Source: SAR324 cluster bacterium (GTDB lineage Bacteria > SAR324 > NAC60-12). Taken from it: a DNA stretch of 64,000 nt. A program made the position numbers and the translations under genes. Positions 1 to 64,000 of this stretch are shown in pieces. Position 1 is the first letter of the stretch, and the number at the start of each line of letters is the position of its first letter. The DNA is taken from assembly GCA_015231825.1 (NCBI GenBank), contig JADGAV010000009.1, positions 147,870 to 211,869 of the forward strand, written 5' to 3'. The notes under the pieces were generated by a model that saw only the letters and a list, made by a program, of their open reading frames with translations, was not told the DNA's origin and did not search any database.

Positions 1-218
1 TCGAATAATGAATTTGATTCGGCAAAATTTCAGAAAATAGAAATGAATGAAAACATAGCCGAAATTGACAATTGCTCGATAAGAGAAAAGGCGGAATATC
101 CCTCAAGCCTTGTGTTTTCTGACAACGTCGCGCTATCTCAAATACCAGCTGAAGAAGATTTTAGGGAGAAATCTTCAAAATCGAGATTTGAGATAGAAGC
201 ACAAAATGATGATTTCTG

Positions 219-2201
219 ATGCTGGATCGCCTCCAGACAGCGTTGCAATCGGTTGACTCCATTACGGACCATTCAGAAGAATGGCTGTGGGAACTTTTGT
301 CTTCCCTTCCCCTTTCTCCCCTGTTAATTGATCGAAGTCTCTCACTGCTTAAAAAGCTCAAGCATCTCAATCTTGATTCTCCATACATTCTATCAACTCT
401 GCTTTTTTTTCTTTTTCCTGGAAAGGAAGATTTTTCGGGGCGAGAAGAAAAGATTTCTCCTTTGATTTTAAAGCACTACGAATCTCTTCAGAATATATTT
501 TCACTCGCCCCCAGTCTCCGCAGCAGAAATCAGGAAGAACTTTTTCTGAAAATGCTGATTGCGATGACAAAGGACCTGCAGCTGCTGGCCTCAATTTTGG
601 CAATTCAGCTTCAGGGTCTTGAATCAGTCGAGGATCTTTCTGAGGAAGAGCAACGCGTTTATTCACGGAAAATACTCGCAGTTTATGCCCCTTTGGCAGA
701 AAGGCTGGGAATTTTTTGGATTAAATCGGAATTGGAAGATATTGCATTGCGGTATGTAGCCCCGGAAATTTATTATGAACTGAAACAGAAAGTTGCCAAA
801 AAAAGAAATGACCGCTCCAGAATGATCGAAGAAATTACTCAAGAAATTCGACAACTGATGGAAGAAACTGAAATTCAGCATGAAGTCCAAGGGCGGTACA
901 AGCGATTTTATTCGATCTATCAAAAACTTCAGAAAGTCGATTATGACTTTGATCGTATCCAGGATTTGATTGGATTTCGAATTTTAGTCAACAATGTTCA
1001 CGATTGCTATAAGGCTTTGGGCTACGTTCATGAACGATGGTCTCCAAAACCCGGGCGTTTCAAAGACTATATTTCTAAACCAAAACCCAACCGATACCGC
1101 TCTTTGCACACAACAGTACTGGATGTGAATGGAGAATCAATTGAAATTCAAATCAGAACTCATGAAATGCATGAAGTAGCGGAGTTTGGCGTAGCGGCCC
1201 ATTGGCAGTACAAGAAAGGAATCAATCAGCACAATGGCAACTCAGAATTTTACGACAATCTCAGAAAAAAGGCCAACAATGAATTTGAAGGGGACAGACG
1301 ACCGGTAAAAAACACCGGAGATGACCTTTCCAATAAAATTGTTGGATTCAATCGAGGAAGGAAATTAGGTGGAGATAGGGAAGCATTAGAAACAGAAATT
1401 TCAAGTCCCGGCATAGATTTTCTTGAAAATAAAATTTATGTGCTGACTCCGCAGAATGATGTCATAGAATTGCCAAAAGGAGCCACTCCAGTTGACTTCG
1501 CCTATGCGATACATTCGAAAGTAGGCGATCATATCACCGCGGCAAAAGTCAATGGCAGGATATTGAAGCTTGATGATTGTCTTTCAAATGGAAATTGTGT
1601 TGAAGTGATCAATTCTCCGAAGCAAACTCCTCGATATGAGTGGCTCAAGTTTGTCAAGACCAGCAAAGCGAAAAACAAAATCCGTCATGCTGTTCGGAAA
1701 AAAGATCGCGAAACCAATAAAAAAGTAGGAATGGAATTGCTGGATAAAGAATTCAAACGACACGGTTTGAATTTCAATCGGGTGGTCAAAGACGGGACAC
1801 TTGAAAAAATGGTTCTCCAGAGAAAAAGCCATCCATTGGAGCAGACAGTCTGTGCAATCGGAGAAGGGGGAATGAAAGCCGGAGAAGTGGTTCAATGGTT
1901 TTTAGCCCCTGTAGAAGTAAAGACTGAAGAAGATAGTGCCCAGACCTCTCCGGACAAAAAAAAGCTCCGTTCTTCGATTGAAAGAAAGGGAAAATACGTC
2001 ATTGTAGAAGGAATGGACAACATGCTGGTTCGTTTTGCAAAATGCTGTTCTCCTGAAAATGGCAGTAAAATTTATGGTTATCTGACTCAGGGGAGAGGGA
2101 TAACCATCCATCGTGTGGAATGTCCTGACTTTCAACGTCTCGATGGAAGTCGTCAGATTTCAGCACATTGGGGGGAAGTGCCTGATGCAAAAACGGCCTA
2201 A
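219..2201 (+). CDS. relA: GTP pyrophosphokinase, RelA/SpoT family. RelA-like, with a short and degenerate N-terminal HD region, a synthetase domain, TGS and ACT.
   Basis: Synthetase-domain motifs DLIGFRILV...RYRSLHTTV...EIQIRTHEMHEVAEFGVAAHWQYK; TGS-like segment YVLTPQNDVIELPKGATPVDFAY; C-terminal ACT-like MLVRFAKCCSP...GITIHRVEC. The region aligning to the HD hydrolase lacks the H-D residues. Confidence 0.85.
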   Translation: MLDRLQTALQSVDSITDHSEEWLWELLSSLPLSPLLIDRSLSLLKKLKHLNLDSPYILSTLLFFLFPGKEDFSGREEKISPLILKHYESLQNIFSLAPSLRSRNQEELFLKMLIAMTKDLQLLASILAIQLQGLESVEDLSEEEQRVYSRKILAVYAPLAERLGIFWIKSELEDIALRYVAPEIYYELKQKVAKKRNDRSRMIEEITQEIRQLMEETEIQHEVQGRYKRFYSIYQKLQKVDYDFDRIQDLIGFRILVNNVHDCYKALGYVHERWSPKPGRFKDYISKPKPNRYRSLHTTVLDVNGESIEIQIRTHEMHEVAEFGVAAHWQYKKGINQHNGNSEFYDNLRKKANNEFEGDRRPVKNTGDDLSNKIVGFNRGRKLGGDREALETEISSPGIDFLENKIYVLTPQNDVIELPKGATPVDFAYAIHSKVGDHITAAKVNGRILKLDDCLSNGNCVEVINSPKQTPRYEWLKFVKTSKAKNKIRHAVRKKDRETNKKVGMELLDKEFKRHGLNFNRVVKDGTLEKMVLQRKSHPLEQTVCAIGEGGMKAGEVVQWFLAPVEVKTEEDSAQTSPDKKKLRSSIERKGKYVIVEGMDNMLVRFAKCCSPENGSKIYGYLTQGRGITIHRVECPDFQRLDGSRQISAHWGEVPDAKTA

Positions 2202-2236
2202 TCAAATATATAGAATCAATTTCCTTTTCTGCCAGT

Positions 2237-3385
2237 TCATTTTCCTTTTGGACAATAGAAAGATACTTTGTTGCCATTGAAAATAGGCTTAAACAGATCA
2301 TTCAAATCATTGTTTTCAATAATTGCCCCTGGGGAAGTCTGTTCTACGCTTCTCATTAAATATTCGCTGCCTTGATTGACAGATCCGAGTGAAGCTTTGC
2401 TTTTCTGCCGAATAGCGAGTTTAGAAAGGTTGATCAGATGCCCCTGATTTTCGAGATGGTCATGGAGTTCGAAATTGGTCCCTTTTTCCGGGTCTTCCAA
2501 AATTTCCCCGCAGGAAATAATCAGTAAAAGTACGGATCCTCCAGTTAAAAAACCTTTCAAAAAAAATCCTCGATTAGAATCTGCTCCGGACAGTTTATCT
2601 CGATAGGTTTGATAGGTTTTTGCAAGAGAAAGGAGAATGCCGACTAAAAGTACAAAAAACAAAAAACTCAGTAAAGCCTGGTCAAAAAAAGGTGGATTGC
2701 CATCAAATGGTGCTATCGTGGTGCAACCTAAATCAGGTTTGGGCTCTCTTCCCGATTTAGGATAGATTGTGACAATTCCGATGATGTCGTCTACCCCGAG
2801 ACGTAATCGCTCACGCTCTCTTCCGTATGACATGATGGAAGCCACATCTGAATGATCGTGTCCCAAACCGAAAGTGTGCCCGAGCTCATGGGTCACCGTT
2901 GATTCCAAAGATTTGGCATTCCAATCCAATCCTTCTCCAAGCCATACATCGGCTTCAACGATATGATCCCCTTCCGTTTTAAAAATAGAATACCCTGCGA
3001 AACCGGAGGGAACATCATTGCTGAAGCCAATAACATTGATGCCGTCATCATATTTAGGAGCAGATGCAATAAGTGTCGAATCTGCTTCAAAAAGCTCGGG
3101 AGAACTTTCCTGCAGATCTTCGATTTCAAAAAATGATCCTTTTACACCATTCCATTTTCCCATAGAGTGGCGAACGATGGTTGTGATTTCTTCGTCTGTC
3201 AAATCACAATTACAGCCTGAAGGATTGACAATAAATCGAATGGTATCTCCGTTGCTTACATTCCATTTGATGAATGTTCCATTGGCTGTAAACAGTGTAA
3301 ATCCGCTCAAGATAATCAAACAAAATCCAATCCAGCCAGCTTGCTTTAGAGAGATTTGGATTCTCTTTTGAAGTGCCTGTTTCAT
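2237..3385 (-). CDS. membrane-anchored zinc metalloprotease, matrixin/M10-like zincin (HEXXHXXGXXH plus Met-turn)
   Basis: HELGHTFGLGHDHSDVASIMSY motif; N-terminal signal-anchor MKQALQKRIQISLKQAGWIGFCLIILSGF; second hydrophobic segment after the catalytic domain. Start taken at the internal ATG at 3385, because the track start at 3400 is a TTG. Confidence 0.7.
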   Translation of the reverse strand: MKQALQKRIQISLKQAGWIGFCLIILSGFTLFTANGTFIKWNVSNGDTIRFIVNPSGCNCDLTDEEITTIVRHSMGKWNGVKGSFFEIEDLQESSPELFEADSTLIASAPKYDDGINVIGFSNDVPSGFAGYSIFKTEGDHIVEADVWLGEGLDWNAKSLESTVTHELGHTFGLGHDHSDVASIMSYGRERERLRLGVDDIIGIVTIYPKSGREPKPDLGCTTIAPFDGNPPFFDQALLSFLFFVLLVGILLSLAKTYQTYRDKLSGADSNRGFFLKGFLTGGSVLLLIISCGEILEDPEKGTNFELHDHLENQGHLINLSKLAIRQKSKASLGSVNQGSEYLMRSVEQTSPGAIIENNDLNDLFKPIFNGNKVSFYCPKGK

Positions 3386-3396
3386 AGCATTTTCAA

Positions 3397-3900
3397 TCAA
3401 ATTTTATAGGAAAGCAAAAACCCAAGCCATCCGACAAAAGAAGGTCCGGCGCTTTTGGAACCCAATATGGTTCCTCCTCCTCCAACGAGAGTCACGTATT
3501 GAAGCCGAAGACCAATTGAATTTGTTTTAATAAGATAAAATCCACCTCCAAAATTCAGATAGAGTGGGAGTGACACACCATGTATGGCGTAAACGTCACT
3601 TCCCAAAATTCCAAAAACTCCGTCGCTGCTCAGGGTATCAATTTTTTCAATTGAGACAAGACTCGCGCCCCCAAAAAAAGCAGTGTATTCGATATCGTTT
3701 TCCGTTTTGACTTTTAGAGTCAATCCATCGATCGGAGTTCCCGAAATATACAGAGAGTTAATTATTCCCCCAGAAGGGAAAGTGGCCGCCCCTGAAAGTT
3801 CCAACGCCTGCATGGCAGTAAAAGGGAAAAATCCCAGCAAGACGAGGAGGAACACGAAGCGATAGACTGCTGCAACATGAAAATTCATGGATTTCGTCAT
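3397..3900 (-). CDS. hypothetical secreted glycine-rich beta-strand-rich protein, paralog of the next gene
   Basis: Signal peptide MNFHVAAVYRFVFLLVLLGFFPFTAMQA. Alternating hydrophobic pattern with Gly-rich runs (GGGGTILG). Stop lies 11 bp upstream of the protease start. Start moved to an internal Met to avoid overlap with the upstream ORF. Confidence 0.4.
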   Translation of the reverse strand: MTKSMNFHVAAVYRFVFLLVLLGFFPFTAMQALELSGAATFPSGGIINSLYISGTPIDGLTLKVKTENDIEYTAFFGGASLVSIEKIDTLSSDGVFGILGSDVYAIHGVSLPLYLNFGGGFYLIKTNSIGLRLQYVTLVGGGGTILGSKSAGPSFVGWLGFLLSYKI

Positions 3901-3910
3901 ATTTGTTGTT

Positions 3911-4459
3911 TTACAGACTGATTTCCATTCCAAGATACCAAAAATTTCTGACACCGATTGCATACAATGGGTTCGCGCTGGGAATCAAGATGATAAAACT
4001 GTCCAAACCTATTTTGAAGGCAAAATCGCCGCTGATGCCGAAATTGGCCCCTGTGGTGACAACAACAGCAATGTTTGTTACTGACTCTGTATTTCCTTGG
4101 GCCTCACTGCTGGAGTTGGCCAACCCGATCCCTCCTCCGAGAAAAGTATCGACTGCGCCGCTGGAGATGGCGCGATACTGCAATGCCAACAGTCGTTCTT
4201 TTTCAAAAAATGAACCGTCGCTCTTAATTGCTCCACGGGCATAGGTCATTTCCCATCCATCCTGTGCGCCAAAGGCGATTTTTAATCCAAGAGTTGGCAA
4301 AGAAGCACTGTCTCCCCGATCAATTCCTCCGATCAGTCCGGAATAGAGAACCTCACCCGAACTGACTGCTGGCAATGCTACCAGGCTTCCTATCACCAGC
4401 ATGAGCGGCATTGCCAAAAAACCGGTTTGTCGATTCAATTTTCTGAAGGGATGGAGCAT
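3911..4459 (-). CDS. hypothetical secreted glycine-rich beta-strand-rich protein, paralog of the previous gene
   Basis: Canonical signal peptide MLHPFRKLNRQTGFLAMPLMLVIGSLVALPAVSSG. Gly-rich segments (FLGGGIGLANSS). Co-oriented and tightly spaced with the two downstream genes. Confidence 0.4.
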   Translation of the reverse strand: MLHPFRKLNRQTGFLAMPLMLVIGSLVALPAVSSGEVLYSGLIGGIDRGDSASLPTLGLKIAFGAQDGWEMTYARGAIKSDGSFFEKERLLALQYRAISSGAVDTFLGGGIGLANSSSEAQGNTESVTNIAVVVTTGANFGISGDFAFKIGLDSFIILIPSANPLYAIGVRNFWYLGMEISL

Positions 4460-4563
4460 ATCGGCAAAGGTGGATTCAAAAGTACAAAAGCAAAAACTTA
4501 GAGTGAGAAGCTCATTAAAAGGTTTAGTCATTATTGAAAGAACGACGGTAAATAATTAATAAG

Positions 4564-6081
4564 TCACATTGAAGAAGACATCATGGTCATTGCCAGTTCC
4601 GACAAGTCGATCTTTATTTTATATTGTCGCAGCAGGCCGCCAATCACAATCAGCACCCGTGCCATCAGGACAAAATTGTCAGGTATTTTGACTTTTGCCT
4701 GACGCATCACTTCCAGGTAATATTGCATCTTTGTTAAATCATGATATTCCCCGGTTTTTCCCTGGGATAGAAGCTCTTTCAATTTTTCCGGAAAAGGAGA
4801 ATCAAATCCTGCTTTTTGAAGAATCGTGTCAAACCCTTCAAACTGCTCCAACAGCAAGGCAGTTAACACTTCTCGATAGCTGCTCGTCTCTCGACTGGTC
4901 AGCCTGGCAACGGCACCAAAATCCAGGAGTGCGATTTTTCCGCGGGGGGTAACAAAAAAATTGCCGGGATGAGGGTCTGCGTGAAACAATCCGCTCATGA
5001 AAATTTGTTTTAAAAAACTATGCACCAACTCTTTGAGCAAAGATTCAGCGGCTGTCGGTACTTCCTTGAGAAACTGCCGAATCGGCATTCCTTCGATAAA
5101 ATACATTCCCATAGTGCGAGTCGTCAGCAGCTCTTTCACTAAAATGGGATACTCCCATTGCTGGTTTTGATAGGTGCCAAAAAACTGAGTGAGGTTGCTG
5201 GCTTCATGGTAATAATCCAACTCCTTAAGAATGCTTTTTGACAGTTCCCTTACAATTTGCTCCAGGTCAAGGGTTTCAACCTGGCGGTTGAAAATTTGAG
5301 CAACGGATTCAAAAAATTTGAGATCCGCCTGGATCAACTTTGAAACTCCAGGAATCTGAATTTTAATGGCGATTTCCGGTCCGTGAGACAACTGAGCCTT
5401 GTGAACCTGTCCAATGGAAGCGGTTGCCAATGGAACCGGATCAATAGTAGCGATCAGATCTTGCCATCGTGGACCAAAGGACTCTTCAAGAACCGGGACC
5501 ATCCTTTGCCATTCAATAGGGTTTGCCTGATCCTGAAGCTGAGCGAGTACATCGCTGTAAACTTGAGGAAGTCCGCTCGCGTGGCAGCTGATGAATTGTG
5601 CTGCCTTGACCCATGCCCCTCCCTGTTTTTTGCACAAAGCCGCAAGTTCATTCGCATTTTGCCGATGCATTTCCTCTTCACGCATTGTGTATTCAGATTT
5701 TGACAATGCAACGTTTCGGACTTTGAAAATTTGATGGCGCCCCATCAATTTCATGATTGTTTGGATCGCTTCAATGTAGCGGCCGCTGTTTGCATAGGTT
5801 TCGGAAATCGTTTTCCAACCTCCCCAGATACGTTCTTTCAACTCCTGCAGCTCTTCCATTGTCTCAAATGTCTTCGGAGAGTAGGACTGAAAGGAGCTTA
5901 AAATATCGGAAATTTGTTGATCGAACTGCTGCCAGAATGACGAGGAGTTCTGCCCTTCTTGTTTTTCCTTTTCAGAAGAAGGCGAAATCTCTTTCGGCAG
6001 GTCATTTCGCAATTCATCTGCCTTACTGATGAGGTCCGAAAAGAGCTGTTTTGATTTTTTTACGATTTGTTCAGAATCCAT
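4564..6081 (-). CDS. ubiB: UbiB/ABC1 atypical protein kinase family (AarF domain)
   Basis: ATASIGQVHKAQL, IAIKIQIPGV, HADPHPGNFFV and LLDFGAV motifs typical of the ABC1/UbiB family. Confidence 0.85.
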   Translation of the reverse strand: MDSEQIVKKSKQLFSDLISKADELRNDLPKEISPSSEKEKQEGQNSSSFWQQFDQQISDILSSFQSYSPKTFETMEELQELKERIWGGWKTISETYANSGRYIEAIQTIMKLMGRHQIFKVRNVALSKSEYTMREEEMHRQNANELAALCKKQGGAWVKAAQFISCHASGLPQVYSDVLAQLQDQANPIEWQRMVPVLEESFGPRWQDLIATIDPVPLATASIGQVHKAQLSHGPEIAIKIQIPGVSKLIQADLKFFESVAQIFNRQVETLDLEQIVRELSKSILKELDYYHEASNLTQFFGTYQNQQWEYPILVKELLTTRTMGMYFIEGMPIRQFLKEVPTAAESLLKELVHSFLKQIFMSGLFHADPHPGNFFVTPRGKIALLDFGAVARLTSRETSSYREVLTALLLEQFEGFDTILQKAGFDSPFPEKLKELLSQGKTGEYHDLTKMQYYLEVMRQAKVKIPDNFVLMARVLIVIGGLLRQYKIKIDLSELAMTMMSSSM

Positions 6082-6314
6082 GGCTTTGTTTCACAATGTC
6101 TGTCGGTCAGTATTGAATGATTTGACTTGATCTATCTTATTGAATCTAATAGATATTTTTTGTAAAAGAGCAAATTTTTTCTTTTGCTCAGATGTTTTTC
6201 CCAGGGAGGAAAAATGGTATTGGTTGCTTCGTCGTTTGAAAAATTCACGCTTCATTCTCTTTTCCGGCGGCAAACAAATTGTCGCAGTGAATCACTCAGT
6301 TTTACCATGAAATC

Positions 6315-7610
6315 ATGAAACCATTGATAAAAAAAATCGGTGTAATCGGATTAGGCTATGTTGGACTTCCGCTTGCGGTGGCATTTTCAAAAAAATACGA
6401 TGTTATAGGATTTGATACCAACGCTCAGAAGATTGAAGAATTGAAAGCTGGGATTGACCGTACCAGAGAAGTTTCTACGAACGAACTGGCCGCCAGTTCT
6501 CTTGCTTATACCATAGATCCCCAGGAAATTGAATCCTGTGATTTTATAATCGTCGCTGTACCGACACCGATTACAGAGGCAAAAATTCCTGATTTGATTC
6601 CTCTGCTTTCCGCAAGCAAAACCGTTGGAGAGCATCTTCGGCCTGGCACCACAGTGGTTTATGAATCCACTGTTTACCCCGGTGCGACTGAGGAAGATTG
6701 CGTCCCGCTCCTGGAAAAACATTCAGGATTGAAGTGTGGAACAGATTTTAAAGTTGGCTATTCTCCGGAACGGATCAATCCGGGAGATAAAGAGCACACG
6801 CTCACCAAGATCACTAAAGTAGTATCAGGCATGGATGCTGCGAGTCTTGAGCTGATTGCAGCGGTGTATGAAAGTATCATCGAAGCGGGTGTTTTTCGAG
6901 CCAGCTCAATTCCGGTTGCTGAAGCTGCAAAAGTTATTGAAAATACACAGCGTGATTTGAACATTGCCTTGATGAACGAACTCGCTTTAATCTTTGAAAA
7001 AATGAATATTCCTACCAAGGATGTTCTGGCTGCGGCTGGGACCAAATGGAATTTTCTAAAATTTACACCGGGTTTGGTTGGCGGGCATTGCATTGGAGTG
7101 GATCCCTATTATCTCACTTATAAATCGATGTCCCTGGGGTATCATCCCAATATGATTTTAGCCGGGAGACGAATCAATGATGGAATGGGACGCCTGATTG
7201 CAGAAAAAACAATTCGTCAGTTGATTGCAGCGGAAAAAAACATCAGAAAATCCCGAATTCTTGTTTTGGGCTTTACATTCAAGGAAAATGTTCCGGATGT
7301 GAGAAATACTAAAGTTGTTGATATCATAAATGAGCTTCGTGAATGGGGGGCTGAAATTGATATTTTCGATCCTGTCGCTGATGAAAATGATGCGCAGGAA
7401 GAATACCAGGTCCAGTTTATTTCAAATCCTTCTCCCAAAAGCTACCAGGCCGTGGTATTGACGGTTGGTCACCAAGTTTTTTTGAAACAGGGATTCGAGA
7501 TGCTGATCGATTATTTGGATTTGGAGTCAGGAGAGGGGGTCTTTATCGATGTCAAATCCTGCTTTCTTCCGGAAAATATTCCCGCCAATGTTTTGTACTG
7601 GAGTTTGTAG
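6315..7610 (+). CDS. nucleotide-sugar dehydrogenase (UDP-GlcNAc/ManNAc or UDP-glucose dehydrogenase family)
   Basis: N-terminal Rossmann motif IGVIGLGYVGLPLAVAF; catalytic-Cys region GGHCIGVDPYYL; C-terminal UDP-binding domain; 431 aa. Confidence 0.85.
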   Translation: MKPLIKKIGVIGLGYVGLPLAVAFSKKYDVIGFDTNAQKIEELKAGIDRTREVSTNELAASSLAYTIDPQEIESCDFIIVAVPTPITEAKIPDLIPLLSASKTVGEHLRPGTTVVYESTVYPGATEEDCVPLLEKHSGLKCGTDFKVGYSPERINPGDKEHTLTKITKVVSGMDAASLELIAAVYESIIEAGVFRASSIPVAEAAKVIENTQRDLNIALMNELALIFEKMNIPTKDVLAAAGTKWNFLKFTPGLVGGHCIGVDPYYLTYKSMSLGYHPNMILAGRRINDGMGRLIAEKTIRQLIAAEKNIRKSRILVLGFTFKENVPDVRNTKVVDIINELREWGAEIDIFDPVADENDAQEEYQVQFISNPSPKSYQAVVLTVGHQVFLKQGFEMLIDYLDLESGEGVFIDVKSCFLPENIPANVLYWSL

Positions 7611-7673
7611 AGAACGTTTCAGGAAAATCTCTTTTTTAAACCTAAAAATGCAACGACTTGATTGAACTGCATT

Positions 7674-8516
7674 TTAAGCATTGCTCGGCATCATTGACTC
7701 AATTTCCAGTTTCCGTTTTTTTTCCATTTGAAGCATTATCCATGTGGAAAATACTACTCCAATAGACACGACAATTACGATAATTGTCGCGATAGCATTT
7801 ATTTTTGGGCTGATACCAAGGCGCACACTGGAGAAGACTTTCATCGGAAGTGTCGTTGAACCCGGACCGGAAACGAAACTGGCAATAACGAGATCATCGA
7901 GAGAGAGGGTGAAAGCAAGTAGCCAGCCTGAAACCAATGCAGGAGATATGATTGGCAAAGTGATCACAAAAAACACTTTGAGGGGCGGAGCCCCAAGGTC
8001 CATTGCGGCTTCTTCGATCGAGATGTCCATATCCCTCAACCGGGAGGAGACGATGATTGCTACAAAGGAGCTCGCGAAAGTGACATGAGCGATCCAAATC
8101 GTCAGAGTTCCCCGACCCTCAGGCCATCCGAGCATCTGATCCATTGAAACAAACAAGAGCAGTAGCGACAAGCCGGTGATCACCTCCGGCATAACGAGAG
8201 GTGCGGTGATCATGCTTGAAAAAAGTGTTTTTCCTCGGAAACGTCGAAACCGCACCATAACAAATCCCGCCACCGTTCCAAGAATTAAAGCTCCGCACGC
8301 CGTTAAAAAAGCAATCTTCAAACTGCTCCATGCTGCATCTATTATCCCTTGATCTTGTAGCAATTCCCCATACCACTTGAATGAAAACCCTCCCCAGACT
8401 GTGACCAGTTTTGAGATGTTGAAAGAATAAAACATCAGAATAGCAATGGGAATATAGAGGAAGGCGTACCCGAATGCGAGAAAGAACATTATGCTGAGGG
8501 ACATGTGCGGCTTCAT
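7674..8516 (-). CDS. potI: putrescine/spermidine ABC transporter permease (PotI/PotC-like)
   Basis: Six-TM ABC permease with EAA-like loop (EEAAMDLGAPPLKVFF). 4-bp ATGA overlap with the upstream permease. Confidence 0.85.
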   Translation of the reverse strand: MKPHMSLSIMFFLAFGYAFLYIPIAILMFYSFNISKLVTVWGGFSFKWYGELLQDQGIIDAAWSSLKIAFLTACGALILGTVAGFVMVRFRRFRGKTLFSSMITAPLVMPEVITGLSLLLLFVSMDQMLGWPEGRGTLTIWIAHVTFASSFVAIIVSSRLRDMDISIEEAAMDLGAPPLKVFFVITLPIISPALVSGWLLAFTLSLDDLVIASFVSGPGSTTLPMKVFSSVRLGISPKINAIATIIVIVVSIGVVFSTWIMLQMEKKRKLEIESMMPSNA

Positions 8517-9406
8517 AAAACCTCCCTCGACTGATAGTGATGAAAAATCGCAAGAGGAAAGGCCAGCATGATGAGCATGACGATTGCTACGGCAGAAGCA
8601 ACCGGCCAGTCGCGATTATTGAAAAATTCCTGCCACAATACCTTTCCGATCATCAGCGTTTCAGATCCACCGAGGAGTTCTGGTATGACAAACTCTCCCA
8701 CTACGGGAATGAAAACTAGCATGGATCCCGCCATAATTCCGGGAAGAGAAAGCGGTAAAGTAATGCTGACAAATGATTTCCAGGGACGGGCGCCAAGATC
8801 TGAAGCAGCTTCGAGCAACGCATCATCGTGTTTGACCAGGTTCGTGAAAAGCGGGAGAATCATAAAAGGCATATAGGCATAAACGGTGCCGATGTAAACT
8901 GCTGTATTGGTGTTGAGGAGAGCCAGCGGTTCCGTGATCAGTCCCAATGACATTAAAAAATTATTGATGAGCCCATTGTTTTTAAGAATCCCAATCCAGG
9001 CGTAGATCCGGATTAAAAATGATGTCCACGAAGGGAGAACAATCAGCATCAGGAGCAAATTCCGAACGGCCTGGGAAGATCTGGCAATTCCATAGGCCAT
9101 AGGAAAACCAATCAAGAGACAATAGAATGTTGAAATAAAGGCGATTTTCAGTGAACTGATATAAGCGTTGGTGTACAAATCATCGGTAAGAAGAAACAGA
9201 TAGTTTCCGAAATTCAATTTAATGCTGAGGATTTCTTCCCCATATTCAAATAAGGAAGAGTATGGGGGTCTTGCAATCTGCAGTTCTGCAAAGCTGATTT
9301 TAAAAACGATCGCAAACGGAACGAGAAAGAAGAAGGATAACCAGAGGTATGGAAATGCAATAACCCAATCCCTGCCTCGTAATAATTTTTTCATGGGATT
9401 TTTCAT
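8513..9406 (-). CDS. potH: putrescine/spermidine ABC transporter permease (PotH/PotB-like)
   Basis: ABC permease topology with EAA loop (LEAASDLGARPWKSF). Start chosen at the internal Met that overlaps the ATPase stop. Confidence 0.8.
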   Translation of the reverse strand: MKNPMKKLLRGRDWVIAFPYLWLSFFFLVPFAIVFKISFAELQIARPPYSSLFEYGEEILSIKLNFGNYLFLLTDDLYTNAYISSLKIAFISTFYCLLIGFPMAYGIARSSQAVRNLLLMLIVLPSWTSFLIRIYAWIGILKNNGLINNFLMSLGLITEPLALLNTNTAVYIGTVYAYMPFMILPLFTNLVKHDDALLEAASDLGARPWKSFVSITLPLSLPGIMAGSMLVFIPVVGEFVIPELLGGSETLMIGKVLWQEFFNNRDWPVASAVAIVMLIMLAFPLAIFHHYQSREVL

Positions 9407-10512
9407 GATGATAAAACAACTCCGCTTTGTGGCGACCAACTGATGTACGCTTCATCATCCCAGGTGAACCTTTCTTGGGTACTTCTATTTATGTTGACTT
9501 GGGTTGCCATCACTGTTTTGCCACTGGTCAAAGTCACGTGGTAGGTCGAAAGTCCTCCCAAATAGACAATATCTTTGACGACCCCTTTTGCCCAATTGCA
9601 GTCTTCCTGAGGGAGTTCCCGGCTCACTACAATTTTTTCCGGACGGATTGCCACGGCTACCTCCGTTCCAACGTTTCCGATGAGTCCGTGACTGATCAGC
9701 AGCTTATTCTCAATTTCATGAGAGGCAATCACGACCTGGTCAGGTTTTTCTTCAGCAATCTTGCCGGAAAAGATATTGACAGAGCCGATGAATTCGGCAC
9801 AGAATCGATTGTGAGGAAACTCATAGATCTCTGCCGGTGTGCCGACCTGAATTATGGATCCTTCATTCATGACTGCGATTCGCCAGGCCATCGTCATGGC
9901 TTCTTCCTGATCATGGGTGACCATAACACAGGTCACTCCCACCCGCTCAATAATGTCTACCAGTTCCAGCTGCATCTGGACGCGCAGTTTTTTGTCCAAT
10001 GCCGCCATCGGTTCATCCAGCAAAAGCAATTTGGGGCTTTTGACCAAGATTCTCGCGAGAGCCACCCGTTGCCGTTGTCCTCCTGAGAGTTGGTGAGGAC
10101 TTCGTTTACCGTAATTTTGCATTTCCACCAAAGAGAGTGCTTCTGCGACCTTTTTTTTGATTATATTTTTAGGAGTCCCTTCCTGCTTGAGGCCAAAGGC
10201 GACATTTTTTTCTACAGTCATGTGGGGAAACAAAGCATAGGACTGAAACATCATGTTGACATGACGCAGATAGGGAGGAATGTTTGCCATATCTTCCCCA
10301 TCAATTAAAATCTGTCCTGAGCTGGGAGTCTCAAATCCCGCAAGCATTCGTAAAAGCGTTGATTTTCCGCATCCGGAACTTCCTAATAATGCGAAGATCT
10401 CCCCTTTCCTTATGTTCAAATTGACATCTTTGACTGCTACAATTCGATCAAAGGTTTTGTTGATTTGTTTGATCTCAACAAAGGATTGTGGATCTTCGCT
10501 CAGCGTTGGCAT
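9403..10512 (-). CDS. potG: polyamine ABC transporter ATP-binding protein (PotG/PotA-like)
   Basis: Walker A GSSGCGKST, ABC signature LSGGQRQRVALARIL, Walker B LLLDEP, C-terminal TOBE-like domain. Confidence 0.9.
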   Translation of the reverse strand: MPTLSEDPQSFVEIKQINKTFDRIVAVKDVNLNIRKGEIFALLGSSGCGKSTLLRMLAGFETPSSGQILIDGEDMANIPPYLRHVNMMFQSYALFPHMTVEKNVAFGLKQEGTPKNIIKKKVAEALSLVEMQNYGKRSPHQLSGGQRQRVALARILVKSPKLLLLDEPMAALDKKLRVQMQLELVDIIERVGVTCVMVTHDQEEAMTMAWRIAVMNEGSIIQVGTPAEIYEFPHNRFCAEFIGSVNIFSGKIAEEKPDQVVIASHEIENKLLISHGLIGNVGTEVAVAIRPEKIVVSRELPQEDCNWAKGVVKDIVYLGGLSTYHVTLTSGKTVMATQVNINRSTQERFTWDDEAYISWSPQSGVVLSS

Positions 10513-10647
10513 AGGCGGGTTGGTTGAGACTGTAGAGGTTGAGGCAGCAAATGAAATGCAGGTTTTACACAGTTGAATATCGATTTGCTGTTATTCTATT
10601 CAACTGAAAAGGCGTTCCTGCAAAACTGAGAAACGCCCGCTTTTGAA

Positions 10648-11757
10648 TCATTTGCCGGTTTTGATTTTTGTCCAAACCCGGTTTTGAACCCGATCAATCT
10701 TTGGAGGTGTGACTTCAAAGGTATAAAGTTTTTCTTTGGTTGCCGCATCCGGATAAATGCTTTTGTCTTCTCTCACTTCCTTGTCAACCAGATTGAAAGA
10801 AGCATTGTTTCCATTTGCGTAGGCCACATAGTTAGAAATCTCGGCAATGATTTCGGGTCGCATCAGGAAATCTAGAAATTTGTGGGCATTGTCCGGATGT
10901 TTGGCATCACTTGGAATTGCAAGCATATCAAACCACATTCCAGCACCTTCTTTGGGAATAATATAAAGGATTTCGACTCCATTATCCGCCTCACTTGCTC
11001 GATCGGCTGCTTGAATCACATCGCCTGACCAGCCCATGGCGATGCAGGAATCTCCATTGGCCAGATCATTGATGTATTTTGATGAATGAAAATAGCTCAC
11101 AAAGGGACGGATCTTCTCCAGGAGCGGTTGTGCAAATTTGGTATAATCCGACGCATTGCGGCTATTGGGGTTTTTCCCAAGATAGTGCAGTGCTGCAGGC
11201 AGCACTTCTGAAGGGGCGTCGAGCAAAGAAACTCCACAGGAACTCAACTTGGAAACTATTTCCGGTTTAAAAAGCAGATCCCAGGAATTTAACGCGACCG
11301 AATCGCCAAGAATTGCTTTTAGTTTTCCAACGTTGACTCCAATTCCGGTGGTTCCCCAAAGATAAGGGATGGAATATTGATTGCCCGGATCGACAATCTT
11401 AAGGGTTTCCATCATGGCCATATCGAGATTATTCCAATTTGATAATTTCTTTTTGTCCAGTTTTTGAAAAACACCGGCCTTGATTTGCCTCCCCAGAAAA
11501 GAAGACGATGGAACAACAAGATCAAATCCTGTCTTTCCTGCCAGCAGTTTAGCTTCCAGGACTTCGTTGCTGTCAAAAACATCATATGTCACTTTAATGC
11601 CAGTTTCTTTTTCAAACTTGGCAATGGTCTCTTCGGCGATGTAATCTGACCAATTGTAGACATAGAGCAGTTTTTCTTCGGCGGCATTGAGCATTCCTGC
11701 GAAGAGAAACAAAGCGATGCTGGCAAGAAATATATTTTTGGTCATTTGTTTAAACAT
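10648..11757 (-). CDS. potF: periplasmic putrescine/spermidine-binding protein (PotF/PotD family)
   Basis: Signal peptide [25 protein letters not shown]. PotD/PotF-family length and conserved aromatic-rich binding segments ([17 protein letters not shown]). Confidence 0.9.
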
Positions 11758-11803
11758 TTTTACCTCCCTTGGTGATTTTGGAAAAAGAAATGAAATTCGT
11801 TTA

Positions 11804-13168
11804 TTAGTTCTTCATTTGCAGCTTTTCTGAAGTTAAATCAAGACTTTTTAGAGCCAGAGTGATCAGCTCATCAATATGTGACTTATCGAATATCAGAGGG
11901 GGTGAGATCACCATGGTATCTCCAACGGACCTCATCACTAAACCCGATCGAAAACAGGCGTCCCGGCAGATGAGACCAACGTTGTCTGATTCAGGGAAAC
12001 ACTCCATACTGTTTTTGTCTTTTACCAGTTCCAGTGCAGCCATAAAACCTATGCTTCTGGCTTCTCCAACCAGCGGATGATTTTCCAGTTCTTTCCAGCG
12101 TTTTTGCAGATAAGGGGCCGTGAAATCGTGGACATTCTCGATGATTTTTTCTTCTTTTATAATTCTGATGTTTTCTGTTGCAACCGCACAGGCCACTGGA
12201 TGACCGGAATAAGTGAAGCCGTGGTAAAACTCTCCACCCTCGTCAATCAAAACACCGGCCACACGATCAGAAACCATCACTCCGCCGATGGGGAGATAAC
12301 CCGAGGAAAGACCTTTGGCAATAGGCATTAAATCGGCCTTGATTTGAAAGTGATCACTGCCGAACCAACGGCCCATGCGACCGAATCCGCAGATAACTTC
12401 ATCGGCGATCAGCAAAATTCCGTACTTGTCACAGATCCGCTGGATTTCGGGCCAATAAGTTGCTGGAGGAATAATGACCCCACCGGCCCCTTGTACGGGT
12501 TCACCAATGAATGCTGCGACTCTGTTTTCACCCAGCTCAATAATTTTTGTTTCCAAAGCCTGTGCGGCATTGATTCCAAATTCATCTGGTGTTGAATCGC
12601 CTCCATCCTTAAACCAATGGGGTTGTTGAATGTGAACAATATCAGGAATAGGAAGTCCTCCCTGGGCATGCATCGGCTTCATTCCACCCAGACTCGCAGC
12701 CGCCATCGTGCTGCCGTGATAGGCGTTCTCGCGGCTGATAATCACGGTTTTATCTGCTTTTCCCTTCAAATCCCAATATCGTCGAACCATTCTTACTACG
12801 GTATCGTTCGCTTCAGAACCGGAATTGGTAAAAAATACATGATTGAAATGATTTGGAGTGACTTCACTCAAGATTTGCGAAAGTTCTGCTGCAGGCGGGT
12901 GAGTCGTCTGAAAAAACAAATTGTAATAGGGGAGGGAAAGCATTTGCTGATAGGCGGCATCGACGAGTTCTTTCCTGCCATAACCGATGTTGCAGCACCA
13001 GAGTCCTGCCATTCCATCCAAAATTTTGTTTCCTTCTGAATCCCAGAGGTAAACACCCTCTGCTCTGGTGATCACACGACTTCCTTTTTTATTCAGGTCT
13101 TTGTAGTCAGTAAATGGATGCAAATTGTGAGCAGCATCAATTTGCTGTAATTCACTTGTGGTTTTCAT
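11804..13168 (-). CDS. class III PLP-dependent aminotransferase (putrescine/beta-alanine--pyruvate transaminase, SpuC-like)
   Basis: 454 aa; PLP-lysine region [15 protein letters not shown]; omega-transaminase fold motifs. Sits directly upstream of the pot transporter genes. Confidence 0.85.
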
Positions 13169-13202
13169 TCGACACTCCGGTGCTGGAAAATGGATTTTGA
13201 AT

Positions 13203-14537
13203 TTAGACGTTCAACAAAAGAAATTCTCGTTCCCAGGGACTGATCACTCGATAGTAGGTCTGATATTCTTTTTCTTTGACCGCAATGTATATTCGGACAA
13301 ACTGTTCTCCTAAAACATCTTGAAGAACCTGATTGTTTTTTAGCTGGCGGAGCGATTCATGGAGCGTTCTTGGCAGTCCGAAAGGTAAATCATAGGCGTT
13401 TCCCTCGAAAGGAGGAGTGGGTTCCAGATTTTCTTCCATTCCCAAATATCCGCATGCTAAGGTTAGGGCGATCGCCAGGTAAGGGTTTGCATCGGCTCCT
13501 GCGACTCTGTTTTCAACACGTGTGTTCTCTGGAGAGGAGAATGGAATTCTTAGTCCAACGGTGCGATTGTCGTATCCCCAATGCACGTTGATAGGACACG
13601 CCATGTCTCTGGTGAATCTTCGAAAAGAATTCACATTGGGAGCAAAAAACGGCATTGCTGCTGGCAGATATTTCTGCAGTCCGGCAATATAGGAAAAAAA
13701 GTAGTTGCTGTTCTTCCCTTCTTCATTGATAAAAATGTTCTGATGTGTTTTTTTGTCAAGAATGCTTTGGTGAATGTGCATTGAACTTCCCGCTTCGTTT
13801 TCCATCGGTTTTGCCATGAAAGTTGCGTACATCTGATGACCAATGGCGGCTTCCCGCACCGTCCGTTTGAACAGAAAAGACTGATCTGCCAGACTTAGGG
13901 GTTCACCGTGGAGAAAATTGATTTCTAACTGTGCGGCTCCTCCTTCGTGGATTAAAGTGTCAATATCAAGATTTTGTGCATCACAGAATTTGTAAATGTC
14001 TTCATAAAAAGCAGTGAATTCATCCAGTGCTTCAATCCCGTAAGGTTGACGGCCGATTTCTTGACGACCCGATCTTCCAACAGGAGGTTCGAGGGGGTAA
14101 TCGGGGTCCGGGTTGGTTTTTGTCAGAAAAAACTCGAGTTCGGGCGCCACTACCGGTTGCCAGTGTTTATCCTCATAAAGTTTTAAAATCTTCCTTAAAA
14201 TGCTTCGCGGAGCAAAACTGACTAATTCCTCTTGCTGATTGTAGCAATCATGGATAATCTGTGCTCTCGGTTTTTTTGCCCACGGAACAATTCTGATTGT
14301 ATCTGCATCCGGGCGCAAAAGCATGTCGAATTCTGCCGGATCGACCAACGTCGATTCGTCGGGCCAGTCGCCAGTGACGGTCTGAGTGAAAATCGATTCT
14401 GGAATACGTATCCCGTTTTCCTGCGTAAATTTGGAGGCAGGCATGATTTTTCCTCGTTGGATTCCGGTAATATCGGGAATTATGCACTCCACTTCCGAGA
14501 TATTATGTTTGATAAACCATTTTTTTATTGATTCCAT
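13203..14537 (-). CDS. puuA: glutamine synthetase family protein, gamma-glutamylputrescine/polyamine synthetase (PuuA-like)
   Basis: GS catalytic-domain motifs (ELEFFL, KPMENEAGSSMHIHQSI, NRTVGLRIP, NRVAGADANPYLA). Start placed at the internal Met MESIKKWF, which matches the N-terminus of the divergent paralog. Confidence 0.8.
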   Translation of the reverse strand: MESIKKWFIKHNISEVECIIPDITGIQRGKIMPASKFTQENGIRIPESIFTQTVTGDWPDESTLVDPAEFDMLLRPDADTIRIVPWAKKPRAQIIHDCYNQQEELVSFAPRSILRKILKLYEDKHWQPVVAPELEFFLTKTNPDPDYPLEPPVGRSGRQEIGRQPYGIEALDEFTAFYEDIYKFCDAQNLDIDTLIHEGGAAQLEINFLHGEPLSLADQSFLFKRTVREAAIGHQMYATFMAKPMENEAGSSMHIHQSILDKKTHQNIFINEEGKNSNYFFSYIAGLQKYLPAAMPFFAPNVNSFRRFTRDMACPINVHWGYDNRTVGLRIPFSSPENTRVENRVAGADANPYLAIALTLACGYLGMEENLEPTPPFEGNAYDLPFGLPRTLHESLRQLKNNQVLQDVLGEQFVRIYIAVKEKEYQTYYRVISPWEREFLLLNV

Positions 14538-14677
14538 AGAAAAAGTCTTTTTGAAATCAGCGGCGAATTTTTTAAAAGGAAAATAAATCGGAATGTTGCT
14601 TAAATGCGATCTTGACCGTGACAACAGTATTAATAAGTTTCGCTTCTAAATGTCAAACCTTCTCTGCATAATAAAAG

Positions 14678-16066
14678 ATGCCGGTACCTGAAAGTATAAG
14701 GGAAGCGAAAAATTTCCTCGTCCAGTTTCCTGAAATTGAAAATATTGACTTGTTGATCCCCGACACCAATGGAATTTTTCGTGGAAAAAGAATTGGTCGG
14801 CAGGATCTGGTCAAGGTTTATCAAGAAGGGGTTTATTTTCCGGGTTCCACGTTTGCACTGGACATCACGGGTCATACCGTGGAGGCAAGTGGTCTTTCAT
14901 TTGATATTGGTGATGCCGATCAGCTCTGTCGCCCAATTCCTGGAACCTTGCAGTCGGTTCCCTGGAAAGATCCTTTATCAGGCCAGGTCTTGTTGACAAT
15001 GTACCAGCAGGAAGAAGAATTGTTTTTCGCCAGTGCAAGGAATGTCCTGCACCGGGTTCTGGATCGATTTTCTGATCTCAAACTCACTCCGGTGGTTGCT
15101 GTTGAAATGGAATTTTATTTACTGGAACGGAGACTGGAACAAGATGAACCGCCGCAACCGCCGCTCTCTCCGGTAACTGGAATTCGGGAAAGCGCCACCC
15201 AGGTTTATTCAATGGAAAATCTGGATGACTATCAAGAGTTCCTTTTGGAAGTCTCGCAGGTTTCAAATATTCAAAATATTCCGGTCAATGCTGCTATTGC
15301 CGAATATGCACCGGGTCAGTTTGAAGTAAACTTGCATCACCAACCGGACCCGTTGGGCGCCTGCGATCATGCCATGCTTCTGAAGCGGATCATCAAAGGG
15401 GTTGCTCGAAAGCATGAAATGGATGCTACTTTTATGGCCAAACCCTACATGGAATGTTCCGGCAACGGCACTCATATTCACCTCAGTTTGCTGGACGAAG
15501 AAGGAAACAACGTTTTTAAAGGAGAGGAAAGGCATGAAATCAATGAAATGCCAAAAAACGAATTTCTTCAGCACGCTGTTGGTGGATTGCTCGAAACTAT
15601 GAACGAAGGAATGGCGATATTTGCTCCCAATGCCAATTCATTCAAACGTTTTCAGAACAATAATTATGTCCCAATGTGCCCCAATTGGGGATGGAACAAC
15701 CGAACAACAGCAATTCGAATTCCCTCCGGACCTCCCAATGCCACCAGAATTGAACACAGGGTTGCCGGTGCTGATTCCAATCCATACTTACTGTTGGCTG
15801 CTCTGTTGGCTGGAATCGATTATGGCATACGTCATTGTGTTAAACCTTACAATTTTGTCGTCGGTAACGGTTACGAACAACACGAATCGAGCCTTCCAGA
15901 CAATTGGAAAGAGGCTCTCGAATCTTTGAAAAACGGCAAAATCCTACCCGATTATTTGGGAGAGCAATATTGCAAAATGTATCTTGCCTGCAAGACAGAA
16001 GAAATGCAGGCTTTTCAACAGCATATCTCCAGGTTGGAGTATCAGTGGTACTTGAATGCAGTTTGA
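14678..16066 (+). CDS. glutamine synthetase family protein, second gamma-glutamylpolyamine synthetase paralog
   Basis: Same GS-family motifs (EMEFYL, KPYMECSGNGTHIHLSL, NRTTAIRIP, HRVAGADSNPYLL). Divergently transcribed from the previous gene, with 53 bp between them. Confidence 0.8.
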   Translation: MPVPESIREAKNFLVQFPEIENIDLLIPDTNGIFRGKRIGRQDLVKVYQEGVYFPGSTFALDITGHTVEASGLSFDIGDADQLCRPIPGTLQSVPWKDPLSGQVLLTMYQQEEELFFASARNVLHRVLDRFSDLKLTPVVAVEMEFYLLERRLEQDEPPQPPLSPVTGIRESATQVYSMENLDDYQEFLLEVSQVSNIQNIPVNAAIAEYAPGQFEVNLHHQPDPLGACDHAMLLKRIIKGVARKHEMDATFMAKPYMECSGNGTHIHLSLLDEEGNNVFKGEERHEINEMPKNEFLQHAVGGLLETMNEGMAIFAPNANSFKRFQNNNYVPMCPNWGWNNRTTAIRIPSGPPNATRIEHRVAGADSNPYLLLAALLAGIDYGIRHCVKPYNFVVGNGYEQHESSLPDNWKEALESLKNGKILPDYLGEQYCKMYLACKTEEMQAFQQHISRLEYQWYLNAV

Positions 16067-16111
16067 GTTTCGCCGGTAGTAAATTGATTATCCACTTCCT
16101 GAGAAAACATT

Positions 16112-17392
16112 ATGACACGTTTGGAACATGAGCCTTCTTATTATGTCGCTTCCGCGAATCAAAACCTCAACTATCCCACTTTGGAAGAAGAGAATTCTTG
16201 TGATGTCTGTGTAATTGGCGGCGGAATAACAGGCGCATCTGCTGCGCTGCATCTCAGACAGAAAGGGTATGAAGTAACCCTTTTAGAATCGAATCGCGTT
16301 GCCTGGGGAGCATCAGGAAGGTCCGGAGGGCAATACATTTTTGGTTACAGCTGTTCTCAAAAAGTTTTGGAAAAAAATGTTGGCAAAGCCGATGCAAAAA
16401 AATTGTGGGATCTTTCAATTGACAGTATCCGTCTTGTAAATCAACTGATTGAGGAACATCAAATTGAATGCGATCAGGTTGCCGGGCAGATCAGTGTTGC
16501 CCTCAAACCACGACAACATAGAGAATTGATTGAGTGGAAAGCAGAATTGGAAAATGATTACGATTACAAAGGACTGCAGTTGTATGAAGGTGATGAATTA
16601 AAATCTCTCCTCAATTCAGAAAGATACCTGGCTGGTTTGTTTGATCCTCAGAGCGGACATTTGCATCCGATGAATTATACTTTAGGCCTGATGCGGGCAG
16701 CTGAAAAGGCGGGAACAATGATTTTTGAGGGCTCAAAGGCAACAAAGATCGAATATTCGGACAATCCGGTTGTTTACACGGAAAAAGGGAGCGTCAAATG
16801 CAAATACGTGATCCTGGCAGGAAACGCATATCTTGGTGATTTGGCGGAAAAACTGGAAAAGCGAATTATGCCGGTCGGCACTTATATTGGAGCCAGTGAA
16901 GTCCTTGGAAAGGAAAGAGCAAAGTCCCTCATCAGCAATAACATGGGAGTCTGTGATATCAATTTCGTACTGGATTATTACCGTCTTTCTAAAGACTACC
17001 GGATGCTGTTTGGCGGTCGGGTCAGTTATTCAAAAATTGATCCCTGGAATCTTGCAGAAACGATGAGAAAGCGTATGGTGACCGTCTTCCCGCAATTGAA
17101 GGAAGTGAAAATGGATTATGCATGGGGAGGGTATGTCGGCATTACCATGAATAGAGCACCCCATTTTGGGAGATTAAGAAACAATGTTTATTTTGCGCAG
17201 GGCTTTTCAGGACATGGAATCGCCTTAACCGGCATGGCAGGGAAATTGATGGCGGAGGCACTGGCTGGCACGGCAGAAAAATTTGATCTATTTGAGAAAA
17301 TCAGCCACAACCCTTTTCCTGGTGGAAAATACATGAGAACTCCAGGATTGGTGCTCGCCATGGCCTATTTCCGCTTAAGAGACATGCTCTGA
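16112..17392 (+). CDS. puuB: FAD-dependent oxidoreductase, gamma-glutamylputrescine oxidase (PuuB-like, DAO family)
   Basis: N-terminal FAD motif DVCVIGGGITGASAA; DAO-family length; placed after the GS-like gene as in puu clusters. Confidence 0.75.
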   Translation: MTRLEHEPSYYVASANQNLNYPTLEEENSCDVCVIGGGITGASAALHLRQKGYEVTLLESNRVAWGASGRSGGQYIFGYSCSQKVLEKNVGKADAKKLWDLSIDSIRLVNQLIEEHQIECDQVAGQISVALKPRQHRELIEWKAELENDYDYKGLQLYEGDELKSLLNSERYLAGLFDPQSGHLHPMNYTLGLMRAAEKAGTMIFEGSKATKIEYSDNPVVYTEKGSVKCKYVILAGNAYLGDLAEKLEKRIMPVGTYIGASEVLGKERAKSLISNNMGVCDINFVLDYYRLSKDYRMLFGGRVSYSKIDPWNLAETMRKRMVTVFPQLKEVKMDYAWGGYVGITMNRAPHFGRLRNNVYFAQGFSGHGIALTGMAGKLMAEALAGTAEKFDLFEKISHNPFPGGKYMRTPGLVLAMAYFRLRDML

Positions 17393-17461
17393 CCCGTTTT
17401 TGCCGGACTCCTTTTTCCTAAAAAATGGGAGATCGGGATGCAGCAATGTGAGAGAATATTT

Positions 17462-17810
17462 CATGAATTTAAAACTGAAACAGCTTGTTTTGATGGGGGT
17501 CTGCCTGATTGTAGTGGTCATTCTGGGCAGCAAATTCATTGGCAAGGATAGCCTTTCCAGCCCCAGCAAATTGGATAGGGAGGCTGTTGAAATTTTCGTT
17601 AAAGGTCTTCCCGTTGCAGCTTTCAATACCCCTCCCGAAAGCAAATCCATTGAGCTAGTTGGAATTCAGCAAAAAGATGAGGGCGCAATGATCTATGTCA
17701 GGTACCGGGCAAAGGATGATGGAAAACAGCATACGATTCCCTTCGAGATTGTCCGGTTCGATTCGGGAAGATGGTATTTTCCGAAAATGAGTGAATTTGT
17801 CCTGGAATGA
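17462..17810 (+). CDS. hypothetical small membrane-anchored or secreted protein
   Basis: N-terminal hydrophobic segment MNLKLKQLVLMGVCLIVVVILG. I recognise no domain. Confidence 0.35.
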
Positions 17811-17923
17811 TTGCATTTCAAATTCCTGCTCAGCAGCAGCTGAACTCCAAATTCGGAAAAATAAATGAAGGAATTCGAATCAATGGTTTTTCAAGGATCT
17901 CGTCTGTGCGTGCTGATGTGCGA

Positions 17924-19147
17924 TCAATCAAATCCACTGCAGCTGGAGCAGCTGCTGCAGGAAGAATTGTCACCGGAAGAGTCCCAATCTCCGTAATTCA
18001 GCCAGCTTCTGCCGTCGTCTCCAAAACTCTCATCAGCAGAAACTCCTTCTGCCTGAACATCTCCAACTAAATTCGCAGATTCAAATTCATTCTGATATTC
18101 ATGATTGCTGTGGTATTCAATGTCTCCCGACTCAGGAGCTTCAAAGGGAGCATCGACATTTAAAGTGTCTGTACTGCTTGCATTAAAACCTTCATCACCC
18201 ACGGTCAGCATGGACTGACCGGCCTCGTCAACCAACGTGAAATTATGAGCATGAATGCTGTGAAAATAGCTCATTTCACTCCACAGCCAGGCATAGAGAA
18301 ATGCGTCCTGGTAACCATAATATCCGTAATAGACAGGTTCTGCATTTCGATGCTGCGGCAGGTCGGAAGGAGCCTTTATTGATTTTTTTGGGCGAATCAT
18401 TTTCGCTTTGGATTTGATTTCGATCGAATCCACTTTGATATTAGTCCGGATTGCCTGTTCCAGCATTTGAACAAATTGGTCAAAGGCATGTTGTTTTTCG
18501 CGCAGATAGCCGTCGTATTTGTTCTGATCTTTGAAAATTGTCGACATCTGTTTTTTCAGTTGTTTGATGTCTGTGCCTCCTTCTCGTTTCAAATCATTGA
18601 TGATGCCGTTGATATGAATAGCAATAGGCATTTCCCCCACCTTGTGTTCTCTTTTAATGTCGATTTCAATCAGATAACGCAACTGTTCTGTTTCGTGTTC
18701 CATTACCAGATAGAGTGTTTTGAAAACCTCTGCTTCCAGTTTGTCAACGCGGAATTCAAAGTTGTCCATCGCTTCTTTTAAATCATCTTCGACCCCTTTT
18801 TCATCGAGATAAAAATCAAAATCATCTTTAGCCAGTCTGACGATATTGGTGATTCCGGTTCTGCGAAAAACAATATTGAATTGCTGCAGGATTGAAAGTG
18901 CATTGAAAGTCTCGTGTTCTTCTTTTTCAGTTCCCAGTCCGGCAGTGAGGTAATAGAAAATCTTTCCAAACATTTGGGTTGGCTTGACTGCTTCAATCAA
19001 GGTTTCCTGAGATGGTCTGACACCGATATTTCCGCTAAAATACATTGTTCCCCTTTGACTAAAAGATGTTGGTCTGGCAGGTCCCGCAATTACTTTCTGC
19101 TCCATAAAAAGGAACCGTTCCCCAAAATTCCTCTGAAGGGGTGCCAA
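17924..19147 (-). CDS. hypothetical protein with an acidic Cys/Ser-rich C-terminal tail
   Basis: 407-aa ORF with no recognisable motif. C-terminus DWDSSGDNSSCSSCSSCSGFD. Start uncertain: it overlaps the upstream ORF by about 90 bp and internal Met codons exist. Confidence 0.4.
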   Translation of the reverse strand: MAPLQRNFGERFLFMEQKVIAGPARPTSFSQRGTMYFSGNIGVRPSQETLIEAVKPTQMFGKIFYYLTAGLGTEKEEHETFNALSILQQFNIVFRRTGITNIVRLAKDDFDFYLDEKGVEDDLKEAMDNFEFRVDKLEAEVFKTLYLVMEHETEQLRYLIEIDIKREHKVGEMPIAIHINGIINDLKREGGTDIKQLKKQMSTIFKDQNKYDGYLREKQHAFDQFVQMLEQAIRTNIKVDSIEIKSKAKMIRPKKSIKAPSDLPQHRNAEPVYYGYYGYQDAFLYAWLWSEMSYFHSIHAHNFTLVDEAGQSMLTVGDEGFNASSTDTLNVDAPFEAPESGDIEYHSNHEYQNEFESANLVGDVQAEGVSADESFGDDGRSWLNYGDWDSSGDNSSCSSCSSCSGFD

Positions 19148-19598
19148 AATGCAAAAGATACAATTTCATGGTAAGCCGAAATTGTTTGTGATTTTCCTGA
19201 TCAATTCTGCGATCGGATCCAGAACTGGATTCGCCAGGATCATGGTGGATAAATCGATCAAAATTGCTGATGCAGAATTGATCATAGGTTTGAGTGCATA
19301 GAATAAATTCATGCCAAACCAAATCTATGATTTTGCTGGGAGTTAATCTCTTTTTTGAGTAAGCGATTAAATTTAGAAACCGAATCACTTCCCCCAGTGC
19401 AGTAGTCACACGATTTTCTTCGATCAGGCAATTTTCTCTGATCTTTTCTTTTAAAACGGGTTTCTTTAGAAGAATTTCCTCTGCTAATTGGAAATGGTTG
19501 AGTTTTCCGGGAAATATAAGTGATTGGTCCTCACAGACATGCTTGTTGATGTTCCTCATGAATTCAATCCGTCCAGAAGATGTTTCGTGATCATCCAC
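19059..19598 (-). CDS. hypothetical protein
   Basis: 179-aa ORF, co-oriented with and overlapping the previous gene. No recognisable domain. Confidence 0.3.
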   Translation of the reverse strand: MDDHETSSGRIEFMRNINKHVCEDQSLIFPGKLNHFQLAEEILLKKPVLKEKIRENCLIEENRVTTALGEVIRFLNLIAYSKKRLTPSKIIDLVWHEFILCTQTYDQFCISNFDRFIHHDPGESSSGSDRRIDQENHKQFRLTMKLYLLHFGTPSEEFWGTVPFYGAESNCGTCQTNIF

Positions 19599-19813
19599 AT
19601 TAACTTATTCTTTCGATAAATTTAAGAAATTTCTCTACTATTGCAGTATTCTGCGACGCGAGGATGCCCTCAAGCGGTCTCATTCCTCCTGCCGATTTGA
19701 TGCTCTGCTATCTCCTTCACCCTGAATTTAAATTGTGTTAGAATCTTTCTGTTATTCAATGAAAGAAAAAATGGGAATCTTTCGTTTTCAATTGTTTATT
19801 GGGAAAATCTGAT

Positions 19814-20422
19814 ATGAAAAAAGTCACCCATTATTTTGACTATAAAAGCCCCTATGCCTTTCTCGCACAGGAGGCTACCTTCCAGTTGAGGAAGGATACC
19901 GGCATCGAAATAGACTGGCTACCTTATACGCTCAACATTTCTCAGTTTTTAGGTGTTCCCGAATCGAATCTATCTGAAGAGAAGTCCGTCCAGGTCCGCA
20001 ATGCCCATCAGTGGCGAAGAGTTAAATACATTTACCTGGATTGCAGGCGGGAGGCCAACCGGCGAGGATTGATGGTGCGCGGACCTCGAAAAATCTTTGA
20101 CAGTTCCATTGCCCATATTGGATTTCTCTACGCCAAACATGGAGGTAATTTTGAAAATTTCCACAACACTCTGTTTGAGCGATTTTGGAAAAGGGAATTG
20201 GATCTGGAAAACCCGATTGCTGTTGCCGAATTGTTAGAGGAAACGGATGTAAATCCAGCTGGGTTTCAGGATTTTTTGGTGGGAGAAGGGCGCAGTGAAC
20301 TCAGTAAAATTCAAAGCGATGCGGAGGCAAGAGGAGTTTTTGGAGTCCCGTCCTATCTGGTCGACAATGAACTATTTTGGGGAGCAGAACGATTGGGACG
20401 GGTAAGGGAACTTTTAACCTGA
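19814..20422 (+). CDS. 2-hydroxychromene-2-carboxylate isomerase / DsbA-like thioredoxin-fold protein (GST-kappa family)
   Basis: N-terminal YFDYKSPYAFLA and C-terminal FGVPSYLVDNELFWGAERLGRVREL typical of the HCCA isomerase/DsbA-like family. Confidence 0.7.
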   Translation: MKKVTHYFDYKSPYAFLAQEATFQLRKDTGIEIDWLPYTLNISQFLGVPESNLSEEKSVQVRNAHQWRRVKYIYLDCRREANRRGLMVRGPRKIFDSSIAHIGFLYAKHGGNFENFHNTLFERFWKRELDLENPIAVAELLEETDVNPAGFQDFLVGEGRSELSKIQSDAEARGVFGVPSYLVDNELFWGAERLGRVRELLT

Positions 20423-20464
20423 TAGGGACAATCTTCGTTGTGTTACTGCTTCTAAAAAATCTGT

Positions 20465-21703
20465 TCATGACAAGGCTAATTCAGGAGCAGGATGCTGCTT
20501 TTTGCTGATGTAATAGTAGAGTCCGCCAAGCAGGGAGAGATTGATTACCCCTGCAGCAGCAGCGTTGGCGTAGGAAATCGTATAGTCGCCGGAAATGTCA
20601 AAAAAATAGCCGCCTTGAAAGCCACCGAGCCCCATCCCTATCCACCCGAAAAATGAAACGATAGCGAGCGAAACACTGCGTCGATGCAAAGGAGTCATTT
20701 CACGCACACAAATTGTTAGGCTGGTCATCACTCCCGCATAGCCAAAACCAAAAACAATTGCCAAAACATTGAGACTGAATAAAGTATCGAGCTGGGTGAA
20801 CCAAAAGACAAAGAGCGTCTGCCCGAACGAAGACAGCATGTATGTTTTCAGACCACCAATGTAATCTGAAATTTTTCCAAAGGCAATCCTCCCGAAAAAT
20901 CCTGAAATCATGACTAAACTCAGTACACCTGCCGCATTTTGGGCATCTATTCCTTTGTCCTGTACGAGAGCGGCCACGTGAATGATGGGTGTCGCCATAC
21001 AGATACAGCAAAATATTACAGCGGTACTTAACCAGGGAACAATGACACGGAGCACGTCCGGGTGAAACTCTTTTTCAACAGAACCTGCCCGTATCTCAGG
21101 AGATAATGCAACTTTTTTCGGAGAAGGAGGTGTGCGGACCAGAAATGCCAGGGGCAACAAAACAATAAATGAAAAGGCGCCGCAGATGAGGTAGGTTGTT
21201 CTCCACCCGGAAACAGAAATTGAATAACTGATGAAATAGGGGATTATTCCATTCCCCAATGCCTGTCCTGATGTTGTTATTCCAAGCGCCAATCCTTTGT
21301 TGTGAGTGAACCAGTTCCCCACGTTTGCCACTAGAGGAGCATAAAGAGTCGAAATTCCCAAAGCTCCCAAAATGATGTAGAAGAGATAAAACTCGACAAT
21401 CGTGTCGAGATAGGCCAGCAAAGTGTACCCGATGCCGAGACAGACTGTGCCGAAAATAAATATAACCGAAACATTGTAACGATCAGCAAGATAGCCCATT
21501 GCAATCCCGCCTAAACCAACAGAAATGGTACCGGCCAAATAGGCGATTGACGTCTCTCCTCTTAGCCAGCCTAAATCTGTTGTGATTGGGATTAAAAACA
21601 CTGAGATAGAGTTAAAGGCACCAATCCCGATGCCGAGTGCAATGGATGTGACAACCACCATCAGCCAGCCGTAGTTGTCGTTGATTATCTGTCGAAAATT
21701 CAT
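20465..21703 (-). CDS. MFS transporter
   Basis: 12 predicted TM helices and two-fold internal symmetry, 412 aa. Confidence 0.8.
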   Translation of the reverse strand: MNFRQIINDNYGWLMVVVTSIALGIGIGAFNSISVFLIPITTDLGWLRGETSIAYLAGTISVGLGGIAMGYLADRYNVSVIFIFGTVCLGIGYTLLAYLDTIVEFYLFYIILGALGISTLYAPLVANVGNWFTHNKGLALGITTSGQALGNGIIPYFISYSISVSGWRTTYLICGAFSFIVLLPLAFLVRTPPSPKKVALSPEIRAGSVEKEFHPDVLRVIVPWLSTAVIFCCICMATPIIHVAALVQDKGIDAQNAAGVLSLVMISGFFGRIAFGKISDYIGGLKTYMLSSFGQTLFVFWFTQLDTLFSLNVLAIVFGFGYAGVMTSLTICVREMTPLHRRSVSLAIVSFFGWIGMGLGGFQGGYFFDISGDYTISYANAAAAGVINLSLLGGLYYYISKKQHPAPELALS

Positions 21704-21979
21704 TGAAATTCAGGAAGGAAAAATGCGGAATGCGTTGCAAAACAGCTTAGATTATTCTTCTTTTAAAAGGGGGGAGTCAAGTTTAATGAGAAATTGTTAC
21801 AGAATCGCATGGGAAATTTTTTTTGAAAAAAGTCGAGGAAGGAGAAAATAAATATTTGCTGGGGTTCTGGAGCCGACGGAGAGATCAGCCAGACCGAAGA
21901 GAATTGCTCTTGTTCCGTCTGACTGATGCTCCGTAGGAGTCTCATGATAAATGGCTTCCTTCTTGCCGAAAGAACACTC

Positions 21980-22186
21980 TTATTGAAAAAGATTCCCTTG
22001 ACAGTATCCACAGTAGGCTTCCGTGTAGTTGTGGTAAGTCAGAGTTCCTTTTCCATGGCAGTGGGGACAGATTTTTTTCCAATTAAAAATTCTTGTATTT
22101 GCACTCCCGTGCAGTTTTTGCGTTTGATTGCTGGGTGATTGAATTTTCGCTCCCATATCCTTCTCCGTTTCAGAGCTTTTGGCCAA
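21980..22186 (-). CDS. possible small zinc-ribbon protein (CxxC...CxxC)
   Basis: 68-aa ORF with CPHCHGKG...CGYCQG. TTG start. Lies in an otherwise about 700-bp non-coding gap. Confidence 0.2.
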   Translation of the reverse strand: MAKSSETEKDMGAKIQSPSNQTQKLHGSANTRIFNWKKICPHCHGKGTLTYHNYTEAYCGYCQGNLFQ

Positions 22187-22399
22187 GCCCGATAGTTATG
22201 TTTCTAGCATCTGTCAAACAAACTGCAGAATGACATTTAGTAATGCATAATTAAGACCTGCTTAGATGGCAATTAACAATAATATCAAAATCTGATATGG
22301 GTATTGCAGGCTAAATGATAGGAATCCGTATTTTTCTGGTTGTCTTATCTGGCATAAGACTTTTGGCTTTTTGAATAATGGGATTGCAGAGATAACTCT

Positions 22400-23455
22400 A
22401 TGGATCGAGAAAAAGAATTTACGGGAATTATGCCTGTTCGAGAGTCATCGCTTTTCGATGTGGATGCCTTGCAGGACTATATGGAAAAAAATATTGATAA
22501 TTATAGCGGCAATTTGGAAGTCCGGCAGTTCAAAGGCGGGCAGTCCAATCCGACTTATCTTTTGAGTGCAGGTGGCGTCCAATATGTCATGCGTCGGAAA
22601 CCTGCAGGCATATTGCTCAAGTCAGCACATGCGGTGGATCGGGAGTTTCGCGTGCTTTCCGCCCTGGCTTCAACAAGTGTTCCCGTGCCCAAAATGATAT
22701 GCCTGTGCATGGACGAGTCTGTGATTGGGACCTGGTTCTATATTATGGAATACTGCAAAGGGCGAATATTCTGGGAAATGAGTTTGCCGGAAATACTTCC
22801 TCTGGAACGGGGAAGTATTTATGACGCCATGAATGACACCATTGCCAATCTCCATCAAATTGATTATATCTCGGCAGGATTAGAAGATTTTGGAAAGCCT
22901 GAAAACTATGTTTCCAGACAGATTGCGCGTTGGACAAAACAGTACCAGGCTTCCAAAAATGAAGAGATTCCGGCAATGAGTCATCTTATTGAGTGGCTTC
23001 CTGAAAATATCCCTGAGCATGAAGAATGTTCCATTGTTCATGGAGATTTTCGCATGGATAATCTTGTTTTTCATGAAAAAGAATCTCGTCTGATTGCAGT
23101 TTTAGATTGGGAAATTTGTACGTTGGGACATCCGATTGCAGACTTCAGTTACCACTGCATGCAATGGCGGCTTCCATCGAATGTGTTTTACGGCATAGCT
23201 GATCTGGATCTGAAAGCCTTGGGAATTCCGACCGAAGAAGAGTATGTTGCTGCATATTGTCGTCGAACTGGGCGTGTAGAGATTAAAAATTGGGATTTTT
23301 ACATGATCTACAACATGTTCCGTCTCGCAGCAATTCTTCAGGGAATCATCGGCAGGGTCCGTGACGGGACAGCTGCCAATTCGCAAGCAGAAACGGTTGC
23401 TCCATTTATCCGTCCTCTTGCCGAAAAAGGGTGGGATGAAGTTCAAAAATTGTGA
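22400..23455 (+). CDS. phosphotransferase enzyme family protein (APH/ACAD10-like kinase fold)
   Basis: Catalytic loop HGDFRMDNLVF and metal-binding LDWEICTLGHPIADF, characteristic of the aminoglycoside/choline-kinase-like phosphotransferase family. Confidence 0.75.
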   Translation: MDREKEFTGIMPVRESSLFDVDALQDYMEKNIDNYSGNLEVRQFKGGQSNPTYLLSAGGVQYVMRRKPAGILLKSAHAVDREFRVLSALASTSVPVPKMICLCMDESVIGTWFYIMEYCKGRIFWEMSLPEILPLERGSIYDAMNDTIANLHQIDYISAGLEDFGKPENYVSRQIARWTKQYQASKNEEIPAMSHLIEWLPENIPEHEECSIVHGDFRMDNLVFHEKESRLIAVLDWEICTLGHPIADFSYHCMQWRLPSNVFYGIADLDLKALGIPTEEEYVAAYCRRTGRVEIKNWDFYMIYNMFRLAAILQGIIGRVRDGTAANSQAETVAPFIRPLAEKGWDEVQKL

Positions 23456-23468
23456 TTACTAAGGGAGT

Positions 23469-24734
23469 TTGTCGGTGGCTCTTTATTTTTCCATAGCTTT
23501 GCCGAGGAGAGCCAGAACCTGCCGCATTCCTCAGCTGCTCAAGTTCATTTTGATTGCATTTTGCTGCTTGGGATACACTTCCTGCGACTCCATTCGTCAG
23601 GGGATTCAACAATACAAAGATGAGCTGATCTACAAATGGGATTCGTTCGAGTTAAAAAAAATAAAAGCTCCCCCGCAAAGAAGGTTTTACAAGGGAGACT
23701 CTCAATGGAAGATGCTGCCGGTTGCACTCGGATCAGCCGTCGCATTGATTCTGTTAGCCTACTACTACAGCAAGTATTGGGAGCGGCAAAACCAGTACAA
23801 AATTGAGCAGAAAAAGATACTGGCGAGGTTGCACAAACTTTACAATCAGCTTCAGATCCTGGATGAAGATGAAACTCTGATGGGGGAATTGATGGAAGAC
23901 CTGGAAGCTTCCTCCATTCTGAGATTGATTGAATCTCCTGAAGAATTCGAAGCCCGGGTCGAGGGATTCAAGCAAAAGAATCCGGATGAAAAAGTACTTT
24001 CTGCAATTTATCACCTGCGGCACAAGCTAGGCTTTGGTTTTTACAATAAATCTATCCCTTTCCTCTGCACTCAGATGTTGGGGACTTCCGAGCAATTGGA
24101 GTGTTCAATTGAATTACCAAAAAAGTCGGTTTCATTTTTTACCCCTGTTCTTTCTGCGACAGAACAGTTTCTCGTGATTAAAGCTCCTCGTGTCAAGGGG
24201 AAAGCGGTCAATTTAAAGAAATACAAGCAGCTCACCTGCAGAATTTGCAGGAGCGATGATGCGGACTATCAGTTCACGCTGCCGATTCTGCGTCAAATCA
24301 AAGGTAAATTTGATGCGGTGGTGCTTGGGCACACCTGGGATATCGAAAAACGATTGCTGCGTCATGCAGACCGAGTCTCTCTCGAAATTCCAAAAGATTT
24401 TTATGTGATCCCCGAAAAGTACATGTTTCTTTATGCTGACCAATCTCACGCACTGTCTTCAAGCCCGGAGGTCTCAAATTTTCGAGGGCGCATTGTTGAT
24501 CTCAGTTCAGGGGGGGCAAAAGTTCATACGAAAGAACTCCCTCACAATATCCAGGAGGATGCCCTCTTACTTTTTGGCATGAAGGAAGCAAATATTTCCG
24601 GGGACTTGACGGCAAAAGTTTTGAGCATCAATACTCTGGGAGAAGAACATTTTTTACATCTTCAGTTTTTTCGATTGAGAGAAATGAAACGCATGCGCCT
24701 CAGCCGATTTATTTCAAAGATAGAAAATCAGTGA
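23469..24734 (+). CDS. membrane protein with a possible C-terminal PilZ (c-di-GMP-binding) domain
   Basis: N-terminal hydrophobic segments. C-terminal RLLRHADR (RxxxR-like) followed by DLSSGGAKV (DxSxGG), resembling PilZ motifs. Confidence 0.45.
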   Translation: MSVALYFSIALPRRARTCRIPQLLKFILIAFCCLGYTSCDSIRQGIQQYKDELIYKWDSFELKKIKAPPQRRFYKGDSQWKMLPVALGSAVALILLAYYYSKYWERQNQYKIEQKKILARLHKLYNQLQILDEDETLMGELMEDLEASSILRLIESPEEFEARVEGFKQKNPDEKVLSAIYHLRHKLGFGFYNKSIPFLCTQMLGTSEQLECSIELPKKSVSFFTPVLSATEQFLVIKAPRVKGKAVNLKKYKQLTCRICRSDDADYQFTLPILRQIKGKFDAVVLGHTWDIEKRLLRHADRVSLEIPKDFYVIPEKYMFLYADQSHALSSSPEVSNFRGRIVDLSSGGAKVHTKELPHNIQEDALLLFGMKEANISGDLTAKVLSINTLGEEHFLHLQFFRLREMKRMRLSRFISKIENQ

Positions 24735-24945
24735 GAATGAGTAAATAAAGTGTGGAAAATGCAGCACCCTCATGCGCTGTCAAATTTTATACTTTCGTGA
24801 TAAATTTGTGACACAAAAAATTTCTTTTTCCTTTATTCTAAAGCCCAGTAAAGTCCATAGACCGTCATAACTGCAAATGCGAAATGCATGCACGGTTTTT
24901 ATTCGAGTATCGAACCCGATTTCCATTACTTTAAAGAGGTACCTT

Positions 24946-25896
24946 ATGTTTGTACGTATTAAAAAAAGTTGGGAGCTGCCAGAATCTGATGTTACTCCTG
25001 AATCGATATATGTACAGCGCAGAACATTATTGAAAGCAGCGGGATTCTCCCTGGCTGCCGGATTAATTCCTACCACTTCCATGGGAACGAGCGCTGGATT
25101 TCCTTCCAATTTGAATCCTAAATACCCCGCAGGAGATTTAAATGTGACCAAAGAGGATTTGATCACCTCCTATAACAATTTTTATGAATTTTCTTTTGAC
25201 AAACAGGATGTGGCGGAACAAGCTGAAAACTTTAAATCTGAGCCCTGGACATTGGAAATCAGCGGGATGGTGCACAAACCGCAAAAATTTGATGTCAATA
25301 AATTGGTCAACCAATTGGGTAATGAGCAGAGGGTTTACCGTTTCCGATGCGTAGAAGCCTGGGCGATGGTTGCGCCCTGGGATGGATTCCCATTGCAAAA
25401 GCTGGTGGAACTGGTTCAACCGACCTCACAGGCAAAGTATCTGAGATTTGTTTCTTTTCTGGATCATGAGATGGCACCGGGGCAAGTCCGTGCTCCCCAA
25501 TACCCATGGCCTTACAATGAAGGGTTGACCCTTGCAGAAGCCACCAATGAGCTGCCGCTAATGGTAACAGGAGTTTACGGCAAACCCCTACCCAGTCAAA
25601 ATGGCGCTCCACTTCGCTTGATAGTCCCCTGGAAATACGGTTTCAAAAGCATCAAATCGATTACAAAGATTGAATTTACAGACAAAATGCCCAAAACCCT
25701 ATGGAGTGATTTGGCGCCGAGCGAATATGGGTTTTACGCAAATGTTAATCCGGAGGTGGATCATCCGCGCTGGTCACAAAAACAGGAACGAATTGTCGGC
25801 ACCTGGTTTAAAAAGCAGGAGACACTCAAATTCAATGGCTATGGAGACCAGGTAGCAGGGCTCTATAAGGGGATGGATTTGAAAAAATGGTATTGA
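24946..25896 (+). CDS. msrP: protein-methionine-sulfoxide reductase catalytic subunit MsrP (YedY, molybdopterin)
   Basis: Strong end-to-end similarity to E. coli YedY (RCVEAWAMVAPWDGFPL, NGAPLRLIVPWKYGFKSIKSI, YGFYANVNPEVDHPRWSQ). Tat-like signal QRRTLLKAAGFSLAAG. RBS aagagg 7 nt upstream of the ATG at 24946. Confidence 0.9.
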   Translation: MFVRIKKSWELPESDVTPESIYVQRRTLLKAAGFSLAAGLIPTTSMGTSAGFPSNLNPKYPAGDLNVTKEDLITSYNNFYEFSFDKQDVAEQAENFKSEPWTLEISGMVHKPQKFDVNKLVNQLGNEQRVYRFRCVEAWAMVAPWDGFPLQKLVELVQPTSQAKYLRFVSFLDHEMAPGQVRAPQYPWPYNEGLTLAEATNELPLMVTGVYGKPLPSQNGAPLRLIVPWKYGFKSIKSITKIEFTDKMPKTLWSDLAPSEYGFYANVNPEVDHPRWSQKQERIVGTWFKKQETLKFNGYGDQVAGLYKGMDLKKWY

Positions 25897-25899
25897 GGA

Positions 25900-26517
25900 A
25901 TGAAGTTATTCGAAGCTTTCCTGAAATCCAAAATATTGCTTCTGATCTTGCTCATCTTACCTGCAATCATGATTGTTTCGGCAGGTTTAATGGGCGGGTT
26001 TGATGCCAACCCCGTCGAGTTTCTTCAATTGGAAACAGGTGAAAAAACTCTTTGGCTGCTGTTAATCGTTCTATGGATTTCTCCTCTCAAGGCCGTGTTT
26101 CCCCAGTTGAATCTTCTTAAGATTCTTATTCGTCACAGGCGTTGGATTGGGGTGGCTTGTTTTGTCTATGGAGTTTTTCATTTCGCAATCTATCTTCTTG
26201 ATTCCGGCTCATTGGAAATCATGCTGGAAAACTTCACGCGTTATTTCATCATCAGCGGAAGCCTTGCTTTTCTGATCCTTTTTGCTTTGGCGCTCACCAG
26301 CAGCAACGGAATGATTAAAAAACTGGGAGGAAAAAAATGGAAAAACCTTCATCGTCTGATATATATAGCCACTTTTCTTGTTTTCCTCCACATGATTGCC
26401 AAAGAAAAAAGTAACATCATCACCACATTCCTTTATTTTGTTCCACTTGTCCTGGCCGAAGCATATCGGATATATGTTTTCTGGCGGGTCAGACACAGGA
26501 AACTCTCGACCTCATGA
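25900..26517 (+). CDS. msrQ: MsrQ (YedZ) heme-binding membrane subunit
   Basis: 205-aa multi-TM protein immediately downstream of msrP, with conserved His residues in the TM helices. Confidence 0.8.
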   Translation: MKLFEAFLKSKILLLILLILPAIMIVSAGLMGGFDANPVEFLQLETGEKTLWLLLIVLWISPLKAVFPQLNLLKILIRHRRWIGVACFVYGVFHFAIYLLDSGSLEIMLENFTRYFIISGSLAFLILFALALTSSNGMIKKLGGKKWKNLHRLIYIATFLVFLHMIAKEKSNIITTFLYFVPLVLAEAYRIYVFWRVRHRKLSTS

Positions 26518-27275
26518 ATCTTAGACTGATTGAAGAAATTGCACTCAATTCATGGCCATCACTGCAACAGATGTTTTTTGATGGTTGGATATTGAGATTT
26601 TCCAAAGGCTATACCAAGAGAGCCAATTCAGTCAACGCGCTTTATCCCGGAGATCTGCAGGTCACTGAAAAAGTAAAAACGTGTGAACAAATTTATGCGA
26701 CGCAGGGTTTGCCTCCTGTTTTTCGCCTCACTTCCTTCAACCAGCCGGACGAACTCGATCTTATTCTTCAAAAGCAGGGATATCAGCGACTGGATCTGAC
26801 AAGCGTTCAGTGCCTTGATTTGCAGAATATTTCGGTGCTCACTTCAGCTGGTTTTCAAATCTGGGACAATCGACATTTAAATGAGTGGTTGGAGGTTTTT
26901 TCGAGACTCAGTGGCAAATCCGGAGCAGTCAACCCGGTCCACCGTGAATTGCTTGAACATATTCCTTCTCCAAAAATTCTGACTGTCTTACGGCGCGAAG
27001 AGCAAATCGTTTCTTGTGCTTTGGTGGTGAAGGAAGGTGACTATTTGGGCCTTTTTGACATGGTTACTGGCGCATCCTCCCGGAATCAGGGAAATGGAAA
27101 AAAACTGCTTTCCAGTATCCTGAAATGGGGAAAGCAGGAAGGCGCTCATTATGCCTACCTGCAGGTTGTCAACACCAACAAACCCGCAATGCAGCTTTAT
27201 GCCCAATTTGGATACCAGGAAATCTATCACTACTGGTATCGAGTTCAAGATCAACACGATTTTCCGGAGGCATAG
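26514..27275 (+). CDS. GNAT family N-acetyltransferase
   Basis: C-terminal acetyl-CoA-binding motif RNQGNGKKLLSSILKWG. 4-bp overlap with msrQ. Confidence 0.7.
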   Translation: MNLRLIEEIALNSWPSLQQMFFDGWILRFSKGYTKRANSVNALYPGDLQVTEKVKTCEQIYATQGLPPVFRLTSFNQPDELDLILQKQGYQRLDLTSVQCLDLQNISVLTSAGFQIWDNRHLNEWLEVFSRLSGKSGAVNPVHRELLEHIPSPKILTVLRREEQIVSCALVVKEGDYLGLFDMVTGASSRNQGNGKKLLSSILKWGKQEGAHYAYLQVVNTNKPAMQLYAQFGYQEIYHYWYRVQDQHDFPEA

Positions 27276-27329
27276 TCCTTTCCTTCAGTTTGCCGGGATG
27301 CGCCCTTTTCAATTTTTTAAATACTTTTT

Positions 27330-28136
27330 CTAAATGAAGCGGTCCGCCCCGCCAGAGGCTTCGATAGTGGCTCCGGTAACAAAACCGTTTCTTTCAGAGA
27401 CCAAAAAGGCAGTGAGAGCGGCAATTTCCTCCGGTGTTCCAAATCGTCCGATCGGCGTTTTTTCAGCTCCAAGTTTTCCAATCAATTCTTCGTTGGAGAG
27501 ATTCGACCATTCCGGTCGGTTTTCACGAACTTTCGGAATCATATTGGATTGCCAGTTATCGGTCGTGACAGCTCCAACTCCAATTGCGTTGACAAGGATT
27601 CCGTCTTTTGCATGTTCCAAAGCTAAAGATTTGGTAAAGTTGTTGATAGCAGCGCTCAGTGCATGGGAAATCATTAAGGTTGGATTAGGGAAAATTCCCC
27701 CCACTGATGAAATATTGACAATTCGCCCTCCACCGTTTTTTTGCATCAACGGAACAACGGAACGGCAGCAATTCACCATCCCGTATAGTTTCACTTCCGT
27801 CATCGATTTCCAGTCTTCTTCTGAAGTTTGCAGCAGAGCACCGGCTTGTGCTCTTCCTGCGTTGTTGACCAGGATGTTCACGGTGCCGAAACAACGGACC
27901 GCTTCTTCGACAATGCGGCTGGAGTCTTCAGAGATTGAAATATCTGCTGCTATTCCGGCAACTGCGGCATTTGTTTTGTCACGAATGCGCGTGATCGCAT
28001 CCTGCAGCCGATCATTGTTCCGTGCAATCATAAAAACTTTTGCCTGGTCAAATGCCAGCTGTTCTGCGATTGCAAATCCGATTCCGGTGCTCGCTCCTGT
28101 GATCAGAGCAACTTTATTTTTGATTTGAAGATCCAT
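27330..28136 (-). CDS. SDR family oxidoreductase
   Basis: VALITGASTGIG cofactor motif; NNAG; YxxxK region; 268 aa. Confidence 0.8.
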   Translation of the reverse strand: MDLQIKNKVALITGASTGIGFAIAEQLAFDQAKVFMIARNNDRLQDAITRIRDKTNAAVAGIAADISISEDSSRIVEEAVRCFGTVNILVNNAGRAQAGALLQTSEEDWKSMTEVKLYGMVNCCRSVVPLMQKNGGGRIVNISSVGGIFPNPTLMISHALSAAINNFTKSLALEHAKDGILVNAIGVGAVTTDNWQSNMIPKVRENRPEWSNLSNEELIGKLGAEKTPIGRFGTPEEIAALTAFLVSERNGFVTGATIEASGGADRFI

Positions 28137-28287
28137 GGTTCTCCTCTGATAGTATAAATCCTGATCTTTTTGGGGGGATCTTCGGGCGTCCTACCAAAAA
28201 ACGCGGCAAAGTGGCCGGACTCCAATCAATTCATCCTGTTGAAATTTATAGAATGACTGAACGGAATGATCCCACAAGGTGAATCCC

Positions 28288-29022
28288 TCATATACGTGCG
28301 ATCAGGCTGAATGCGACAAGAATTAGAAAAATCAGCACTAATTTCCGAAAAATTTCGTCAGTGATGTGTTTGCGAATTTTTCCTCCCAGTTTGATTCCTA
28401 TTGCTACCGGGATGATTCCTCCTCCTGCGAGAAATAAAGTCTGCTGATCAAGGAGTCCGAGCCCACCTAATCCAATCAACATCACCAGGCTTGACAAGGT
28501 GAAGGAAATATTGATTGACTGAACGAAGAGGTTTTTTTCCAGTTTGAGAGAAAGCAGGTAAGGCAGAATCGGAATCATTTGTGATCCGGTCACGCCATTG
28601 ACAAATCCGGTGAGGGTACCAACCGGGATGGTCAAGCACGATGCTGTCCTGGCACTCAGCACAAATTCGCTTCTGGACAAAGCCCAAATCGTATAAATCA
28701 GCAGTACGACTCCAAGAAATGCGCGGGCACTGGAACTGTTGACTGAGTTTAAAACCCATAAGCCCAAAATTAGTCCGGGGATTGCGGAGAGATACATTTT
28801 CCAGAATCGTTTTGCCGCAACAGAAAAATTCCCGGCATTGAGCATCACCAGAATATTGCTTGAAATGGAAGGTAGGATCACAAGGGGGATACTCGATTTT
28901 AAATCAATCATAAATGTTAAGATGGGAAGACAAATTGTCGAAAAGCCTAATCCTGTAATTCCCTTTAAAAATGCAGAAATAAAAAAAGTTGCAATAACGA
29001 AAACAATGATCTGGAAATCCAT
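28288..29022 (-). CDS. sulfite exporter TauE/SafE family membrane protein
   Basis: 244 aa, 7-8 TM helices, internal duplication typical of DUF81/TauE. Confidence 0.7.
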   Translation of the reverse strand: MDFQIIVFVIATFFISAFLKGITGLGFSTICLPILTFMIDLKSSIPLVILPSISSNILVMLNAGNFSVAAKRFWKMYLSAIPGLILGLWVLNSVNSSSARAFLGVVLLIYTIWALSRSEFVLSARTASCLTIPVGTLTGFVNGVTGSQMIPILPYLLSLKLEKNLFVQSINISFTLSSLVMLIGLGGLGLLDQQTLFLAGGGIIPVAIGIKLGGKIRKHITDEIFRKLVLIFLILVAFSLIARI

Positions 29023-29072
29023 AGGATCAATTCAGCAAGATTTGGAGATACTCAGCTTTTTTGCCTGGATGA

Positions 29073-29837
29073 CTACGATTCACTTGGGCTTTCAAATTTT
29101 TCTTTTGCTGCCTGGCTAAAGGCCTTTTTAGCCTGCTCAAGGTTGTGTAGAATATCTTCCTTGGACATCCCTACCGTGTCTCGGGCCGCCGCGATCACAG
29201 TTTGGCATTCATTGCTGTCCATAAATCGGGATGCGTCTAAGATGCGGGGCAGGTCTTCATCAGGAAGTGCGAGGAAACCATGCTTGTCAGCATGAATCAA
29301 TTGCCCCGGACGAATGGTTTGCCCAAAAACTTCCACTTCACAGTTCCAGGAAACAGGGATTCCATAACCATGACCGACACACATGCGGCGGGCTAGAGCC
29401 TTGAATCCTGCATTGGTCATCTCTTCTAAATCTCGGATCCCGCCATCGGTGATGGTCCCGACGCATCCCAAACTTCGATGGGTATTGCTGTTCACTTCAC
29501 CCCACAAGGATCCGACCAGTTTGGGCTTATCGAGATCCTGCACCACGACAATCTTGGGGCCGGGAACAGAAGCAACATAGGCTCGGTATTGCCTTGTATT
29601 TTCCGGGTGATTTTTCTGATATTCCCTGTCGCTTGCTCGATAAGTGACAGTTACGGCATACCCAACCATCGGGCCCATTTGTGGCATAAAGTCTGTTGTT
29701 TCCTCGAGATTGATACCATCTTTTGTGCGATCATGCCGGGTAATCATTTCCCATCCGTTGTAGATTGTAGGGGTGTTCCAGCGTTTCAATTCAAGTATCT
29801 CGGAGTGACTCAAACGTTTTACATTGGAATTGTCCAT
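29073..29837 (-). CDS. RraA family protein (RraA/DlpA-like, 4-hydroxy-4-methyl-2-oxoglutarate aldolase fold)
   Basis: GSLWGEV...GCVGTITDGGIRD motif matching the RraA family G-x-V-x-DG-x-RD signature. Confidence 0.55.
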   Translation of the reverse strand: MDNSNVKRLSHSEILELKRWNTPTIYNGWEMITRHDRTKDGINLEETTDFMPQMGPMVGYAVTVTYRASDREYQKNHPENTRQYRAYVASVPGPKIVVVQDLDKPKLVGSLWGEVNSNTHRSLGCVGTITDGGIRDLEEMTNAGFKALARRMCVGHGYGIPVSWNCEVEVFGQTIRPGQLIHADKHGFLALPDEDLPRILDASRFMDSNECQTVIAAARDTVGMSKEDILHNLEQAKKAFSQAAKEKFESPSES

Positions 29838-30093
29838 AAAATGGCTCCGTTCAGATTATTGTTTGTTGTGAGGGTTACAGAGTAGAAGAATGGAGGGATC
29901 ATCCTCTCATTTCCTGATAATTTCCAGTCTATATTCTGACCTGCTATGTTCTGTTTACCTTGACCTTTTTCAATGACAGTCGCTATGAGGAGGAAGCATT
30001 GAAGAAAAAAACACGGTCATTGCAGAAAGTGGTATCGATTGAACTCAAAAACAACCAGTCCTTTTGGGCATATTATTTGGAGAAGACATGAAC

Positions 30094-31161
30094 ATTATGC
30101 ACAAAAAAGCAATTCCTTGGAAAATCCCGTCCGGAGTCCTTTTAGTCTCTTTGATTTTAATCGTGTCCGCCTGCGGAGGTGGTGGTGGCGGCGGAGCTGG
30201 GGATTCAGAGAGCATCGATATCAATGGCTCAGATGCTTTGCTCAGCAGCGGAGCAATACCTTTTGATGATGACAGTGCATCAGACACCGACGATTTGTCA
30301 ATCCTTGATGACGGCATTGATTCTTCTGACAGCATAAGCATAGATTCCGGGACGGTGAATTCCGTGAATGATGATAATGAAACAGGAACTGGGAACTCCT
30401 CGAACGCTTCCAGCTCCACAGGCTGCGGGGCGCCGACCGGTTTTTCAAAAAAAGTAGAAGTTTTAGGGCTCTGTGTTTTTTCGACTGCTACGGTTGCGGA
30501 TTCCAGGATTTTGCATGCAGCCAGGGTGCTGGCAGAATATTTGGACAATGACGAAAACGGGGTTGCCGATAACGCGACCCTGATTGCCAAATTGCTTGAA
30601 AGAAAAGCCTACATGGTCATGTTCCTTGATCAGTCGGAGCAGGATTCTTTTGCCGGTGAATTGACAGGGAACAGCCAGAATTTATTTGATCATGAAACTC
30701 ATCCTGAGGGTTCCAGCGAAGGCGATTTCGATGCGACTTTAGAAGAAGTCCTGCATTTAATTTCTCATGAAGGATTGGCAAACATTTATCCCGATGTGTT
30801 TGGAGAAAACAGTGGTACCAGCTTAACTGATGCTATGGATACGGCAAGAGGCGGGCATTTTGAGGAAATTCCAAGTACCTATCCTTCTTCTGCCTGGTTC
30901 ACTTACAACGACAGTACCTGTGATTATGCCTGTCAGGCAACGGAATATTTCTATTTTGCCTTGACGTCAATTTTAGGAGCTCAGGAATATGCAGGTCGAT
31001 ATGATAACATTTCTATCGAATGGAAGCTCAACACGAGGTCGAAAGTTCAGGCAGGTGATCCGACCATCTACAGTTTGCTGACAGACAATCGATACCAACT
31101 CCCGACTGTTGTTCCTGACGGGAAATACAACGGAGCGACCCTCACGATAGAGGCCCCCTAG
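30094..31161 (+). CDS. hypothetical lipoprotein with poly-Gly and acidic low-complexity linker
   Basis: Lipobox LVSLILIVSAC followed by GGGGGGGAG. Asp/Ser-rich linker, then a globular domain of unknown function containing HLISHEG. Confidence 0.45.
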   Translation: MMHKKAIPWKIPSGVLLVSLILIVSACGGGGGGGAGDSESIDINGSDALLSSGAIPFDDDSASDTDDLSILDDGIDSSDSISIDSGTVNSVNDDNETGTGNSSNASSSTGCGAPTGFSKKVEVLGLCVFSTATVADSRILHAARVLAEYLDNDENGVADNATLIAKLLERKAYMVMFLDQSEQDSFAGELTGNSQNLFDHETHPEGSSEGDFDATLEEVLHLISHEGLANIYPDVFGENSGTSLTDAMDTARGGHFEEIPSTYPSSAWFTYNDSTCDYACQATEYFYFALTSILGAQEYAGRYDNISIEWKLNTRSKVQAGDPTIYSLLTDNRYQLPTVVPDGKYNGATLTIEAP

Positions 31162-31216
31162 AGAAGACCGGCTTAGAGAAATCAATTCAATAAAATCCTG
31201 AATAATTCCTGTAGTG

Positions 31217-32332
31217 ATGGACACTCGCAAAATTATTCATGTTGACATGGATGCTTTCTATGCTTCCGTCGAAATTTTGGACAATCCCCAATTCAAAGGG
31301 CAGCCTTTGATTGTGGGAGGAAGTCCTGAAAATCGTGGTGTTGTGGCCGCTGCCAGTTATGAGGTCAGAAAGTATGGAGTCCACTCGGCAATGGCCTCCA
31401 GTCGGGCAAAACAGTTATGTCCCCATGCGGTTTTCATCAAGCCTCGATTTTCACGCTATAAAGACATTTCCAGCCAAATTCATCAAATTTTTCTGCAATA
31501 CACCGACCTTGTCGAAACTCTTGCCCTGGATGAAGCCTGGCTGGATGTGACACAAAACCTTCCGGAGGAGCCATCCGCGACGATTCTTGCCCAAAAAATT
31601 AAAACCCAAATTCTAGAAGAGGTCGGGTTGACATGTTCTGCAGGAGTTTCATTCAATAAATTTCTTGCGAAAATAGCATCGGACGAAAAAAAGCCGGATG
31701 GCTTGTTTGTCATTCAGCCCAAAAATGCAGTTTCCTTTTTACTTTCAATGGAGGTAAAAAAAATTCCCGGTGTAGGCAAGGTCACTGCCAAACATCTGGC
31801 TGAACATGGGATACTGGTGGGACATCAGCTCCATGAAAAAACAGAAAGTTTCCTGGTTCAGCATTTTGGAAAATTCGGTCGTGTGATGTATGAACGAATT
31901 CGTGGAATCGACCACAGACCCGTCAGCCCCGTTCGGGAGAGAAAGTCCATGAGCGTTGAAACTACGTTTTCCAAAGACTGGGTTTATGGAGCGACTCTTC
32001 TGAATGAGTTGGACAAATTGATAGAAAATTTATGGAAAAACTGCCAAAAACGTTCCTTGAATGGCAGAACGGTTACACTAAAAATAAAGTTTAATGACTT
32101 TCAGCAGATCACACGCAGTACCAGCGTGAATCAGGCCATCGCTTCCTCCGAAGAAATGTTTCAACTTTGCCAGCGCAAATTGGAGCGGGTCTGTCAGAAA
32201 GAGTATCTTCAGAAACCAATTCGATTGCTTGGAGTCGGAGTTTCAAATTTTGAGAAGGAGGGAGGACAGGAAGCCAAACAACTCGATTTTTTTGAATTGA
32301 TCGACCATTCGGATTCGACTGGGAACGGCTGA
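31217..32332 (+). CDS. dinB: DNA polymerase IV (Y-family)
   Basis: IIHVDMDAFYASVE, GQPLIVGG, SIDEAWLDV-like LALDEAWLDV. 371 aa. Start taken at ATG 31217 (the track start is GTG). Confidence 0.9.
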   Translation: MDTRKIIHVDMDAFYASVEILDNPQFKGQPLIVGGSPENRGVVAAASYEVRKYGVHSAMASSRAKQLCPHAVFIKPRFSRYKDISSQIHQIFLQYTDLVETLALDEAWLDVTQNLPEEPSATILAQKIKTQILEEVGLTCSAGVSFNKFLAKIASDEKKPDGLFVIQPKNAVSFLLSMEVKKIPGVGKVTAKHLAEHGILVGHQLHEKTESFLVQHFGKFGRVMYERIRGIDHRPVSPVRERKSMSVETTFSKDWVYGATLLNELDKLIENLWKNCQKRSLNGRTVTLKIKFNDFQQITRSTSVNQAIASSEEMFQLCQRKLERVCQKEYLQKPIRLLGVGVSNFEKEGGQEAKQLDFFELIDHSDSTGNG

Positions 32333-32348
32333 TGTGCTGGGCATCCAT

Positions 32349-33599
32349 TCAGTAATCCGGGGGTGAGTCGGCAGATGTCAACAAGAAAGTGCCCAGCAGG
32401 GAAAGTATAGACACGCTCAGAAAAGGGATCGTGTATCCATGGAAGAGATCATGGAGAACTCCCATCAGACCGGGGCCGATTGCGATCCCAATGCTGATCA
32501 GCATCCAACCGAATGAATAGATTCTACCATAATCCCTGAGTCCAAAGGAATCTGCAACGAGGAGGGGTTGGAGCATCAACAGATTCCCCATTGTCATTCC
32601 AAAAGCAACTGTCCCCAGAATTAGAATGTCTCCTGAAGTCCCGAATGCCAACACCGTTAAAGCAATTGCCTGGAGCAGCATCAATGCGACAATCAGCGAT
32701 CGAATACTGATATATCGATGAACGACCCATCCTCCGATCAATCTCGAAATGACACTGACTCCTGCTAAAACAGAAATAGCAGTGGCGGCCATTTCTCCAC
32801 TCACCCGGTCATTGACCACCTTGAATAAATGGGCAATCGCTCCGACTTGAGACATCATGATTACGATGAAACTGCTTATCATGATAATAAAGTACCTGCC
32901 GGCAATTGCTTTTTTGTAAGGAACTCCACGCTGAGTTTGATGATCAGAATTGATGTCTGATTTGAGTGCAGCACCATCCATCCCCATTTTTAAAAAGGCG
33001 GGTTCAGAGCGGACGAAAACGGCTGTGATCGGAAAAATTCCCAGAAAATAGATCACCCCGAACCAAAAAGTGGCTTTCTGCAGTCCCATCTCGTGAATCA
33101 TTTTTGCAGAAAGCGGAATCAAAATGACTCCCCCCACCGACAATCCTGTAGAAGCGATCGAGAGGGCAACGGCTCGCTTTTGATTGAACCAGTTGGCGAC
33201 AAGTGTGGTGCCGGGAACCAGAGAGGAAAACGAAAATCCCACTGCAAAAATAAAATACACGGTGTACAGCTGCCAGATTTCCCTGATAAATCCGATTGCC
33301 ACCAAACTGAAAGCTCCGACTATGGAACCGATCGTGATGGTAAAACGGGGGTCGTATTTTTTCATGAGGTTGGCCGCCAGGAGTCCGCTCATTCCACTGG
33401 TGATAAAAAACAGAGTGATGGCACTGGACGCATAGGTGACGGAAAATCCACGTTCAGCGATCAGGGCGGTCATAATTACGGAAAGATTGTAAAAACCCAA
33501 TCCGGAGGAAAACATCAGCATAACAAACACTGCAAGCACAACCTTCCATCCATAGTAGATCGAACCGGTGTGATCTCGCATCGAGTTTTGAAATTTCAT
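32349..33599 (-). CDS. MFS transporter
   Basis: 416 aa, 12 TM helices. Confidence 0.75.
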   Translation of the reverse strand: MKFQNSMRDHTGSIYYGWKVVLAVFVMLMFSSGLGFYNLSVIMTALIAERGFSVTYASSAITLFFITSGMSGLLAANLMKKYDPRFTITIGSIVGAFSLVAIGFIREIWQLYTVYFIFAVGFSFSSLVPGTTLVANWFNQKRAVALSIASTGLSVGGVILIPLSAKMIHEMGLQKATFWFGVIYFLGIFPITAVFVRSEPAFLKMGMDGAALKSDINSDHQTQRGVPYKKAIAGRYFIIMISSFIVIMMSQVGAIAHLFKVVNDRVSGEMAATAISVLAGVSVISRLIGGWVVHRYISIRSLIVALMLLQAIALTVLAFGTSGDILILGTVAFGMTMGNLLMLQPLLVADSFGLRDYGRIYSFGWMLISIGIAIGPGLMGVLHDLFHGYTIPFLSVSILSLLGTFLLTSADSPPDY

Positions 33600-33747
33600 C
33601 TATGTTCGAGCAAAAAAATTGGACGAATTCGCGAGGAACGTGTGAACTTTGTGGGGGATCCTCTAATGAGAAAGGGTCCTCAATTTGGAATTGAAACTCC
33701 CCCCTGTTCTAGCAGGGAGAGTTTCGGCAGGGGATTGATCCGCATTA

Positions 33748-34944
33748 TTATTCAGCACCGATGATGCAGACAGCAGCGACATTTTGGTGAGGTGCTCCTC
33801 CCAAATTATGAGTCATGCCCATAGAAGGCTGCCCCAGTTGACGCTGTTCTGCACGACCCTGGAGCTGCAGATACATTTCATACAGCATACGCAGTCCGGA
33901 TGCCCCGATCGGATGACCAAAACATTTCAACCCGCCGTCTATCTGACAGGGCACTTTACCATCCGCATCATAGAATCCATCCATCACGTCTTTTATTGCT
34001 CCTCCTTCCGGTGAAATGAAAAGATCTTCCATTGTCACCATTTCGGTGATGGAGAAACAATCGTGGACTTCAAACATGCTGACTTGCTCCCGAGGATTGT
34101 CAATGCCTGCTTCTTTATAGGCTTTTTTAGCCGCAATTCTGGTGGTATGAAAGTAGCTGCCGTCCCAGGAATTGTGTCCTGTTTCTGAGCCGCTGGACAA
34201 AGCCAGTTGCAGGGCCTTGACCGTGATCAGATTTGTTTTTCCCATAGATCTGGCGATCTCGGGCGTCGTGACAATGGCGCATGCGGAACCATCACTGACG
34301 CCGCAGCAATCAAACAAACCAAGGGGTTCAGCAATCATCGGAGCATTGATGACCTGCTCTTCAGTGACTGCTTTCTGCAAATGGGCTTTTGGGTTTTTTG
34401 CTCCATTGGCATGGCTCTTGACAGAAACATGTGCAATCGCTTTTTTTAAATCCTCCGCTTTGACATTGTGCTTTGCACGATAAGCGCTTGCCAATTGTGC
34501 GAAATTACCAGGTGCAGATCCCGTCGCTTGCCATTGGGGTGACAAGGTTCCGACACCACTGGCAGGCAATCCTCCGTAGCCGGTATCCTTAAGCTTTTCA
34601 ACCCCGAGTGCCAGCGCAATATCGCAGGCTCCGGAGGCAACAGCATAGACGGCACCCCGGAATGCTTCTGAACCGCTTGCGCAAAAATTTTCGACTCGGG
34701 TGACGGCAATATTGGGGAGCCGCAGGGCCATTGAGAGCGGAAGTCCCGATTTCCCAACGTGCACATCTTCTATGGCAGTTGAAAACCAGGCGGCATCCAG
34801 TTGTTTCGGTTCAATTCCAGCGTCCGACATGGCTTCCAAATACGCTTCCACCATCAATTCTTCAGCACCTGCATCCCATCTTTCCCCAAATTTTGAGCAT
34901 CCCATCCCCAGGATTGCCACTTTGTCTTTAATTCCAGTTGCCAT
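33748..34944 (-). CDS. SCP-x-type thiolase (acetyl-CoA C-acyltransferase / nonspecific lipid-transfer protein thiolase domain)
   Basis: Catalytic Cys region VENFCASGSEAF, C-terminal GHPIGASGLR and Cys-containing tail. 398 aa, typical of SCP-x/Ltp-type thiolases. Confidence 0.8.
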   Translation of the reverse strand: MATGIKDKVAILGMGCSKFGERWDAGAEELMVEAYLEAMSDAGIEPKQLDAAWFSTAIEDVHVGKSGLPLSMALRLPNIAVTRVENFCASGSEAFRGAVYAVASGACDIALALGVEKLKDTGYGGLPASGVGTLSPQWQATGSAPGNFAQLASAYRAKHNVKAEDLKKAIAHVSVKSHANGAKNPKAHLQKAVTEEQVINAPMIAEPLGLFDCCGVSDGSACAIVTTPEIARSMGKTNLITVKALQLALSSGSETGHNSWDGSYFHTTRIAAKKAYKEAGIDNPREQVSMFEVHDCFSITEMVTMEDLFISPEGGAIKDVMDGFYDADGKVPCQIDGGLKCFGHPIGASGLRMLYEMYLQLQGRAEQRQLGQPSMGMTHNLGGAPHQNVAAVCIIGAE

Positions 34945-34973
34945 TGTTGTTCTCCTTTTTTTAAATTGAAGAT

Positions 34974-36425
34974 TTATCGGATTGGCACCGCTTTCCAGAA
35001 ATAACGAACGAATCCACGACGTTCGTCAAAACCCTTGATTCTAAAAACCATTCTTACAGCGGTACCAACGTCAATTTCTCCCACTGCTACATCAGTAAAA
35101 TCTGTCATGAAGCGTCCTCCCTTGTCAAACACTATCATTCCATAATGTGAGGGGGGATCCATCGTATAAGTTAAATAATCTGCCGACCAGCTTTGAATTT
35201 TTGCGTTCTCATTGACAAAACTGTAAGGGTCTTGAGTATGTGGGGCCGCGCAGTCCGGGTTGACACAAACATCTTGCCGAGGAAACTGCGGACTGCCGCA
35301 TTGGCGGCATTTTCCTCCCACTAATCCAAGAATCATGTCTCGTCTGCGATAAAGAGTGGTCAATGCGGTTTTGTTATCTCGTTCTGCCCGCATGCCATAT
35401 TCTTTGTCAATCAGTCTGTTAAACGCGAGGAACCGGTTGTAATTGGATTCCTCCTGACGATTGGCCAGAGACCCCCGGATACCGTTTGGTTTGCTCATTT
35501 TTGCCAGGTGTTCAGTCACCCGGAATATGAGCACATCACAACCCTGCCCAAAACTGGCGACCATGATCAATTGCCCTGCACGGACGTCTTCCTCCATGCG
35601 ATTCAACAGCATGATTAAAGGATGAGCAACTCCGGTATCTCCGCATGTTTGTGCCAAATTGTCGCAGAGGATTTCACTTGAAATTCCTGCTGCTTTCGCA
35701 GCGGTCTCAGCGGCCCTGCCGATGGTGGCGGGTAAAACAAAATGATTGATTGCCTCTGCAGGAAGATTTGTTTTTGCCAGAGCTTGCGCGATGGTTGGAG
35801 GAATAATTTTTTTATACCCTTCATCTCGAATCCAACGCTCTTCCCAGTTGTAATCAAATTGCTGCCCTTCTCCCTTAAAATGATCTACAAAATCTACAGT
35901 TGTGCTATGTCCGCCCAAATATTCCAAAATCACATGCTCGGTTCCAATTGTCACTGCGGCGGCACCGTCTCCAAACGCCAGTTCCTGTGTGCTGGATGGT
36001 CTGGTCTTACGATGATCTGAAGCAACAACCAAAGCGTTTTGATAGCTTCCCCCTTTTACCGCAGCAAGAGCCTGCATCAAGGCCGAGGTTCCCGCCCTTT
36101 GCGATGAGCCGATGTCGAGTGAAGCAATGTCCTGCCCCAAGCTTAAAGCTTCCACAATTATTCCTGCATTTTGACGATCCACAAAGGGCATACTGGTTGA
36201 GGCAAAATATATTGCATCTGGAGATTTGAGACTGATCGGAGCAATGCAGTCCCGTGCGGCTTCCACTCCCATTGTAACGGAATCTTCATCCCAATTGCAC
36301 ATCGATCGTTCGAATTTTGCCTTTCCACGTAATGACGGGTCTGCCCAGGAATGTGCGTCTACAATTGATTTGCGCAAGAGACGCAAGCGTGGAATATAAC
36401 CACCAAAAGAGGTAATTCCTACCAT
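34974..36425 (-). CDS. HMG-CoA-synthase-like condensing-enzyme domain fused to a DUF35 OB-fold/zinc-ribbon domain
   Basis: N-terminus MVGITSFGGYIPRLRL...DEDSVTMGVEAAR resembles archaeal HMGCS. C-terminus CRQCGSPQFPRQDVCVNPDCAAP plus an OB-fold region is DUF35-like. The position of the catalytic Cys appears to read SSQRAGTSAL. Confidence 0.65.
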   Translation of the reverse strand: MVGITSFGGYIPRLRLLRKSIVDAHSWADPSLRGKAKFERSMCNWDEDSVTMGVEAARDCIAPISLKSPDAIYFASTSMPFVDRQNAGIIVEALSLGQDIASLDIGSSQRAGTSALMQALAAVKGGSYQNALVVASDHRKTRPSSTQELAFGDGAAAVTIGTEHVILEYLGGHSTTVDFVDHFKGEGQQFDYNWEERWIRDEGYKKIIPPTIAQALAKTNLPAEAINHFVLPATIGRAAETAAKAAGISSEILCDNLAQTCGDTGVAHPLIMLLNRMEEDVRAGQLIMVASFGQGCDVLIFRVTEHLAKMSKPNGIRGSLANRQEESNYNRFLAFNRLIDKEYGMRAERDNKTALTTLYRRRDMILGLVGGKCRQCGSPQFPRQDVCVNPDCAAPHTQDPYSFVNENAKIQSWSADYLTYTMDPPSHYGMIVFDKGGRFMTDFTDVAVGEIDVGTAVRMVFRIKGFDERRGFVRYFWKAVPIR

Positions 36426-36882
36426 AACAACTTTTCCTCCTCTATTTCTAGATTGCTCGCAATTGCGAATTGATTAGGGATACTTGAGGTTGTTTCCTGT
36501 TTTTCGTAAAATGACTGTCAGCATTGTTCCAATCGGTGTTTTGGGGTCACCGGGTGAGGTCGTAGTAATTCATGGAAAGAGAACTCGATGCGGCTTGCCA
36601 CCCTTTTGGTTCAGATTTGGAAAACTGTTTCTCGTAGTGATGATCAGTTTATTTGTTCTCTTGTAAGATTCGTGATTTTGAACAATTTTGCAAGGGAAAT
36701 CGATGAACCGGACCCTGTCGATACGGCTTTTTTGGGAATCAAAGATAAATTTGAAATTTGCCCGGGATCGTTCTAGTTTAAAGCTCGCATTAAAATAACA
36801 GGTTTCATGGATGGGATCCGGGAGTAAGATGCGTTTCAAACGATGTCCTGAAACAGTTTGATGGATTTTTTCCTGATCAGCA

Positions 36883-37914
36883 TTGAGGATGAAAATGGCA
36901 AAAAAGACAATTGAAGTAGCCGGACCTTTTTTCGAAGATTTTGAGCATGAACAGCTGATGGAACAGGCACCTTCGCTAACCATTAGCTCAGGATATGCAG
37001 TAATGTATCAAAGCCTGTTTGGCGACCGGTTGCGCTTACCCCTGGATCGGGAACTCTGTAAAAAAATACTCGGCAGCGAAGCCACTTTGGTCAATCCTCA
37101 TCTTCTTTATAACCTGGTGACAGGACAAACGACCTATGCTTCTCAAAACGTCAAAGGCAATTTATTTTACCGCGGCCTGGTTTTCAAGAAACCGGTTTTC
37201 ATTGGTGACACGCTGAACACGAATACCAAAGTACGGGCTCTCCGGCAAAATAGACACAAAGAAGGACGTCCTGCGACCGGGATGGTTGTTCTGGAAATTC
37301 AGGTCGTCAATCAGTTTCAGGAAGAAGTGATGTTCTTTTGGAGATGTCCGATGATTCCCTGCCGGGATCCCAATGCCGACACAGGGCATGCGGATTCGTT
37401 TGATTCCATTCCTTCCGAAATCAATCTGGAGGCAGTCAAGAAAATGATTCCTTCTCATTGGAAACTTGACCGATTTCAGCAAGACTGTTCAGGAGATCAT
37501 TTTGCGCAGATTGCCGAAGAAACAATCTATAAAATTGCTGCGAGGGACACGGTCACCTCGGCTCCGGAATTGGTCCGGATGACCTTGAATATGGCCACGA
37601 CCCATACGGATGCCGGCGCCAGCACCTACAAAAGGCGTTTGGTCTATGGAGGCCACACCATCTCCGTCGCCGCCGCTCAGATCGTCAGGGCTCTTCCCAA
37701 TACTGTCACCGTGATGGCATGGAAGGCCTGCAGTCACACGGCTCCTGTTTTTGAAGGTGATATTTTGCGTACCGAAATGTCTGTGGGTAAAAAACATGCT
37801 CTTGAAAAAAACGGAGGTTTGGTGGAACTTCATGCAGAGGTATATGCAAATCGGGAAGAAGAAACGGATGAAGTCAAAGTTCTGGATTGGGAATTGATCG
37901 TTTTGATGGCTTGA
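36883..37914 (+). CDS. MaoC-like (R-specific) enoyl-CoA hydratase, probable double hot-dog
   Basis: 343 aa, twice a single hot-dog. Hot-dog hydratase-type segments in both halves. Sits in an acyl-CoA gene cluster. Confidence 0.65.
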   Translation: MRMKMAKKTIEVAGPFFEDFEHEQLMEQAPSLTISSGYAVMYQSLFGDRLRLPLDRELCKKILGSEATLVNPHLLYNLVTGQTTYASQNVKGNLFYRGLVFKKPVFIGDTLNTNTKVRALRQNRHKEGRPATGMVVLEIQVVNQFQEEVMFFWRCPMIPCRDPNADTGHADSFDSIPSEINLEAVKKMIPSHWKLDRFQQDCSGDHFAQIAEETIYKIAARDTVTSAPELVRMTLNMATTHTDAGASTYKRRLVYGGHTISVAAAQIVRALPNTVTVMAWKACSHTAPVFEGDILRTEMSVGKKHALEKNGGLVELHAEVYANREEETDEVKVLDWELIVLMA

Positions 37915-37918
37915 TTCA

Positions 37919-39151
37919 GTGGAGTTGAAACAAATAGAGGGATTTATGAATGGAATATTGAATGGAATGCGGGTTGTAGAAGGTTCGGCTTTTGTTGCAG
38001 CCCCTTCTGGAGGAATGACGCTGGCTTCATTGGGGGCAGATGTGATTCGCTTTGATCTGCCTGGAGGAGGGTTGGACTATAAACGATGGCCCGTTGCAAA
38101 AAGCGGTCAAAGTCTTTACTGGGCAGGACTGAACAAGGGCAAACGTTCCATCACCGTTGATTTTCGTACCCCGAAGGGACAGGAAATTCTGACGGCGTTG
38201 ATTTGTTCTGAAGGAGAAAACAAAGGTCTTTTTCTCACAAATTTTCCGGCAAAAGGGTGGTTGGACTACGAAAACTTAAAAAAGCGTCGCTCGGATCTGA
38301 TCATGCTCAACGTGAAAGGAGACCGGCACGGGGGATCTCAGGTGGATTATACCGTCAATCCGCGAGTAGGGTTTCCCACAGCAACGGGGTTTGAAGACTC
38401 AGAACCGGTCAATCATATGCTGCCTGCCTGGGATCTGATTACGGGTCAAATGGGGGCTGTCGGCCTGCTGGCTGCTGAACGCCATCGACGATTGACGGGG
38501 CAGGGGCAGCTGATCAATCTCCCGCTGGCCGATGTGGCAATGGCGACATTGGGGAATCTGGGAATTATTGGAGAAGTGATGATCAACAAGGAAGATCGAC
38601 CGCGCTACGGAAACTTCATGTATGGTGCTTTTGGAAAAGATTTTGAAACAAAAGATGGAAAGCGGATCATGATCATTGCCATTTCTCTCAGGCAATGGAG
38701 TGGTTTATGCCGTGCTACGGATTCGACGGAGGAAATGGAAGGCTTAAGCCGGCGCTTGAAGCTTGATTTCAGAGAAGAAGGGAATCGCTTCCTGGCACGG
38801 GAATCCATTGCGGCTCTGCTCATCCCCTGGATGAAAAGTCATGATTTGCAGGAAATTGAAAAAGTGTTTGAAGCGAACGGAGTTTGTTGGGGACCCTATC
38901 AGACCTTTCGGGAATTTGTTGAATCCGATCCTGAATGTACGGTTGAAAACCCCCTCTTTAAGAAGGTTAATCAACCAGGCATCGGGGACTATCTTGTTCC
39001 CGGTTATCCTGTTGATTTTTCCGCTGTTCCGCGAGTAGAACCCGGCCCGGCCCCTGAGCTTGGAGCCGATACCGACGAGGTATTGTCTATCGAGTTGGGG
39101 CTCTCTGACAGCGAAATCGGGAAACTCCATGATCAGAAAATTGTCGTGTAA
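37919..39151 (+). CDS. family III CoA-transferase (CaiB/BaiF/alpha-methylacyl-CoA racemase family)
   Basis: N-terminal GMRVVEGSAFVAAPSGGMTLASLGADVIRFD motif typical of CoA-transferase family III. 410 aa. Confidence 0.85.
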   Translation: MELKQIEGFMNGILNGMRVVEGSAFVAAPSGGMTLASLGADVIRFDLPGGGLDYKRWPVAKSGQSLYWAGLNKGKRSITVDFRTPKGQEILTALICSEGENKGLFLTNFPAKGWLDYENLKKRRSDLIMLNVKGDRHGGSQVDYTVNPRVGFPTATGFEDSEPVNHMLPAWDLITGQMGAVGLLAAERHRRLTGQGQLINLPLADVAMATLGNLGIIGEVMINKEDRPRYGNFMYGAFGKDFETKDGKRIMIIAISLRQWSGLCRATDSTEEMEGLSRRLKLDFREEGNRFLARESIAALLIPWMKSHDLQEIEKVFEANGVCWGPYQTFREFVESDPECTVENPLFKKVNQPGIGDYLVPGYPVDFSAVPRVEPGPAPELGADTDEVLSIELGLSDSEIGKLHDQKIVV

Positions 39152-39196
39152 TAAATTTTAGAAAAAAATAAATCTGTCCCGTTTTTTCTACTATTT

Positions 39197-40891
39197 TTGA
39201 GGAATCAAATGGAAATTTCAAATCGAGTCGGAGAAGCTCAGAAAGTACTTGGGCAGGGGCGTAATCTTCTGCAGTCCTGTTGGAGTACCGTCAAAAATCA
39301 TTGTTTGATCAATGGCAGGATCTCTTCATCCAGGTTGGATGAATTTCAACTGGTCTGTTATGAACTTGCCCTGTCAACTGCTGAGATCACCGGTGCTGAA
39401 CTGTTGTTGGAGTATGCCCAAAGACTTCGCAGCAAAGCGTCGAACCCCGGCGCGGAAATGATGCTGGAAGAGAAGATCGCTTTTACTTTTTGTTCTGAAA
39501 TCCTGCACTCGGTTCGCAGCAGGCTCGCAGCTAGAAAAGCGGATTTCGGCTTGTCTTCAACGACTTTGAATACTGCCCTTTATTCGCAGGAAACGGAAAA
39601 TTTTTGCGACCGCTATCTGAGATCCCAAAGCTTGGAGGAACTCGGGAGGTCTCTGCTGGAACTGGATGGAAGAACAGGAGACTCTCTTTTGGATGAAGAG
39701 AAAACAATCATGGTGGAAAGCTTCCGGAAATTTGCAGAAAAAGTTGTCGTTCCTCTGGCGGAAGAAATTCATCGGAAAGATCTGATCATTCCGGATGAAA
39801 TAATAAATCCCTTGATCGAATTGGGTTGTTTCGGGCTTTCAATTCCCATGAAGTATGAGGGGATTCAGGCAGATGATCAGGAAGACAACCTGGGGATGAT
39901 TGTCGTTACCGAAGAACTTTCCAGAGCGTCTCTGGGAGCGGCAGGGAGTTTGATCACTCGTCCGGAAATAATGGCAAAATCTCTGCTCAGAGGAGGAACT
40001 GAAGAGCAAAAACAGGACTGGCTGCCAAAGCTCGCTGCAGGCGATCCGCTATGTGCAATTGCGATCACGGAACCGGATTTCGGTTCCGATGTGGCTTCCA
40101 TTCAATTGAAGGCGTCAAAAACTGAAGGAGGATGGCTCCTGCAGGGAGAAAAGACATGGTGTACTTTTGGAGGAAAAGCCGGTGTCCTGCTGACTTTGGC
40201 CAGAACCAACCCGGATATGAGTTTGGGGCACCGGGGATTGAGCTTGTTTATAGTGGAAAAACCCAGCAGCGACGGCCATGAATTCAACTTCACCCAAAAG
40301 GAAGGAGGAAGCATCAGCGGAAAAGCAATCCCCACTTTAGGCTATCGCGGAATGCACTCTTTCAATGTTTTTTTTGATGATTACTTTGTTCCGGATTCCG
40401 GATTACTGGGAGAAGAAGCAGGTGAAGGAAAAGGATTTTATTTCACGATGGCCGGGTTTTCCGGCGGCAGAATCCAAACCGCCTCAAGGGCGAACGGCTT
40501 GATGCAGGCAGCCTATGAACAGGCACTGGAATATGCAAAAAATCGAAAAATCTTTGGAAAACCACTTTCCAATTATCAATTGACCCTGGTCAAACTGGCG
40601 AAAATGGCCTGCCTGCTTACTGCGTCCCGTCAATTCACCTATTCTGTCGGGCGCCTGCTGGATTCGGGCAACGGACAAATGGAAGCCAGCATGGTGAAAT
40701 TGTTTGCCTGCAAATCTGCGGAATGGATTTGCCGTGAAGCCACTCAAATTCATGGTGGCTTGGGGTATGCAGAAGAAACTCCAGTCAGCCGTTATTTTGT
40801 CGATTCCCGCGTGCTCTCTATCTTTGAAGGAGCGGAAGAAACGCTAGCCTTGAAGGTGATTGCCAAAACTATGATTGAGCAGGCGGACTAA
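39197..40891 (+). CDS. acyl-CoA dehydrogenase with N-terminal extension
   Basis: ACAD middle and C-terminal domains (GSDVASIQL, catalytic region YAEETPVSRYFVDSRVLSIFEGAEE). 564 aa. Confidence 0.8.
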   Translation: MRNQMEISNRVGEAQKVLGQGRNLLQSCWSTVKNHCLINGRISSSRLDEFQLVCYELALSTAEITGAELLLEYAQRLRSKASNPGAEMMLEEKIAFTFCSEILHSVRSRLAARKADFGLSSTTLNTALYSQETENFCDRYLRSQSLEELGRSLLELDGRTGDSLLDEEKTIMVESFRKFAEKVVVPLAEEIHRKDLIIPDEIINPLIELGCFGLSIPMKYEGIQADDQEDNLGMIVVTEELSRASLGAAGSLITRPEIMAKSLLRGGTEEQKQDWLPKLAAGDPLCAIAITEPDFGSDVASIQLKASKTEGGWLLQGEKTWCTFGGKAGVLLTLARTNPDMSLGHRGLSLFIVEKPSSDGHEFNFTQKEGGSISGKAIPTLGYRGMHSFNVFFDDYFVPDSGLLGEEAGEGKGFYFTMAGFSGGRIQTASRANGLMQAAYEQALEYAKNRKIFGKPLSNYQLTLVKLAKMACLLTASRQFTYSVGRLLDSGNGQMEASMVKLFACKSAEWICREATQIHGGLGYAEETPVSRYFVDSRVLSIFEGAEETLALKVIAKTMIEQAD

Positions 40892-40993
40892 AATTTTTTT
40901 TGGTATAGTCCGCAAATTCCTGTTTTCCGATTAAAATTTATTGCAAACCGATTTTTCAGGCTGCCTTTAATTCCAAAAAAGCTATTTATTCAC

Positions 40994-41764
40994 TTATGCC
41001 AGGCGAACTGCTCCATCCAAGCGGATGGTTTCTCCACTGAGCATCGTGTTTTCAATAATCGATTTTGCCAAAGCTGCATATTCGTCAGCACGTCCCAGAC
41101 GTTTTGGAAAAGGGGTGCTGGCTGCCAGGGCTTCCCGTGCTTTTTCAGGGAGACCATCCATCATGGGGGTATGAAAGAGACCGGGTGCAATAGTCATCAC
41201 CCGCATTCCGTAATCGGCAAATTCTCGTGCAATGGGAAGAGTCAATCCCACAAGTCCTCCCTTGGATGCAGAGTAGGCAGCTTGTCCGATTTGACCGTCA
41301 TAAGCGGCTACCGAAGCAGTGTTGATGAAAACTCCTTTTTCGCCGTCTGCATTTGTTGCCTCATTGTGGAACATTTTCTCGGAAGTATGACGAATGACAT
41401 TCATGGTCCCGATTAAATTGATATTGATCACTTTGGCAAACGAATCAAAGGTCATCATGCCTCTCTTTTGACTGAGGACTTTTGCAGGTGTCCCTACCCC
41501 GGCACAATTGATCACGATGTGAAGTGAAGCAAATTTTGCAATCACACGGTCCACACCAGCTTTTACCTGCTCATCGTCTGAGACATCTGTTTTAACAAAA
41601 AGGACTTTGTCCCCCAATTCTTCTGAAATCGCCTTTCCGGTTTCTTCATTGTAGTCGAAAATTGCAACACCACCTGCACCTTCTGCAAGCAATAGGCGGA
41701 CGCACGCGGCCCCAAGACCAGAAGCCCCGCCGGTGACAAGGGCATATTTATTAGTAATTTCCAT
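40994..41764 (-). CDS. SDR, 3-hydroxyacyl-CoA dehydrogenase type II (HSD10-like)
   Basis: YALVTGGASGLGAA, NCAG, YSASKGG motifs. Start taken at MEITNK to avoid overlap with the upstream gene. Confidence 0.8.
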   Translation of the reverse strand: MEITNKYALVTGGASGLGAACVRLLLAEGAGGVAIFDYNEETGKAISEELGDKVLFVKTDVSDDEQVKAGVDRVIAKFASLHIVINCAGVGTPAKVLSQKRGMMTFDSFAKVININLIGTMNVIRHTSEKMFHNEATNADGEKGVFINTASVAAYDGQIGQAAYSASKGGLVGLTLPIAREFADYGMRVMTIAPGLFHTPMMDGLPEKAREALAASTPFPKRLGRADEYAALAKSIIENTMLSGETIRLDGAVRLA

Positions 41765-41805
41765 TTGATTCTCCTGAAAAATTGTAAAATTGAAAACACG
41801 CAAAA

Positions 41806-42423
41806 TTATGATTGCTTTTGAGCACGTAGAATTGCCTCTCGTATCAAGCATAGACGATCGTTGCCGAAATACATGTCATTCCGGTTTACGAAGACTGTAG
41901 GAGAACCAAAACCTCCCCGGTCTATTAACTCCTGAGTATTGGTTTTGAGCCGTTCTTTAATTTCGGGCTTCGCGATTTCCTGAAAAAAGTCATCTGGCTC
42001 CAATCCGACTTGCCGGCAGATTTCCGTCAGGATTTCTGTTTGGGAAATATCCTGATCATCCCCCCAATAGGACTTGAATACCGCATTTGCAAAAGGAAGC
42101 AATTTTCCTTGCTTTTCAGCAATGAAGCAACCCCGCATCGCACGAACACTATTGACTGGAAAGACGGTAGGAGGCATTTTGATTTGAATGCCGTAGTGAT
42201 TTGACCAGTCAGCAAGATCTTTGATCATGTATTGGGCTTTAGGAATCACTGGATTTTCCCGGGACTGATAGACACTGGGGTTGATGCTGTTAAAAATGCC
42301 TCCCACCAGAATCGGCTTCCATTCAATCTGAACCTCCCGTTCTTTTGCCAACGGTTGAATCCCGATAAAGCCCAGATAAGTCCATGGACTGGAGCAATCA
42401 AAAAAAAATTCCACTGAAACCAT
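41806..42423 (-). CDS. 2-hydroxychromene-2-carboxylate isomerase / DsbA-like protein, second paralog
   Basis: FFFDCSSPWTYLGF N-terminus and GGFGSPTVFVNRNDMYFGNDRL C-terminus. Confidence 0.7.
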   Translation of the reverse strand: MVSVEFFFDCSSPWTYLGFIGIQPLAKEREVQIEWKPILVGGIFNSINPSVYQSRENPVIPKAQYMIKDLADWSNHYGIQIKMPPTVFPVNSVRAMRGCFIAEKQGKLLPFANAVFKSYWGDDQDISQTEILTEICRQVGLEPDDFFQEIAKPEIKERLKTNTQELIDRGGFGSPTVFVNRNDMYFGNDRLCLIREAILRAQKQS

Positions 42424-42608
42424 ATTTATTCCCCAAACCTTTAAATATAGGATAATATCTCCAAGTTCTGTTTTATTTTCAAGTGAATTTTGCCAGAAGA
42501 TGCTTCGCTTTCAAAGCAGGTCTTTTTTTGGTATTTGGATCACCGAAAGTGAAGTCCGCATCAAACCGATTGGTCTCCACTTTTTTAAACACTTTAATCA
42601 AAATAATA

Positions 42609-42979
42609 TCATGGCAATCGTTATCAAGTCTCCTTCTATCATAGAAGCCGCCGGTACAAAACCAAAAATTATTGAAGAATATGTGGGTCGGGTGAATTCC
42701 CGTCATGAACAGGTCAGTATTGCGAAAATGACCAGTCCTTCAGGGTGGGTAGAGCCAGGGCAAACTCCTGAATTTGATGAATATACAATGGTTTTGAAAG
42801 GAGAATTGACCGTGACTACTAAAAAAGAAAGCTTTCAGGTGAGTGCCGGACAAGCCATTGTGGTGGAAAAAGGAGAATGGATTCAATACAGCACCCCGCA
42901 TCCGGAAGGTGCAGAATATGTGGCCGTTTGCCTCCCTGCTTTTTCAATGGAAACTGTCCATCGTGATGATGAAGTTTGA
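42609..42979 (+). CDS. cupin-fold protein, ectoine-synthase (EctC)-like
   Basis: C-terminal AEYVAVCLPAFSMETVHRDDEV resembles the EctC tail (...ACVFTP...EVHRED). About 123 aa from Met MAIVIK. Confidence 0.45.
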
Positions 42980-42986
42980 AACTGCT

Positions 42987-44087
42987 TTATGTTGTCTTCA
43001 AGGTGAATAGCTTTATCTTTTCCTCTTTTCCTCTCAACTCACATTCGCCAATCTCCGTCAAATCGTAGCTATTTTTAAACAAATTGATCAATTTTTCAGA
43101 AATGAGAATGTCCACTTCATAAGAATTACATTCACTCTGAATTCTAGCAGTAGTATTTAAAACATCTCCTGAAAATGCGATCTCCTTTTTTAAAATTCCT
43201 ATTTCTCCAATAGTGGTTTTCCCAAAATGCAATCCAGCCTTAAAACCAGGAACCAAGCCAAATTTTTTTAAATATTTTCCGGAGGCCCTATCCAGGGTTT
43301 TTTTCATGATTAAAAAACATTGTATGCAGTTTTCATTTTTTACCCCTTCTTTCAATGTCCAGGAGATAATCACTTCATCACCAACATATTTATAGATTTC
43401 TCCGGAAGTTTTAGTAATGGCTTCTGTAAGGTCTTTGTAGTATTCATTCAACAACTCATAAAATTTTATATGTCCTAATTTTTCGGCAATGGAAGTTGAC
43501 GATTTCATGTCCAGGAACATGAATATTCGTTCTTCTTCTCTGGGTTTATGATATTTGCCAAGGATAAAATCTTTAAGGATACTCTGCCCAAGTTGATCAC
43601 TGACTTCTGAAAAGAAAAGCATTATGAATACAACTGTCCCCATGTAAATGATGACAGACCAAAAAGCAAAGTTTGTGATAAATTGAGTTACAGAATTAAG
43701 ATTTAATGGGTCAAAAAGCGAAACCTCTAAAACTATGCTGTTCAGAATAATGGTTAGGCTCAACAGAAATATACAAAGTGTGCTTATGTAGATGGAGGTT
43801 TTGATGAAAATTTTTTTCCCAAAAGACTGTCCGATAAAAATTTTTTTCAAAAACAGAATTTCGATAATTCCTATTGTCCAACCAATCAGTAATGCTCCCA
43901 CACTGACACCAACAAATGACTGCTCAAATTGATAGGGATTTCCTGTTGCTGGATAGTAATTTAAGTTACCGAGCAGTCCTCTTTCAACTACAGTCCAAAG
44001 AACACCAAAAAAACAGCAAATAATTCCAAATGGTAGAATTTTACTGATATTTCTTTTTTGAGTTGGAGAAAAATTAATAGGAGACAT
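42987..44087 (-). CDS. membrane-anchored class III adenylate/guanylate cyclase
   Basis: Six N-terminal TM helices. Cyclase homology domain with FMFLDMKSST, YVGDEVI and NTTARIQS motifs. Confidence 0.75.
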   Translation of the reverse strand: MSPINFSPTQKRNISKILPFGIICCFFGVLWTVVERGLLGNLNYYPATGNPYQFEQSFVGVSVGALLIGWTIGIIEILFLKKIFIGQSFGKKIFIKTSIYISTLCIFLLSLTIILNSIVLEVSLFDPLNLNSVTQFITNFAFWSVIIYMGTVVFIMLFFSEVSDQLGQSILKDFILGKYHKPREEERIFMFLDMKSSTSIAEKLGHIKFYELLNEYYKDLTEAITKTSGEIYKYVGDEVIISWTLKEGVKNENCIQCFLIMKKTLDRASGKYLKKFGLVPGFKAGLHFGKTTIGEIGILKKEIAFSGDVLNTTARIQSECNSYEVDILISEKLINLFKNSYDLTEIGECELRGKEEKIKLFTLKTT

Positions 44088-44238
44088 GAGATCCTTCTGT
44101 CGAACATTGGCACTAGCAAGCGGATAGGCAGACTATGCCTTTACAATCAATTTTTCAGGAGCGATCAATTCGAACCCTGCAAAAGCGAGATGGTGACATG
44201 GCTTTATACCCTTGTCAGCTGCTCCAGGCTGCAAAATA

Positions 44239-44694
44239 CTACAATTTTTTTAACAATTGTTTGTTTGCTGAGAATTGAAAACCAAGTCTGATATAGTACT
44301 CTAAGGCTCTTTTGTTCGTGGGCGTTGTTTCCAACTGCAAAGCGACTATGCCTCTCTTTTTTGAATCCCCGATACTGTTTAAAAAATGCGACCCAATCCC
44401 CTTATCTCGATAGTCCGGTTTGACATATAACTCATCTATATTCGCGAAACTTCCACCATATTCATTGCTCCAAAAATAAATGATAATTGCATAACCAACT
44501 ATAACTTTTTCTACTTCAAAAACTATGATCGATCCCTTTTGCGGATGACGTTTCAGTTCATCAATCGTCTTGTTGATTTTCGCAATTGTCATTTTCTCTC
44601 CATATTCGTCTTCTGAATAGAGAGAAAAAACCATCTTCTCAAGTTCTTCACAATCGCTTTCAATAAAATCTCGAAATACTGCTTTACTTGCCAA
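44239..44694 (-). CDS. GNAT family N-acetyltransferase
   Basis: YRDKGIGSHFLNSI acetyl-CoA-binding motif. 151 aa. Confidence 0.7.
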   Translation of the reverse strand: MASKAVFRDFIESDCEELEKMVFSLYSEDEYGEKMTIAKINKTIDELKRHPQKGSIIVFEVEKVIVGYAIIIYFWSNEYGGSFANIDELYVKPDYRDKGIGSHFLNSIGDSKKRGIVALQLETTPTNKRALEYYIRLGFQFSANKQLLKKL

Positions 44695-44932
44695 CTTTAT
44701 AAACCTTGGATTGATAATTAATGCGTGTTATGAGCCTGTACTCATTCCATCCAATATTGAAGATGTTTTTTCTTCCTGCATTATCAGCATGGAGAAATTA
44801 GGCACGTATTTCTTTGATATTTTGAAAATTTCCTTTTTTTATTTTTTGAAACCATTGCAGAAAGGAAGGTTTTACAGTTGGATGAATTGTATAAAACTTA
44901 ACTCCAGGAAGTCCGGAGCTCGGTTTCGAGCG

Positions 44933-46138
44933 TCATTCCCTGTCCGGGATCGCAGGAATCTCGGTGCACTTGCCGCGAGGGATATCGCCGGCACGGTCAT
45001 ACATTGGCAACTCACAGACTTCACTGGCTCGAGTATGTCCGTCAACGCATTCGACGCGCAGTTCGCTCCCCGGCCCAAGAGTCGGATCCTTCAGGCGTGC
45101 GATGGCAACACCACATTGAAGGTAGGGAGACCAGGCGCTGCTGCAGACAAGACCGGCGGACTCGCCATTGAGATAAAGAGTATCACCGTGGCGGGCCACG
45201 CCATCGGCGCATCGCAGCCCCCAGGTACGTCTGCTCTTGTCCGCCTGTGCGAGTGCGGGCATACCGATAAAGCCGGATTTTTTAAAATCCACCAACGCCC
45301 CAAGCCCCGCGGCGAACGGAGTCACGCTGTCATCAAAATCAGTACCTGCGAAAAGCAACCCAGCTTCTATGCGTCGGGCGTTGGTCGCTGCAGCCGGTAT
45401 GGTGTGAATCCCGTGGCGTTCTCCTGCCTTCAGGATCACTTCCCCGATGACATCAGCGTCGGTATCGGATCCGAAGTAAAACTCCCAGCCCAGCTCGTTG
45501 GTGAAACCCGTCCGGCTGATCACCACAGGTTGGCCACCGATATGTATCTGGGCCAGATCGAAGTATCGAAAGAGATCCGGCATACCTTCGTCGGAGGCTT
45601 GAGCGAGCACATCCATTGAACGCGGACCCTGGACCTGGCTGATCCAAACATTGGCATCGAATACCTCGACGGCGAAACCTTCCGCGTGGGCACGCAGCCA
45701 GACTGGAAACTCGCCATCACCTTGGGCATACCAAAAGCGGTCGGGCGCGAGCCGAAGAAGGACTCCATCCATAATCATTCCGCCATCCGCAAAACAGGCA
45801 ATTTGATAGCTGCAACGCCCGACACGCACGCGTGACACATCTCGTGTGAACACACGGTTTAGCATAGCTTCGGCATCCGGCCCGCGGATCTCGGTTGCCA
45901 GTTCGCCGGTATGTGCAAGACCGACCTGCCGCCGCAAACGCCAGTAGAGTTCTTCCGTGCCAACGTTGCCGTATGCAAGCGATCGCAACCGTCGATTGTA
46001 GACGCCGAACTCCGGGTCATGCGGAAGTTCCTGGTGCACCAGCGGATGCGGTGTCATGGACTGTCGGAATTCACTCGCACCACCACTGGTGGTCACTGGC
46101 TTCACCACGAATTCTGTATTGTTCTTTGAGTGTATCAA
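44933..46138 (-). CDS. aminomethyltransferase, GcvT/DmdA family folate-binding protein
   Basis: GcvT-family architecture (ISRTGFTNELGWEFY, C-terminal barrel). The CDS is about 57% GC whereas flanking DNA is about 40%. Confidence 0.8.
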   Translation of the reverse strand: MIHSKNNTEFVVKPVTTSGGASEFRQSMTPHPLVHQELPHDPEFGVYNRRLRSLAYGNVGTEELYWRLRRQVGLAHTGELATEIRGPDAEAMLNRVFTRDVSRVRVGRCSYQIACFADGGMIMDGVLLRLAPDRFWYAQGDGEFPVWLRAHAEGFAVEVFDANVWISQVQGPRSMDVLAQASDEGMPDLFRYFDLAQIHIGGQPVVISRTGFTNELGWEFYFGSDTDADVIGEVILKAGERHGIHTIPAAATNARRIEAGLLFAGTDFDDSVTPFAAGLGALVDFKKSGFIGMPALAQADKSRRTWGLRCADGVARHGDTLYLNGESAGLVCSSAWSPYLQCGVAIARLKDPTLGPGSELRVECVDGHTRASEVCELPMYDRAGDIPRGKCTEIPAIPDRE

Positions 46139-46755
46139 ATTACCTCCCGGTGTTTAGGGCTTAAAGAAATCAACAAATGATCTGATTCGCTTCAAAGGAA
46201 TAGCGGATCAACTCCCCAAGACTCAGCAGCACAGTCTGGGAAATCGCCTCCATCTGTTTGTTGAACTGAAATCCACCTCAGGCTCTCGTGTCTGCTTCTT
46301 TTCTTAAAGCACTGTTGTTGCATCCAAAAAATGGCATTCATGACGCTTTTTGACTTTTTTTAAAAATCTTGTCTCAAGTAAGTTCGCTTTCTACTTGTAG
46401 AATCTTTTCTTTTATCCATAAATTTAGCAGAGTTTCTTCACGGATTCCTCGCTTTTCTGCATTTTGCTTAATCTTTTGTGAATGTTGTTCTTTTTTTGAA
46501 AGTATCTGCTGTGTGTTTCAAATTTGATATTGAACGAGGCAACCCCTTTTTGTGCTCTGTTGAATCATGTTCTTTCCGGAAGGCACCGATTTCCGGGCAA
46601 GTTTGGGTATTTGAAGCAGTGGTTGTACGGGACCGGGACAAATCCCTGGCTCTTTGAAGATGAATTTCAGCCGGTATTCTTGTACTTCGGGAACTTCTTA
46701 TTCTTCCACATTGTGATTCCAATGCAGTTTTTCGACGTCACCCTTTAAGCCATCG

Positions 46756-47508
46756 TTAGGCCTTTTGAAGTCCTTGTAAATATTCATTTTTCCTATCTTT
46801 CTCAAGATATTTCAGCGCATTACCAAGACTTTCTTTTGAAAATGATTTCAAGTGATTTTCAACAAATGAAATGACAATTTTTTCATTTTGTTTTGATATA
46901 TCACGCAAAATCCAGCCCACTGCGGTCTTTGAAAAACGTTCTTTTCTGTTGATGAGAACACTGCATGCCTCTTGAATCAATGGATAATATTTTGACTCCG
47001 ATGCTAAATTTACAAAAGGAACTACAGATGATCTTGCTTGCCACAAATAGTCAGCATCTTTCCATTTTATTATTGATTCTGCACATTGTTCACCGTTTTC
47101 CTTGATTGTTGCTCCCAATATACGAACGCAAAACCAGTCACAAATATTCCAATCAAATATCAATTCCTGTTCATATATTTCTTCATACCTTTCAAGCAGA
47201 ATTTTCCAGGGAAACTTGTCATAGAGATAATTTTGAAGCAATAAGATTCCTGCAAGTTTGTCTTCTGCGATGGGCTCTCTAAAAAATTCCAATGCCAAAT
47301 CAAGCTGATTTTCTAAAGTCCAGTTGTCAATTCCATTTGCCTTCCGCCATTCTCCCAGCAATTCCCGATTTTTGGGAATACCGACTCCTCTGAATGGAAT
47401 CACTCCTTTCATATATTTTTCCCACCATAGCTTTGTTTTTTCGCTAGCTTCAGTTGCCAATGCCTTTTGGTGTTTTTGAATTAATTCCTGATAATTGCTT
47501 GTCATCAT
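46756..47508 (-). CDS. DNA alkylation repair enzyme family protein (AlkC/AlkD-like HEAT repeat)
   Basis: 250-aa all-helical protein with W/K-rich repeats (KTAVGWILRD). Resembles pfam08713 family members. Confidence 0.5.
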   Translation of the reverse strand: MMTSNYQELIQKHQKALATEASEKTKLWWEKYMKGVIPFRGVGIPKNRELLGEWRKANGIDNWTLENQLDLALEFFREPIAEDKLAGILLLQNYLYDKFPWKILLERYEEIYEQELIFDWNICDWFCVRILGATIKENGEQCAESIIKWKDADYLWQARSSVVPFVNLASESKYYPLIQEACSVLINRKERFSKTAVGWILRDISKQNEKIVISFVENHLKSFSKESLGNALKYLEKDRKNEYLQGLQKA

Positions 47509-47860
47509 TTAAAGCCTAACATAGTCGCAAACATTAAAAATGGGTTTCACTTCTAAAAAGGAGTTCTTCAATTGTTATAATCAGCGAGTCCAATCAATCA
47601 ACTGTTCAATCAAATTCCTCGAATGGAACTTCAATTTTGGGTGTATAATTTAGATGGGAATTTGGTGAAATTGATAATCCACGGCATACATTTACCGGTG
47701 AGTCGGAATGATACCTCAACTTGCCTTTTCTGCTGATTACAGTATTCTTTTTCTTCCTGCCAAGTTCAATTCCTTATGGAGGAAAGGTATTTCCTTTGTG
47801 AGAAGGATTGTCTGTGATCAATTCAAAATTATTTACTGCACTGAAAAGGAGTATAGTCAT

Positions 47861-48463
47861 ATGAGAACCCTGCTTTTGATTTTGTCCCTGTTTTTTACCA
47901 TTTCCTACGCCGAGGCACAGGAATCGATTCGTGGAAATTTTGATGCCTTAAACGGGGTGCCGAAAATGCACAGCATGGAGAAATTTGTGTTTGAAGAATT
48001 TCTCAATTTCGGCTGTCCGCACTGCAATAATTTCCGGATGCTCTCTCAGGAAATGAAGGAAAAATATAAAAATCGGGTTGAATTTATTGATGTCCCCATT
48101 TTATTTCGTGGACAGGCCGATGCACCACTACGTTTGTTTTATGTCGCCAAATCTCTCGGCAAAGCAGAATCGGTGAAAAATGCAATTTTTGAAGCGCAGT
48201 TCAAACATGGTGTGGATGTATTTGACCCTGGAATCATCAACTATCTTGCTCGCTCATTGGGGATGGGAAAAGAATACAGTCGAGATGCGCAAAGTGCTGA
48301 AATCACTCAAAAGATAAAGGACAGTGAGCAAAAAGCAACCCGCTATGGAATCCAGGCTACACCCACTATTGTGTTGGCAGAAACTTTGAGGATGAAAATT
48401 GGCGGCAGCATGGAAGAATTTGTAGAGAATCTCCCGCAAACCTTTGATGATTTATTGAAATAG
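47861..48463 (+). CDS. dsbA: DsbA family thiol:disulfide oxidoreductase
   Basis: Signal peptide MRTLLLILSLFFTISYAEA. CPHC active site (FLNFGCPHCNNF). RBS aaggag 7 nt upstream of ATG 47861. Confidence 0.75.
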   Translation: MRTLLLILSLFFTISYAEAQESIRGNFDALNGVPKMHSMEKFVFEEFLNFGCPHCNNFRMLSQEMKEKYKNRVEFIDVPILFRGQADAPLRLFYVAKSLGKAESVKNAIFEAQFKHGVDVFDPGIINYLARSLGMGKEYSRDAQSAEITQKIKDSEQKATRYGIQATPTIVLAETLRMKIGGSMEEFVENLPQTFDDLLK

Positions 48464-48502
48464 AGTTTTCCGGCCTCAGAAAAGGCCGGAACTTTTGGTT
48501 CT

Positions 48503-49423
48503 TTATTTTAGAGATTCGAAAAAGTCACGTTCGCTACTGAGCAAAAGCGTCGTGCCTTCTTTCATCGTTTCCCGATAAGCATCGTGTGAACGTTGAAATT
48601 TGAAAAAGTCAGGATCTTTTCCATAAGCTGCAGCATAAATAGAAACGGAACTGGCGTCAGCGGTTCCCCGGATTTCTTCTGATTTTTTTTGCGCTTCCGC
48701 AAGGAGCTTGATCCGGTCCCGATCTGCAGCAGAACGAATGGATAGAGATTGCTCTTCTCCTTCAGAGCGGTACCTTTTTGCGTCCCGCCGACGTTCTGCT
48801 TCCATACGCCCGTAAACGGCACGACTGTTGGCGGTCGGCAGATCTGCTCGTTTAATCCGCACATCCTCAATTTCTATTCCAAATGCCCTGGCTTCTTTTT
48901 GAGCATTTTCTGTGATTTCCTTCAAAATGCTTTTACGCAGGTTGATTGCCTCGGCATCGAGCACACTGTTCTTGATCTGCGTGCTGAATTGACCGCTGTG
49001 CTGGCTTCCGGAGACAATTTCAGTAAGGGTATGCTGACCAAGAACCTGCCGGACCTGGGAATAAATAATATCATCCAAACGGGCTTGTGCCTGAGAGGTG
49101 CTGCGCATGGTTTGATAAAATTTTAAAGGATCGGTTACTTTCCATTTCGCATAATTGTCAACCACCATTTCTTTTTTGTCTTTTGTAAAAATTGAGCCGG
49201 GGTCGGCATCGTAGGTCAACAGTCGATTGTCAACAACAAAGATTTCGGTGATAAAAGGAATTCTAAAATGCAGGCCCGGTTCCTTGTAAATTCTTACGGG
49301 ATCTCCCAAACGTATTTTTACGGCATATTCAGTTTGATCAATGACAAAAGCAGTTGCAGAATATGCCACTACAAGACCGATTACGATGAAGAGCAAAATT
49401 TTGATAGCGCTGAAGGATTTCAT
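48503..49423 (-). CDS. hflC: SPFH/band-7 family protein (HflC-like)
   Basis: N-terminal TM anchor, SPFH domain (YAVKIRLGDPVRIYKEPGLHFRIPFI), coiled-coil region. 306 aa. Confidence 0.75.
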   Translation of the reverse strand: MKSFSAIKILLFIVIGLVVAYSATAFVIDQTEYAVKIRLGDPVRIYKEPGLHFRIPFITEIFVVDNRLLTYDADPGSIFTKDKKEMVVDNYAKWKVTDPLKFYQTMRSTSQAQARLDDIIYSQVRQVLGQHTLTEIVSGSQHSGQFSTQIKNSVLDAEAINLRKSILKEITENAQKEARAFGIEIEDVRIKRADLPTANSRAVYGRMEAERRRDAKRYRSEGEEQSLSIRSAADRDRIKLLAEAQKKSEEIRGTADASSVSIYAAAYGKDPDFFKFQRSHDAYRETMKEGTTLLLSSERDFFESLK

Positions 49424-49652
49424 ATCGAGTTTATGCCGTTAAATGATTTAAATACCAAATTTTAGACTGAAACTTGCATGTTTATGCGTTTTACAAAAAG
49501 ATAACAGAATCTGATGCTAAGAAAAATGTCTGAAAATCTTGGTTAGGATTGCAAAAATTTTCGACTATCATATCACCATCACTTGATTTTTTACAATTTT
49601 TTTTGCAAAGAGTCTTTGTCTGGCAAGTCGATCAGCAACACGGAGGTTCAAT

Positions 49653-49901
49653 ATGTTTGGTTTTCGTTCTCCCAAAGAACAGGACATTGTGATTCAACTC
49701 GCATTGAAGCAAATTGAGAAAATGCTGAAGGAAATGGATGGAGAAGGGAAAGATTTGAGGAAACTGAAATTGAAACGATTTCAAAAAACACACCATGTGA
49801 ATTGTCGCTGCGATCAATGTCAGACTGCCAAGGCTAAGGAAGATCCCCGCCTGAGAGGACTTCAGGAAGCCGGATTTAAAGTCTATGTGGAAGGAGATTG
49901 A
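49653..49901 (+). CDS. small hypothetical protein
   Basis: 82-aa ORF with a CRCDQC motif, directly upstream of the mla-like operon. Coding status uncertain. Confidence 0.25.
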   Translation: MFGFRSPKEQDIVIQLALKQIEKMLKEMDGEGKDLRKLKLKRFQKTHHVNCRCDQCQTAKAKEDPRLRGLQEAGFKVYVEGD

Positions 49902-49958
49902 TGAAAGGAAAGAGATTCCCCGATGTCCTGTAAATTTCCGAAGTTTCCTCCCTGTTGA

Positions 49959-51050
49959 ATGAGTTTTATGCGAATTGAACTGCCCGAAAAAATGAGCCTG
50001 GAAACCATTCCGCAATTTCTTTCCCAAATTGATTCGGTGCTTTCCAAACCTGCTGGTGAAGAATTGGTTTTAGATTTTTCCCGGGTCAATCATTTGGATA
50101 TGTCCGGAGTGGGTACTGTGGTGCGATGCATGGAGCGGTGCCGAACAGAAAAAATTGAAATTCGGTTTGAAAATGTAGATCCCAAACTCTCCCATTTGCT
50201 GGGATTTGTGAATATAGAAGATGTGGCAGGCAGCACCGGTCCGCCACCTAAAAAAAGGGGGATTTTTGAAAAAATTGGCCGAGACACCCGCTGGTACTTT
50301 AAAGATACTCTTGGATTTTTAGAGTTTTTGGGAAAAACAACAAGCATTCTCGCAAAAGAACTGCTCCGCCCTGATAAAATTCGATGGTCCGATACCTTTT
50401 ATTATCTGGAAGCCACGGGAGTCAATGCGCTGCCCATTGTCGGATTGATTTCATTGTTGCTCGGAATGATCATTGCTTTTCAATCTTCAGATCAGTTGGC
50501 CCAGTTTGGGGCGAACATATTTGTTGTCGAGCTGGTCTCGATTTCAATGCTGAGAGAATTGTCCCCATTGATCACTTCCATCCTGATAGCAGGTCGATCC
50601 GGCTCTGCTTTTACTGCAGAAATTGGTACAATGCAGGTTTCTGAGGAAGTTGATGCGATGAGAGTGATTGGGCTGGACTTGACCGAATATTTGATTTCTC
50701 CAAAATTCTGGTCTTTACTGATCGCGTTGCCGCTCCTTGTTTTCTTTGGAGATTTGATGGGGCTGATCGGGGGGGCCGTTATCGCAAACTGGAAGCTGGA
50801 TATTCCCTACATGACATTTATTTTAAGATTGCAGGAAAAGGTGGCAGTCACTCATTTGGTTCTGGGATTGGGGAAGTGCTTTGCTTTTGCAGCAATTATC
50901 AGCATTGTCGGATGCTACCGCGGAATGCTGGTGACCAGTGGTGCAGGGAGCGTTGGCCGGCAGACAACGTCCTCCGTGGTGACTTCTATCTTTCTCGTAA
51001 TTATTGCCGATGCGGCTTTTTCGATCATTTTTACGATGGTCGGGATTTAG
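49959..51050 (+). CDS. mlaE: MlaE-family ABC permease with N-terminal STAS (MlaB-like) domain fusion
   Basis: N-terminal about 100 aa STAS-like (VLDFSRVNHLDMSGVGTVV), followed by MlaE/YrbE permease helices. Confidence 0.8.
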   Translation: MSFMRIELPEKMSLETIPQFLSQIDSVLSKPAGEELVLDFSRVNHLDMSGVGTVVRCMERCRTEKIEIRFENVDPKLSHLLGFVNIEDVAGSTGPPPKKRGIFEKIGRDTRWYFKDTLGFLEFLGKTTSILAKELLRPDKIRWSDTFYYLEATGVNALPIVGLISLLLGMIIAFQSSDQLAQFGANIFVVELVSISMLRELSPLITSILIAGRSGSAFTAEIGTMQVSEEVDAMRVIGLDLTEYLISPKFWSLLIALPLLVFFGDLMGLIGGAVIANWKLDIPYMTFILRLQEKVAVTHLVLGLGKCFAFAAIISIVGCYRGMLVTSGAGSVGRQTTSSVVTSIFLVIIADAAFSIIFTMVGI

Positions 51051-51074
51051 AATTCTGGTGTGTGAACCGAAAGA

Positions 51075-51842
51075 TTGATGATGAACGTTATTGAAGTCAA
51101 TAAACTGGTCACTAAATACGGAGCAAGGGTGATTCACAATGAATTGACCTTTAACATTCAAAAGGGAGAGATTTTTGTGATTTTGGGCGGCAGCGGCTGC
51201 GGGAAAAGTACCCTGCTCAAGCACCTGAGCCGCTTGCTCATGCCCAGCAGCGGCCAAATACTGATCGATGGCACCGATGTTACCTTTCTTCATGAAAGTT
51301 CCTTGCAGGAAGCAATGAGGCCGGTCGGATTTATGTTTCAATCGGGTGCTTTATTTGGTTCGCTTACACTTCTGGAAAATGTGGCGGTTCCCTTGTTTAA
51401 ATTCACGAAATTGGACAAAGAGACCGTGAAAGCAATATCCCGGGTCAAATTGGGGATGGTCGGCCTGGGTGGATTTGAGGGGTACTATCCCCATGAAATC
51501 AGCGGCGGTATGAAAAAAAGGGCAGGAGTTGCAAGAGCAATGGCGCTTGATCCTAAAATTCTTTTGCTGGATGAACCCAGCGCGGGCCTGGATCCGATCA
51601 GTGCGGATGAACTGGACGATTTGATTTTAGGATTGAACCGGGCGTTGGGGATTACTTTTGTGATCGTGACCCACGAATTGCAGAGCATTTTCAAAGTCGC
51701 TCAGAGAGTAATCATGTTGGGGCGGGGAAACATACTCGCGGAAGGGGATCCGAATCTTCTGAAAGATTCCGAGAAACCCTGGGTATCTGATTTTTTTAAC
51801 CGCCGTGGTAAATTCAAACAATATTTGACGAGCAATCCATGA
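51075..51842 (+). CDS. mlaF: MlaF-family ABC transporter ATP-binding protein
   Basis: Walker A GGSGCGKST, signature ISGGMKKRAGVARAM, Walker B LLLDEP. Confidence 0.85.
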   Translation: MMMNVIEVNKLVTKYGARVIHNELTFNIQKGEIFVILGGSGCGKSTLLKHLSRLLMPSSGQILIDGTDVTFLHESSLQEAMRPVGFMFQSGALFGSLTLLENVAVPLFKFTKLDKETVKAISRVKLGMVGLGGFEGYYPHEISGGMKKRAGVARAMALDPKILLLDEPSAGLDPISADELDDLILGLNRALGITFVIVTHELQSIFKVAQRVIMLGRGNILAEGDPNLLKDSEKPWVSDFFNRRGKFKQYLTSNP

Positions 51843-53788
51843 CTCCAAAAAGCAAGAATATTTTAGTTGGCATGTTTGTGATTTTTTTCTCCGCAGGAGC
51901 TGTTGCTTTTATAACCTGGCTTGGTACGACCACAGTCAGAGAAGAAACCGATACTTACCTCGCCTACCTTGAAGAATCGGTTTCAGGTCTCTCTCAAAAC
52001 TCTCCTGTTAAATACAAAGGGGTGACAATAGGCCAGGTGGAGAAAATCAGGATCAACCCGGAAAATTCCAACCAGGTTGAACTGCAATTGATGATTAAGC
52101 GTGGCACGCCCATCAAAGTTGATTCGGAATTGATCTTGACCTCTCAGGGGATTACCGGACTCCAATATATTGAAATAACTGGAGGAAGTGAAGAGAAAGG
52201 ACTGTTGAAAGCAAAGCCAGGAGACAATTTCCCGGTCATTGTCTCCGGAAAATCTACCCTGGCGACAGTAGAAGCCGCAATTGGCCCGATGCTGAGCAAT
52301 ATCAACCTCGCGATTGAGGACATTCGGCAGGTGCTCAAAAGCGCCAGTCCTGAACGCTTGACGAATATTTTGTCGGATGTTGAAAGTATCACCGAAACAG
52401 TAGCGGATAATTCTACAGCGATTGTTGAAGATCTCAATCAAACCGGAGAAGGTCTTAAACAGGTAGTGGAACAGACCAATCAGCTGATGGATAATGCCAA
52501 TAATTTTTTTAATAATCGTGAAGATCAGGTCGTGGCGATGATTGGAGAAGTTCAACAGGCTTCCAGCGCGGTTAACCGTTTGTTGGGAAGCATCGAACAG
52601 GAAAAAATCATTGGGAATCTCGGTAAAACCGTCAGTCATGTTGATCAACTTGTAGAAAATTTAAATGGAAGGGGAGAAGGTCCTTTGTTGGATCTCGTTG
52701 AAGGAATGAGTCAATCCACCACCCGTTTGAACCGCCTGCTTGCGCGATTTGAAGAGGAGCAGATTGTGCAGGGAGTCGGGAAAACAATCACTCGTGTTGA
52801 CCAACTGGTAGCCAATGTGGAAGAAAAGTTCAATGGACCTGTTGAGTCGATGCTCAGTGAAATTCAGCAGTCGGCTCAAGCGGCCAATCGGATCGTAACA
52901 AAAGTCGAAGAAGAGCAGCTTGTTGAAGGAGTGGGACAAGTCGTTGCCAAGGTTGAAAAAATTGTAGATAGTCTGGATCAGACGGCCAGCAATGCGGATC
53001 AGTTTTTTGCAAACTTGAATAAAACTGCTGGAAGTGTCGAAATATTTATTTCAAATTTAAACCAGACAATGACCAAAACCGATCAGTTCATTTCCCACAT
53101 GGATCTGACGCTCGTTTATGTTGACCAATTCATCAGTAATCTGGATCAAACAACCAGCAACGTTGATCAATTTGTTTCGAATCTTAATACTACTGCTTCC
53201 AAAGTGGATCAATTTATTGCCGGTCTTGATCAGACAACCGAGGGTATCGAAGATTTTATGCAAGTATTGAGTGAAACTGCCGCGAAGACGGATCGGTTTA
53301 TTGGCAATCTGGATCGCACCACTGGCAACGTGGATCGATTTGTGGGCAATCTGGATCAAACTGCAGTAAAAGCCGACCGGTTCATGGTGAATTTGAATCA
53401 GTCGGTCGGCAATATGAATCAATTTATCGCGACGATGAATCGGGCGGCCGAGAAGACGGATCAGTTTGTTGCCACGTTGAATCAGACGGCGACTGAAATC
53501 GATCAGCTCTTTGATACTTTGAATGATCAAGTGGTCGAAAATGAATTCCAGGCGATGCCGAAATCAATCAATTTGACGCTGAAAGAAATTCGAAAACTGA
53601 CGGGGACCTTAAATCAATCGGCAGAAGATGCAGAAATTTCTTCGACCATGGAGGATTTGAAGAAAACTCTGGAGGACATCCAGACATTTGCTCAAACCTG
53701 GACTCAGGTGGCAGAGGAACTTGAAAACCAGCCGTCTGCCTTGATATTTGGGGAGTCTAAAGCGGAAATCAATGTTGCTCCAGAATGA
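51839..53788 (+). CDS. mlaD: MCE/MlaD-family protein with long C-terminal coiled-coil tandem-repeat region
   Basis: N-terminal TM segment, MCE domain (SPVKYKGVTIGQVEKIRI), then about 14 tandem copies of a 14-residue repeat (xDQFxxNLxQTxxx). Confidence 0.75.
   Translation: MTPKSKNILVGMFVIFFSAGAVAFITWLGTTTVREETDTYLAYLEESVSGLSQNSPVKYKGVTIGQVEKIRINPENSNQVELQLMIKRGTPIKVDSELILTSQGITGLQYIEITGGSEEKGLLKAKPGDNFPVIVSGKSTLATVEAAIGPMLSNINLAIEDIRQVLKSASPERLTNILSDVESITETVADNSTAIVEDLNQTGEGLKQVVEQTNQLMDNANNFFNNREDQVVAMIGEVQQASSAVNRLLGSIEQEKIIGNLGKTVSHVDQLVENLNGRGEGPLLDLVEGMSQSTTRLNRLLARFEEEQIVQGVGKTITRVDQLVANVEEKFNGPVESMLSEIQQSAQAANRIVTKVEEEQLVEGVGQVVAKVEKIVDSLDQTASNADQFFANLNKTAGSVEIFISNLNQTMTKTDQFISHMDLTLVYVDQFISNLDQTTSNVDQFVSNLNTTASKVDQFIAGLDQTTEGIEDFMQVLSETAAKTDRFIGNLDRTTGNVDRFVGNLDQTAVKADRFMVNLNQSVGNMNQFIATMNRAAEKTDQFVATLNQTATEIDQLFDTLNDQVVENEFQAMPKSINLTLKEIRKLTGTLNQSAEDAEISSTMEDLKKTLEDIQTFAQTWTQVAEELENQPSALIFGESKAEINVAPE
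52950..53545 (+). repeat. in-frame 42-bp tandem repeats (about 14 copies) within the MCE gene
   Basis: DNA periodicity gatcaatttgtttcgaatct / gatcagtttgttgccacgtt etc. Protein repeats VDQFVSNLNTTASK / VDQFIAGLDQTTEG / TDRFIGNLDRTTGN ... Confidence 0.7.
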
Positions 53789-53817
53789 AAAATGATCATT
53801 GATATGCTGTTCTCCAT

Positions 53818-54966
53818 TCAGATTTCAGTTTGATCCGATTTGTAAGGTTGATGCGATTTTCCGTAGGCGATGCTGCTGGAAATATCGTTTTTTTCTTGTT
53901 CAATAAATTCAGAAATCGCCTCACGAAAACCGTCATGCACAATCCAATGTGCACTGTAGATGATTTCCTGCAGGAACCCTCTCTGAACTTTGTGCCTGCC
54001 CTGCGCTCCTGCTTCAAATAATTGTATTTTCTGAGCAATTGCAAATTCAATAGTTTGATAGTAACACAACTCAAAATGGAGGTTTTTGAATTCTTCCAGA
54101 CATCCCCAATATCTTCCGTAGAGCCCTTTGCCTTTGTGGTAATTGATTGACCCGGCGACCCACCTGTCGTCTGCCCTGGCAAGAACCAGCACGATCTGAT
54201 CTTTCATCACTCGAAAAACCTGTTCAAAAAACTCAAGGGAAAGATAGTCAATTGCTCCCATTTTGTAGATCGTCGAAAGATAGAATTCATACATGATGCG
54301 GCTGTGTTCTGGCAGTAATTCATCTCCTCTAAAGACCTTGATTTCGATATTCTGCTCTTTCACCTTCCGACGTTCCCGCAGAATTTCCTTGCGTCGTTTT
54401 CCCTTCAAAGTATCGAGAAAATTGTCGAAATCCGAGTAGTCCCTGTTTTTCCAATGATATTGAGTGCTGTGTCTCACCATAAATCCGGCGTCCTCAAAAA
54501 CAGGGACCTCGCTTGGCGGGATAAATAGAAAATGCAAGGAACTGCATTGCCATTTGTCCATCAGTTCACCTGCGGATCTGAGCAGGATGGTACTTATTTT
54601 CTTAGAATCTGCATTTGGATGAACTAGAATCTTTTTTCCTGTTGCAGGAGTGAATGGAACGGCGGAAACCAGTTTTGGATAGTAGTCCACACCATGCTGC
54701 ATATATGCATTGGCCCATCCCCAATCAAAAATGTATTCGCCGTAACTGTTATTTTTGAGATAAAGATAGATGGCACCAAGCAAGCTTTTTTCTTCCCAGC
54801 AGGTCAAATAACAGGGAACCCAGCCCGCTTTTCTGCCAACACATCCTCCGGCTTCCATTGCCATCAGGTATTCATATTCTGAAAACGGAAAATCAGACCC
54901 GATCAATTCACTCCATGCCTCTTTCGGAATATCTTGAAGCTTGCTAAAAATTTTTAATTCCACCAT
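53818..54966 (-). CDS. GNAT-fold FemAB-like/BioF2-like acyltransferase family protein (pfam04339-like)
   Basis: 382 aa, two GNAT-like halves. Resembles peptidoglycan-bridge FemAB-like/DUF482 proteins. Confidence 0.5.
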   Translation of the reverse strand: MVELKIFSKLQDIPKEAWSELIGSDFPFSEYEYLMAMEAGGCVGRKAGWVPCYLTCWEEKSLLGAIYLYLKNNSYGEYIFDWGWANAYMQHGVDYYPKLVSAVPFTPATGKKILVHPNADSKKISTILLRSAGELMDKWQCSSLHFLFIPPSEVPVFEDAGFMVRHSTQYHWKNRDYSDFDNFLDTLKGKRRKEILRERRKVKEQNIEIKVFRGDELLPEHSRIMYEFYLSTIYKMGAIDYLSLEFFEQVFRVMKDQIVLVLARADDRWVAGSINYHKGKGLYGRYWGCLEEFKNLHFELCYYQTIEFAIAQKIQLFEAGAQGRHKVQRGFLQEIIYSAHWIVHDGFREAISEFIEQEKNDISSSIAYGKSHQPYKSDQTEI

Positions 54967-55440
54967 TTCTCTTTACCTTCTATTCTTTACAATATCCTGT
55001 AATGCCTTTTACAATGAATACAATAGTTCGGGAAATTCCATTTGATATTTCTTTTTTGAACGGTTTAAATTTTTTCTTTTTCATTATTAATCCGTTGGCG
55101 AGAGTCAGGCAGGGCCCAGGCTCCACTTTGAGATCAAATGCCGTTTTCAAAGATGGAAACCCAATCACGGAAACGTTTTGGATAGAAGTTTTTTGAGATC
55201 TGATGCTACAAAAAATGTTAAAAAAGGAACGGGTCTCTCGATCCTCAGAACCACGATCTGAATGTTACGGAAGAACTTTAAAAATAGAATAACTGACTGA
55301 AAAAATAATAACAAATCGGTTCTGTAAATTTATTGATTCTCATTTTGTTTTCAGCAGTTTAGAGTCCAGAAGAAATTTGAAATTCTCTCCTGTTCATGTA
55401 GGATTGGTGAAAACAGGAGAATTGTTGAAAAGTTCAATAC

Positions 55441-56094
55441 TTGTTCATCAAACAAGAAGACTGGGTGAAAAAGCGATTTGTAAAGAACGGGTCAGCGAGT
55501 GAGAACAGAGTGAATGAACGTCGAAAAAACAGAATAGAGGCCTATTACCAAAATAAAATTCCGAATATCGAGATTTTGATTGATAATGTATGGGATCCGC
55601 ACAATGTCGCTGCTGTGGCAAGAACCGCGGATGGGTTGGGGATTTCTGTGCTGGATCTGTATTACACATACAATGAATTTCCAAAACTTCATAAAGTCGG
55701 CAAGAAAACCAGTGCCAGTGCCAATCAATGGATTCGGTTCGAAAAAATCGAGAACCTGTCCAAATTTGTCGAGCAAAAAAGATCGGCAGGATTCCAATTT
55801 CTCGGGACTGGAATGGGAGGAAATGCGAAGCAGTTGAACCTGTTTCAATTTCCTGAAAAATGCGTGATTATAATGGGATCTGAAAGCACTGGGATGTCTC
55901 CGGAATTGAAAGAAATTTGTGATGAACTGATCTATATCCCGATGGTGGGGATGGTCACCAGTTACAACATTTCTGTTGCAGCCGCCCTCATAATGTACGA
56001 AATTTTCAGTCAGAAAGGAAATGCACTACAAATGAAACCGGAAGAAGATTTCTGCAACAATTACAACCGGGGAAGACTTCCTCCAGGGCGTTGA
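55441..56094 (+). CDS. SpoU/TrmH family RNA 2'-O-methyltransferase
   Basis: SPOUT motifs GNVGAxxR-like VAAVARTADGLGIS; IIMGSESTGMS; YIPMVGMVTSYNISVAAALIMYEI. Confidence 0.75.
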   Translation: MFIKQEDWVKKRFVKNGSASENRVNERRKNRIEAYYQNKIPNIEILIDNVWDPHNVAAVARTADGLGISVLDLYYTYNEFPKLHKVGKKTSASANQWIRFEKIENLSKFVEQKRSAGFQFLGTGMGGNAKQLNLFQFPEKCVIIMGSESTGMSPELKEICDELIYIPMVGMVTSYNISVAAALIMYEIFSQKGNALQMKPEEDFCNNYNRGRLPPGR

Positions 56095-56348
56095 TACCCC
56101 TTTTAAAAACGGACTTAGCATGCAAAAACCATTTGGATGTGCCACCTATGTTCTCATGATAATCGGGCTCATTTTATTATTGACCTGCATCGGTGGATCC
56201 TCCTCGGCCAATTCAAAAACGGGCATTTCCAGGGCTACAGATATGCGAGTCTTTTGCTTGGAGTGTGAAATTCCGCTCAGGTCAAATGAAATTCATTTTT
56301 GAAATTGCTCAATTTCCCTTCAATGCGAATTTACAAAGACTTTGCTTA

Positions 56349-57200
56349 TTACGCGAACAATTTGTTGACTCCATCTGCAATACTTCTGATGTGTGCGGGA
56401 GTCGTGCCCCTTCCTCCTCCAATCATAGCCGGTTCCAGGGGGAGGAGCTTGCTGAGTGTTTCTGTAAAAGCAGAAGAAATTTCGCCAAAATGAAGCGGGG
56501 CAGGTTCATCCAGCAAAAGACTGACAATCCCAAACTGATCCACGGAAGACTGAACCAATTCTGTCAGATGTGCTTCCTGCCAACTGGCTTGAATTCCGAT
56601 AAAATCTGAGATTTGCTGCACTTCTGCCAGTTTGCCGAGGAAATCACGCGGATCATCATTTTGAAAACGCAAATGGGCGACCACCTGTTTTGGGGTGGAA
56701 CGCTTTGCTACTCTTGCCGCCAGTTTCAGGTCTTCAAAGTCTGTGAATTCACTGAGCATGAAAAAGAGTACTCCTGTGTCTGACTGGTAAATCAATTGTT
56801 CTCCATACGATTTTTCCAGCAGGTGGTTTGGGATTTTCCCGGAAACATCTTTGTGGACCGAAGTGATGCTTCCTGCGGGAATACCTGCTATCCCTGCACC
56901 CTCCCTCAGCAGGGCCATTCCGTTGTTGTTGATATTTTCTCCTCGATCAATCAGGCCCAGAGATTCCAATACGAGACGATGGGCTCCTTCTGTGTTGGTT
57001 CGCAAAATCGCTGCTCCTGACTGCAGATATTGTTTGTAAGTTTGAGAAACCAGCTCAGGGTGGGTGATGTTGGCGATAAAGGAAGCTTCTGTTTCCGGAA
57101 ATCCCAGGTTCTGCAGCAGAAGCGGTTTGCTGCCATCGCATACAACCGGAGCATTTTTTTCCAGGTAGTCTAACAGAGAGAATTTGGGAGGACGTGCCAT
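56349..57200 (-). CDS. homocysteine S-methyltransferase (Hcy-binding) domain protein with a non-canonical zinc site
   Basis: LLDYLEKNAPVVCDGSKPLLLQNLG and AAILRTNTEGAH match the pfam02574 N-terminus. The GGCCGTTPxHI motif reads GGGRGTTPAHI. Confidence 0.55.
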   Translation of the reverse strand: MARPPKFSLLDYLEKNAPVVCDGSKPLLLQNLGFPETEASFIANITHPELVSQTYKQYLQSGAAILRTNTEGAHRLVLESLGLIDRGENINNNGMALLREGAGIAGIPAGSITSVHKDVSGKIPNHLLEKSYGEQLIYQSDTGVLFFMLSEFTDFEDLKLAARVAKRSTPKQVVAHLRFQNDDPRDFLGKLAEVQQISDFIGIQASWQEAHLTELVQSSVDQFGIVSLLLDEPAPLHFGEISSAFTETLSKLLPLEPAMIGGGRGTTPAHIRSIADGVNKLFA

Positions 57201-57229
57201 GGGATGGTCTTATTTGGAATTATGGAACT

Positions 57230-58294
57230 CTACAGCCTGCCGTGGCATTTTTTGTACTTTTTTCTGGAACCGCAGGGACATGGACCATTTCTTTCAGCAT
57301 TATAGAAAATCGGATCATTGGCTGAAACGGTTTCTCTCAGCGCTGATTCCAGGTTTTTGTCTGTTATTGTCGCATCATTTCCAACAAAATTTCCGAGAAA
57401 TTTGCCGCATTCAGAAAGTGGTTTCAAGGTTTTTGCTCTGGAAACCAGTGAAAAAGGAAACTGATATTTTTCCTGAAGCGCTGTTGCTTTTGAGACAGTC
57501 TCTTCAGCCCAGTCTAGAGGGATATCGGTTCCAAAAACAACAATGGTTCTTTCCAGCAAAAGATAAACATGTCGAAATGCATTTTGAATCGTGTTGATTT
57601 TTCTGAGAAACAGAGGATCAGACTCGATCATATTGAACAGCACCACGCCCTGCGCATTCAAATGCTTTTTACACCGCTGATAGAAATCGGCTGAAGCAAG
57701 GTGCAAAGGACTGAAACCGGTGCCGCGGAATGCATCAACAAAAATGAAATCATAACAAACGTTTTCTGCACGACTTTCCAAATAGTCACGCCCGTCCATA
57801 ATCACCGCGCTTTGTCGATGATCTGGTTCAAATCCAAAAAACCGCCTGGCCAAAACAAGAGTTTCAGCATCAATATCCGTGCTTTCAATTGTCAACTCAG
57901 GAAAATAATGATGCAAAACCAAAGGAATTCTGCCTCCTGCCAGGCCGATCATGTAGACTCTTTCCGGGTTTGCATTCCAAAGAAGAGAAAGCATCATTGC
58001 CTGATTATACGGTGTCGGGCTTAAATCGAAAGGATCATTTAAATCGATGGCCGACATCGCGCCGCTTGAAGCGGGATTGGGATGCAGTGAATGCGGATCT
58101 ACAAAATACATCCTTACAATGGATGAACTTTCTTTAACAATTTTGATTCGATGCAGATCAGACCATTTTTCGTAGATCGTCCCGATGGGTTTGTCCTGCA
58201 GCCAGTGCAGTCGTTTTGACACGGATATTCTGTTTTGGTCAAACCAGCCACTTTTTTGCATTGGCCTGCCTCTGGGAATTTTTTTTGAAATCAA
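57230..58294 (-). CDS. spermidine-synthase-like (PABS-fold) SAM-dependent transferase with C-terminal SEC-C metal-binding motif
   Basis: MIGLAGGRIPLVLHHY...TDIDAE...FVDAF resembles aminopropyltransferase. C-terminal CPCGSRKKYKKCHG is a SEC-C motif. Confidence 0.6.
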   Translation of the reverse strand: MISKKIPRGRPMQKSGWFDQNRISVSKRLHWLQDKPIGTIYEKWSDLHRIKIVKESSSIVRMYFVDPHSLHPNPASSGAMSAIDLNDPFDLSPTPYNQAMMLSLLWNANPERVYMIGLAGGRIPLVLHHYFPELTIESTDIDAETLVLARRFFGFEPDHRQSAVIMDGRDYLESRAENVCYDFIFVDAFRGTGFSPLHLASADFYQRCKKHLNAQGVVLFNMIESDPLFLRKINTIQNAFRHVYLLLERTIVVFGTDIPLDWAEETVSKATALQEKYQFPFSLVSRAKTLKPLSECGKFLGNFVGNDATITDKNLESALRETVSANDPIFYNAERNGPCPCGSRKKYKKCHGRL

Positions 58295-58484
58295 TTCTCT
58301 TTCATTTCAAAGCCTTCAAAATTAGCTTTCCGATGAGGCGGTGGTTTTGCAGTTTTTGAATTTGAACTTCATCTGCAGGGAAGTCTGATAACGGACCTTA
58401 AGATCCGTCATTGACGCGTTCCCTGCAAAGGCCTGGGGAATTGGGGATTGTGTTGACGGATCACTAACTTGAAAATTATCTTGC

Positions 58485-59573
58485 CTATCGTCGTCTGCCA
58501 AATCCGCGAAAACTGCGGCCTGAGCTGCGGCCAAAACTAAATCCGCTGGAGCGGCGAGTGGGTGCCCTGAAAGTCTTTCTGGGGGCGGTCGTTCTCTGAG
58601 AAGCAACTGAAGATCGGGTTTTTCCAAATCCTCCAGAACGTGTAACATTTTGGCTGTTTCGGGATTTAAATTGGGTGCTCTTGATTTGATTGAGCGATTT
58701 GGGCGGTACTTTTTTGCTGGTGGAAGCAACGGATTGACCTCGGGAGTTCTTAGCCGCTGTAGAGGATGGGGCCGCTTTACTGAGACCTGCCACGTTTCGA
58801 TTTTGGCTGATGGCCGTGGTGGTTCTGGGAGCATAACCAGCTCCGTATGCGCCAAATCCGCCGTAGTATCGGGGAGCGAACATCCAGTTCATCATCATCG
58901 AAGTCATCAGGATGCTGGAAAGGCTGGTATGGTGATGGTAGTATGGCTGAGAATGACCGCTGTATAATTGCTGGTTGGGGGCGGTCTGTATCATCATATT
59001 CTGATCGTTTTCCTTGATTGCCGCCGTGCTCATGATCTCAATGGATTTGTTTTCTGCGATGTCCACCCAGGCCTTTTGATCACTGCCTTCAGGAAGGGTT
59101 TTTACTTCGGATGGATCGGGTACCCGAATGGAAAGCAATAAATTTTCGGAATCTTCTGCAAGTGCCTGGGGGACCACCATCACAGGATCTGCAATTCCGT
59201 CGTTGTTTAAATCAATCGTGCTGATGTCTCGAATTTTGTTGGAAACTTTAGTCACCAGAGTTTGTGCAAAATCTTTTTCCTGTGCGCCGGAGTTCACGGT
59301 TTCCTTCATTGCTTCTTCAACAAGTCCAGGCACTACTTTGGGATCCAGATTTTCGGTCAGATCCACCCCCAATTCTTCGATAGCGGCCTGGTTCAGTGTG
59401 TCACTGACTCCGACGACAGTTCGGTCAGGGAGAGTCATTGATTTTTGTACCTGCCGGCCATCTCCCTTAAAAAAGATCCAATAGCCGATGAGTAGAAAAA
59501 TCGCGATCAGAATTCCTTTGGTCGAAAAGATCCCTTGCACGATATCGTCTTTCTCTTTGGAGTTTTTTGCCAT
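58485..59573 (-). CDS. hypothetical membrane-anchored protein with Arg/Gly/Ser-rich C-terminal tail
   Basis: TM anchor GILIAIFLLIGYWIFF. Tyr/Gly segment YYGGFGAYGAGYAP. Tail ...SSGFSFGRSSGRSFRGFGRRR. Confidence 0.45.
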   Translation of the reverse strand: MAKNSKEKDDIVQGIFSTKGILIAIFLLIGYWIFFKGDGRQVQKSMTLPDRTVVGVSDTLNQAAIEELGVDLTENLDPKVVPGLVEEAMKETVNSGAQEKDFAQTLVTKVSNKIRDISTIDLNNDGIADPVMVVPQALAEDSENLLLSIRVPDPSEVKTLPEGSDQKAWVDIAENKSIEIMSTAAIKENDQNMMIQTAPNQQLYSGHSQPYYHHHTSLSSILMTSMMMNWMFAPRYYGGFGAYGAGYAPRTTTAISQNRNVAGLSKAAPSSTAAKNSRGQSVASTSKKVPPKSLNQIKSTQFKSRNSQNVTRSGGFGKTRSSVASQRTTAPRKTFRAPTRRSSGFSFGRSSGRSFRGFGRRR

Positions 59574-59932
59574 GTCCCCTCGATTCTTTCTGGTAAATAA
59601 GTGCCGGTGTCAAAGCCGGAGCTTCTCAAAACAGCGTACTGCCCCAATTGTGTTTGGAAGTGAAACCGAATTTATCATATCCTCAGGCAAGTGCCAAATT
59701 TTTCCTCAATGATTCCCGGGTTGAGTGAAAGAAGGATCCACGGTTTTTGATTTGACCGGCCAGAAATCTGCTTTTCTTTTTGCCTTGAAAAGGCATCGTT
59801 TGCGGACTATATTTCAGGATTAATATGTTCATTTCTGCTCATTTTTCCCGTTGCCAAGTTCGGTATTGACAAGAAACTTTTTTCCATCCGCACCGGTTCC
59901 CATTCCTAAAATATACTCATTATACTCTCCTC

Positions 59933-61549
59933 ATGACTTTAGAAACTGATACGAGTTACGGCATCGTGATTGCCGGCCACGGCAGTCGCGATAAAGAAGG
60001 TGTCCAGGAATTTGAGGACACCATTGCGCTTTTAAAAAAACAACACCCGCATAAAGTGGTCACTCATGGATTTTTAGAATTTGCATCACCTACGATTGAT
60101 TATGCAATTCGGGAAAACATTAAAATGGGGTCGAAGCGCATCGTCATGATCCCTGCGATTTTATTTGCAGCAAGTCATGGCAAGAATGACATGCCCATTG
60201 AGATGTTGAGTACAAAAAAGGAATTTCCGGATGTGGATTTTCAATATGCCGGGGCAATGGAGCTGCATCCGCTTTTGTTGAAATTGTTTCAGGAGAGAAT
60301 CATCGAGGCAGAAGCCCGTTCTTCCCGGACAATCAAACGGTCAGAAAGTTTGCTGGTGATTGTGGGACGGGGTACGACGGATTCTGATACCAATTCAAAT
60401 GTCAGCAAACTGACCCGCATGATCGAGGAAGGGATGGGTTTTGGAGCTTCCTTTGTCTGCTATTCCGGGACTGCGGAACCGATGGTTCGAAACGGGATTG
60501 AATTTGCAGCAAAGATGGGTTTCAAGCGTCTGGTCGTGATTCCATATTTTTTGTTCACCGGAGTTTTGATCAAGCGAATCTATCAGGCGGCTGATGAAGT
60601 CAGCGAACTTTTTCCTGATCTTGAGATTCTGAAGGCGCAATACTTGGGTGTGCATGAAAACGTGACCAATGTTTGGATGGAAAAGGCGGAGGAAGGGATT
60701 AATGGCAAGGCGGTCATGAATTGTACGCTTTGCAAATACCGCACACAAATTGTTGGTTTTGAAAAGGAGGTAGGAACCGTGCAGGAGGCGCACCATCTCC
60801 ATGTGAGAGGCCTGAACGAAAACAACGAATCTCAGGAACATCATCATCACGATCATTCTCATGGGCATCACCACCACCATGCCTCAGACGAGGTCGAAAA
60901 ACAGAAAGCGGAAATTTATGTCCCCCATCCCATTGAAGCCGAGAGTTTTAAAATAATTGAGGAGCAATACGACTGGTTGAAAATTCCGGAATCTCATCGT
61001 CCGGTCATCCAGCGCCTGGTTCACACCAGCGGAGATTTTTCAATTGTCGAGGATATCAGTATTTCAAAAGATGCCGTCGAATCAGGGGTTCGTGCCCTGA
61101 TTTCCGGAAGCGGAATCATCACAGATGTGACGATGGTCAAAAGTGGTTTGAAAAGGGCTTTGCTTTCCCAAATTGGAACCGAGGTCGTCTGCGAGGTTCA
61201 TGAAGAAGAAACCCGGCTGCTTGCGAAGGCAGCAACAATAACTCGTTCTGCTGCCGGTATCCGTCGAGCCTGGCAAAAACGAGGGGATGATGTGATTGTC
61301 GCGATTGGAGACGCACCAACCGCAGTGATGGAAACGATTCGTCTCATCAAGGAACAGAACTGGCGTCCTCATTTGATCATCGGTCTGCCGGTGGGTTTTG
61401 TCGGAACACAAGAATGCAAGGAGCAGCTGAGGCAAATTGAGGAAGTTCCTGTTATCACCAATTCTGGCAATAGAGGGGGATCTCCCTGGGCTGCGGCAGT
61501 CGTCAATGCGCTAATGATTCGAGCTGTTAATCATTTAGCCGTTTCATGA
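59933..61549 (+). CDS. cbiX: fusion of long-form sirohydrochlorin cobaltochelatase CbiX (two CbiX domains plus His-rich segment) and precorrin-8X methylmutase CbiC
   Basis: Two CbiX-like halves (GIVIAGHGSRD...; LLVIVGRGTTDSD...). His-rich HHHHDHSHGHHHHH. C-terminal CbiC/CobH motifs (VHTSGDF, IGDAPTAV, GLPVGFVG). Confidence 0.8.
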   Translation: MTLETDTSYGIVIAGHGSRDKEGVQEFEDTIALLKKQHPHKVVTHGFLEFASPTIDYAIRENIKMGSKRIVMIPAILFAASHGKNDMPIEMLSTKKEFPDVDFQYAGAMELHPLLLKLFQERIIEAEARSSRTIKRSESLLVIVGRGTTDSDTNSNVSKLTRMIEEGMGFGASFVCYSGTAEPMVRNGIEFAAKMGFKRLVVIPYFLFTGVLIKRIYQAADEVSELFPDLEILKAQYLGVHENVTNVWMEKAEEGINGKAVMNCTLCKYRTQIVGFEKEVGTVQEAHHLHVRGLNENNESQEHHHHDHSHGHHHHHASDEVEKQKAEIYVPHPIEAESFKIIEEQYDWLKIPESHRPVIQRLVHTSGDFSIVEDISISKDAVESGVRALISGSGIITDVTMVKSGLKRALLSQIGTEVVCEVHEEETRLLAKAATITRSAAGIRRAWQKRGDDVIVAIGDAPTAVMETIRLIKEQNWRPHLIIGLPVGFVGTQECKEQLRQIEEVPVITNSGNRGGSPWAAAVVNALMIRAVNHLAVS

Positions 61550-62697
61550 CTCTTCCCATACGAAAACCTTTTGATTTTAGTCAGTTGGCCGAGAATGGTC
61601 TGCGCCGGGGAGTGACCACCGGAACCTGTGCCACGGCTGCCGTGAAAGCGGCGTTGTTAAAAATTTTGTGTGGAGAAGAACGTCAGGAAGTCCTGGTCAA
61701 CCTGATCGACGGCTATCATTTTGTACGCATTCCTATCTTGAGACTCGAAGAATTTGGTCAAAATCGTGTCAAAGCGGTTGTGGTGAAAGATGCGGGGGAT
61801 GATCCCGATGCCACGCATCAGGCAAAAATTTTTGCAGTCGTTCAAGCAAACGATCAGAAAGCGATTCGTTTTATAGCAGGAGAGGGAGTCGGCACTATTA
61901 CCCAGCCTGGCTTTGCTTTTCCCATAGGAGACCCTGCCATCAATCCCGTTCCCCGGGAAATGATGGTCAAGGCGGTAGAAGAAATTGTTGGAGAAGCAGG
62001 ATATTGCGGAGATTACGGGTTTGATTTGGAAATCGGTTGTGAAGACGGACTGAAAATTTCTAAAAAAACCTACAATGCCCGTTTAGGGATTGAGGGGGGA
62101 ATTTCTATTCTTGGCACAACCGGAATTGTTGAGCCCAAGTCTCTTTCTTCTTATTTGGCATCCATTGAATTGTATATCCGGATTGCTGCCGCCGATTGTC
62201 CTCCGGCGATAGTCTTCAGCCCCGGCAATATTGGACAGCGTTTTGCCTCGAAGACATTGAATTTTCCGATCAGGCGGATTGTGCAAATGTCCAATTTTGT
62301 CGGTTTTTCCCTCGACTCTCTGCAGCGCACATTGACTGAGTACGATTATTTTCTTCCCTGCCTCTGGCTGGCGGGACATCCCGGGAAACTGGCGAAGTTA
62401 CTGGATCAGGTCTGGGACACCCATTCTCGAAACAGCAAAGCTGCAGTGGGTGCAGTATGCCGGGCTGCTGAAAAATTTGGTATGGATCAGGATTTGATAA
62501 AAGCCTGTCAGCAGTCCAGCACGGTTGAACAGATTACTCAGCTAATGGCATCTGACCGTTTCGCTGCTCTCTTTTGGGCGGACCTTGAGAATCAAATTGC
62601 TCAAATTGCAAAAACAAAAATACCTTCGGTCCAGGAAGTCCAGGTGCGGTTGATCAGCATGAAAGGGGCACTTCTCAGAGAAATTTCTTCTACGTGA
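61546..62697 (+). CDS. cbiD: cobalt-precorrin-5B (C1)-methyltransferase CbiD
   Basis: GVTTGTCATAAVKAAL N-terminal motif diagnostic of CbiD. 383 aa. 4-bp overlap with the upstream gene. Confidence 0.85.
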   Translation: MTLPIRKPFDFSQLAENGLRRGVTTGTCATAAVKAALLKILCGEERQEVLVNLIDGYHFVRIPILRLEEFGQNRVKAVVVKDAGDDPDATHQAKIFAVVQANDQKAIRFIAGEGVGTITQPGFAFPIGDPAINPVPREMMVKAVEEIVGEAGYCGDYGFDLEIGCEDGLKISKKTYNARLGIEGGISILGTTGIVEPKSLSSYLASIELYIRIAAADCPPAIVFSPGNIGQRFASKTLNFPIRRIVQMSNFVGFSLDSLQRTLTEYDYFLPCLWLAGHPGKLAKLLDQVWDTHSRNSKAAVGAVCRAAEKFGMDQDLIKACQQSSTVEQITQLMASDRFAALFWADLENQIAQIAKTKIPSVQEVQVRLISMKGALLREISST

Positions 62698-62718
62698 AAA
62701 ACTTATGTTAGGGCGCAA

Positions 62719-63468
62719 ATGAGAGAAACAAAAAAGCAGGGCACAGGAACATTTTATGGAGTCGGAGTTGGACCGGGTCCAAGAGGCTTATTCCCGGTCA
62801 GTGCAGTCGAGGCCCTCTTGTGCTGCGATATTATTTTCTGTCCCAAAGCCGATACCAAGGAATATTCCTTTGCGCGTCAGTGTTTGAACGGGATTGATAT
62901 TCCTGAAGAAAAGTTTGAGGAAATTCCTTTCCACATGGATCCAAATCGTGATCTGCTGCGGGGGCACTACCGGCAGCTGGCCGATCAGATTGCAGAACAT
63001 TTGAAACAGGGAAAAAATGTCGGCTGTCTTACTTTGGGGGATAGCATGACCTACTCAACTTATGGATACACCATCGCCGCCTTGTTGGAGGTGCTTCCCC
63101 AGGTCGAACATCATACCTTCCCGGGAATCACCAGTTATGCCCATCTTGCTGCCACCTTCAACTGGCCTTTGGGAGAGGGGAAGGAAAGGGTTCTGATTCT
63201 TCCCTGTCCGGACGAAATGGAGAATCTCCGAAATGATATCGACACCCACGATGTGGTGGTTCTGATGAAAATCGGTAAACGCCTGACCGATGTGCTTCAG
63301 GTCCTCGATTCGATGAAAATCAAGGAACACTGCGTTTTCGGGCGAAGAATGGGGTTGGAAGATGAAATCCTCTGCAATGATTTGAGTCGTCTGCCTGAAG
63401 AGGAGTCTTTGGGTTATTTATCCACGATGTTAATCCGAAAAAACCCAAGAGAGAAACGGCATTTATGA
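62719..63468 (+). CDS. cbiL: precorrin-2 / cobalt-factor-2 C20-methyltransferase CbiL
   Basis: FYGVGVGPGPRGLFPVSAVEAL tetrapyrrole-methylase motif. 249 aa. Confidence 0.85.
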   Translation: MRETKKQGTGTFYGVGVGPGPRGLFPVSAVEALLCCDIIFCPKADTKEYSFARQCLNGIDIPEEKFEEIPFHMDPNRDLLRGHYRQLADQIAEHLKQGKNVGCLTLGDSMTYSTYGYTIAALLEVLPQVEHHTFPGITSYAHLAATFNWPLGEGKERVLILPCPDEMENLRNDIDTHDVVVLMKIGKRLTDVLQVLDSMKIKEHCVFGRRMGLEDEILCNDLSRLPEEESLGYLSTMLIRKNPREKRHL

Positions 63469-64000
63469 AAGTCTATTTTATTGGCGCGGGCCCGGGGGCT
63501 CCTGATCTGATCACGCTGCGCGGGGTAAATATTCTAAAAAATGTCCCAATGGTGATGTATGCCGGGTCGCTGGTGAGCGTTGAAATTCTGGAACATTGTG
63601 CAGAAGGGACTGAGATCATCGACACCTCCCAGCTCAATCTGGAAGAGCAGGAATCCTGTTATCTGCAGGCGAAAGAAAAGCATTGGGATGTGGCCAGGGT
63701 GCACTCGGGAGATCCTTCCATCTATGGTGCGATTGCCGAACAAATCCGACGATTGAATCAGTTGGAAATTCCTTTTGAAATTGTTCCGGGCGTCTCTTCT
63801 TTTGCTGCATCTGCAGCGGCATTGAATGCGGAATTGACCAAACCCAAAATGTCGCAAACCATCATTCTCACACGCACTTCTGGAAGAGCCTCTCCGGTTC
63901 CTGAAAAAGAAGCATTGTCTGAATTGGCTGCTCATCAGGCGACTTTGTGCATTTTTCTTTCGGGCCCTCATCTGCCGCAGATCGTCAAAGATCTTCGTCA
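63465..64000 (+). CDS. cbiF: precorrin-4 / cobalt-precorrin-4 C11-methyltransferase CbiF (3' end truncated by window edge)
   Basis: MKVYFIGAGPGAPDLITLRGVNIL...VHSGDPSIYGAI motifs. ATGA overlap with the cbiL stop. The ORF runs off the window. Confidence 0.8.
   Translation, partial: MKVYFIGAGPGAPDLITLRGVNILKNVPMVMYAGSLVSVEILEHCAEGTEIIDTSQLNLEEQESCYLQAKEKHWDVARVHSGDPSIYGAIAEQIRRLNQLEIPFEIVPGVSSFAASAAALNAELTKPKMSQTIILTRTSGRASPVPEKEALSELAAHQATLCIFLSGPHLPQIVKDLR

Follow-up and report, generated by a model that had tools for sequence, protein, structure and literature searches.

Zinc-dependent homocysteine methyltransferases of the PF02574 family, such as MetH and BHMT, hold their metal with three cysteines, which we take to be the Cys that follows the strand-6 Asn (xNC) and the adjacent Cys-Cys pair of GGCCG; the Glu of the strand-4 ET motif is presumably the residue that binds the homocysteine amino group.

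The spermidine synthase fold is used both by aminopropyltransferases and by methyltransferases. In human spermidine synthase (SpdS), two Post II aspartates, Asp173 and Asp176, serve amine binding and catalysis, and the same fold is found in METTL13-C, an N-terminal methyltransferase with SAM-binding residues in motif I (Gly503), Post I (Glu524) and the DG motif (Asp551-Gly552) and with Asp575, Asp577 and Asn647 on the substrate side (PMC6109062). Spermidine-synthase-fold methyltransferases are recognised by a GxG(D/E)G motif that has no acid at the D/E position (PMC10349129), and the two that have been characterised both modify the N-terminal residue of a protein (PMC6109062, PMC10349129). The SEC-C domain, a third element that matters here, has SecB and ribosomes, besides Zn/Fe, as its binding partners in SecA and YecA (bioRxiv 10.1101/2020.07.21.215244).

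A relative of each of the two enzyme groups is encoded, one directly after the other, in a SAR324 cluster bacterium (contig JADGAV010000009.1). Positions below are those of the window, the whole 64,000-nucleotide stretch of this contig that was analysed:

55441..56094, plus strand: SpoU-type RNA methylase (Pfam), convergent with the zinc-less gene
56349..57200, minus strand: downstream gene, a zinc-less PF02574 barrel of 283 aa (Pfam match, AF2 model and Foldseek, clade analysis)
56409..56414, minus strand: codons G263-R264, in place of the adjacent Cys-Cys zinc ligands of GGCCG (translation GGGR; alignment)
56586..56588, minus strand: codon A205, in place of the first zinc-ligand Cys, GINC having become GIQA (translation GIQAS; alignment)
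57201..57229, minus strand: 29-nt spacer between the barrel and methyltransferase genes (direct reading)
57230..58261, minus strand: upstream gene, SEC-C-tagged and methyltransferase-like, 343 aa (ATG at 58261)
57236..57292, minus strand: SEC-C / SecA-type metal-binding motif CPCGSRKKYKKCH (CxCxSx6CH) of the upstream gene (PF02810; translation)
57923..57946, minus strand: motif I GLAGGRIP of the upstream gene, with Gly at the aminopropyltransferase D/E position (translation; alignment)
58485..59573, minus strand: 362-aa ORF upstream of the methyltransferase gene, context only (no Pfam or NCBIfam match)

Two neighbours, probably by accident of gene order

The first-pass annotation of this region described a two-gene operon, translationally coupled and close to cobalamin genes, that could encode an alkyl-transfer pathway. 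Both ORFs exist as it described them, apart from one start codon. The maximal upstream ORF runs from a TTG at 58294 to 57230 on the minus strand (354 aa), but homologues begin at the ATG at 58261, which is preceded at a distance of 7 nt by a GAGG sequence, and both the homologue alignment and P0210, a second SAR324 homologue of the methyltransferase, agree with this 343-aa form; the end originally given to the region, 58294, is therefore about 33 nt too far. The gap between the genes is indeed short (29 nt), but coupling does not follow from it. The genes do not overlap, the spacer at 57201-57229 has no obvious Shine-Dalgarno sequence and no terminator-like site, and a promoter and terminator scan of the spacer returned nothing above chance. 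Both genes are intact and are probably co-transcribed here, and through co-expression there may be some functional link specific to this lineage.

Does the pair exist anywhere else? A tblastn search with the upstream protein against 22 loci that carry homologues of the downstream gene (16 of them from GTDB species representatives, with flanks of 6-10 kb) gave no match, and none of 39 loci with homologues of the upstream gene contains a homologue of the downstream one. These loci include the closest relatives of each gene that have usable flanking DNA; P0002, which at 70% identity comes nearest to the downstream gene, lies on a 1.5 kb contig, which is too short to show adjacency. What precedes the barrel gene varies from lineage to lineage: bioD, glmS (with a 4-bp overlap), genes for 407- or 424-residue proteins, or no gene on the same strand at all (L006/L009, L010). 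A pathway for the barrel protein deduced from its neighbours was rejected because these partners differ between lineages; a B12 connection through bioD, as a CobQ/CbiA-type protein, was likewise rejected, as that neighbour scores as a dethiobiotin synthase. RraA-like or response-regulator genes follow those relatives of the upstream gene that are 68% identical to it, and ORF clustering of the 39 loci revealed no broadly conserved neighbour of the methyltransferase family; the clusters that emerged were small and comprised TPR proteins, a generic ABC ATPase and, close to the deformylase fusions described below, an Hsp90-like ATPase.

In the nearest syntenic genomes (L003 and L011), the SpoU-type RNA methylase is a conserved neighbour of the barrel gene, and synteny with these two genomes breaks exactly between the two genes; on the other side, the methyltransferase homologue in L026, the closest relative, is preceded by a gene for a protein 69% identical to the 362-aa ORF. 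The taxonomic ranges also differ: all named members of the barrel clade are SAR324, whereas the methyltransferase family is also present in Gemmataceae and cyanobacteria, and in soil and marine metagenomes.

The cobalamin genes (CbiX-CbiC, CbiD and a corrin methylase) begin at 59933 and lie, as first described, 1.6 kb away. The distance holds, but the link was rejected: the genes are divergent, on the opposite strand, with the ORF at 58485..59573 (minus strand) standing between them and the upstream gene; they are absent from the syntenic loci; and no cobalamin, SAM or SAH riboswitch was found within 55000-60500.

A dedicated operon for an alkyl-transfer pathway, acting on a common SAM- or homocysteine-derived metabolite and possibly linked to cobalamin, would account for the shared strand, for the short gap that lacks a terminator, for the fact that both folds belong to SAM/homocysteine chemistry and for the proximity of the cbi genes. 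It is nonetheless very improbable: adjacency in none of the 22 and none of the 39 related loci largely refutes it, and the differing taxonomic ranges, the position of the synteny break and the arrangement of the cbi genes all speak against it. In this one SAR324 genome chance gene order has placed the two genes side by side, and they do not form a conserved functional pair. The overall reading, held with somewhat better than even confidence, is that of chance neighbours, one a zinc-less and likely non-catalytic barrel, the other an amine methyltransferase that would act on nascent N-termini.

A homocysteine-methyltransferase barrel without its zinc site

The downstream protein matches PF02574 at 62 bits (cutoff 22; E 1.1e-16). 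An initial assignment to this family is thus upheld, but not its confinement to the N-terminus: the match spans residues 20-276, corresponding to profile positions 2-281 of 283, that is, the whole length. Among NCBIfam models it best fits that of a YitJ-type bifunctional enzyme, in its N-terminal half; YitJ-type domains are the nearest subfamily, and the MtrH/CmuA type, once considered, is not relevant. An AF2 model (pLDDT 94) superimposes on the homocysteine barrel of Thermotoga maritima MetH (3bof, 1q85) with TM 0.78-0.80 in a Foldseek search (E 1e-17). At the level of the predicted model, the (beta/alpha)8 homocysteine-module fold is confirmed.

What this barrel lacks is its zinc site. The replacement of GGCCGTTPxHI by GGGRGTTPAHI, pointed out by the first-pass annotation, is borne out by translation and by alignment, in which G263-R264 fall on the Cys-Cys of Thermus thermophilus MetH; A205 aligns with the Cys of GINCS in T. 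maritima MetH. Mapping by alignment therefore leaves none of the three zinc-ligand positions (A205, G263, R264) with a cysteine, and the Glu of the ET motif, present in 79 of 80 canonical representatives, is S150 here. Could another site take over? An alternative zinc site was ruled out: the protein has a single Cys, C21, which is not conserved, so nearby residues provide no substitute Cys site.

These changes are not a peculiarity of one sequence. In a neighbour-joining (NJ) tree, 29 zinc-less representatives of the PF02574 barrels form one clade, and a profile search separates this clade (at least 200 bits) from the next tier by a gap in score. In the clade alignment, NC has become Q-A/S and GGCCGT has become GGGxxT in all members. 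Cys occupies the three ligand positions in 75-79 of the 80 canonical representatives and never in the zinc-less clade: the first position (A205), a Cys in 75/80, is A, L, V, G, S or I; the first Cys of GGCCG is a Gly in 25/25; and the second is hypervariable, as is the position of the ET Glu. In column entropy within the clade, the third ligand position and the Glu position both stand at the 85th percentile. At the former catalytic positions, the clade now varies freely. By contrast with these, R67, E88, Y138, D141 and H270 are invariant, as are F7 and L9 near the N-terminus, a clade-specific N-terminal FSLL motif and the scaffold motifs; Q204 is present in 20 of 25 members.

Loss of Zn-thiolate chemistry, proposed at first for this one protein, thus turns out to be more complete, with three Cys and the Glu gone clade-wide; since the zinc cysteines are missing throughout, thiols would not be activated by Zn-thiolate chemistry. 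Judged from these alignments, the protein is probably a non-catalytic derivative that is unable to methylate thiols by Zn chemistry, and of the alternatives first offered for it (a thiol or selenol methyltransferase variant, or a non-catalytic paralog) the last fits best. Its most likely role would be that of a non-catalytic binder of a ligand or a partner. A literature search found no description of zinc-less PF02574 proteins.

If the zinc is gone, might the pocket have acquired a new chemistry? A neofunctionalised enzyme could use polar residues of a remodelled pocket, whether to transfer methyl or alkyl groups independently of zinc or to work, as a hydrolase or lyase, on a sulfonium or amino-acid substrate. 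The clade stays intact over 37-70% identity with its five invariant polar residues and the frequent Q204; a wider polar set (D22, R67, N69, T70, E88, Q135, Y138, D141 and H270) is strongly conserved; the confident AF2 model implies that the barrel is preserved; and sporadic zinc-less sequences elsewhere in the PF02574 family indicate that zinc loss recurs. This reading is nevertheless rather doubtful. The sister of the zinc-less clade in the NJ tree, the “CCC.EH” clade, has named members from SAR324 or Lambdaproteobacteria and retains all three Cys and, in most cases, the Glu, and it has most of the invariant polar residues too; these are therefore older than the loss of zinc and not replacements for the lost site. 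In addition, few columns vary more than those where the zinc ligands and the Glu once stood, no new Cys/His cluster has arisen, and there is no conserved metabolic neighbourhood. The two sister clades from one phylum, one zinc-less and one zinc-bearing, offer a clean natural pair in which to follow how a metalloenzyme barrel takes on a new use.

A spermidine-synthase-fold protein with a SEC-C tag

The upstream protein carries public labels such as “spermidine synthase” and “fused MFS/spermidine synthase”, and a spermidine-synthase-like transferase was the first suggestion for it as well. How well does it resemble one? Its match to PF01564 is weak, just above the cutoff (23.5 bits vs 22.9); NF037959 is passed (49.5 bits vs 40); and the equivalog cutoffs for aminopropyltransferases are missed by a wide margin (98 bits vs 304 for PRK04457, 42 vs 260 for PRK00811 and 36 vs 250 for TIGR00417). 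A single-sequence search finds METTL13-C (5wcj) at E 2.4e-14 and the best spermidine synthase at 2.4e-6, and with a family profile the preference becomes 89.5 bits (E 2.4e-24) vs 51.8 bits (E 7e-13) for the best aminopropyltransferase, a difference of 38 bits. The top Foldseek match is again 5wcj, with 27% identity and an rmsd of 2.7 Å.

The motifs agree with this ranking. In 130 family members, Gly (109) or Ala (21) stands where GxG(D/E)G has its D/E, and an acid never does. The rest of the SAM site is kept, with the Post I acid present as D or E in 130/130 (TDID) and the DG motif in place (DGR). On the substrate side, the Post II Asp that corresponds to METTL13 Asp575 and SpdS Asp173 is invariant (130/130), but two residues further on, at the position of METTL13 Asp577 and near that of SpdS Asp176, the family has F, Y, V, I, A or C, and METTL13 Asn647 aligns with a Thr. 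With Asp577 and Asn647 not kept, the substrate probably differs from that of METTL13-C.

A genuine polyamine aminopropyltransferase, in which SEC-C is an incidental metal-binding tail, is consistent with the public labels, with the PF01564, NF037959 and PRK04457 scores, with many Foldseek matches (E about 1e-12 to 1e-11) that cover the N-terminal beta domain, and with the invariant equivalent of SpdS Asp173. It is unlikely all the same: the criterion of PMC10349129, absence of the GxG(D/E)G acid, applies to all 130 members, the second Post II Asp is apparently replaced (by F or Y, among others), the equivalog models and the family profile point away from it, and the fusions to peptide deformylase described below have no polyamine logic. 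The spermidine-synthase-like fold first ascribed to the protein is thus retained, the aminopropyl or alkyl transfer is not: going by motifs and profiles, the upstream protein is probably a SAM-dependent methyltransferase with METTL13-C as its closest solved relative, and no aminopropyltransferase.

The SEC-C motif noted at the C-terminus in the first description of the gene is fully borne out: PF02810 matches residues 335-353 (in the 354-aa numbering) at 29.7 bits (cutoff 20.4), and an exact CxCxSx6CH of SecA type forms the extreme C-terminus. It matches the peptides of the SecA metal-binding domain (MBD) in 1tm6, 1sx0 and 1ozb and the C-terminus of YchJ, and the same motif stands at the N-terminus of the NCBIfam methionine aminopeptidase model PRK12318 (aligned positions 2-19). 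Among the 130 retrieved family members, 70 have the motif, and most of the others are shorter than 320 aa. In four cases (L025, L038, L039 and P0255) a peptide deformylase is joined to the methyltransferase and SEC-C; the deformylase motifs are intact in L025 and P0255, and L025 also passes the NCBIfam deformylase cutoffs. A literature search found no description of SEC-C-tagged spermidine-synthase-like proteins.

Homology to METTL13-C, the SEC-C tag and the four deformylase fusions, taken together, suggest that the upstream protein could methylate the alpha-amino group of new proteins at or near the ribosome. Tentatively, the family can be pictured as widespread bacterial methyltransferases of nascent alpha-amines that dock on the ribosome or SecB, some of them fused to peptide deformylase in a deformylate-then-methylate arrangement. 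Would another target do as well? A methyltransferase for a lysine or another side chain of the Sec machinery or the ribosome, or for a small-molecule amine, with SEC-C used for targeting to SecB or the membrane or for redox or metal sensing, would fit the loss of the METTL13-C substrate contacts Asp577 and Asn647, and also the presence of SEC-C in only about half of the family. SEC-C domains, moreover, are found on proteins of many functions (bioRxiv 10.1101/2020.07.21.215244), and YchJ is reported to be a redox-sensing regulator (PMC13377102). Such a target is doubtful too, because four independent fusions place the domain beside the very enzyme that exposes nascent alpha-amines, and because the characterised methyltransferases of this fold have N-terminal substrates.

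If methylation of nascent N-termini is correct, the family would give METTL13-C and the fungal N-terminal histidine methyltransferase NHMT their first counterpart in bacteria, and would add a new step to N-terminal maturation. For decades, several bacterial proteins have been known to carry N-terminal methylation, and to our knowledge the enzymes for it are mostly unidentified; a SEC-C-tagged, deformylase-fused family is a concrete, testable candidate and the more valuable of the two leads from this locus. Both genes also bear on annotation. A “homocysteine S-methyltransferase family protein” label misdescribes the barrel gene, as zinc-dependent thiol methylation is not to be expected of it, and the spermidine synthase labels misdescribe the upstream gene, which is missing the residue for decarboxylated SAM. 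SAR324 is an abundant deep-ocean lineage, and metabolic reconstructions that count the two as methionine-salvage and polyamine enzymes would be wrong.

Comparison with known systems

The MetH, YitJ, BHMT and MmuM barrels (PF02574) have the scaffold motifs DG, TNT and GG..T.P.H in common with the barrel protein; unlike them, it is devoid of the three zinc Cys and the Glu and has the FSLL motif, and it stands alone, its 283 aa leaving out any folate, B12 or MTHFR domain as a partner. The “CCC.EH” proteins (for example MCZ6553341.1 and MCZ6531430.1) are closer: they resemble the zinc-less clade in phylum, in length and in their stand-alone form and have the motifs R-T-N-T, R.EAINN and IYLSDTG in common with it, but their genes differ in setting, being divergent to a MiaB/RimO-like radical-SAM gene.

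For the upstream protein, the best match in sequence, profile and fold is METTL13-C, the eEF1A N-terminal methyltransferase, with which the family has in common an acid-less GxGGG motif I, the Post I acid, the DG motif and the equivalent of Asp575. Unlike METTL13-C, the upstream protein begins with a beta domain like that of aminopropyltransferases, ends in an extension with SEC-C and has no lysine-methyltransferase partner domain, and Asp577 and Asn647 are not conserved. It resembles the SpeE/PF01564 aminopropyltransferases in overall fold, including the N-terminal beta domain, in the DG motif and in the first Post II Asp; unlike them, it lacks the acid that selects decarboxylated SAM and, apparently, the second Post II Asp. 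SecA, YecA (AscA), YchJ and PRK12318 carry the same metal-binding motif, which in the upstream family is joined to a methyltransferase, either by itself or already fused to a deformylase. Fungal NHMT (AN4663), likened here by its published description, likewise has no D/E in motif I; it combines a 7TM part with a spermidine-synthase-like N-terminal histidine methyltransferase and acts on a protein N-terminal residue, and it reaches its substrates by means of a targeting module (PMC10349129). That module is the 7TM part, not a SecA-type zinc motif, and NHMT belongs to the secretory pathway of a eukaryote (PMC10349129).

The gene pair and its surroundings

Do two adjacent genes on the minus strand form a functional unit? 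The first-pass annotation proposed a coupled alkyl-transfer operon near cobalamin biosynthesis (cbi) genes, made up of a homocysteine S-methyltransferase-like barrel gene and an upstream gene encoding a spermidine-synthase-like protein. Both reading frames are present, and their description can be extended as follows:

56349..57200, minus strand: barrel gene, 283 aa, ATG start
57230..58294, minus strand: maximal upstream reading frame, 354 aa, TTG start
57230..58261, minus strand: most likely extent of the upstream gene, 343 aa
58485..59573, minus strand: 362-aa reading frame standing between the pair and the cbi genes
starting at 59933, plus strand: CbiX-CbiC, CbiD and corrin methylase genes, divergent from the pair

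The choice of the shorter upstream gene follows its homologues, among them the SAR324 protein P0210, which start at a position matching an internal ATG at 58261; GAGG lies 7 nt 5' of this codon. The spacer separating the upstream gene from the barrel gene is 29 nt long, and within it no terminator was seen and no promoter signal rose above chance. The source of the window is a metagenome-assembled genome (MAG) of the SAR324 cluster; proteins identical to those it encodes are found in NCBI on a 220-kb contig.

Co-occurrence, suggested earlier as a check on the pair, gave a negative answer in both directions: tblastn with the upstream protein returned no match in 22 loci carrying barrel homologues (flanks of 6-10 kb), and a barrel homologue is absent from all 39 loci carrying upstream-gene homologues. 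The gene that precedes the barrel gene varies by lineage. It is bioD in L001-L003, L007 and L011, which are the loci nearest to the window, and glmS in a marine SAR324 clade that includes JCVI-SC AAA005 (L013-L021), where the barrel gene overlaps the glmS stop by 4 bp and ends a string of genes for a TPR protein, cmk, a glmU-like protein and glmS (e.g., L013:3583-10840); this overlap is a tighter coupling than any in the window. The preceding genes encode unknown proteins in L005 and L012, and no same-strand neighbor precedes the barrel gene in L006/L009 and L010. In the nearest syntenic genomes (L003 and L011), the conserved neighbors, SpoU and a FemAB-like gene, flank the barrel gene on its opposite side; therefore, the point at which synteny is lost lies precisely between the members of the pair. 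Upstream-gene relatives with 68% identity are followed downstream by an RraA-like or response-regulator gene, and on a TARA contig (L026) the homologue is preceded by a homologue of the 362-aa reading frame (69% identical over 151 residues), so it is this frame that is the truly conserved neighbor. The ranges differ as well: the upstream-gene family is found in Gemmataceae and several cyanobacteria besides SAR324. With the pairing absent from all of these loci, and the cbi genes divergent and set apart by another reading frame, the proposed coupled operon is not supported.

Several features of the surroundings deserve a record of their own. The 362-aa protein has a hydrophobic N-terminal helix and an Arg/Ser/Gly-rich C-terminal tail ending in RRSSGFSFGRSSGRSFRGFGRRR, and has no match in Pfam or NCBIfam. 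The first cbi gene (59933..61549, plus strand) encodes a 538-aa fusion of CbiX (cobaltochelatase) and CbiC (precorrin-8X methylmutase), the halves of which are joined by a His-rich linker, HHHHDHSHGHHHHH; no cobalamin riboswitch was detected 5' of it in 59574-59932. An mla cluster, an insertion relative to L003 and L011, comprises mlaE (STAS-fused), mlaF and, as its last gene, mlaD (51839..53788, plus strand), encoding a 649-aa MlaD-domain protein. Its long C-terminal part, as read from the translation, is built of degenerate ~14-residue repeats (...NL[DN]QT...[VT]DQF[IV]...); at the DNA level, TRF reports just a short 21-nt array (53290-53357). Finally, reading frames of 268 aa (27330..28136, minus strand) and 264 aa (27334..28128, plus strand) occupy nearly identical coordinates on opposite strands.

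The barrel protein and its former zinc site

The barrel protein is a full-length match to Pfam PF02574: residues 20-276 align with profile positions 2-281 of 283 (E 1.1e-16; 62 bits vs. a cutoff of 22). In NCBIfam, it comes closest to the N-terminal half of the YitJ-type bifunctional homocysteine S-methyltransferase/MTHFR. A confident AlphaFold model (16 homologues; pLDDT 94) superposes with the homocysteine barrels of MetH, BHMT and MmuM (TM 0.76-0.80). In the MetH and BHMT structures, three Cys residues, that of GINC and the GGCCG pair, serve as the zinc ligands. HMMER alignment with solved MetH structures places GIQAS of the barrel protein against GINCS of T. maritima MetH, and GGGRGTTPAHI against GGCCGTGPEHI of T. 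thermophilus MetH; all three ligands are substituted (A205, G263 and R264). The loss of the GGCCG pair, noticed in the first-pass annotation, is thus borne out and extends to a third ligand. Might a nearby Cys restore the site, as was then considered? None does: the sole Cys, C21, gives way to G, L or M in several relatives. At the sequence level, the barrel protein has lost the Zn-thiolate chemistry; it belongs to PF02574 by sequence and fold but fails the defining catalytic features of this family.

How widespread is this loss? Close relatives in a word-indexed search numbered just ~20, those with a named source all labeled SAR324 except for "Deltaproteobacteria bacterium TL4", and the 16 loci found among GTDB species representatives all lie in SAR324-type MAGs. 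A HMMER profile search of 1.8 billion representatives revealed a sharp step in scores, with ~30 clusters at or above 200 bits, a second tier at 120-155 and the general family at ~100. None of the three Cys is present in any top-tier member; the second tier carries GIS-C, LEHF and GGCCG, and its named members are SAR324 or Candidatus Lambdaproteobacteria. In a neighbor-joining tree, 29 zinc-less representatives form a single clade, the sister of which is the CCC.EH group, with a few sporadic zinc-less sequences outside; therefore, zinc-site loss seems to have occurred several times within PF02574. Representatives of the family that fall outside the main clade and lack all three Cys are P0078, P0087, P0091, P0132 and P0183. 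For the zinc-bearing CCC.EH group, likewise from SAR324, the genes in the two loci examined (L022:5034-5879 and L029:6001-6870) are each divergent to a gene for a MiaB/RimO-like radical-SAM methylthiotransferase (UPF0004 + Radical_SAM + TRAM).

Residues at former catalytic positions (80 canonical, 16 sister-clade and 25 zinc-less-clade representatives)
First ligand (A205): canonical, Cys 75/80; sister, Cys 16/16; zinc-less, A/L/V/G/S/I
Second ligand (G263): canonical, Cys 79/80; sister, Cys 16/16; zinc-less, Gly 25/25
Third ligand (R264): canonical, Cys 78/80; sister, Cys 16/16; zinc-less, hypervariable (85th entropy percentile)
Glu of the ET motif (S150): canonical, Glu 79/80; sister, Glu 11/16; zinc-less, hypervariable (85th entropy percentile)

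Other positions are invariant in the zinc-less clade: R67, E88, Y138 and D141, which are also common to the sister clade; H270, common across the whole family; and an N-terminal FSLL motif found only in this clade (F7 and L9, 25/25 each). This pattern probably reflects a single ancient loss of the catalytic center followed by relaxed constraint at the former catalytic positions, with purifying selection keeping the barrel itself and the new N-terminal element. The protein may have gained a new enzymatic activity; the best reading, raised earlier as the alternative of a non-catalytic paralog, is that it is non-catalytic. The best description of this presumably non-catalytic protein is a zinc-less derivative of a small subfamily of homocysteine-methyltransferase-like proteins, so far found only in SAR324 and Lambdaproteobacteria.

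A family of predicted methyltransferases with a SEC-C tag

The 354-aa frame matches PF01564 marginally (23.5 bits, cutoff 22.9). Against solved structures, the single sequence finds 5wcj, the C-terminal domain of METTL13 (METTL13-C), at E 2.4e-14 and the best true spermidine synthase at E 2.4e-6; the family profile scores 89.5 bits (E 2.4e-24) vs. 51.8 bits (E 7e-13). 5wcj is also the top Foldseek match of the AlphaFold model (pLDDT 92; 27% identity, rmsd 2.7 Å), with aminopropyltransferases ranking close behind and covering the N-terminal beta domain as well. METTL13-C methylates protein N-termini and adopts a spermidine synthase fold; its residues Gly503, Glu524 and Asp551-Gly552 contact SAM, and Asp575, Asp577 and Asn647 lie on the substrate side (PMC6109062). 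Fungal NHMT, another enzyme of this kind, is set apart from spermidine synthases by the missing D/E of GxG(D/E)G, which binds decarboxylated SAM (PMC10349129). Among 130 members of the upstream family, this acidic position is occupied by G (109) or A (21) and in no case by D/E. All 130 have an acidic residue (D/E) at Post I, the DG motif is conserved and the counterpart of Asp575 does not vary. Unlike in METTL13-C, the Asp577 position holds F/Y, and Thr stands opposite Asn647. An aminopropyltransferase would fit the fold, but the GxG(D/E)G acid is absent and the protein falls far under all equivalog cutoffs for these enzymes. We conclude that the upstream protein is probably a methyltransferase that acts on amines and depends on SAM, related, but not orthologous, to METTL13-C, its activity being predicted from motifs and homology.

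The C-terminal SEC-C motif reported in the first-pass annotation is a clear match (residues 335-353 of the 354-aa frame): the protein ends in CPCGSRKKYKKCH, an exact match to the consensus CxCxSx6CH that defines the metal-binding domain of SecA. Both SecA and YecA/AscA use this domain to bind SecB and ribosomes (bioRxiv 10.1101/2020.07.21.215244). The motif is present in 70 of the 130 retrieved members; members of at least 320 aa also number 70. In four proteins, a peptide deformylase is joined to the methyltransferase and SEC-C:

L025:7149-8636, plus strand: 495 aa
L038:5464-6960, plus strand: 499 aa
L039:4835-6295, plus strand: 486 aa
protein P0255: 481 aa

In L025, an unfused homologue is directly followed by the fusion paralogue, which exceeds NCBIfam deformylase cutoffs; in L025 and P0255, the deformylase motifs GxGLAAPQ, E(G/S)C and HExxH are complete. 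An NCBIfam methionine aminopeptidase model has a SEC-C motif at its N-terminus, which sets a precedent for finding this tag on enzymes that process N-termini. Several of these loci have Hsp90-like ATPases and TPR proteins nearby; beyond this, no neighborhood is conserved across the family. Hsp90/HtpG-like ATPase genes lie near the L038 and L039 fusions and in L037, which carries an unfused homologue. Homology, the tag and the fusions tentatively suggest, at somewhat less than even odds, that the family could methylate the alpha-amino group of nascent proteins at or near the ribosome.

A literature search found no paper on zinc-less PF02574 proteins or on SEC-C-tagged spermidine-synthase-like proteins. 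The main value of the analysis lies in the deformylase-fused, SEC-C-tagged methyltransferase family. In its mode of action, the upstream protein would most resemble METTL13-C or NHMT, with a SecA-type tag in place of their partner domains.
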